Assembly (NCBI GenBank): GCA_964478905.1
Contig: CAYZJZ010000004.1
Location: forward strand, 1-20,692
Direction of reading: 5' to 3'
Source of the DNA: an uncultured Eubacteriales bacterium
Lineage (GTDB): Bacteria > Bacillota > Clostridia > TANB77 > RGIG9151
Length of the DNA stretch: 20,692 bases
Each line of letters begins with the position of its first letter. Position 1 is the stretch's first letter. Of the stretch, positions 1 through 20,692 are shown in pieces. The notes under the pieces were generated by a model. The model was given only the letters and a program-made list of their open reading frames with translations. It ran no database searches and was not told the origin of the DNA. The position numbers were made by a program, and so were the translations under genes.

Positions 1-66
1 CTTGTCACCTCCATTACTATTAAGATTTAACCACTCTAACTGTCGAATTATGACGAAATCTTTTAA

Positions 67-95
67 TTGTAATTTTTAGCAACTTGTGGTAATAT
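67..95 (+). promoter_or_regulatory. Candidate sigma-A-type promoter for the small ORF at 143-214
   Basis: -35 TTGTAA (67-72), a 17-nt spacer with TG at 87-88 (extended -10 position), and -10 TAATAT (90-95). Read directly from the sequence; no transcript data. Confidence 0.4.
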
Positions 96-142
96 ATTCC
101 TAGGTTCTTGTAACCAAATCTTTTTAAGAGGAGGTGATAAGA

Positions 143-214
143 ATGGATCAAGAGAACATGATTCTGGCTTTATACATAATTTATCTAATATTAAATTTGG
201 TAAAAAACGTGTAA
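143..214 (+). CDS. Unannotated 23-aa hydrophobic peptide MDQENMILALYIIYLILNLVKNV (below the ORF-track size cutoff); small membrane peptide, possibly type I toxin-like
   Basis: Strong RBS AGAGGAGGTGA (128-138) lies about 5 nt upstream of the ATG at 143. The stop TAA is at 212-214, followed at once by a rho-independent terminator. The peptide has an acidic N-terminus, a 15-residue hydrophobic core and a basic C-terminus. Confidence 0.4.
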   Translation: MDQENMILALYIIYLILNLVKNV

Positions 215-215
215 A
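188..215 (-). promoter_or_regulatory. Candidate minus-strand promoter facing the small ORF; would drive the gene that starts just left of position 1
   Basis: On the minus strand: -35 TTTACA (plus coordinates 210-215), a 16-nt spacer, and -10 TAATAT (188-193). A minus-strand RBS GGAGGTGA sits at positions 4-11, so the start codon lies just outside the window. The resulting transcript would be antisense to the RBS and start of the 23-aa ORF. Confidence 0.3.
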
Positions 216-219
216 GCAA

Positions 220-251
220 AAATCCGAGTGAGACACCACTCGGATTTTTTT
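220..251. terminator. Bidirectional rho-independent terminator (ends ddl on the minus strand and the small ORF on the plus strand)
   Basis: Stem TCCGAGTG (223-230) pairs with CACTCGGA (237-244) around the loop AGACAC. It is flanked by an A-run upstream and T7 downstream, so a U-tract follows on either strand. Confidence 0.75.
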
Positions 252-326
252 GGTTCTTAAATGAATCAAGAGATAACTTCTATACTTATTATATTCAAAG
301 TTTACTTACTTGTCAATAGTCTTTTT

Positions 327-1505
327 TTATAATTTCCCTTTACTTCCACCAAGCTTTACACCTGCTAAAACATTTGTGTCAAACGAATAAGTCACACTGG
401 CTTCTTCTCTTTTTCTCTTTAATCCTAAATTAATTACCTCATCTAACATATCTTTATATTTTAGTCCGGTTGCTTCCCATAAATAAAACGCCAATGAACC
501 AGGAATTGTATTTATTTCATTTACCCAAACTTCTTTGCTTTCATCATTCATTAAAAAATCAATTCTAACTACACCATTACATCCTAAAGCCTTAAAAGTA
601 TCTACCGCATACTTTCTTATTTTTTCTGAAACTTCTTCCGGAATATCTGCGGGGAGCTTTCTTTTAGTACTGCTCATTCCCTTAGAGCCACCTTTTTCGC
701 CACTTAAATACTTATCTTGATAGCTTAGAATTTCATCAGCATTTACAGGTTCTTCACAAACAGATGGCCTTGCATTTTCAAAATCTCCAAGAACTGAACA
801 ATTAATTTCTCTTAAATTTTCTACTGCGTGCTCAACCAAAACTCTCATAGAAAACTCAAATCCATAGTCGATTGCATCTTCTAATTCTTCTCTATTTTTT
901 ACCTTTCTTATGCCAACACTAGAGCCTAAATTAACAGGTTTAACAATCATAGGATATTTTATATCCTTCTCAATATCAGCAATTATCTGTTTACTTTCTT
1001 TATTGTATTTCTTCATATCAAAACACTTAGCCGGCAATACAGGAATTCCATTTGATGCCATAATCGCCTTTTGAGCAAATTTATCCATTCCAACAGCAGA
1101 AGATATAACATCACATCCACAATACGGTACATCAAGCATATGTAAATACCCTTGTAAATTTCCGTCCTCAACATTAGTACCATGAACAACAGGCAACGCA
1201 ACATCTATATAGTCAACTTCATTTTTACCAAACTTTTTAAATGGATAAGAAAGAAGTTGTACCTTGCCATCAATATTTTGAAGCACTATTCTTTGAGACT
1301 TTTCAACTAAAGCTGTTATATCCTTATAATTCTCTATATTTTTTAATTCTTCTCCAGTATAAAACTTACCATCCTTAGTCATATATATAGGAATTACATC
1401 GTACTTTTCATTATCCAACGACAACATAGCCTGAACCGCACTAATTATAGAAATTTCGTGTTCCACGCTTTTCCCACCAAAAAAAACTCCAACTTTAATT
1501 TTCAT
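327..1505 (-). CDS. ddl: D-alanine--D-alanine ligase (ATP-grasp), long-form
   Basis: N-terminus MKIKVGVFFGGKSVEHEISIISA, plus GSSVGI, NEINTIPG and the general Ddl layout. I chose the ATG at 1505 (MKIKV) because GGGAGG lies 7 nt upstream; the ORF-track start at 1520 falls inside that RBS. Confidence 0.93.
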   Translation of the reverse strand: MKIKVGVFFGGKSVEHEISIISAVQAMLSLDNEKYDVIPIYMTKDGKFYTGEELKNIENYKDITALVEKSQRIVLQNIDGKVQLLSYPFKKFGKNEVDYIDVALPVVHGTNVEDGNLQGYLHMLDVPYCGCDVISSAVGMDKFAQKAIMASNGIPVLPAKCFDMKKYNKESKQIIADIEKDIKYPMIVKPVNLGSSVGIRKVKNREELEDAIDYGFEFSMRVLVEHAVENLREINCSVLGDFENARPSVCEEPVNADEILSYQDKYLSGEKGGSKGMSSTKRKLPADIPEEVSEKIRKYAVDTFKALGCNGVVRIDFLMNDESKEVWVNEINTIPGSLAFYLWEATGLKYKDMLDEVINLGLKRKREEASVTYSFDTNVLAGVKLGGSKGKL

Positions 1506-1520
1506 ATAAATTCCTCCCAA

Positions 1521-3071
1521 CTAATAATTATCCGGCAAGTCATTTTCTATCAATACAAACTTCTCTTTATCACACTTTAACTCAGAAATCCACTTTATTC
1601 CTTCATTAAAGCTGTCGGCAACAAATAACTTTTTCTCATCAAATCCACATTCCTCAATTCCATCCCTTATCGGTTTAGTCTGGTCTTTTCCAACCAAAAC
1701 TATATAATCACAAACACCGGTCGCTTGTTTTCCAAACTCTTTATTACAGTCATACTGACGTTCCCCAAGTTCTATCATACCAGGAGTAATTAAAATCTTT
1801 GTACCTTCAAAGCAACTTAAAGTATCAAGTGCAGCTTTTGCTCCAACCGGATTAGAATTATATGCATCATCAATCAACATAGCATTATTTCCCTTTACTA
1901 GCTCTAACCTATGAGGAACAGGGTCTAAAGACCTAATCGCATACACCATATCACTAAAAGGAATTCCAAGCTTATTTCCAATCGCAATTGCCCCTAAGAT
2001 ATTTTCAACATTATGACGTCCAATTAATTTTGTTCTAAAAGTTTCACATTCTCCGTTTTTAGACTTAACCGTAAAAACACTGCCTTTAGCATTTACCCTT
2101 ATATCATACGCAACATATTCCTCATCATTAAACCCATACGTTACAATATTTTTATCAACTTTATTATTTCTAATATATTCATTACTGTAATTTAAGAAAA
2201 CAGCTCCATCTTCAGGAATTGCATCAGCTAATTCAAACTTAGTCTTTATAACATTTTCAATACTAAAAAAAGTTTCTAAATGTTGAGGCCCGATAGAAGA
2301 AATTATACCATATTTCGGATTTACCAAATCACAAATTTCCTTTATGTCGTTTACATGTCTTGCACCCATTTCACACAAAAATATTTCGTGTGTAGCATTT
2401 AATTTTTCACGAATAGTCCTCACAACGCCCAAAGTTGTATTGTAATTTCCGGGTGTCATTAATACATTATATTTTATAGACAAAATCTTATTCAAAAAAT
2501 ATTTCGTGCTTGTTTTTCCATAACTTCCGGTTATACCTATAACCGTAAGACGTGGCATATCTTTTATTATATTTTTCGCTTCTTTTATGAACTTATTATT
2601 AATAGATTTTTCTATCGGAGCATTAATAAATCCTGCTACCATAACCAAAAACGGTAACATTATAGTCCAAACAGCTAATAACAATGCTATTTGCCAAACA
2701 TTAAAAAATCGTATAGATAAAATACACACAATAAAATTAAGTAATCCTAAAGTTATAATAAGCCTTGTAACCCTTCCTGTATAAACAAGTGGCTTCTTTA
2801 AAACCTTCTTTCTATTCACTGTAAAAGTTAAAACATAACTTATTATCGTACCGGTTATAAACAAAACCAGATTATCTGAAAAGCTTATCACAACAGGAAT
2901 AACAAGCCAACAATTCCTAAAAATTATATCCTTTAGGAACTTAGACTTAATCCAATTTATATGAGATAAATTTTGGTAAGAATTAAGTTGATACATATGA
3001 ATATAATAAAGCATCGTTAAACTTATATTAGCAAAAAACATCAATAACAAAAGGCTTATCGCAATAATCAT
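1521..3071 (-). CDS. murF: Mur ligase family protein, MurF-like (UDP-MurNAc-tripeptide--D-Ala-D-Ala ligase), with an N-terminal polytopic membrane domain of about 150 aa
   Basis: Mur ligase P-loop GITGSYGKTSTK, the central and C-terminal Mur ligase domain pattern (DDAYNSNP), and adjacency to ddl as in other Firmicutes. The first ~150 aa form 4-5 hydrophobic helices in place of the usual soluble MurF N-domain. RBS GGGAGG precedes the ATG at 3071. Confidence 0.8.
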   Translation of the reverse strand: MIIAISLLLLMFFANISLTMLYYIHMYQLNSYQNLSHINWIKSKFLKDIIFRNCWLVIPVVISFSDNLVLFITGTIISYVLTFTVNRKKVLKKPLVYTGRVTRLIITLGLLNFIVCILSIRFFNVWQIALLLAVWTIMLPFLVMVAGFINAPIEKSINNKFIKEAKNIIKDMPRLTVIGITGSYGKTSTKYFLNKILSIKYNVLMTPGNYNTTLGVVRTIREKLNATHEIFLCEMGARHVNDIKEICDLVNPKYGIISSIGPQHLETFFSIENVIKTKFELADAIPEDGAVFLNYSNEYIRNNKVDKNIVTYGFNDEEYVAYDIRVNAKGSVFTVKSKNGECETFRTKLIGRHNVENILGAIAIGNKLGIPFSDMVYAIRSLDPVPHRLELVKGNNAMLIDDAYNSNPVGAKAALDTLSCFEGTKILITPGMIELGERQYDCNKEFGKQATGVCDYIVLVGKDQTKPIRDGIEECGFDEKKLFVADSFNEGIKWISELKCDKEKFVLIENDLPDNY

Positions 3072-3842
3072 TTATTTTCCTCCCAAAAAAGACTCAATAA
3101 CCCTACTAAATGTATAAAAATCTTCTAAAAAAGAATAATGCCCGGTATTTTTCAAGACAACCAATCCCGCATCCGGTATAAGTTTCTCCATAATCTTAGC
3201 ATCGTTTAGCGGAGTTGCCGTATCAAGCTCTCCCCATATAAGAAGCGTCGGCACATTTACATTATGAAGTAATCCTGTTAAATCCTCATTTATAGCCTTT
3301 ACCATAACTTGACGCATTAACGGTGAAGCCTTCCTATAATCCATTGAGCCATGTTTACTTTGTAACTTTTCAACCATTCCAGGTTTTATTTTTCTAACTA
3401 CTTTAGAGTTTGCCACCTTTTTACATATCTTAAACCATTTTTGCTTTAATTGTTGTTTTAAAGTCTTTTTAGGCTTTATTCCCGCACTATCCAGTAAAAC
3501 TATCTTTTCAACCTTAAATTCGTTACTCTTATTAGACATAAGCTTAATAATAATTCTTCCGCCAAAAGAATGTCCCATCAAAATTACACTTTTAAGTCCT
3601 AATGTCTTAATAAATTCCTCAACAAAACTAGCGTATTCACTAACATTCCAAGCAGTATCCGGTTCATTAGTTTTACCAAACCCAGGTAAATCAAGCGCTA
3701 TAATTCTACCTAACGTTGAAACTTTATCCGTAAGCTTTTTATACAAATCAATATTAGTTCCCCAACCTTGAAGAAATAAAATCGGAGTACCGGTTCCCTC
3801 ATCTATGTAATTTACACTTATTCCTTTAACTTTTATTTCCAA
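3072..3842 (-). CDS. Alpha/beta-fold hydrolase
   Basis: Nucleophile elbow GHSFGG, an LFLQGWG oxyanion-type motif, and a C-terminal GH (NTGHYSF). TTG start at 3842 follows RBS GAGGTGA. The stop abuts the murF-like start. Confidence 0.85.
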   Translation of the reverse strand: MEIKVKGISVNYIDEGTGTPILFLQGWGTNIDLYKKLTDKVSTLGRIIALDLPGFGKTNEPDTAWNVSEYASFVEEFIKTLGLKSVILMGHSFGGRIIIKLMSNKSNEFKVEKIVLLDSAGIKPKKTLKQQLKQKWFKICKKVANSKVVRKIKPGMVEKLQSKHGSMDYRKASPLMRQVMVKAINEDLTGLLHNVNVPTLLIWGELDTATPLNDAKIMEKLIPDAGLVVLKNTGHYSFLEDFYTFSRVIESFLGGK

Positions 3843-3855
3843 AAATTTTCACCTC

Positions 3856-5163
3856 TTAAATAAGCTCACATATAACATCATATTCCTTAGCTTCTATTAC
3901 TCTAACCATATAATATTCTCCAAGTACCAATTCACGTTCCGACTCTATAAAAGCTAGTCCATCAACCTCAGGTGCATCTTGATAAGTCCTTCCAAAGAAT
4001 GTTCCAGACTCTAAAACGCCTTCTATTAAAACCTCAAATTCTTTACCTATTTTTTCTTTATTTTTATTTAAAGATATCTTTTGCTGATTTTCCATAATTA
4101 TACTTTGACGATTCTTTTTTATCTTTGCAGAAATTTGTCCTTTTAACTTAGCAGCCGGAGTTCCTTCTTCTTTAGAGTAAGTAAATACTCCTACTCTATC
4201 TAATTTAACATCTTTAATAAACTCATTTAATTCATTAAATTGATCGTCCATTTCAGTTGGAAAACCTACAATTAAAGAAGTTCTAATTACCGCATCAGGT
4301 ATTTCATCCCTTATCTTTTTTATTAAAGCCATTATTTCCTCTTTATTAGTTTTTCTTCCCATTAATTTTAGGATTTCATCGTTACAATGTTGAAGCGGAA
4401 TATCAAAATACTTACAAACTTTTTCATTTTCTTTTACCACTTTTAGTAATTCATCAGTAATTCCCTCCGGATAAGAATATTGGAACCTAATCCAATGTAT
4501 CCCATCAATTTTAGTAAGCTTTTTAATAAGGCTCGCAAGCTTTCTTTCTCCGTAATTATCCAAACCGTAATAAGTAGTATCTTGTGCAGTCAAAATTATC
4601 TCAGTCACTCCATCTTGTACTAAGCTTTTTACTTCCTCTTCAATATCTTCCATACTACGACTTATATGCCCACCACGAATAGAAGGAATTACACAATAAG
4701 TACAATGATTATCACATCCATCGGCAATTTTAACATACGCAGAATAAGGTGCTGTCGCTCTAATTCTCTCTCCAAACTTAATTCTTCTTATATCTTCATT
4801 TATAGAGCTATCTGCCATTTTCTTATCTATAAAATTTATAATTTCGTCATAATCATTAATCTTAGCAACACAATCAACTTCAGGCAAAGATTCCTTAATT
4901 TCCTTTTCATACCTAGTCGCAAGACATCCTGTAACAATAATTCCTTTACAATTACTATTTTTCAATTCACCCATCTCTATAATCTTATCTATCGACTCCT
5001 GTTTAGCATCGTGAATAAACGCACAAGTATTAATAATTATTATATCTGCAAGAGTTTCATCAGAAACAATTTCATAGCCTCTTTTAACAAGTAACCCCAA
5101 AATCATTTCAGAATCTACTAAATTTTTATTACACCCCAAAGAAACAACTGCAATTTTTGTCAT
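3856..5163 (-). CDS. rimO: Ribosomal protein S12 methylthiotransferase RimO (radical SAM MTTase)
   Basis: N-terminal VSLGCNKNLVDSE...INTCAFI UPF0004 cysteine triad, radical-SAM CDNHCTYC, and a C-terminal TRAM-like tail. 435 aa. RBS AAGGGGAG. Confidence 0.88.
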   Translation of the reverse strand: MTKIAVVSLGCNKNLVDSEMILGLLVKRGYEIVSDETLADIIIINTCAFIHDAKQESIDKIIEMGELKNSNCKGIIVTGCLATRYEKEIKESLPEVDCVAKINDYDEIINFIDKKMADSSINEDIRRIKFGERIRATAPYSAYVKIADGCDNHCTYCVIPSIRGGHISRSMEDIEEEVKSLVQDGVTEIILTAQDTTYYGLDNYGERKLASLIKKLTKIDGIHWIRFQYSYPEGITDELLKVVKENEKVCKYFDIPLQHCNDEILKLMGRKTNKEEIMALIKKIRDEIPDAVIRTSLIVGFPTEMDDQFNELNEFIKDVKLDRVGVFTYSKEEGTPAAKLKGQISAKIKKNRQSIIMENQQKISLNKNKEKIGKEFEVLIEGVLESGTFFGRTYQDAPEVDGLAFIESERELVLGEYYMVRVIEAKEYDVICELI

Positions 5164-5194
5164 AATTACTCCCCTTTAATAAAATTTCTACTAT

Positions 5195-5222
5195 ATTTTA
5201 TCATAATTACGCAAATTTGCAA
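5195..5222 (-). promoter_or_regulatory. Candidate sigma-A promoter of the rimO-hydrolase-murF-ddl operon
   Basis: On the minus strand: -35 TTGCAA (5217-5222), a 16-nt spacer ending in TGA, and -10 TAAAAT (5195-5200). Confidence 0.4.
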
Positions 5223-5312
5223 CATCTCGCATACTACTAAACAGTACACAAATAAATTTGATACTACGCTTCATTGTTTAGCCAAAGATAATATGGGGCA
5301 TATTCGTTAATA

Positions 5313-5341
5313 TTGACAACTTAACAAAAAAAAGTTATTAT
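5313..5341 (+). promoter_or_regulatory. Candidate sigma-A promoter of the GT2-mgtC-murA-yycJ operon
   Basis: Consensus -35 TTGACA (5313-5318), an exact 17-nt spacer, and -10 TATTAT (5336-5341). Confidence 0.55.
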
Positions 5342-5377
5342 AACTTGGTGATAGTTCTCTCGAAAGGGTGTTTTTTA

Positions 5378-6664
5378 ATGATAGTTGTTAAAGAAGGATT
5401 ATTATATTTTTTTAGTATGTTACTTCAACTCGGAATTTTAATACTAGCCGTGTATTTTTTTGCAATTTCAGTAGTAGGTTGGATAAAGCGTAAAGAAAAG
5501 CCTGCTTCCGACTTTAAACCGACAAAAAAATTTGCTATGGTAGTTGCTGCTCATAACGAAGAAATTGTTATAAGTGAATTAGTTGACAGCTTAAAAAATA
5601 TTAAATATCCAAATGAATTATATGATATTTTTGTTGTTGCTGATAATTGCACTGATAATACAGCAGATATCGCTGAAGAACATGGTGCAATTGTTTTAAG
5701 AAGATTTAATAAAGTGGAAAAAGGAAAAGGTTTTGCATTAGAATGGGCATTTAATAAAATTTTCAAAATGGAAAAACATTATGATGCATTTTGCATTTTT
5801 GATGCTGATAACCTAGTTGATGCAAATTTCCTTATGGAAATGAATAAACGTATGCTTGAAGGATATAGAGTAGTTCAAGGATATATAGACAGTAAAAATC
5901 CTTTTGATTCTTGGATTTCAGCTTCTTATTCTATTGCGTTTTGGACTTCAAACAGACTTTACCAATTACCTCGTTCTTACTTAAATATGTCCTCTAGCCT
6001 TTGTGGAACGGGATTTTGTGTAGACTCTGAATTAATTCGTGAAATGGGTTGGGGAGCTACTTGTCTTACAGAAGACTTAGAATTTACAATGAAATTAGCC
6101 CTTCGTGGAATTTATGTAGGTTGGGCTCACGATGCTATTGTTTATGACGAAAAACCGCTTACATTAAAACAATCTTGGCATCAAAGAATTCGTTGGTCAC
6201 AAGGTTTCGCCGACTGCACAGGAAGATTTTTCTTCCAACTTTTACACAAAGCAATTAAAGAAAAAAATTTAGTAGCGTTTGACTGTGCAACATACTTGCT
6301 TCAACCACTTAGAATCGTTGTTTACGGAGTTATAACTGTACTCACATACATGCAATTCTTCTACCCACAAGGCGGAGTGTTCCAAATGAATTATATTATT
6401 CCAAATTACATTTGGATGGTATTTTTGGTAGCACAATTTTTATACAGTCCTCTAATTATAATGTCTGAAAGACGCTTTAGTTTAAAGGTACTATTCGCCT
6501 ATATCGTTTATCCGATTTATAATTTAACATGGGTTCCTATCACAATAGTGGGTATGTTACACTCTGATAAAAAAGAATGGAGCCATACAGCTCATACAAG
6601 AAAAATAAATATGAATGATTTGTCAAACAATATACAAGCAGAAGTAAAAAGTTCTGCTAGTTAG
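5378..6664 (+). CDS. Membrane-bound processive family-2 glycosyltransferase (cellulose/PNAG/chitin-synthase-like)
   Basis: Motifs VVADNCTDNT, FDADN (DxD), TEDLEF (TED) and QRIRWSQG (QxxRW), plus N- and C-terminal TM helices. The ATG at 5378 is preferred over the TTG at 5345, because the predicted promoter would start transcription near 5348 and GGGTG lies upstream of 5378. Confidence 0.85.
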   Translation: MIVVKEGLLYFFSMLLQLGILILAVYFFAISVVGWIKRKEKPASDFKPTKKFAMVVAAHNEEIVISELVDSLKNIKYPNELYDIFVVADNCTDNTADIAEEHGAIVLRRFNKVEKGKGFALEWAFNKIFKMEKHYDAFCIFDADNLVDANFLMEMNKRMLEGYRVVQGYIDSKNPFDSWISASYSIAFWTSNRLYQLPRSYLNMSSSLCGTGFCVDSELIREMGWGATCLTEDLEFTMKLALRGIYVGWAHDAIVYDEKPLTLKQSWHQRIRWSQGFADCTGRFFFQLLHKAIKEKNLVAFDCATYLLQPLRIVVYGVITVLTYMQFFYPQGGVFQMNYIIPNYIWMVFLVAQFLYSPLIIMSERRFSLKVLFAYIVYPIYNLTWVPITIVGMLHSDKKEWSHTAHTRKINMNDLSNNIQAEVKSSAS

Positions 6665-6674
6665 GAGATAAAAT

Positions 6675-7394
6675 ATGGACGAAGTAACATTATTTCTGTA
6701 TGCTATATTAAACTCAGAAGCAGCTCAAGTCATTTTAAGACTTTTGCTCGCAACGTGTTTTGGTGCTTTAATAGGAATGGAGCGTGAACACGCCCACCGT
6801 CCTGCCGGACTTCGCACACACATATTAGTATGTGTTGGCGCTTGTTTGGTTATGCTAACTTCGGAATTTACATACAACACTTACCAACAATTTTCTCCCA
6901 ATATGGACGTTAACAGACTTGGCGCACAAGTAATTAGCGGTATAGGTTTTCTAGGAGCGGGAACAATTATTCGTAATGGTTCATCAGTAAAAGGATTAAC
7001 TACTGCTGCAAGTCTCTGGGCAGTAGCTTGTATAGGTATTGCGACCGGAATAGGATTTTATTTAGGTGCTACACTTTGTACCGTTGCTATTTTCATAATT
7101 TTGTCTCATATAAAAAATTGGGCAAAAATTTATGATACCAGACAACTTTCTTTAGCAATTACCGCAAATAATCCGGATGTTGCTGTTGAAATTGAAAAAA
7201 AGCTTTTTTCTAATTCAATAGAAGTAAGTAATATTTCATTTAAATCTCTTGAAAATGATGTTTCTTCTATGTTTTTTAAAATATCAATGAGAATGTCAAT
7301 TAATCCTACTTCTGTAATTAGCGAAATATATGCTTTACCAGGCGTTATATCAGTTAATATGAACGAAAGAGATTCTATTAAAAGTGAAGAGTGA
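6675..7394 (+). CDS. mgtC: MgtC/SapB family membrane protein with a C-terminal ACT-like soluble domain
   Basis: The signature GALIGMEREHAHRPAGLRTHILVCVGACLVM is typical of the MgtC family. 4-5 TM helices are followed by a soluble tail. RBS AGGAG. Confidence 0.85.
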   Translation: MDEVTLFLYAILNSEAAQVILRLLLATCFGALIGMEREHAHRPAGLRTHILVCVGACLVMLTSEFTYNTYQQFSPNMDVNRLGAQVISGIGFLGAGTIIRNGSSVKGLTTAASLWAVACIGIATGIGFYLGATLCTVAIFIILSHIKNWAKIYDTRQLSLAITANNPDVAVEIEKKLFSNSIEVSNISFKSLENDVSSMFFKISMRMSINPTSVISEIYALPGVISVNMNERDSIKSEE

Positions 7395-7404
7395 GGTTAA
7401 TACT

Positions 7405-8664
7405 GTGGAAAAACTAAGGATTTCAGGCGGGAAGCCACTTAAAGGAGAAGTTACTATTTGCGGTGCAAAAAATGCAGCGATTTGTATTATACCTGCTGCA
7501 TTATTAGTTGACGGTTGGTGCAGAATTGAAAATTTACCAAACATCAGTGACGTAAAAAAATATATTGATGTTTTAAAAAAGCTTGGAGTAACTGTCATTG
7601 AAGAAGAACCAGGGCAAATTTTAATAAAAAACAATAAGGTTTCTTCTACGAAATGTGACTTGGAACTTTGTAGTAAAATGCGTGCATCATACTATCTAAT
7701 AGGTGCATTGCTCGGTAAATATAAATCAGCTGAAGTTCCGTTACCGGGTGGATGTAATTTCGGAGCACGTCCAATTGATCAACATATAAAAGGTTTTGAA
7801 GCATTAGGTGCTACAATAAATACAAATCAAGGTATTATTCGTGCCTCTGCTAAAAAACTAACCGGAACCTCTATTTATCTTGATATCGTAAGTGTCGGAG
7901 CTACAATAAATATGATTTTGGCAGCAGTTTTAGCCGAAGGTACTACAATCATTGAAAATGCCGCTAAAGAGCCTCATATAGTTGATTTAGCTAACTTCTT
8001 AAATACTATGGGTGCTAATATAAAAGGTGCAGGAACTGATACAATAAAAATTGTAGGTGTATCTTCTCTTCCGGGAAACGCTACTTATTCAATTATTCCG
8101 GATCAAATTGAGGCCGGTACTTTTATGATTGCTGCTGCTGCAACAAATGGCGATGTTACAATAAAAAATTGTATTCCAAAACATTTAGACTCAATTTCGG
8201 CAAAACTTGTTGAAATGGGAATTACAGTGGATGAATTAGGCGATGCAGTTCATGTAAAATGTGACAAACGTCCGAAACATGTCAACTTAAAGACAATGCC
8301 ATATCCTGGATTTCCAACAGATATGCATCCACAAATGGCAGTATTACTCTCTCTTGCTGAGGGAATGAGCATTTTAACTGAATCCATTTGGGATAATAGA
8401 TTTCAATATGTTGATGAATTAAGGAAATTTGGCGCTATAATTCGTACTGAAGGACGCTCAGCACTAATAAACGGAGTAAAAAATCTAAACGGTGCTCCTG
8501 TATCTTGTACAGATCTTAGAGCCGGAGCAGCCATGGTTATTGCCGGGCTTGCTGCTGAAGGTACTACTGATATTTCAAAAATTGAATATATCGATAGAGG
8601 TTACGAAAACATCGAAGAAAAATTTAGAGCACTAGGTGCCAAAATCGAAAGAGTTGATGATTAA
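7405..8664 (+). CDS. murA: UDP-N-acetylglucosamine 1-carboxyvinyltransferase
   Basis: (V/M)EKLRISGGKPLKGEVTICGAKNAA matches the canonical MurA N-terminus, and the EPSP-synthase-type fold pattern runs throughout. The GTG at 7405 follows GAGG (7393-7396) and aligns with the usual MEKL start. The alternative GTG at 7384 would overlap mgtC. Confidence 0.93.
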   Translation: MEKLRISGGKPLKGEVTICGAKNAAICIIPAALLVDGWCRIENLPNISDVKKYIDVLKKLGVTVIEEEPGQILIKNNKVSSTKCDLELCSKMRASYYLIGALLGKYKSAEVPLPGGCNFGARPIDQHIKGFEALGATINTNQGIIRASAKKLTGTSIYLDIVSVGATINMILAAVLAEGTTIIENAAKEPHIVDLANFLNTMGANIKGAGTDTIKIVGVSSLPGNATYSIIPDQIEAGTFMIAAAATNGDVTIKNCIPKHLDSISAKLVEMGITVDELGDAVHVKCDKRPKHVNLKTMPYPGFPTDMHPQMAVLLSLAEGMSILTESIWDNRFQYVDELRKFGAIIRTEGRSALINGVKNLNGAPVSCTDLRAGAAMVIAGLAAEGTTDISKIEYIDRGYENIEEKFRALGAKIERVDD

Positions 8665-8666
8665 TT

Positions 8667-9422
8667 ATGTTAGATATATGCTCCCTCTTTAGTAGTAGTA
8701 AAGGGAATTGTACTTATGTCTTTTCTGATACAACTAAACTACTGGTCGATATAGGAATTAGTTCAAAACGCCTTACTGAGCGATTAATAAAAGATAATAT
8801 ACAGCCTGAAGAAATTCAGGCTATTTTAATCACACATGAACATTCAGATCATACAAAAGGAATACGCGTATTCTCAAAAAAGTTTAATGTTCCTGTGTTT
8901 GCAAGTGAAAAAACTTGGGGAACTTTGGTTTCATTAGAAATACCGGATAAATTAAAACATACTTTCTCTGTCGGAACAAGTTTTAAAATCGGGGACATCT
9001 GTATTAATCCATTTTCCATTCCTCACGATGCAATAGACCCTTGTGGCTTTAGTATGACCAGCGGTAAAAATAAAGTTACAGTAGCAACAGATATGGGACA
9101 TTTAACAAAAGACTTATTATATAACTTTGAAGCCAGTGACTCCATACTGCTTGAAGCTAATCACGATGTTGCTATGTTACGTTCAGGAAATTATCCATAT
9201 TTCTTAAAAGAGCGGGTAATAGGTAACTTCGGTCACTTATCCAATGCGCTTTCAGCTGAAGCTGTTGAATACTTAATAAAAAAAGGCACAAAGAAATTTA
9301 TTCTTGCGCATCTAAGTGAAGAAAACAACATACCTGAATTAGCGTTAGAAACTGTAAGAAGTAGACTTCTTACAAATAACATAGACTTATCCGACATCTC
9401 CATAGAAGTTGCAAAGCCATAG
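8667..9422 (+). CDS. yycJ: MBL-fold metallo-hydrolase, YycJ/WalJ-like
   Basis: Contains THEHSDHTKG (HxHxDH). ANHDVAMLRSGNYPYFLKERV, GHLSN and AHLSEENN closely parallel Bacillus YycJ as I recall it. Confidence 0.8.
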   Translation: MLDICSLFSSSKGNCTYVFSDTTKLLVDIGISSKRLTERLIKDNIQPEEIQAILITHEHSDHTKGIRVFSKKFNVPVFASEKTWGTLVSLEIPDKLKHTFSVGTSFKIGDICINPFSIPHDAIDPCGFSMTSGKNKVTVATDMGHLTKDLLYNFEASDSILLEANHDVAMLRSGNYPYFLKERVIGNFGHLSNALSAEAVEYLIKKGTKKFILAHLSEENNIPELALETVRSRLLTNNIDLSDISIEVAKP

Positions 9423-9453
9423 ATTTTTTATTCACCTTTTTCCAATTATTTTT

Positions 9454-9481
9454 GTATATATTTAGTCCTTTTGGAAATAAT
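9454..9481 (+). promoter_or_regulatory. Possible sporulation-type (sigma-F/G-like) promoter upstream of the coat gene pair; very tentative
   Basis: GTATA (9454-9458), a 14-nt spacer, and GGAAATAAT (9473-9481), which resembles the GYATA / GGnnAnAnT forespore promoter pattern. A weak sigma-A reading (TTCACC ... TATATA) is also possible. Confidence 0.2.
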
Positions 9482-9501
9482 CCTAATAAGAGGTGATAAT
9501 A

Positions 9502-9675
9502 ATGACAGATAAAGAACTTTTATATGTAGAAGATGCGTTAGGTCACGAAAAATTTATGGAAACAAGTAGTCAAAAAGCTTCCGTTCAACTTCAAGACCCA
9601 ACACTCTCAACATATATGGAACAACTCCAAACAAAGCACAATGAGCTTTACAACAAATTTTTAAACTTATTATAG
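9502..9675 (+). CDS. Small hypothetical protein (57 aa), partner of the Coat-F-like protein
   Basis: RBS AGGTGA lies 5-6 nt upstream of the ATG at 9502 (MTDKELLYVEDALGHE...). It is tightly linked to the next gene by a 9-nt gap. Confidence 0.6.
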   Translation: MTDKELLYVEDALGHEKFMETSSQKASVQLQDPTLSTYMEQLQTKHNELYNKFLNLL

Positions 9676-9684
9676 GAGGTTATT

Positions 9685-9927
9685 ATGGAAGACAGAAACT
9701 TAATAGAAGAACAATTATTAGTAATAAAAGGCGTATCTGACCTTTATATGCATGGTGCTATTGAATCTTCTACCGCAGAAGTACATTCAGCATTTAAAGA
9801 CGCTTTAAATGAAACCTTAGACATTCAAAATAAGATTTATAATCTTATGAGCGAAAAAGGTTGGTATAAAACAGAAACAGTAGCTCAAAACAAAATCGAC
9901 ACTACAAAACAAAAATTCTTAAATTAA
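9685..9927 (+). CDS. Coat F domain (spore coat protein F-like) protein
   Basis: LLVIKGVSDLYMHGAIESSTAEVHSAFKDAL...IQNKIYNLMSEKGWY matches the four-helix Coat_F pattern ending in the conserved GWY. RBS GGAGG. Confidence 0.7.
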   Translation: MEDRNLIEEQLLVIKGVSDLYMHGAIESSTAEVHSAFKDALNETLDIQNKIYNLMSEKGWYKTETVAQNKIDTTKQKFLN

Positions 9928-9940
9928 CTTTTTAAAACTT

Positions 9941-9985
9941 TTCGGGGAAGATACATTCAGTATCCTCCCCGAATTTTATTTTTTG
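9941..9985. terminator. Rho-independent terminator between the convergent coat operon and the minus-strand cluster
   Basis: A 14-bp stem, TTCGGGGAAGATAC (9941-9954) pairing with GTATCCTCCCCGAA (9960-9973), with one mismatch, followed by TTTTATTTTTT. Confidence 0.75.
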
Positions 9986-10037
9986 CCACCAGGAATTATC
10001 TTTGAAGAAAAATTTAAGTGACATTAAATCTCATCTC

Positions 10038-10469
10038 TTAGTAAAGTTTCAATATAAGAAAAATTCCAAAAATAAACGCAATAAGTTCGCATAAAATCAA
10101 ACTTCTTTTAATTCTATCCGTTTTTCTTCTATGTCTTGCAAAATTCAAAATAATGCTCATAGTACAAACACATATACAAACAATGGTAACTACCAAAGAA
10201 ATTTTTAGTAAATTCGCTCTCCAAAATTCAATAGGTAGCCAAAGCAATTGGTTTTTATTAATATATGCCACACTTCGACCGGCTTTAGTTATTATGGCCA
10301 AAACTATAAACAAAGCTCCCCACAGCCAAAAGCTCATCAAATTTATAAACTTTAAAATTCCATCGTCGCCCTTTCTTCTCTCCGGCGGTATAATAACTTC
10401 TCTTTCATTTTGATCTAATGACTTTTTTATCAAATTAGCTTGTATTTCATCAAACTCAGATCTATTCAT
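10038..10469 (-). CDS. Small polytopic membrane protein (143 aa), function unknown
   Basis: A charged N-terminal ~40 aa is followed by 3-4 hydrophobic helices. Its ATG shares a base with the stop of the upstream SLH gene (TAATG overlap at 10467-10471), implying translational coupling. Confidence 0.7.
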   Translation of the reverse strand: MNRSEFDEIQANLIKKSLDQNEREVIIPPERRKGDDGILKFINLMSFWLWGALFIVLAIITKAGRSVAYINKNQLLWLPIEFWRANLLKISLVVTIVCICVCTMSIILNFARHRRKTDRIKRSLILCELIAFIFGIFLILKLY

Positions 10470-11011
10470 TATTTCTCACCTTTTATTTTTACATTCATAC
10501 TATTTACTAACATAACACTTACTTCTCCTCTTGTCATAAGATGAGAAGACTCCATATTTTCTAACTCAACATTTAGCTTTAAATCATGAGCCTTATTCAT
10601 CACGTTAGTAGGCCAAGCTCCCTCTATTTCATCGCTATATCCAAGTAAATTTACCAATATCGAACAACATTCAGCATAAGTAATATTATTAGACGGTCTA
10701 AAAGTACCATCTTCATATCCCTTTAAGAAACCTAATTCAGCCGCTCTATTTATAACACCATATGCCCAATGATTTTCCGCAACATCAGAAAATCTACTCT
10801 TTTCAGGAGCTTGATTTTTTCCTATCATTCTTATTATTATAGAACAAAACTCTGCTCTTGTAATATTATTCTCAAGTTGTAGTGTCCCATCAGGATAACC
10901 ATTTAATAGTTTCATTTTTACCAACACATCAGCCGAATCTTCTACAACTCCGGCAAACGAATATGTAAACATTAGCATTACAATTAAAAAACTGCAAATA
11001 ATTTTTCGCAT
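10469..11011 (-). CDS. Secreted S-layer-homology (SLH) domain protein consisting only of a signal peptide plus three SLH motifs
   Basis: Signal peptide MRKIICSFLIVMLMFTYSFA. Canonical SLH motif FSDVAENHWAYGVINRAAELGFLKGYEDGTFRPSNNITYAE, flanked by two further SLH-like motifs (GYPDGTLQLENNITRAEF and HLMTRGEVSVML). RBS GAGGATGTGA. Confidence 0.82.
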   Translation of the reverse strand: MRKIICSFLIVMLMFTYSFAGVVEDSADVLVKMKLLNGYPDGTLQLENNITRAEFCSIIIRMIGKNQAPEKSRFSDVAENHWAYGVINRAAELGFLKGYEDGTFRPSNNITYAECCSILVNLLGYSDEIEGAWPTNVMNKAHDLKLNVELENMESSHLMTRGEVSVMLVNSMNVKIKGEK

Positions 11012-11031
11012 AAAATCACATCCTCAAATTT

Positions 11032-11060
11032 ATATTACTATTTTCAAAATTTCGAGTCAA
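11032..11060 (-). promoter_or_regulatory. Candidate internal sigma-A promoter for the SLH / membrane protein pair
   Basis: On the minus strand: -35 TTGACT (11055-11060), a 17-nt spacer, and -10 TAATAT (11032-11037), in the 62-nt gap after the AAA+ gene. Confidence 0.5.
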
Positions 11061-11073
11061 TGGAAATTATTGA

Positions 11074-14000
11074 TTACATCTGTTCTATATCTTGAGCTTC
11101 TATATAAGTTAATATCTCTTGAGTAAATTCTGCACTTTGTGAAATTCTAACAGCTTGGTTACTTACAGCTCTTTCAAATATATTTCTAACATATCTTCCA
11201 TTACCAAATTTATAATTCCCACGAGCATTATCAAGAACCTCAATTAACTTATTAACAGCATCATTCGAAAGTTTATATCCGTTACTTTCAAACATTTTAG
11301 TACCAATTTCAACAAGCTCCTCCAAGTTATAATCCTGAAACTCAACAACATTCGGGAAACGTGACTTAAGACCTGGATTTATATCTAAAAAGTCTTGCAT
11401 TTCCTTCGTATATCCAGCAAGAATTACAACTAAATTATCCCTATTATCATCCATCAATTTTAATAGTGTATCAATAGACTCTTTGCCAAAATCATTTTGT
11501 CCACCTTGAGACAATGTATATGCTTCATCAACAAACAAAACTCCACCCAAAGCTTCTTTAACTTTTTCAGTAGTCTTTATCGCAGTTTGCCCAACGTACC
11601 CGGCAACCATACCGGCTCTATCAGTTTCAACAACCTTACTTTGTTTTATTATCCCTAAATTATATAATAAATTCGCAACAGCTCTAGCCATCATAGTTTT
11701 TCCTGTCCCGGGATTACCTGTAAATATCATATGAAGCGTTTGAGTATTATTAACAATAAGTCCGGCTTTTTTTCTCTCTTGCATTACTTTTATTCTCGCA
11801 GCCAAAGCTCGAATATAGTTTTTCACAGTTTCAAGTCCGACAATCTTATCAAACTCTTCTTCATAATTAAATTCCTTTTTCTCCAGTTCTTCAATTTCAC
11901 CTAAATCCTCAATTAAAACTTTATTTATTTCTTCTGTCGTGACATCATTTTTAACAATTCTATCACTTTGATTTCTCAATATCTCATCAACAAAGTTCCT
12001 AACCATTCTTCCGTTACCGGATGATGCAGTTGCGTTTTTATGCATATCCTTAATCTTTTCAAACGCTATCCCTTTTGCATCATTATCCAAAACAAAACCT
12101 TTAGAAACAATCATAAGATTAAATATATCAAATAATTCCTCAGCAGAATAGTCAGGGAAATCAATAGAAATAGGGAATCTCGATTCAAGCCCTGAATTAG
12201 CATTCAAAAATTCTTTCATTTCTTTTTTATAACCAGCAAGAATAACAACAATTTCTCCTTTATAATCTTCAACAAGTTTTACTAAAGTATCTATTGCCTC
12301 ACGTCCAAAACTATCTCCATCAGACGCCAAAGCATATGCCTCATCTATAAACAAAACTCCGCCCAATGCATCTTTAAAAACTTCGGTAGTCTTTATCGCA
12401 GTTTGTCCAACATATTCAGCTACTAGCTTTGATCTATCAGCTTCAATCAGTTGTCCACCCTTTAATACTCCCATCTCTTTTAACATATTAGCAGTTATTC
12501 TGGCAACCGTCGTTTTTCCTGTTCCGGGATTTCCCGTATATATCATATTTAACGACTGAGAAGTATCAACAACAATTCCGGCTTCCTTTCTTTTTTGTTG
12601 AGCCTTCAATACATTATATTGTTTCCGTAAAAAATCTTTTACATTTTCAAGCCCTATTACCTTATTTAGTTCACTTTCAAGATCAAATTCTTCCTTTTCC
12701 TCAAGCTCAAAATCAGATAACTTAAGCAACTCATAATCAGTTTCATTTTCTTCATTTATCCTTTTGGACTGGTTTAAAATTGCTTTTTCAACCATATTTC
12801 TAGCCAATCTTCCATTTCCAGTATCATTTCTTCCTTTTATATTCTTCCCCTCAAAATAAGTTATAAGCGGTTCTATACAACTATTGTCTATTACATATTG
12901 GTTAGACACAGCAATTTCATTAGCAATTCTATACATTTCCTCCGGTGTATAATCAGGAAATTCAATATTATTCGGGAACCTCGATTTAAGTCCGGGATTA
13001 CTTTTTAAGAACTCTTGCATTTCATTGGTATATCCGGCAAGAATAACAACTAAATTATCTTTATTGTCTTCCATCATTTTTACCAAAGTGTCAATAGCCT
13101 CAAGTCCAAAACTATCATTCTTATCTCGGTTTAAAGCATACGCCTCATCTATAAATAAAACTCCACCAAGAGCAGAATTTACTTTCTCCGTCGTCTTTTT
13201 AGCAGTTTCTCCAAGATGCTCACCAACTAAATCTCCACGACTAACTTCTACAAATTGCCCCTTAGATAAAATTCCAAGCGCAGCTAAAAATTCAGAAACT
13301 AATCTCGCAATAGTAGTTTTACCAGTGCCGGGATTACCTGAAAAAATCATATTCATAGAAATAGCAGCCGTCTTTAATCCGGCTTCCTCTCTAAGCTTTC
13401 TTGTCGTCATAGTATCTTCAAGCTTTAATACATATTCCTTTACCGAATCAAGTCCAATAATTTTATTTAATTTGTGCTTTACTTCTTCAAGATTTATATT
13501 CTTTTCTTTATGATTAAATTTTTGAAGTGAAATCAAATTATCTTCAACCAAAATTACAATCTCATTTTCAACAGCACCTAAAACCACTTCCGTATCCAAA
13601 GGCGCAGTTCTCTTTAATTTAAACTCCGTAAGAGGACGATAAATATTTCTATCCATCCATAAATTCAAACCATTTAACCCGGTTCTTTTGGTATAAACAT
13701 TTCTTAAAAAATCAATCAACATCCTATCGTATGTAAGTGGAATTGATAATTCAGCCCTCGCCTTTAACACCATCGTATTTATCAAGCTTTGAATCATCTT
13801 TAATATATCTTCTTCACTTAACTCATCAATAGTTAATACATCAATAACTTTCTCAAAAGCATCTTCACCGAAAAATGGTATAAATTCCTCTACATTTCCG
13901 GAAGAAATTAAAACAAAATATTTATTATTAGAATTAACAACAATATTACCATTATTAGTAGGAATTACGCAGTTCCCTTTTTTTATGATTTCAGCAATTG

Positions 14001-14955
14001 TTTTCCTCACATTGCTATTTCCGGCTTTAAAATCTTTAAAAACAATTATTTCTGTTGAACTATTAAGTATATTCATCAATTCAGCTACAAATTGACCAAA
14101 TGTGCTATCTTCATTATATAAACTCAAATCAATAAATACTTCTTTACCTTGAATTAAAGTTTCTTCAAACATCAACTTCGCAATTTCTGAAATCATAGAA
14201 CTTACAAATACGCTTTCAGAAGTTAATACACAAATAGTATTTTTTAAAAGATTAGGAGCAGTCTCAATTACAAAAGGTCTTTTAAACGCAACAAGTAAGT
14301 TAGTTAAAAACTCACTTTGCCCTAAAAAATTTCCAACAACTTTTTGATTTATTTTATTAAAAGTCTCATCTATATCAATCTTTTTTACTTCTTCTTTCGT
14401 TTTCTCAGGCTTAAATAAAGCATTTATTCTATCTTCCGTATACTCAAAAGTAGTTTTATAAAAGTCTAATATTTTTTGTTGCTCATCATTTATAGAATTA
14501 CCAATAGACGCAACCGAATAGAACAAGTAAAATAAATTATCCTCAGCCTTTTCTTGTTCTTGCATTAATCTATCCGAATATATCATATCTAAAAGTTTTT
14601 TTAGCGCAACAATACTATCCTTGTATGTATTTTTGCTAATTCCGAAAAAAGTTTTTTTCTCAGAACTGTACAAGTTAAGAATATCTTTATACTGAAGTCT
14701 CGTTAGCTGTTCATTTTTTATAAAGCTATCCACAACTTGATCACATTTATCAATATTTTCCTCGCTATGTCTAGCAATATTTCCAAAAACAGAAACAATA
14801 TAGCAAAGCATTTCCGGAGCAATTTCCTCAGACTTATAAACTTTATTATTTCTATATCGAAATTCATTTTTACAATAAGGACATATTAAAGTGTTACCGC
14901 CCTTTTCCATTCCCATAGTTCTATTACAATACGGACAAGTTATTGATTTCGGCAT
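11074..14955 (-). CDS. Giant multi-AAA+ ATPase: N-terminal zinc ribbon, helical (TerB-like?) region, degenerate Clp-D2-like AAA domain, and three tandem CbbX/SpoVK/EccA-type AAA+ modules
   Basis: CPYC-x14-CPYC at aa 7-29. Walker A GNPGTGKT occurs three times (aa 540, 809, 1080), and each copy is followed by GGVLF(I/V)DEAY (Walker B). Each is also followed by VVILAGY..EM..FL..N.GL.SRFP...F.DY and a GNGR..RN sensor-type motif, the hallmark layout of the CbbX/SpoVK family. RBS AAGGAGG. Confidence 0.9.
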   Translation of the reverse strand: MPKSITCPYCNRTMGMEKGGNTLICPYCKNEFRYRNNKVYKSEEIAPEMLCYIVSVFGNIARHSEENIDKCDQVVDSFIKNEQLTRLQYKDILNLYSSEKKTFFGISKNTYKDSIVALKKLLDMIYSDRLMQEQEKAEDNLFYLFYSVASIGNSINDEQQKILDFYKTTFEYTEDRINALFKPEKTKEEVKKIDIDETFNKINQKVVGNFLGQSEFLTNLLVAFKRPFVIETAPNLLKNTICVLTSESVFVSSMISEIAKLMFEETLIQGKEVFIDLSLYNEDSTFGQFVAELMNILNSSTEIIVFKDFKAGNSNVRKTIAEIIKKGNCVIPTNNGNIVVNSNNKYFVLISSGNVEEFIPFFGEDAFEKVIDVLTIDELSEEDILKMIQSLINTMVLKARAELSIPLTYDRMLIDFLRNVYTKRTGLNGLNLWMDRNIYRPLTEFKLKRTAPLDTEVVLGAVENEIVILVEDNLISLQKFNHKEKNINLEEVKHKLNKIIGLDSVKEYVLKLEDTMTTRKLREEAGLKTAAISMNMIFSGNPGTGKTTIARLVSEFLAALGILSKGQFVEVSRGDLVGEHLGETAKKTTEKVNSALGGVLFIDEAYALNRDKNDSFGLEAIDTLVKMMEDNKDNLVVILAGYTNEMQEFLKSNPGLKSRFPNNIEFPDYTPEEMYRIANEIAVSNQYVIDNSCIEPLITYFEGKNIKGRNDTGNGRLARNMVEKAILNQSKRINEENETDYELLKLSDFELEEKEEFDLESELNKVIGLENVKDFLRKQYNVLKAQQKRKEAGIVVDTSQSLNMIYTGNPGTGKTTVARITANMLKEMGVLKGGQLIEADRSKLVAEYVGQTAIKTTEVFKDALGGVLFIDEAYALASDGDSFGREAIDTLVKLVEDYKGEIVVILAGYKKEMKEFLNANSGLESRFPISIDFPDYSAEELFDIFNLMIVSKGFVLDNDAKGIAFEKIKDMHKNATASSGNGRMVRNFVDEILRNQSDRIVKNDVTTEEINKVLIEDLGEIEELEKKEFNYEEEFDKIVGLETVKNYIRALAARIKVMQERKKAGLIVNNTQTLHMIFTGNPGTGKTMMARAVANLLYNLGIIKQSKVVETDRAGMVAGYVGQTAIKTTEKVKEALGGVLFVDEAYTLSQGGQNDFGKESIDTLLKLMDDNRDNLVVILAGYTKEMQDFLDINPGLKSRFPNVVEFQDYNLEELVEIGTKMFESNGYKLSNDAVNKLIEVLDNARGNYKFGNGRYVRNIFERAVSNQAVRISQSAEFTQEILTYIEAQDIEQM
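11131..13473 (-). repeat. Three tandem paralogous coding modules of about 0.8 kb (AAA+ modules 1-3) inside the giant ATPase gene
   Basis: Module 1 is about 12751-13473, module 2 about 11941-12672, and module 3 about 11131-11859. DNA-level echoes are visible, for example CTCATCTATAAA(C/T)AAAACTCC near 12340 and 13141, and GTAGTCTTTATCGCAGTTTG(C/T)CCAAC near 11570 and 12388. Confidence 0.7.
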
Positions 14956-15018
14956 TCTTACGCCTCCTTAAAAATTCTACTCCGAATATTTAAATCGGCA
15001 TTTTTAAACAAATCTTAA

Positions 15019-16848
15019 CTATTCCATATCTTTTCTATCAGTAGTAATCAACTTATATTCTTCTTTATTAGCTTCAATTTTCGCCATAATATGATTTTTT
15101 CCGGCAATAAGCAATCCATTTCCTCTTTGTAAAGTTTTTATTTTTATTTCTTCTTCAGTCGATAAATTCACCACATCTTTCAATATCTTACTGTCTTCTT
15201 CTTCAACTTGCAAAATAAATTTCAATGTTGAATTATTTATAATTGCCCTTCCGTATTTTCCACCCTCAAAATCAAAAAAATCCGCAACATCTTGAGTTAT
15301 AGCTGTAGCTCCTCCACCAAATTTTCGTATGGTTTTAAAAATTTTATACACAAACTCAGCAGTATATAAATTCCCTGTACTCCCGATAAGTCTCCAAATT
15401 TCGTCCATATATATAACTTTTTTCTCAGCTCTGTTTTCACAAATTTTATCCCAAAACAAATCCACAATTATATACATACAAATAGGCATATATCTTTCTT
15501 CAAGCTGATGAATATCAGCCACAATTAATTTATTATTAAAATCAACATTAGTACGCCTATTTAAAAAAGACAAACTTCCAAAAATATAAGGCTTTAATAA
15601 AACAGATAATCTTTTTGTTTTATCATCGCTATCAAGTTCATAATATAAATCTTCTAAAATCGGCATATCCTCAGCACTTTTAAAACGCTTTTTTATACTT
15701 ATTTTTTCACATTCTTTATATAGAGTATCATCATCAAAAGTTATTCCAAATTTTAAATAACAATTAATTAACTTTTCCTCTAAAAAAACTTCTTCCTCAT
15801 TTGTCATTTCTCCAAATACCAAACTAAAAAACGTCTTCAATTTTTTTAATTTACTACTCAAATAGCCTCCATTTTCCTCCAAAGCACATTCCCTAATATC
15901 CATAACATTTATAAATGTACTCGACAACGAATTAACATTTATATACAAACCATTTAACGCTTTACATACTTTAGAATATTCTCCATCAGGATCAACAACA
16001 AATTGCCGTATGCCCATATATCTATTCCTTAAAATCATTAATTTAACAAAAAACGATTTACCAGCTCCGCTAGTCCCAAGTACACACATATTCGCATTTT
16101 TATATTTTGAACTATCAAATCTATCTATTATTATAAGAGACTTACTTTGGGAATTTTGACCTATTAAAATTCCTTCTACATCATACAATTCGGTGGAAAT
16201 AAACGGATATGTGCTAGATAGCGATTCAGTTAATACATTTTTAACAGCAGCTTCTTTAATATCTCTATCGTTATTACATACAGGTAACATAGAAGAAAAA
16301 ACTTGTTCTTGTCTAAAAATCGCTCTCCTCGTTTGTAGACCCATTGAAGCACAAATCGCCTCTAATCTTTCTAAGTTAATTTTTAATTGCTCAAAATCTT
16401 TTTCATATACCATACAATACATACATAAATGATATAACTCCTCTTTATTTACTTGAATTTGGTTTCTTATGTATTTAGCATCTTCATATGAGCTTTTTAT
16501 TATATCTATGTCCTGTTGATTTTGGCTTACAGTTTTTAACGCGCCACCCATATCTCCTATATGATATGTTATCTCTCTAATAACCTTCCCGGACTCAAGC
16601 TTTTCATAGAAAATACTCATATCCACATTAAAATCCAATGAAATAAGCGGGGAAAGCCAATTTACCCTCTGTTCCTTAGGATAATTAACAATAATTAAAC
16701 CGGAGTAAAAAAAATTATCCATCTCAAAATAACTGGGATTACTAAAATTCATAACATCCGGAAGTATAAAATCCAACATATCGTTTTTACAAAATCCAAA
16801 TTTATTTAATTCCTCATAATTTTTTATTTTTATATTTTTATTTTTCAT
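15019..16848 (-). CDS. VirB4/TrsE/Orf16-like type IV secretion ATPase (C-terminal ATPase portion)
   Basis: Walker A LGTSGAGKSF (aa 257-266, nt about 16054-16077), Walker B VIYMDEIWRL, and ATAITQD. The N-terminal PDVMNF..YFEMDNFFYSGLIIVNYPKEQRVNWLSPLI matches the 'gyP..v..gWl..L' region typical of Gram-positive conjugative VirB4 proteins. Confidence 0.82.
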   Translation of the reverse strand: MKNKNIKIKNYEELNKFGFCKNDMLDFILPDVMNFSNPSYFEMDNFFYSGLIIVNYPKEQRVNWLSPLISLDFNVDMSIFYEKLESGKVIREITYHIGDMGGALKTVSQNQQDIDIIKSSYEDAKYIRNQIQVNKEELYHLCMYCMVYEKDFEQLKINLERLEAICASMGLQTRRAIFRQEQVFSSMLPVCNNDRDIKEAAVKNVLTESLSSTYPFISTELYDVEGILIGQNSQSKSLIIIDRFDSSKYKNANMCVLGTSGAGKSFFVKLMILRNRYMGIRQFVVDPDGEYSKVCKALNGLYINVNSLSSTFINVMDIRECALEENGGYLSSKLKKLKTFFSLVFGEMTNEEEVFLEEKLINCYLKFGITFDDDTLYKECEKISIKKRFKSAEDMPILEDLYYELDSDDKTKRLSVLLKPYIFGSLSFLNRRTNVDFNNKLIVADIHQLEERYMPICMYIIVDLFWDKICENRAEKKVIYMDEIWRLIGSTGNLYTAEFVYKIFKTIRKFGGGATAITQDVADFFDFEGGKYGRAIINNSTLKFILQVEEEDSKILKDVVNLSTEEEIKIKTLQRGNGLLIAGKNHIMAKIEANKEEYKLITTDRKDME

Positions 16849-17419
16849 ATATACCAGTTCCTATACCCTGAATTTCCGAAATATTTCTATTTAATTCTTT
16901 ATATAAATTATTTATTATGTAAAAGTTATCTTCAGCTAAATCCACAACTTCATTTCCGCACTTTTCCAACGCAATTTTTATCTTCAAAGTTTTCTCTTTT
17001 AAATCTTCACACGCCATATCTCTTGAAATCTTTTTATTACCATTTACCTCAGCAAAGAAAACAACAAAAAACTTACGCGTAATTGTATTTTTTAACGTTT
17101 TCTCATTTACCATTTTTACATATTCATTTCCAAGGAACTTTAACGTATCAGAATTTTCGCTTTCAATATTTTTTAAAACACTAGAAATATGAGCATCTAA
17201 ATCGTTTTTCTTACTTTTAATTAAAATTTGTATTGTAAAATTACAAGTTTTCAAAAAAGTCTTATACGAATACAAAATAGTTTCCTTTTCCTCAATAGAC
17301 TTCAACTCAAAATTTATAGGTAATATTTCAAGTATCTTTAAAAATTCACCATTTTTGTTTTCTATAATTCCATTACTTATATTTTTTATAGGAAACCAAC
17401 TTTTTATAGATTTTCTCAT
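16838..17419 (-). CDS. VirB4 N-terminal-domain-like protein (193 aa), encoded separately
   Basis: WFPIKNISNGIIENKNGEFLKILEILPINFELKSIEEKETILYSYKTFLKTCNFTIQILIKS parallels the N-terminal region of Tn916 Orf16-type VirB4 proteins (IPY..v..nGmIe...g.fsk...l.d.NF...s.deQe.if..y..fLn). The ATG at 17419 follows GGAGG. It overlaps the next gene by 11 nt. Confidence 0.6.
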   Translation of the reverse strand: MRKSIKSWFPIKNISNGIIENKNGEFLKILEILPINFELKSIEEKETILYSYKTFLKTCNFTIQILIKSKKNDLDAHISSVLKNIESENSDTLKFLGNEYVKMVNEKTLKNTITRKFFVVFFAEVNGNKKISRDMACEDLKEKTLKIKIALEKCGNEVVDLAEDNFYIINNLYKELNRNISEIQGIGTGIYEK

Positions 17420-17723
17420 TTTTATCCTCCGTTTTTCTATACACATATACCCTTTCTTTTATAAAAAACTTAATAGCATATTTCATAATATCCATCATAT
17501 TTTCGCCATTTATCCCAACAAACATAAAAATAGCAGGAAACAAAGTAAATATCAAAAAAATACACACTTTTATTTTTATATTAATTTCAATCGCCTTTAG
17601 CAAATAAAAAGCACAGCTCCCTAAAATACCAATAACAAAAATCGCCCTGTAATCAAAAACTCCTAAAAATTTTTCTTTCTTATTATAATTTTGCGGAAAA
17701 AAATATACCTTTTCTTCTTTCAT
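17373..17723 (-). CDS. PrgI-family (VirB3-like) small membrane protein, 116 aa
   Basis: From the ATG at 17723 (RBS GGAAGTGA): a short polar N-terminus FPQNYNKKEKFLGVFDYRAIF, then two TM helices, then GINGENMMDIMKYAIKFFIKERVYVY. This is the same layout as the PrgI/Orf17-type proteins that precede VirB4 in Gram-positive T4SS loci. Confidence 0.65.
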   Translation of the reverse strand: MKEEKVYFFPQNYNKKEKFLGVFDYRAIFVIGILGSCAFYLLKAIEINIKIKVCIFLIFTLFPAIFMFVGINGENMMDIMKYAIKFFIKERVYVYRKTEDKNEKIYKKLVSYKKYK

Positions 17724-17849
17724 TTTTATCACTTCCAACAAAATTTTACACAAAACAGAAGTCATATTCTGTCGAAGTTTGTCGTGGACTTGAAATTTTT
17801 TTGTTGCCATTCGAATTTACTTATTTTTTTATTTGCATGCTTTTTTAAA

Positions 17850-17878
17850 TTGACAAACTCTGCTACAATAGATAAAAT
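17850..17878 (+). promoter_or_regulatory. Near-consensus sigma-A promoter
   Basis: -35 TTGACA (17850-17855), an exact 17-nt spacer, and -10 TAAAAT (17873-17878). It drives the 31-codon ORF and probably the FAD oxidoreductase gene. Confidence 0.55.
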
Positions 17879-17911
17879 ATAGTGTAAATAGAAAATAAGG
17901 AGTGATTTTGC

Positions 17912-18007
17912 ATGGCATATTATTTTAGTGAACCATCAAGAACTTTTAGTGAATATTTACTTGTTCCAAACTTAACTACACGTGAGTGTACACCGGATAA
18001 AATTTAA
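17912..18007 (+). pseudogene. 31-codon N-terminal remnant of an IMP dehydrogenase/GMP reductase-family gene (MAYYFSEPSRTFSEYLLVPNLTTRECTPDKI)
   Basis: RBS AAGGAGTGA lies 6 nt upstream of the ATG at 17912. TFSEYLLVP mirrors the conserved N-terminal (L)TF(D/S)(D/E)(V/Y)LL(V/I)P motif of IMPDH-family proteins. The frame stops after 31 codons with no IMPDH-like coding sequence downstream. Confidence 0.5.
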
Positions 18008-18072
18008 AACAAGTAGCTATAGAACTCACGATGTAATTTTAAAAAATGAAAATATTTAGGAGAGTGTAATTA

Positions 18073-19461
18073 ATGAACAAACATTATGATGTTGCAATTA
18101 TCGGTGCCGGTATATCCGGTATAATGACCGCTTATGAATTAGCGGAAAATTCGTCAAATTTAGATATTGCTCTACTTGAGCAAGGAAAAAGCATTTACAA
18201 ACGTGCTTGCCCTATTATCGAAGGAAAAGTTAAAGAATGTGTAAATTGCCCAGCTTGTAGTATAATGAAAGGATTTGGCGGTGCAGGTAATTTCTCTGAC
18301 GGAAAATACAACTTTACAACTGCATTTGGTGGTTGGTTCAATGAGTATTTACCTGACAAAGAAGTTATGGAATTAATCAACTATGTTGATGAAGTAAATA
18401 TGAAATTCGGCGCTACTGAGGAAACTTATTCAACAAGTACTCCGGAAGCTTTAAAAATTGAAAAAATGGCGTTAGAACACGACTTACATTTACTACACGC
18501 AAAAGTAAAACATCTAGGAACAGAAAATAATCTTCAAATACTAAAAAATATGTATGACTACTTAGAAAATAAAGTTCAAATTGAGTCTGACTGTAACGTA
18601 AAAAACATCCACATTCGTGAAGATGGTTCATATGATTTAGAAATCTCAGATGGACAAACGTTAAATTGTACATATTTAGTAGTTGCGCCTGGACGTGCCG
18701 GAGCTGAATGGTTCTCTAATCAATGTAAAAATCTTGATATTCCACTACTTAATAACCAAGTAGACATTGGTGTACGTGTAGAAATTCCTGCTAAAGTTTT
18801 TGAGCACATAACAAATGCAGTTTATGAATCAAAATTAGTATACAGAACAAAATGTCACGGAGATAAAATACGTACTTTCTGTATGAATCCTTACGGTCAT
18901 GTAGTTACTGAAAACGTAGACGGACTTATGACAGTAAACGGTCACAGCTATTCCGACCCGGCACTCAGAAGTGAAAATACAAACTTTGCGTTACTTGTAA
19001 GCAGTCGTTTCACAAAGCCGTTTAATGACCCTTATCAATACGGGAAAAGAATTGCATCGCTTTCTAACTTACTTGGCGGAGGAATTCTTGTTCAAAGATT
19101 CGGTGATTTAGTAAAAGGAAATAGAACAAACGAACACAGACTAAGTCAAAGTTTCGTAAATCCGACATTAAATGCGACACCTGGAGACTTAAGCTTAGTA
19201 ATTCCAAAAAGACAGTTAGACGATATAATAGAAATGATTTATGCATTAGATAAAATTGCTCCGGGTATGGCTAACTACGATACACTATTATACGGAGTTG
19301 AAGTAAAATTTTATAGTGCAAAACCTGAATTAACAAATGAACTTGAAACAAAGTACAAGAATATGTTTGCAATAGGAGACGGTGCCGGAGTAACAAGAGG
19401 TTTAGCTCAAGCCGCCGCAACCGGAATCCACGTTGCAAGGTGTATATTAAAGAGAGCCTAA
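18073..19461 (+). CDS. FAD-dependent oxidoreductase (COG2509-like, with an N-terminal Cys cluster)
   Basis: Dinucleotide-binding YDVAIIGAGISGIMTAYEL. Cys cluster CPIIEGKVKECVNCPAC. C-terminal GDGAGVTRGLAQAAATG. RBS AGGAGAG. Confidence 0.8.
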   Translation: MNKHYDVAIIGAGISGIMTAYELAENSSNLDIALLEQGKSIYKRACPIIEGKVKECVNCPACSIMKGFGGAGNFSDGKYNFTTAFGGWFNEYLPDKEVMELINYVDEVNMKFGATEETYSTSTPEALKIEKMALEHDLHLLHAKVKHLGTENNLQILKNMYDYLENKVQIESDCNVKNIHIREDGSYDLEISDGQTLNCTYLVVAPGRAGAEWFSNQCKNLDIPLLNNQVDIGVRVEIPAKVFEHITNAVYESKLVYRTKCHGDKIRTFCMNPYGHVVTENVDGLMTVNGHSYSDPALRSENTNFALLVSSRFTKPFNDPYQYGKRIASLSNLLGGGILVQRFGDLVKGNRTNEHRLSQSFVNPTLNATPGDLSLVIPKRQLDDIIEMIYALDKIAPGMANYDTLLYGVEVKFYSAKPELTNELETKYKNMFAIGDGAGVTRGLAQAAATGIHVARCILKRA

Positions 19462-19474
19462 GGCTCTCTTTTTC
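19451..19474 (+). terminator. Rho-independent terminator overlapping the stop codon of the FAD oxidoreductase gene
   Basis: AGAGAGCC (19451-19458) pairs with GGCTCTCT (19462-19469) around the loop TAA, followed by a T-run. Confidence 0.6.
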
Positions 19475-19496
19475 AATTCAACAAACTTATTAATAA

Positions 19497-19988
19497 TTAT
19501 TTACTTATTCCGCTACTTCCAAATCCACCGCCACGGTTTACTCCCTCATTTTCAACCGACTCAACCTTTACCCAATTAATCGTAGGAACTTCTTGTAGTA
19601 CAAATTGAGCCACTCTATCGCCTTTATTAATCTTATATGTACCTTGCCTATTCCCCTTATCAGACAAAGAAAAAATTCCATCATCCGTAATCGAAGAATT
19701 ATGCATTATAACGCAAACCTCATCTCTATATCCAGAGTCAATAGTTCCCGGCGAATTAGGTACTCTCATAGGTGTTTTAAGCGAAATACCACTACGCGGT
19801 CTAACTTGAATTTCATATCCCACAGGAATTGCAACCTTTAGTCCTGTCGGAACAGCCACAGTTTCTCCGGGCTTTATCTCTAAATCAACAGCTGAGCGTA
19901 CATCCATTCCTGCATCTCCAACATTAGCGTAACTAGGTAACTCTATTCCCTCTCTACAAGTTTCTATCATCACATCAACGTTCTTCAT
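19497..19988 (-). CDS. dut: dUTP diphosphatase (trimeric dUTPase)
   Basis: Contains the five dUTPase motifs: GDAGMDV, RSGISLK, PGTIDSGYRDE, GDRVAQ and RGGGFGSSG. RBS AGGAGG. Confidence 0.93.
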   Translation of the reverse strand: MKNVDVMIETCREGIELPSYANVGDAGMDVRSAVDLEIKPGETVAVPTGLKVAIPVGYEIQVRPRSGISLKTPMRVPNSPGTIDSGYRDEVCVIMHNSSITDDGIFSLSDKGNRQGTYKINKGDRVAQFVLQEVPTINWVKVESVENEGVNRGGGFGSSGISK

Positions 19989-19999
19989 AAAAATCCTCC

Positions 20000-20692
20000 T
20001 TAAATTAAAATAGCTCCTATTTGATTTATTATCAATAAAATAGCTCCTTGCATGTATAATGAAAAATACATAAACGAAGTAATAGAATAAATTTCTCCTT
20101 CTACTTTATTAATAAAATCATTAAGGCTCTTTTCATCTACTTTATCTTTCAAAAAATCATATGCAACCTTAGGCGCACGGTATGTAGCATCACTTTCGGT
20201 TATAACTTTCAACATAAAAGTTATTACAAATATAAAAATTTGAATAAGTAAAAGCGTTAATCTCACACTTTCTCGCTTATCATAAAAGAAATAAAGAAAA
20301 GTTCCTAAAAAGTACAAAATATTTATATTAGAAAAAACAAAATGTAACTTTAAAATTCGCTTATCTTGAATACTGTGAACACACTCATGGCATATTTGAA
20401 TAAGCCTTGAACAATCTTTTAAATCTTTAGTATTTTTTATAACAATTTTGTCACTATTTACATTATAAAAACTAGTTTTTTCATTTTCCTCTTTATTTTT
20501 TTCTACACTTGTAGTATAATTATTAAGTTGTTGTAAAACACTAGTGGTAATTACTTGATTATCTCCTAATTTTTCAACTATAGGAGAAATAGTTTCATCA
20601 TATATAACCTCATTCCCATTAGTTTTTTTATAACATATCCAAAACAGGATAGCCGTGCAAAGTATAGAGCTTAATACTAAAATATAATACAT
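20000..20692 (-). CDS. Membrane protein with an HExxH motif (putative zinc metallopeptidase-like); its start coincides with the window edge
   Basis: N-terminal TM anchor, CHECVHSIQ (HExxH), and then 3-4 TM helices. It lies 11 nt upstream of dut on the same strand. The upstream region is not visible, so the start is unverified. Confidence 0.55.
   Translation of the reverse strand: MYYILVLSSILCTAILFWICYKKTNGNEVIYDETISPIVEKLGDNQVITTSVLQQLNNYTTSVEKNKEENEKTSFYNVNSDKIVIKNTKDLKDCSRLIQICHECVHSIQDKRILKLHFVFSNINILYFLGTFLYFFYDKRESVRLTLLLIQIFIFVITFMLKVITESDATYRAPKVAYDFLKDKVDEKSLNDFINKVEGEIYSITSFMYFSLYMQGAILLIINQIGAILI

Follow-up and report, generated by a model that had tools for sequence, protein, structure and literature searches.

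A probable domesticated VirB3/TrsD/VirB4 motor module beside a lineage-specific multi-AAA+ cassette in an uncultured Eubacteriales bacterium

Within the MPF-FATA conjugation systems, the pGO1 subclass is characterized by the gene orders trsC-trsD-trsE on pGO1/pSK41 and traC-traD-traE on pIP501. Chromosomal, conjugation-derived machines without relaxase also exist, for example ComB of H. pylori, which is not known to include a T4CP-like ATPase. For the archaeal DNA import system Ced, four components are listed, and no T4CP-like ATPase is among these four (PMC11868833). In Patescibacteria, a relaxase-less T4SS situated near dnaA/dnaN comprises TrsD, PrgI, VirB6 and VirB2-like pilins (Quinonero-Coronel et al. 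2025, PMC12102498); Wang et al. 2023 is the reference given for the T4SS of Patescibacteria/CPR in PMC12102498 and PMC12857230. TrsD has been found to share remote homology with the N-terminus of VirB4 (PMC12102498).

By gene content, the closest described analogue of the locus analyzed here appears to be the relaxase-less, origin-proximal T4SS of Patescibacteria. Both systems share a monoderm MPF-FATA-type VirB4 whose TrsD-like N-domain forms a protein of its own, as well as PrgI/VirB3, all chromosomally encoded without a relaxase, and in sister Clostridia the genes stand beside dnaA/dnaN together with VirB2-like and VirB6 candidates and a T4CP-like gene. However, the present host belongs to the Bacillota (uncultured gut Clostridia), the window itself harbors only VirB3, TrsD and VirB4, the clostridial pilin is a single gene instead of an array, and the clostridial genes have a ParA-like ATPase as near-constant neighbour and are interleaved with gyrB/gyrA and dnaB/dnaI. 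The succession of a small VirB3-like membrane protein, a TrsD-like protein and VirB4 is the same as in pGO1/pSK41 and pIP501, but relaxase, T4CP, hydrolase and VirB8-like genes are missing near the window locus, and its module is chromosomal, apparently vertically inherited and at most 34% identical to any plasmid VirB4. In composition, the family resembles ComB and the listed components of Ced as a relaxase-less chromosomal machine with VirB4, small membrane proteins, a pilin and a VirB6-like protein, whereas the sister Clostridia possess a T4CP-like ATPase in addition.

The window, i.e. the whole stretch of 20,692 nt that was analyzed, was compared with genomes that are all MAGs or contigs. 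ORF calls recovered the six co-directional minus-strand genes that had been described in an earlier note on this DNA (Table 1). Neighbouring genes overlap by 47, 11 or 1 nt or are separated by 63 or 62 nt, and all six are under purifying selection with dN/dS values of 0.06-0.15 (PrgI-like 0.11, TrsD-like 0.09, VirB4 0.07, AAA+ giant 0.08, SLH 0.15, 143-aa protein 0.06). Hence the genes are real and selected, yet they form two units rather than one. The locus is probably a composite, in which a domesticated relaxase-independent T4SS motor module is joined to a lineage-specific AAA+ cassette. Outside the cluster, window ORFs of at least 100 aa belong to ordinary housekeeping families, except an unassigned 230-aa ORF at 20000-20692. 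No relaxase, integrase or transposase was detected among the scanned window ORFs of at least 100 aa, and neither a tRNA gene nor any Rfam match occurs in the window. The earlier statement that relaxase, integrase, hydrolase and coupling protein are lacking applies to the window as well as to about 10 kb around in close relatives. Locus L181 is colinear with the whole window. Contig L173, 99.5% identical to the window, carries 1370 bp extra between 18003 and 18022, which represent most of a 499-aa IMPDH gene.

Table 1. Coordinates of the cluster, its genes, protein domains and flanking regions, counted from the first letter of the window.
Feature	Coordinates	Strand	Remarks
Window	1-20692		uncultured Eubacteriales bacterium, GCA_964478905.1 CAYZJZ010000004.1:1-20692
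Six-gene cluster	10038-17723	-	
Upstream region	17727..18072	.	divergent from FAD-oxidoreductase gene; contains guaB (IMPDH) deletion scar
PrgI/VirB3-like small membrane protein	17373..17726	-	117 aa from Met29; mechanical ORF reaches 17810
TrsD/TraC-like protein, free-standing VirB4 N-terminal domain	16838..17419	-	193 aa; mechanical ORF to 17446
VirB4-type ATPase, C-terminal two thirds of split VirB4	15019..16848	-	609 aa
Spacer between VirB4 and AAA+ gene	14956..15018	-	63 nt; AGGAGG ribosome-binding site; no convincing terminator
AAA+ giant gene	11074-14955	-	1293 aa
Zinc ribbon, residues 1-41 of AAA+ giant	14833..14955	-	weak Pfam IBR_1 and Zn_ribbon matches
Helical domain, residues 42-194	14374..14832	-	AF2 pLDDT about 90, seven helices
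Degenerate AAA+ module without P-loop, residues 195-485	13501..14373	-	AF2 pLDDT 82
Three tandem SpoVK/CbbX/EccA-type AAA+ modules	11074..13500	-	residues 486-745, 746-1015, 1016-1293
SLH-domain wall-binding protein, predicted secreted	10469..11011	-	180 aa
Polytopic membrane protein	10038..10469	-	143 aa, 3-4 hydrophobic segments

The AAA+ giant has the architecture that was previously read from the sequence, with a zinc ribbon, a degenerate AAA+ module and three intact SpoVK/CbbX/EccA-type modules. The zinc-ribbon cysteines C7, C10, C25 and C28 (CxxC...CxxC) are invariant in 10 homologues, and the AF2 model of this part shows beta-hairpins with short Foldseek matches to IBR/RING2-like structures. 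The helical N-terminal domain gave no Pfam match and, in the structure search, no PDB match with E < 0.8; a TerB-like domain, considered before, could not be substantiated, as residues 1-195 match the TerB-like structure 2h5n only at E = 6. The degenerate module, in which no Walker A motif was found, resembles over residues 195-480 ClpB NBD2 (4lj4; Foldseek E = 1.6e-12, TM(target) 0.65). Each live module contains Pfam AAA and AAA_lid_6 with intact Walker A (GNPGTGKT at 540, 808 and 1080) and Walker B (VLF[IV]DEA at 599, 867 and 1139) motifs, and PDB matches to CbbX 3ZUH (E = 3e-58) and EccA1 9LUR (E = 6e-55) place the likeness on the order of 1e-55 to 1e-58. Per-module NCBIfam scores (SpoVK 288-308, EccA 206-256, CbbX 206-235 bits) all remain below the equivalog cutoffs. 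The giant differs from these ATPases by three to four modules per chain (two in close relatives), by its zinc-ribbon and helical N-terminus, where EccA has a TPR domain and CbbX and SpoVK are not known to carry any extension, and by a context without RuBisCO, T7SS or defined sporulation genes.

It had been proposed that VirB4 and the triple-AAA+ protein form one new ATPase-driven envelope machine together with the SLH and membrane proteins. On this reading, a CbbX-type unfoldase would feed substrates to the VirB4 motor and replace the coupling protein, similar to the EccA/EccC pair. Several observations are in line with this reading, which we nevertheless regard as rather unlikely. The genes are co-directional and all under purifying selection. 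As the earlier note stated, the 63-nt gap lacks a convincing terminator: the terminator scan found no such site inside it, its small hairpin is not significant (z = -1.8), and in L001 and L092 the ribosome-binding site is conserved but the hairpin is not. VirB4 and the AAA+ gene stay side by side in the window, L001-3, L173, L181, L092 (VirB4 70% identical) and L178 (AAA+ 66% identical), i.e. over AAA+ identities of 66-100% and VirB4 identities down to 70%, despite differing genes downstream of the AAA+ gene. The adjacency in several lineages and the missing terminator therefore make a lineage-specific functional link possible, and the absence of T4CP-like or ParA-like genes nearby in the window lineage would leave a vacancy for a second ATPase. 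However, the giant adjoins VirB4 in none of 80 species-level VirB4 loci (0/80), where a ParA-like ATPase is the usual neighbour. MAG GCA_017934955.1 has kept both the VirB4 module and the giant on different contigs, and the trio stands alone in lineages with 58-63% VirB4 identity. The number of AAA+ modules is 2 or 3 in close relatives, and another homologue, which shares the N-terminus and has a single AAA module, adjoins a GGDEF gene on a 5.5-kb contig without VirB4. Homologues of the SLH and 143-aa proteins are absent from L176-L178, beside more distant AAA+ orthologues. The analogy to type VII secretion gained no specific support, since neither an EccC/FtsK-type ATPase nor a recognizable T7SS component was found among the scanned ORFs. 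Because the giant adjoins VirB4 only in a narrow lineage, varies in module number and can reside on a different contig, it is regarded as a separable neighbour and not as a core partner.

The remaining cassette genes are narrowly distributed. The SLH protein (Pfam SLH E = 5.8e-22, two stretches) has a single N-terminal hydrophobic segment at residues 3-24, and its gene is limited to the window lineage (L001, L002, L181 and partially L173). The 143-aa gene is translationally coupled to it via an ATGA overlap; its product is 90% identical in L001 and has no match in Pfam, NCBIfam, PADLOC or PHROGs. It might be imagined that these proteins act in spore envelope maturation with the giant as an expanded SpoVK paralogue, and that the trio contributes to a developmental channel. 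SpoVK is indeed the top NCBIfam model for every module, a CotF-domain gene (9685-9927) adjoins the cluster, and a CtpB-like protease is found near the module in L009. However, the module scores stay far under the SpoVK equivalog cutoff of 423, hydEFG breaks the cotF adjacency in L001 and L002, the cluster contains no sigma-factor or spo genes, and across the family VirB4 is accompanied by T4SS-like and replication genes instead of sporulation genes. A sporulation function is hence improbable.

Profile searches upheld the PrgI/VirB3 and VirB4 assignments, although the PrgI-like protein scores below the Pfam gathering threshold (E = 0.0036, 18.2 bits versus 27). It reaches 90 bits against an HMM built from the homologous cluster of related loci, which aligns from residue 36; this alignment and a GGAAG ribosome-binding site before Met29 make 17726 the probable start. 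The TrsD-like ORF has a GGAGG site before Met10, hence a 193-aa product, the length also called in L173, for which PF26593 TraC-like is recorded. It scores 172 bits against its own cluster HMM and matches weakly NF041427 TrsD (E = 1.9e-6, 27.8 bits, cutoff 200) and positions 11-148 of the NCBIfam CD1110 VirB4 model (E = 6.6e-7). The following ATPase covers positions 183-751 of conju_CD1110 (317.9 bits, cutoff 325), matches Pfam P-loop_TraG with 89.5 bits as well as AAA_10 and DUF87, and aligns to PDB 4AG5 at E = 2e-47. Its Walker A (GTSGAGKS) and Walker B (DE) motifs are invariant in 15 family members.

Among uncultured gut Clostridia, at least 268 species-level genomes encode VirB4 relatives; there were 2504 matches among the scored candidates, and the best 120 of these 2504 all show 49% identity or more at a length of about 600 aa. 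In most of the 80 species-level loci the order is dnaA-dnaN-recF-gyrB-TrsD-VirB4-ParA-like-240aa-gyrA, and this order also occurs at 43% VirB4 identity. A few kb away, sister lineages carry an operon of T4CP-like, pilin-like, polytopic and VirB3-like genes, the latter belonging to the PrgI-like family, followed by dnaB and dnaI. The T4CP-like gene was found on 453 metagenome contigs, the VirB2-like pilin candidate scores below the T4SS_pilin gathering score, and the polytopic VirB6 candidate has no family match. Among the recurrent neighbours, no relaxase, integrase or hydrolase was recognized from cluster representatives and Pfam labels. The module was therefore rightly called an orphan with regard to the window, which has no other T4SS genes, but not with regard to its sister lineages. 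T4CP, pilin, VirB6 candidate and ParA-like genes were found neither in the window nor within about 10 kb in relatives of its lineage; therefore, the trio there could either operate on its own or represent a remnant that is still functional. Pairwise VirB4 identities are correlated with those of GyrA in a set of 44 genomes (Pearson r = 0.87), an argument for vertical descent, and the closest plasmid VirB4 is just 34% identical. Judged from sequence comparison, the trio is best regarded as a vertically inherited chromosomal family and not as a decayed ICE, and the purifying selection agrees with the earlier suggestion of maintained function.

A role in anti-phage defence, built from HerA/VirB4-like and AAA+ ATPases, is very improbable. 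It would be compatible with weak partial PADLOC matches of VirB4 (mad8, DndH/HerA) and of the AAA+ modules (IetA, TRIP13); however, these comprise nothing but P-loop or AAA regions of a generic kind, and no effector partner such as a nuclease or protease is present. Moreover, the locus does not lie in a variable island, being colinear with L181 over the whole window, and the family belongs to the core genome with vertical inheritance. Least credible is a decaying ICE with the AAA+ gene as cargo, as might be suspected from the proximity of VirB4 to the conjugative CD1110 family and from just 3 usual conjugation genes in the window, because the trio has dN/dS values of 0.07-0.11 and intact catalytic motifs, is retained by hundreds of species at fixed positions among housekeeping genes, co-diverges with GyrA, is only distantly related to plasmid homologues and lies in a window without integrase, tRNA gene or Rfam match.

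Collectively, our data favor the composite of motor module and cassette. The genes at 14955-10038 would represent the lineage-specific part, consisting of a protein with four AAA+ modules (one dead, three live), the SLH protein and the small membrane protein. By analogy with CbbX and EccA, the giant most likely acts as an ATPase that remodels or unfolds proteins in the cytosol; its gene may be co-transcribed with VirB4 in the window lineage while being evolutionarily separable. The genes at 17726-15019 would supply a monoderm (MPF-FATA-like) T4SS, domesticated and independent of a relaxase, with its membrane-anchored motor. According to what is established for T4SSs in the literature, the VirB3/PrgI-like protein would anchor the VirB4 hexamer, the N-domain of which is probably provided by the separate TrsD-like polypeptide. 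In most members of the family the trio would work beside dnaA together with ParA-like and T4CP-like ATPases, a VirB2-like pilin candidate and the polytopic VirB6 candidate. By analogy, its role would not be plasmid or ICE transfer; instead, the motor may power the building of a channel or pilus across the envelope as well as the export or import of substrates in these gut Clostridia.

VirB4 is the universal ATPase of T4SSs and is anchored to the membrane by VirB3. The VirB4 ORF of the window is predicted, from its P-loop TraG/VirB4 domain and its Walker motifs (Walker A GTSGAGKS and the DE of Walker B are invariant), to encode such an ATPase of the monoderm CD1110/MPF-FATA type. Its closest solved structure is the C-domain of the Thermoanaerobacter VirB4 (PDB 4AG5, E = 2e-47). 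Against the NCBIfam model conju_CD1110 it scored 317.9 bits over model positions 183-751 (equivalog cutoff 325), and the separate N-domain ORF contributes another 28 bits. The latter, TrsD-like ORF matches the N-terminus of VirB4's own model, hence the pair represents a split VirB4, and the 609-aa ORF misses the equivalog cutoff only because of this split. The assignment of the PrgI/VirB3-like ORF, like those of pilin and VirB6 in related genomes, lies at or under the family threshold; an HMM made from its homologues at related loci (neighbour cluster C12) matched it with 90 bits, the alignment starting at residue 36, and the same family (C12/D4) also occurs in the T4CP-pilin-polytopic operons of sister genomes. 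Ribosome-binding sites point to starts at 17726 for the PrgI-like and 17419 for the TrsD-like gene, the second giving a protein of 193 aa as called at the closely related locus L173.

The tightly packed minus-strand cluster of six genes described in the earlier note was borne out by the ORF, Pfam and NCBIfam assignments (see table), and relaxase, integrase and transposase genes are absent from the scanned window ORFs (at least 100 aa). Scans of the window for tRNA genes and Rfam families found nothing. The window is AT-rich, with a G+C content of 26-38%. Compared with the orthologous locus L001 (about 80% DNA identity), dN/dS was 0.06-0.15 for all six cluster genes and 0.01-0.06 for the adjoining housekeeping genes; dS was close to saturation, making these values rough, yet they are clearly well below 1. 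The six genes are maintained.

Some further features were observed around the cluster. The CotF-domain gene is directly preceded by a 60-aa ORF, and a 57-aa gene was called at the matching position beside cotF in L001, L002 and L181; the two are possibly a small spore-coat-associated gene pair. Between the 143-aa gene and cotF, L001 (16994-20971) and L002 (12776-16758) carry a TM1266-like gene together with hydE, hydG and hydF, which encode [FeFe]-hydrogenase maturases, an insertion missing from the window. In L173, which is 99.5% identical to the window, a 499-aa IMPDH (guaB) gene lies between the FAD-oxidoreductase and PrgI-like genes, and 1370 bp of it (L173:2831-4200) are missing from the window at 18003-18022, with an overlap of about 20 bp at the junction. 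This guaB loss is either a strain-level deletion or an assembly artefact.

Features of the window, with position, strand and the matches on which each is based
Feature	Position	Strand	Evidence
Six co-directional ORFs	10038-17810	-	
PrgI/VirB3-like ORF	17810-17373	-	Pfam PrgI 18.2 bits, under gathering score 27
TrsD-like ORF	17446-16838	-	N-terminal positions 11-148 of conju_CD1110 model; TrsD family
VirB4 ATPase, 609 aa	16848-15019	-	Pfam P-loop_TraG 89.5 bits, gathering score 25.8
AAA+ giant, 1293 aa	14955-11074	-	Three AAA + AAA_lid_6 units, Walker A and B intact in each
Zinc ribbon of AAA+ giant	residues 1-41		Four cysteines invariant
Helical domain of AAA+ giant	residues 42-194		Matches nothing significantly
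SLH protein with signal-like N-terminus	fifth gene of cluster	-	Pfam
143-aa polytopic protein	last gene of cluster	-	Matches no family
60-aa ORF	9493-9675	+	
80-aa ORF	9685-9927	+	CotF domain
230-aa ORF	20000-20692		No significant match in family scan
Other scanned ORFs, at least 100 aa			Ddl, MurF-type ligase, alpha/beta hydrolase, MiaB/RimO-type radical-SAM enzyme, glycosyltransferase, MgtC, MurA, MBL-fold protein, FAD oxidoreductase, dUTPase

The VirB4 protein belongs to a large family in gut Clostridia. A search of 5.8 billion proteins gave 2504 matches among the candidates that were scored; the top 120 all have lengths of about 600 aa and identities of at least 49%, and nearly all of them stem from metagenomes or Clostridia MAGs. 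A scan of one genome per GTDB species recovered relatives from at least 268 genomes, and the 80 best-matching ones all belong to uncultured Clostridia, among them Clostridium sp. CAG:567 and CAG:571, Ca. Merdicola and Ca. Scatovivens. At these 80 loci, a TrsD-like gene precedes VirB4 in 70, a ParA/MinD/CbiA-like ATPase of about 400 aa follows downstream in 65 and a protein of about 240 aa without family in 55. The gyrB gene lies at most five genes upstream in 56 of the 63 loci with sufficient upstream sequence, and gyrA at most five genes downstream in 45 of 59 with sufficient downstream sequence. These comparisons draw on MAGs and contigs only. ORFs were called simply as the longest ones, with a minimum of 60-70 aa, such that small genes may be missed and some small clusters are spurious, and a number of neighbours were annotated by eye. 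The typical order in the sister lineages, seen also in the Pfam labels of L004, is dnaA-dnaN-recF-gyrB-TrsD-VirB4-ParA-like-240aa-gyrA; this layout was seen in L004, L013 and L021, most of L010-L089, L093-L172 and L179. Since L179 keeps the identical layout with a VirB4 that is only 43% identical, the placement between gyrB and gyrA is probably ancestral. Moreover, pairwise identities of VirB4 and GyrA are correlated across 44 genomes (Pearson r = 0.87, pairs non-independent) and the nearest plasmid VirB4 is only 34% identical, hence the family is chromosomal and vertically inherited and does not represent an ICE. The locus L180 encodes a VirB4 protein identical to that of L179 and differs downstream of gyrA (16500-21791 in each): where L179 carries the T4CP-like operon, L180 instead has genes for a phage-type integrase, a SocA/Panacea-domain protein and an N6 methyltransferase, a difference that points to the insertion of an island beside gyrA.

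Beyond gyrA and dnaI/dnaB, the sister lineages carry a further operon. It begins with a T4CP-like gene (about 570 aa; TrwB_AAD_bind 40 bits, TraG-D_C, Walker motifs invariant), followed by a pilin-like gene (about 110 aa; T4SS_pilin 26.2 bits, gathering score 26.6), a polytopic VirB6 candidate of about 290 aa that matches no family and a VirB3-like gene of about 95 aa from the family of the window's PrgI-like protein, and ends with dnaB (DnaB_2) and then dnaI. Scanning metagenomes with the T4CP-like alignment retrieved 453 contigs, in which the operon begins at the T4CP-like gene; by eye, the recurrent genes upstream are ordinary ones that encode SDR, XRE-type regulator, VanW-like, ComEA, LCP and PBP5-type carboxypeptidase proteins. 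A ComEA-like gene stands immediately upstream of the operon, together with LCP and PBP5-type carboxypeptidase genes, in L162, L165 and L169-L172, and a type IV pilin-like gene occurs within 10 kb in other sister genomes (L103-L108; both by eye). Judged by eye from their representatives, none of the recurrent neighbour clusters at about 160 related loci looks like a relaxase, integrase or cell-wall hydrolase.

The window itself shows only the reduced trio and the AAA+ cassette. The trio of the window and of its relatives stands beside FAD-oxidoreductase, IMPDH and dUTPase genes, and this setting is a derived arrangement. The VirB4 proteins of this lineage are 81-100% identical to that of the window in L001-L003, L173 and L181, 70% in L092, 63% in L009 and L010 and 58% in L007 and L008. 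Wherever a locus of the lineage includes upstream sequence, VirB3 is directly upstream of TrsD; L181, in which no VirB3-like gene was called, is the one exception. HMMs of the T4CP-like, pilin-like, polytopic, ParA-like and 240-aa proteins gave no match in six-frame ORFs of the window, L001-L003, L007-L010 and L092. The window contains no dnaA, and its lineage is represented by short contigs.

The T4SS of the Patescibacteria is the closest described system. It is relaxase-less, origin-proximal and derived from MPF-FATA, with TrsD, PrgI, VirB6 and VirB2-like pilins (PMC12102498), and a review from 2025 regards it as without parallel among monoderm systems: it works independently of a relaxase, may form pili and is needed for growth on the host (PMC12857230). 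TrsD, a free homologue of the VirB4 N-domain, is an essential protein of Southlakia epibionticum, a Saccharibacterium, and the origin-proximal placement has been explained by a gene-dosage effect (PMC12102498). The window resembles this system in having TrsD-like, VirB3-like and VirB4 proteins without a relaxase; however, HMM searches found neither a VirB2-like pilin nor a VirB6-like gene in the window and its close relatives. The likeness extends further in the sister clade, where a pilin-like gene and the polytopic protein of about 290 aa are found about 5-8 kb from virB4 and the genes are placed near the replication origin. According to the same review, the Patescibacteria systems are the only T4SSs of Gram-positive bacteria in which VirB2 is found (PMC12857230); with its pilin candidate, the Clostridia family would be a second case. 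No description of an origin-linked T4SS family in Clostridia was found in the literature searched, and nothing specific was found on orphan or domesticated Clostridia VirB4, VirB4-SpoVK, VirB4-gyrB/gyrA or a T4SS of TANB77.

In the AAA+ giant, SpoVK is the top-scoring NCBIfam model for each of the three intact modules (288-308 bits, equivalog cutoff 423), followed by EccA (206-256 bits, cutoff 467) and CbbX (206-235 bits, cutoff 459); the modules thus show the SpoVK/CbbX/EccA subfamily architecture but reach no equivalog-level match. The nearest PDB entries are CbbX and EccA1. In an AlphaFold model of residues 1-486 (pLDDT 82), residues from about 195 to 480 are predicted to adopt an AAA+ fold without a P-loop (Foldseek against ClpB NBD2, E = 1.6e-12). 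A TerB domain, considered for the helical N-terminal part, found no significant support for residues 42-194, with no Pfam match and a Foldseek comparison with the TerB-like 2h5n of E = 6 and TM 0.3-0.4. Close relatives carry, at the same position, a 1022-aa version with two live modules, seen at L181:10001-13069 (VirB4 81% identical) and in the proteins P0133 and P0131; L181 is otherwise colinear with the whole window. Because two or three live SpoVK-type modules occur among close relatives, the module copy number is plastic. By analogy with CbbX and EccA, the giant is most likely a protein-remodelling ATPase, with the zinc ribbon and helical N-terminus as its putative recognition part.

The earlier note joined VirB3/VirB4 and the giant into a single envelope machine. 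Consistent with this, the giant comes after VirB4 in the window, L001-L003, L173, L181, L092 and L178, where a 66% identical AAA+ protein starts about 660 nt past a VirB4 3' end. The note's reading of the 63-nt spacer between the two genes as free of a convincing terminator also held: the only hairpin considered as terminator or attenuator is neither significant nor conserved and the ribosome-binding site is conserved, so co-transcription in the window lineage is plausible from the sequence. However, where VirB4 is 58-63% identical, the trio is followed by flagellin and recJ genes or by convergent PemK and ComM genes, all unrelated. In the MAG GCA_017934955.1 the VirB4 trio is on JAGBIO010000016.1 and the full-length giant orthologue (1296 aa, 58% identical) on another contig, JAGBIO010000035.1, flanked by an amidase gene and two small genes, then recG. 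We therefore consider a unified VirB4 and AAA+ machine rather unlikely; the giant is a separable neighbour of VirB4, and the link is at most lineage-specific. Homologues of the SLH and 143-aa proteins do not adjoin the giant in L176-L178. A 706-aa protein with the giant-type N-terminus and one module adjoins a GGDEF gene on a 5.5-kb contig without VirB4. In L009 and L010, VirB4 is followed by a 431-aa gene for an unrelated flagellin. A first search with the N-terminus of the giant returned only three proteins and missed obvious orthologues, which called for a full-length search; both word-indexed searches were limited and non-exhaustive, hence the rarity of the giant is a lower bound. In several lineages (L007:6129-9358, L009:20111-21800, L178:4742-7936), genes for a 177-192-aa protein, a PemK-type toxin and a YdcC-family protein are repeatedly found close to the VirB4 or AAA+ locus, followed in L007 and L178 by a ComM-like Mg-chelatase gene.

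In our preferred reading, the trio would form the membrane motor of a domesticated T4SS without relaxase-dependent conjugation, to which the T4SS of the sister lineages would add candidates for a pilin and a polytopic channel as well as two ATPases, one coupling-type and one ParA-like. The interleaving with gyrB/gyrA and dnaB/dnaI, and with ComEA in some loci, hints at DNA as substrate. A broader joint reading appears improbable: here the giant would have replaced the ParA-like/T4CP-like second ATPase in the window lineage and, as a CbbX-type unfoldase, would hand unfolded proteins to the VirB4 motor of the reduced VirB3/TrsD/VirB4 machine, and small-genome gut Clostridia would possess a Patescibacteria-like, possibly essential, pilus-forming, origin-anchored T4SS and might even have passed the system on to the Patescibacteria.

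Other explanations fare worse. An ICE or plasmid would account for conjugation-type genes, yet no integrase family and no tRNA were found in the window, L181 is colinear and VirB4 co-diverges with GyrA. The earlier note had named a relaxase and a coupling protein nearby as signs of a rearranged ICE; no relaxase was found by Pfam labels in the flanks of about 10 kb of close relatives, and the type IV coupling protein, present in sister lineages, was not found with the sister T4CP-like HMM in six-frame ORFs of the window, L001-L003, L007-L010 and L092. The suggested likeness to type VII secretion, with its EccA and EccC-type ATPases, was not upheld, because VirB4 scored only 15.2 bits against FtsK_SpoIIIE (gathering score 24) and no EccC/EssC-type ATPase or other T7SS family was matched by the scanned ORFs (outside the cluster, those of at least 100 aa). 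Known anti-phage systems gave only partial, generic P-loop/AAA matches in PADLOC (mad8, DndH, HerA, IetA, TRIP13), and PADLOC and PHROGs together returned generic ATPase matches and nothing more.

The AAA+ giant, a curiosity in its own right, strings together four AAA+ modules, and their copy number differs among close relatives. Collectively, our data indicate that a TrsD/VirB3/VirB4 core very similar to that of the Patescibacteria is fixed in the chromosomes of uncultured gut Clostridia that make up a large clade. If the system is functional, domesticated conjugation machines would be more widespread in Bacillota than thought, and the clade would offer a second, independent setting for asking what relaxase-less T4SSs transport as well as a candidate source of the Patescibacteria system.

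Follow-up and report, generated by a model that had tools for sequence, protein, structure and literature searches.

A clostridial 1293-residue protein with a zinc-ribbon/TerB-like head, an apparently dead ClpB-type domain and three SpoVK/CbbX/EccA-type AAA+ modules

AAA+ proteins of the SpoVK/CbbX/EccA clade are dedicated chaperones that recruit their substrates through N-termini of variable design. Within the clade, EccA works for a secretion system, and the targets of SpoVK and EccA1 are enzymes of envelope synthesis (PMC11513918). The red-type Rubisco activase CbbX (TIGR02880; PDB 3zuh, 3syl) is a single module of ~290 aa that acts on Rubisco as a homohexamer, SpoVK of Bacillus subtilis (TIGR02881) joins one module to a short beta-rich N-terminal domain, and EccA1, the AAA+ chaperone of type VII secretion (TIGR03922; PDB 9lur), has TPR repeats and one module. 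Here we describe a protein that carries three such modules in one chain, encoded in a window (the whole stretch of DNA analysed) of 20,692 nt from an uncultured gut Clostridia bacterium. This host looks to be spore-forming, with a CoatF gene close by.

The open reading frame claimed in the initial annotation lies exactly at its coordinates on the minus strand, the plus-strand translation of the same interval is riddled with stops, and every sequence string quoted from the protein was found in the translation at its position. The chain is composed of a zinc-ribbon/TerB-like head, a ClpB-type domain that appears dead and three live SpoVK/CbbX/EccA-type modules, as follows.

11074..14955, minus strand: whole gene, stop codon included, encoding 1293 aa (ORF list and translation)
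14824..14955, minus strand: zinc ribbon CPYC-x14-CPYC, aa 1-44; four Cys invariant in relatives
14416..14823, minus strand: divergent TerB-like helical domain, aa 45-180, by transitive homology via phmmer
13516..14373, minus strand: Clp/Hsp100 D2-like AAA+ domain (large subdomain and D2-small), aa ~195-480, by family profile, AlphaFold and Foldseek
14206..14229, minus strand: Walker A position of the D2-like domain, VLTSESVF, aa 243-250; P-loop lost relative to other clades in the 72-member family alignment
14020..14049, minus strand: Walker B position of the D2-like domain, IIVFKDFKAG, aa 303-312; DE replaced by KD, aligned with the Clp 'FDEIEKAH' box
12688..13482, minus strand: module 1, AAA+ plus lid, aa 492-756; TIGR02881, 289 bits alone
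11872..12678, minus strand: module 2 (middle), aa 760-1028; TIGR02881, 291 bits, motifs intact
11077..11865, minus strand: module 3 (last), aa 1031-1293; TIGR02881, 307.5 bits, motifs intact

Full-length orthologues with 57-99% identity are present in independent assemblies. Proteins with the identical triple-module layout are few, metagenomic and named only 'AAA family ATPase', and the family is unnamed and unstudied. The architecture represents a rare, uncharacterised route to a protein-remodelling machine.

The three modules are far beyond chance. Searched as a whole, the protein matched PF00004 (8e-59), AAA_lid_6 (1e-37) and TIGR02881 spore_V_K (859 bits) in three stretches each, bearing out the earlier claim of three complete CbbX/SpoVK-type modules. 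Each contains a Walker A GNPGTGKT (aa 540, 808 and 1080), a Walker B VLF[IV]DE (aa 599, 867 and 1139), an SRF Arg finger (aa 658, 925 and 1198) and a GNGR sensor 2 (aa 713, 980 and 1251), together with pore-loop residues that read H/Y-x-G in module 1 and Y-V-G in modules 2 and 3. Acidic linkers occupy aa 752-762 (EEKEEFDLESE) and aa 1022-1035 (EELEKKEFNYEEEF). Across orthologues with 57-83% overall identity to the query, Walker A and B, Arg finger and sensor 2 do not vary in any of the three modules; by this comparison, all three modules were shown to keep every catalytic motif, evidently under strong purifying selection. Identity to orthologues was 97-62% for module 1 versus 78-32% for the D2-like domain, and module 1 is the most conserved domain of the protein.

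Placement in the CbbX/SpoVK/EccA clade was likewise upheld by matches to TIGR02881, to the EccA and CbbX models and to the CbbX structure 3zuh. SpoVK gave the best-scoring curated model for each module (289-308 bits, under the SpoVK cut-off of 422.95); an envelope-related context and an apparently spore-forming host are common to both proteins, but the query is five times larger and its N-terminal domains are different. CbbX is the closest solved structure by sequence (3zuh against module 3, E 1e-58) and shares the GY sensor-1, NPGLxSRF and GNGR motifs and the AAA_lid_6 lid, although the modules score 206-235 bits against its model, under the cut-off of 459, and no Rubisco genes were found near the gene. 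EccA1 resembles the query in its modules (208-254 bits each to the EccA model, all under the cut-off of 466.65; 9lur, E 2e-54), in having a variable N-terminal recruiting domain ahead of the ATPase and in being encoded beside a membrane-associated secretion ATPase of a different P-loop class. It differs in that the query has a zinc ribbon plus TerB-like head, a Clp D2-like domain and three modules, and in that the partner of EccA is the FtsK-like EccC, whereas that of the query is VirB4-like.

DNA strings still shared by modules 2 and 3 had been taken to suggest a relatively recent duplication. Neither a closer DNA match of this pair than of the others nor a recent duplication survived pairwise alignment and phylogeny: all three pairs are equidistant (48.6-49.6% amino acid identity; 69.4-69.7% nucleotide identity over about 410-430 nt), and in a tree that includes very distant family members, first modules cluster with first, middle with middle and last with last, indicating that the triplication is old. 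Among representatives of the family that combines a D2-like domain with SpoVK-like modules, 33 have one module, 10 have two, 12 have three and one, a single metagenomic sequence, has four. The middle module has been cleanly deleted in P0009 and, independently, in P0011/P0012, all close relatives; module 2 is dispensable in some relatives. Single-module relatives lie in unrelated gene contexts.

A family profile of the D2-like domain matched the D2 domains of ClpC, ClpB and Hsp104 with E-values of 1e-24 to 1e-15, and PF10431 ClpB_D2-small was matched by 15 of 35 relatives. The AlphaFold model of the domain (pLDDT 89.4) had ClpB NBD2 as its best Foldseek match (4lj4, E 4e-15, TM 0.71). The profile and model matches together show that aa 195-480 descend from a Clp/Hsp100 D2 domain. 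The Walker A position reads G..G.G[KR]H elsewhere in the family and is without the Gly/Lys motif in the zinc-ribbon clade, the canonical DE of Walker B is absent from every family member, and the sensor-2 arginine is lost, the Clp 'GARPL' aligning with 'TGLNG'. With all three of these features lost, the domain is predicted to be unable to hydrolyze ATP and is, to judge by these residues, catalytically dead. The Clp D2-type pseudo-ATPase proposed earlier was thus recovered, but its span had been given as aa ~215-350 and in fact reaches from aa ~195 to 480, including D2-small. The query shares with ClpB, ClpC and Hsp104 this Hsp100 D2 tier and the presence of tandem AAA+ domains on one chain; it differs in that the D2-like domain comes first and appears dead, with classical-clade modules behind it and no D1 ahead. 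No Clp_N, middle domain or ClpP-binding loop was detected in the query protein.

The head begins with two CPYC motifs, at aa 7 and aa 25, spaced by 14 residues. C7, C10, C25 and C28 are unchanged in all aligned relatives, in keeping with the zinc ribbon previously assigned to aa 7-29, and AlphaFold models aa 1-44 as five short strands (pLDDT 84-93); matches of this segment to zinc-ribbon entries in Pfam and Foldseek are weak. The following region, aa 45-180, is modeled as a helical bundle (pLDDT about 90) and includes, in the translation, the helical stretches IVSVFGNIARHSEENIDKCDQVV (aa 53-75) and LFYSVASIGNSINDEQQKILDFY (aa 144-166). Its likeness to TerB/DjlA-N domains is transitive: a Pfam search of the query region gave no direct match and a fold search gave nothing significant, but phmmer matched aa 2-172 to proteins with a zinc ribbon and TerB (plus J) domains at E 1e-12 to 1e-15, and PF05099 TerB covers the aligned region of those relatives (1.6e-15 to 3e-08), followed by the J domain. 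These homologies support assignment of aa 45-180 as a putative TerB-like domain through DjlA-like proteins. These nearest relatives of aa 1-180 join the same zinc ribbon and TerB-like unit to a membrane anchor and to a J domain, which recruits Hsp70, so that in both cases a head of the TerB type is linked to an effector with chaperone function. In the query, this effector is an AAA+ motor, attached covalently, and not an Hsp70-recruiting J domain; the membrane anchor is missing, and both acidic 'A-x-A-D-G' motifs of TerB have decayed.

The gene belongs to an operon in which adjacent genes overlap or are separated by gaps of ≤63 nt. Its other genes, in order of transcription around the ATPase gene, are these.

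17373..17810, minus strand: first gene of the operon, small membrane protein, weakly PrgI-like (VirB3-like); PF12666 E 0.0036, under the Pfam cut-off
16838..17446, minus strand: TrsD/TraC-like protein, counterpart of the N-terminal part of VirB4; sub-cut-off model matches
15019..16848, minus strand: VirB4-like ATPase body; PF19044 2e-25, NF045971 1e-94 (model positions 183-751)
10469..11011, minus strand: secreted protein with S-layer-homology repeats only; PF00395 SLH 6e-22
10038..10469, minus strand: operon's last gene, multi-pass membrane protein of 143 aa with three to four hydrophobic segments

The PrgI-like protein has hydrophobic segments at aa 48-103 and is conserved in L005, L006, L008 and L012. 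The TrsD-like protein matches the TrsD model and, over model positions 11-148, the CD1110-type VirB4 model, neither score reaching its cut-off; its orthologues carry PF26593 TraC-like. The VirB4-like body has an intact Walker A (GTSGAGKS) and a Walker B-type box (VIYMDE). The SLH protein has an N-terminal hydrophobic segment at aa 3-24, and in L005-L008 and L012 its gene lies downstream of that for the ATPase; the 143-aa protein, for which no Pfam or PADLOC match was found, is 91-93% identical in relatives whose neighboring genes are 82-84% identical. L005, L006, L008 and L012 have the same gene set at the same chromosomal place; L007 begins mid-operon at a contig start and shows the set from the C-end of the TrsD-like gene onward, and L011 has the end of a VirB4 gene upstream of the ATPase. 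The operon, which matches the neighboring DNA in G+C content, is conserved over 66-99% identity. The VirB4, SLH and membrane genes are absent beside the 58%-identical orthologues of the same architecture (L003, L004 and L010), and the SLH and membrane genes are absent beside a 66% orthologue, so these genes are not a strict requirement of the ATPase.

We put at about even the chance that the protein is a cytoplasmic, ATP-driven remodeling chaperone of the SpoVK/CbbX/EccA clade, stacked and with an EccA-like role at a VirB4-type envelope apparatus. The zinc-ribbon and TerB-like head would direct the machine to a client or a site, the D2-like domain would form a non-catalytic entry or scaffold ring, and the three live modules would form coaxially stacked hexameric tiers that pull a limited set of clients via their pore-loop residues. 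An accessory job in unfolding, releasing or assembling components or clients of the apparatus seems most likely, because the gene is co-operonic with those for PrgI-like, split VirB4-like, SLH and small membrane proteins. The T7SS ATPase EccC/EssC likewise combines a degenerate ATPase-like domain and three live, FtsK-type P-loop domains in tandem on one chain, an arrangement that offers a further precedent for stacked tiers, and associates with an envelope export machine, but it belongs to the FtsK/HerA class of P-loop proteins as opposed to AAA+, has no homology to the query and, in the case of EccC, is membrane-anchored (see also PMC11090510).

An incidental linkage to VirB4 is unlikely but deserves consideration: the protein may activate or disassemble a cytosolic peptidoglycan or wall-polymer enzyme, possibly in sporulation, much as SpoVK acts on MurG and EccA1 on mycolate enzymes. 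The clade provides precedent (PMC11513918), spore_V_K is the top-scoring model for each module, genes flanking the operon within the window include ddl, a Mur ligase, murA, a GT2 glycosyltransferase and CoatF, and a VirB4-less orthologue adjoins an alanine racemase, a FemAB and an Amidase_3 gene. However, the flanking wall genes belong to separate transcription units or sit on a different strand, the modules fall well under the equivalog cut-off for SpoVK, whose N-terminal domain is missing here, and the tight VirB4-like/SLH/membrane operon is conserved among relatives. Two further readings are of much lower probability. It is very improbable that the operon serves in anti-phage defense or another conflict, by abortive infection or exclusion. 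Defense islands do contain TerB domains, HerA/VirB4-type ATPases and AAA+ proteins like IetA/IteA, and the AAA+ protein matched IetA (5e-25) and TRIP13 (4e-20) in PADLOC and IteA in NCBIfam (7.5e-24), with the VirB4-like protein matching mad8 (2e-22) and DndH (2e-11), but the scores lie far under the family cut-offs (IteA, 84.6 bits versus 510) and reflect P-loop similarity of a generic kind. In several species the operon lies at a single, syntenic position on the chromosome, flanked by housekeeping genes, its G+C content offers no contrast with the flanks, and nuclease, methylase and toxin genes are absent nearby. Least probable of all is a decaying conjugative-element remnant in which the AAA+ gene rides along as a passenger and shares no function with its neighbors. 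Conjugation modules of Gram-positive bacteria typically have PrgI-like, TrsD-like and VirB4-like genes, and the other type IV secretion genes are all missing from the window, yet every ORF and the Walker motifs are intact, gene set and order are conserved among relatives at 72-99% identity, the membrane protein retains its 91-93% identity, and no integrase, relaxase, tRNA gene or repeat border was found.

The assembly of the modules was considered separately. Two chains of three linked modules might build one six-membered, dynein/midasin-like AAA+ ring, with the two D2-like domains and heads on top as adaptors; this is one of the two assemblies put forward in the initial annotation, and we regard it as improbable. 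The arithmetic (3 x 2 = 6) agrees with it, acidic linkers of 11-14 residues could span neighboring protomers, and positional specialization of the modules would suit three interface types. Against this planar ring, the commonest family members are single-module proteins that must use six chains, and no whole number of four-module chains makes up a ring of six. The clean removal of module 2 in close relatives would alter the stoichiometry of such a ring, from dimer to trimer, and require a new interface of module 1 with module 3 that the three-module ring lacks. Tandem AAA+ domains of characterized bacterial proteins (ClpA/B/C) stack, and ClpB, p97 and NSF provide the model for the tiers of the query. 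Stacked tiers are thus favored on sequence grounds, because module number varies from 1 to 4 and the middle module was cleanly deleted twice, a loss that would spare the homotypic rings of a stack; that the modules are positional orthologues also counts for stacking.

The gene at 11074–14955 was found with the 1293 codons that the initial annotation had given it; it lies on the minus strand, the plus strand being interrupted by numerous stops. A direct check placed all of the quoted peptide strings in the translation of this AAA+ protein (the query), the features among them lying as follows.

aa 7 and aa 25: CPYC pairs, with 14 residues between them
aa 53–75 and aa 144–166: two helical strings
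aa 752–762 and aa 1022–1035: acidic linkers

A Pfam scan of the query returned PF00004 AAA (8e-59) and AAA_lid_6 (PF17866; 1e-37) over three stretches each, and the NCBIfam models spore_V_K (859 bits), EccA (688 bits) and CbbX (641 bits) also matched three stretches each. Walker A (GNPGTGKT) starts at aa 540, 808 and 1080, Walker B (VLF[IV]DE) at aa 599, 867 and 1139, and sensor 2 (GNGR) at aa 713, 980 and 1251, with the second arginine retained in all modules. PMC11513918 names a GY in sensor 1, an N-x-G-L-x-S-R-F box and this second arginine as signatures of the SpoVK-CbbX-EccA clade. The GY is present as ILAGY before a TNEM, KKEM or TKEM segment in modules 1, 2 and 3 (aa 492–756, 760–1028 and 1031–1293), and the box, as N-[PST]-G-L-x-S-R-F, is found in each module of the query and in five of the six orthologues; module 1 of the related protein P0019 deviates (LATGLKSRF). 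The asparagine of the box is counted here six positions before the arginine, against four in the text of PMC11513918. With these motifs and AAA_lid_6 in all three modules, the assignment to the CbbX/SpoVK type stood. Single modules scored 289–308 bits against SpoVK TIGR02881 (cut-off 422.95), 208–254 bits against EccA TIGR03922 (cut-off 466.65; model positions 272–550 only, the ATPase part) and 206–235 bits against CbbX TIGR02880 (cut-off 459.25). Because these values fall well below the equivalog cut-offs, the modules are, as judged from motifs and profile scores, members of the clade that are orthologous to no named member. The nearest solved structures by sequence were CbbX (1e-58) and EccA1 (2e-54). 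The TPR domain that marks the N terminus of EccA was not found in the query by Pfam scans, and whereas SpoVK proper begins with a short beta-rich domain, the query begins with a zinc ribbon, a TerB-like domain and a Clp D2-like domain.

Six orthologues of 57–83% overall identity keep Walker A, Walker B, the arginine finger and sensor 2 without change in every one of the three modules. Module 1 is conserved more strongly than any other domain of the protein, with 97 to 62% identity among orthologues against 78 to 32% in the dead domain described below. Its pore loop (aa 572–584, window 13204–13242) has His as the aromatic residue in the query, in closer relatives (GEH[LV]GET) and also in the distant P0019 (GSHPGET), and Tyr in two further related proteins, P0013 and P0014 (G[EA]YAGET); modules 2 and 3 keep Y-V-G throughout.

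For aa 1–491, the query itself gave nothing useful when scanned against Pfam or compared by sequence with the PDB, and an exhaustive search collected 109 representative relatives. A profile built from 35 middle domains matched D2 of ClpC, ClpB, Hsp104, ClpE, human CLPB and ClpA at E values of 1e-24 to 1e-15, the match spanning the large and D2-small subdomains (profile positions 14–316); PF10431 ClpB_D2-small was detected in 15 of the 35 members and AAA_2 in six. An AlphaFold model of aa 185–490 (pLDDT 89.4, pTM 0.74) had ClpB NBD2 (4lj4, E 4e-15, TM 0.71) as its top PDB match in Foldseek, followed by ClpC1, ClpA and Skd3. The Walker A position reads VLTSESVF (aa 243–250) and the Walker B position IIVFKDFKAG (aa 303–312) in the query. 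In the wider family the P-loop is mostly G..G.G[KR]H (G[KR]H in 41 of 71), and the equivalent of the Clp box FDEIEKAH is h-h-h-F-[ED]-N-x-E-x-x-H in most members, the canonical DE being absent from the Walker B position of every one; in the zinc-ribbon clade, to which the query belongs, the P-loop is wholly lost. The Clp sensor-2 motif GARPL aligns with tGvkg of the profile, which is TGLNG in the query. The profile leaves ClpC 581–610 unaligned (30 residues against 17 positions), a stretch that presumably holds the pore loop. The profile and model matches, together with the lost Walker motifs, bear out the proposal of a Clp D2-like domain that is probably catalytically dead; the limits proposed for it, aa ~215–350, were too narrow, and the domain extends over about aa 195–480.

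At the N terminus, the zinc ribbon CPYC-x14-CPYC was upheld: its four cysteines are invariant in all relatives, and AlphaFold models the head (aa 1–180) as a bundle of seven helices preceded by a small beta ribbon (pLDDT 89.9). TerB (PF05099) gave no direct match to query aa 1–491 at E 10 or to aa 1–190 at E 1, and an orthologue, P0010, reached only E 0.068. Query aa 4–172 matched the related protein P0060 (E 2e-15) and aa 2–171 matched another, P0123 (E 7e-12), and the TerB matches in these two proteins (134–244 at 1.6e-15 and 112–221 at 1.1e-14, respectively) cover the aligned region. In an alignment, both A-K-A-D-G ... E repeats decay stepwise to ARHSEEN and ASIGNSINDEQ of the query. A Foldseek search of the head against the PDB gave no significant match (best E 0.7); 2h5n, which we take to be a TerB-family structure, appeared at E of about 4 and TM 0.41. 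With no direct TerB match and no significant fold match, the aa 45–180 domain is TerB-like through transitive homology only. The earlier proposal of TerB-like helices thus held as homology through intermediates that carry the paired repeat and failed as a direct Pfam match. Free-standing relatives of aa 1–180 are proteins of 165–350 aa, several of which carry, in order, an N-terminal hydrophobic segment, the zinc ribbon, TerB (1.6e-15 to 3e-08) and a J domain (2e-14 to 1.5e-10), which is the layout of DjlA with a zinc ribbon added. As the head is fused to either a J domain or an AAA+ motor, it links two chaperone strategies.

We compared the three modules with one another and with those of relatives. 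All module pairs were equidistant, at 48.6–49.6% protein identity and 69.4–69.7% DNA identity over about 420 nt in pairwise alignments. A neighbour-joining tree, calculated without support values from the 72 modules of 31 proteins, grouped modules by position, first with first, middle with middle and last with last, even where the relatives were very divergent, and this grouping extended to three-module proteins that lack the zinc ribbon. Grouping by position across such divergent proteins indicates that the triplication is old, as far as a tree without support values can be read. The equidistance of the modules and this grouping do not support the recent duplication of modules 2 and 3 that had been suggested.

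Among 71 D2-like representatives, 33 have one module, 10 have two, 12 have three and one has four, and 15 are fragments; one three-module member comes from Leptospira alstonii. The zinc-ribbon clade is limited to four species-level genomes of the GTDB set, all of uncultured gut Clostridia or Eubacteriales. Among close relatives, the middle module was cleanly lost on two occasions to give two-module forms: in P0009 aa 768–1039 are missing and the junction falls within the repeated KVIGLE motif, and in P0011 and P0012 aa 757–1026 are missing and the junction falls in the acidic linker. An artefact of assembly or a collapsed repeat was rejected as the origin of the two- and three-module forms, since the modules share only about 70% DNA identity and each form is present in independent assemblies. 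Tandem modules as such are not unique, because tandem SpoVK-type proteins without the D2-like domain exist too, one of them fungal. A profile search with the family alignment found five proteins. A degenerate DNA pattern for the peptide G-Q-x6-L-x2-A-F-K-R-P-F hit three loci in the metagenome collection; by their ORF lists these have no recognisable AAA+ gene at the match, and they are likely chance matches.

The relatives are named in databases, where at all, as "AAA family ATPase", and a literature search found no paper describing this domain architecture, in agreement with the view that triple-module proteins lack prior characterisation. In PMC11513918, N-terminal domains are described as varying within the clade; its main text, figures aside, does not use "tandem" or "multiple copies", and "Clp" is confined to a keyword and the title of a reference. 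Each domain family is already known. What is new is the combination in which three SpoVK-type tiers follow a zinc-ribbon/TerB head and a dead D2-like tier, as well as the family of D2-like and SpoVK-like proteins as a whole, its variable module number and its linkage to VirB4. Characterised members of the clade are single-module hexamers with one dedicated client each; in this family one to four linked copies of the same motor follow a dead domain from another AAA+ lineage, the Hsp100 D2. This variation, with the clean module loss between close relatives, is a natural experiment on the number of ATPase tiers required by an unfoldase and on the contribution of a dead tier.

The AAA+ gene stands fourth in a tight run of six genes on the minus strand (window 10038–17810).

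gene 1, minus strand: weakly PrgI-like membrane protein
gene 2, minus strand: TrsD/TraC-like protein, counterpart of the VirB4 N-terminal part
gene 3, minus strand: VirB4-like ATPase, motifs intact
gene 4, 11074–14955, minus strand: the AAA+ protein
gene 5, minus strand: SLH-repeat protein with a signal-like N terminus
gene 6, 10038–10469, minus strand: 143-aa multi-pass membrane protein

The operon is lineage-specific and combines a minimal VirB3/VirB4 set with envelope proteins. This minimal set (15019–17810, minus strand) stands alone in a housekeeping region and at the same place in several species; flanking genes are ddl, a Mur ligase, rimO, a GT2 glycosyltransferase, mgtC, murA, an MBL hydrolase, CoatF, a FAD enzyme and a dUTPase. 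A promoter and terminator scan remained at chance level (42 sites against 45 expected). Apart from the VirB4-like, TrsD-like and weakly PrgI-like proteins, the ORFs of the window are housekeeping or have no match; no coupling protein, relaxase, VirB6/VirB8-like parts or wall hydrolase of conjugative type IV secretion and no tRNA gene were found in the window, nor did the scanned ORFs match an integrase or relaxase, and the same six genes occupy the same chromosomal place in relatives of 72–83% identity. In a 66% orthologue the end of a VirB4 gene lies upstream. In 58% orthologues all partner genes are absent and alr, femAB and an amidase adjoin instead; single-module relatives have unrelated neighbours, and the five proteins found by profile share no conserved neighbour. 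A chaperone of an envelope enzyme, acting independently of the VirB4 genes, has a small chance of being the right description.

As read from its sequence, the protein consists of a head of targeting type, a dead Hsp100-derived domain and three live modules under strong constraint. By analogy with its clade relatives, it would be a dedicated remodelling chaperone, and in this lineage it may serve a VirB4-type envelope apparatus in an EccA-like manner. Its tandem domains would stack as hexameric tiers: family members carry between one and four modules, and the loss of a whole tier can leave the interfaces within each ring intact, which argues for stacking. A planar ring, made by a dimer of three-module chains, is by comparison unlikely. 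A defence system is very improbable and was rejected as a reading, since PADLOC matches were to the generic P-loop only. A decaying conjugative remnant is scarcely credible. An operon that joins a minimal VirB3/VirB4 set to an SLH protein hints, from gene content, at an unstudied envelope machine of uncultured gut Clostridia. A bolder reading is decidedly unlikely: the operon might encode an apparatus, so far unrecognised, for export or assembly at the envelope in spore-forming gut Clostridia, in which a domesticated VirB3/VirB4-type motor is served by a four-tier AAA+ stack (one dead Clp-derived tier and three live SpoVK-type tiers) and the zinc-ribbon/TerB head acts as client or membrane sensor. 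If true, the SpoVK/CbbX/EccA clade would have in this stack its first multi-tier member, and the stack would correspond in function to the EccA-EccC pairing known from type VII secretion.

Several further observations concern the operon genes. The TrsD-like gene covers VirB4 model positions 11–148 and the VirB4 body positions 183–751. The listed PrgI-like and TrsD-like ORFs share 74 nt (17373–17446), the start of the TrsD-like ORF being uncertain; in relatives the overlap is 47 nt (1319–1669 and 1623–2210 in a related locus, L006). The 143-aa membrane protein, for which no family was assigned, is the best-conserved product of the operon, with 91–93% identity where the SLH and VirB4-like proteins have 82–84%.

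Elsewhere in the window, an 80-aa ORF (9685–9927, plus strand) has counterparts in L006 and a second orthologous locus, L005, that carry PF07875 Coat_F, which suggests that the host is a spore former. The Mur-ligase-family protein (1521–3071, minus strand; 516 aa) matched MurF over aa 175–507 only, at 238.6 bits against a cut-off of 288.6, and its N-terminal residues, about 170, have no assignment. The ORF that reaches the window end (20000–20692, minus strand) is hydrophobic, has no family match and contains H-E-C-V-H, an HExxH-type motif; its product could be a membrane metalloprotease-like protein. Two relatives have a block inserted between the last gene of the operon and CoatF: in L006 (9188–13170) it contains a HydF-type GTPase gene and two radical-SAM genes (HydE/G/F-like), in another locus, L008, ORFs of matching sizes lie at about 11809–15541, and the block is absent from the window. 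In L003, downstream of an orthologue that lacks VirB4 and just upstream of recG, a short stretch of tandem DNA repeats (15316–15585) translates in several frames into peptide repeats (KKKEISQNGNVPDA, three times).
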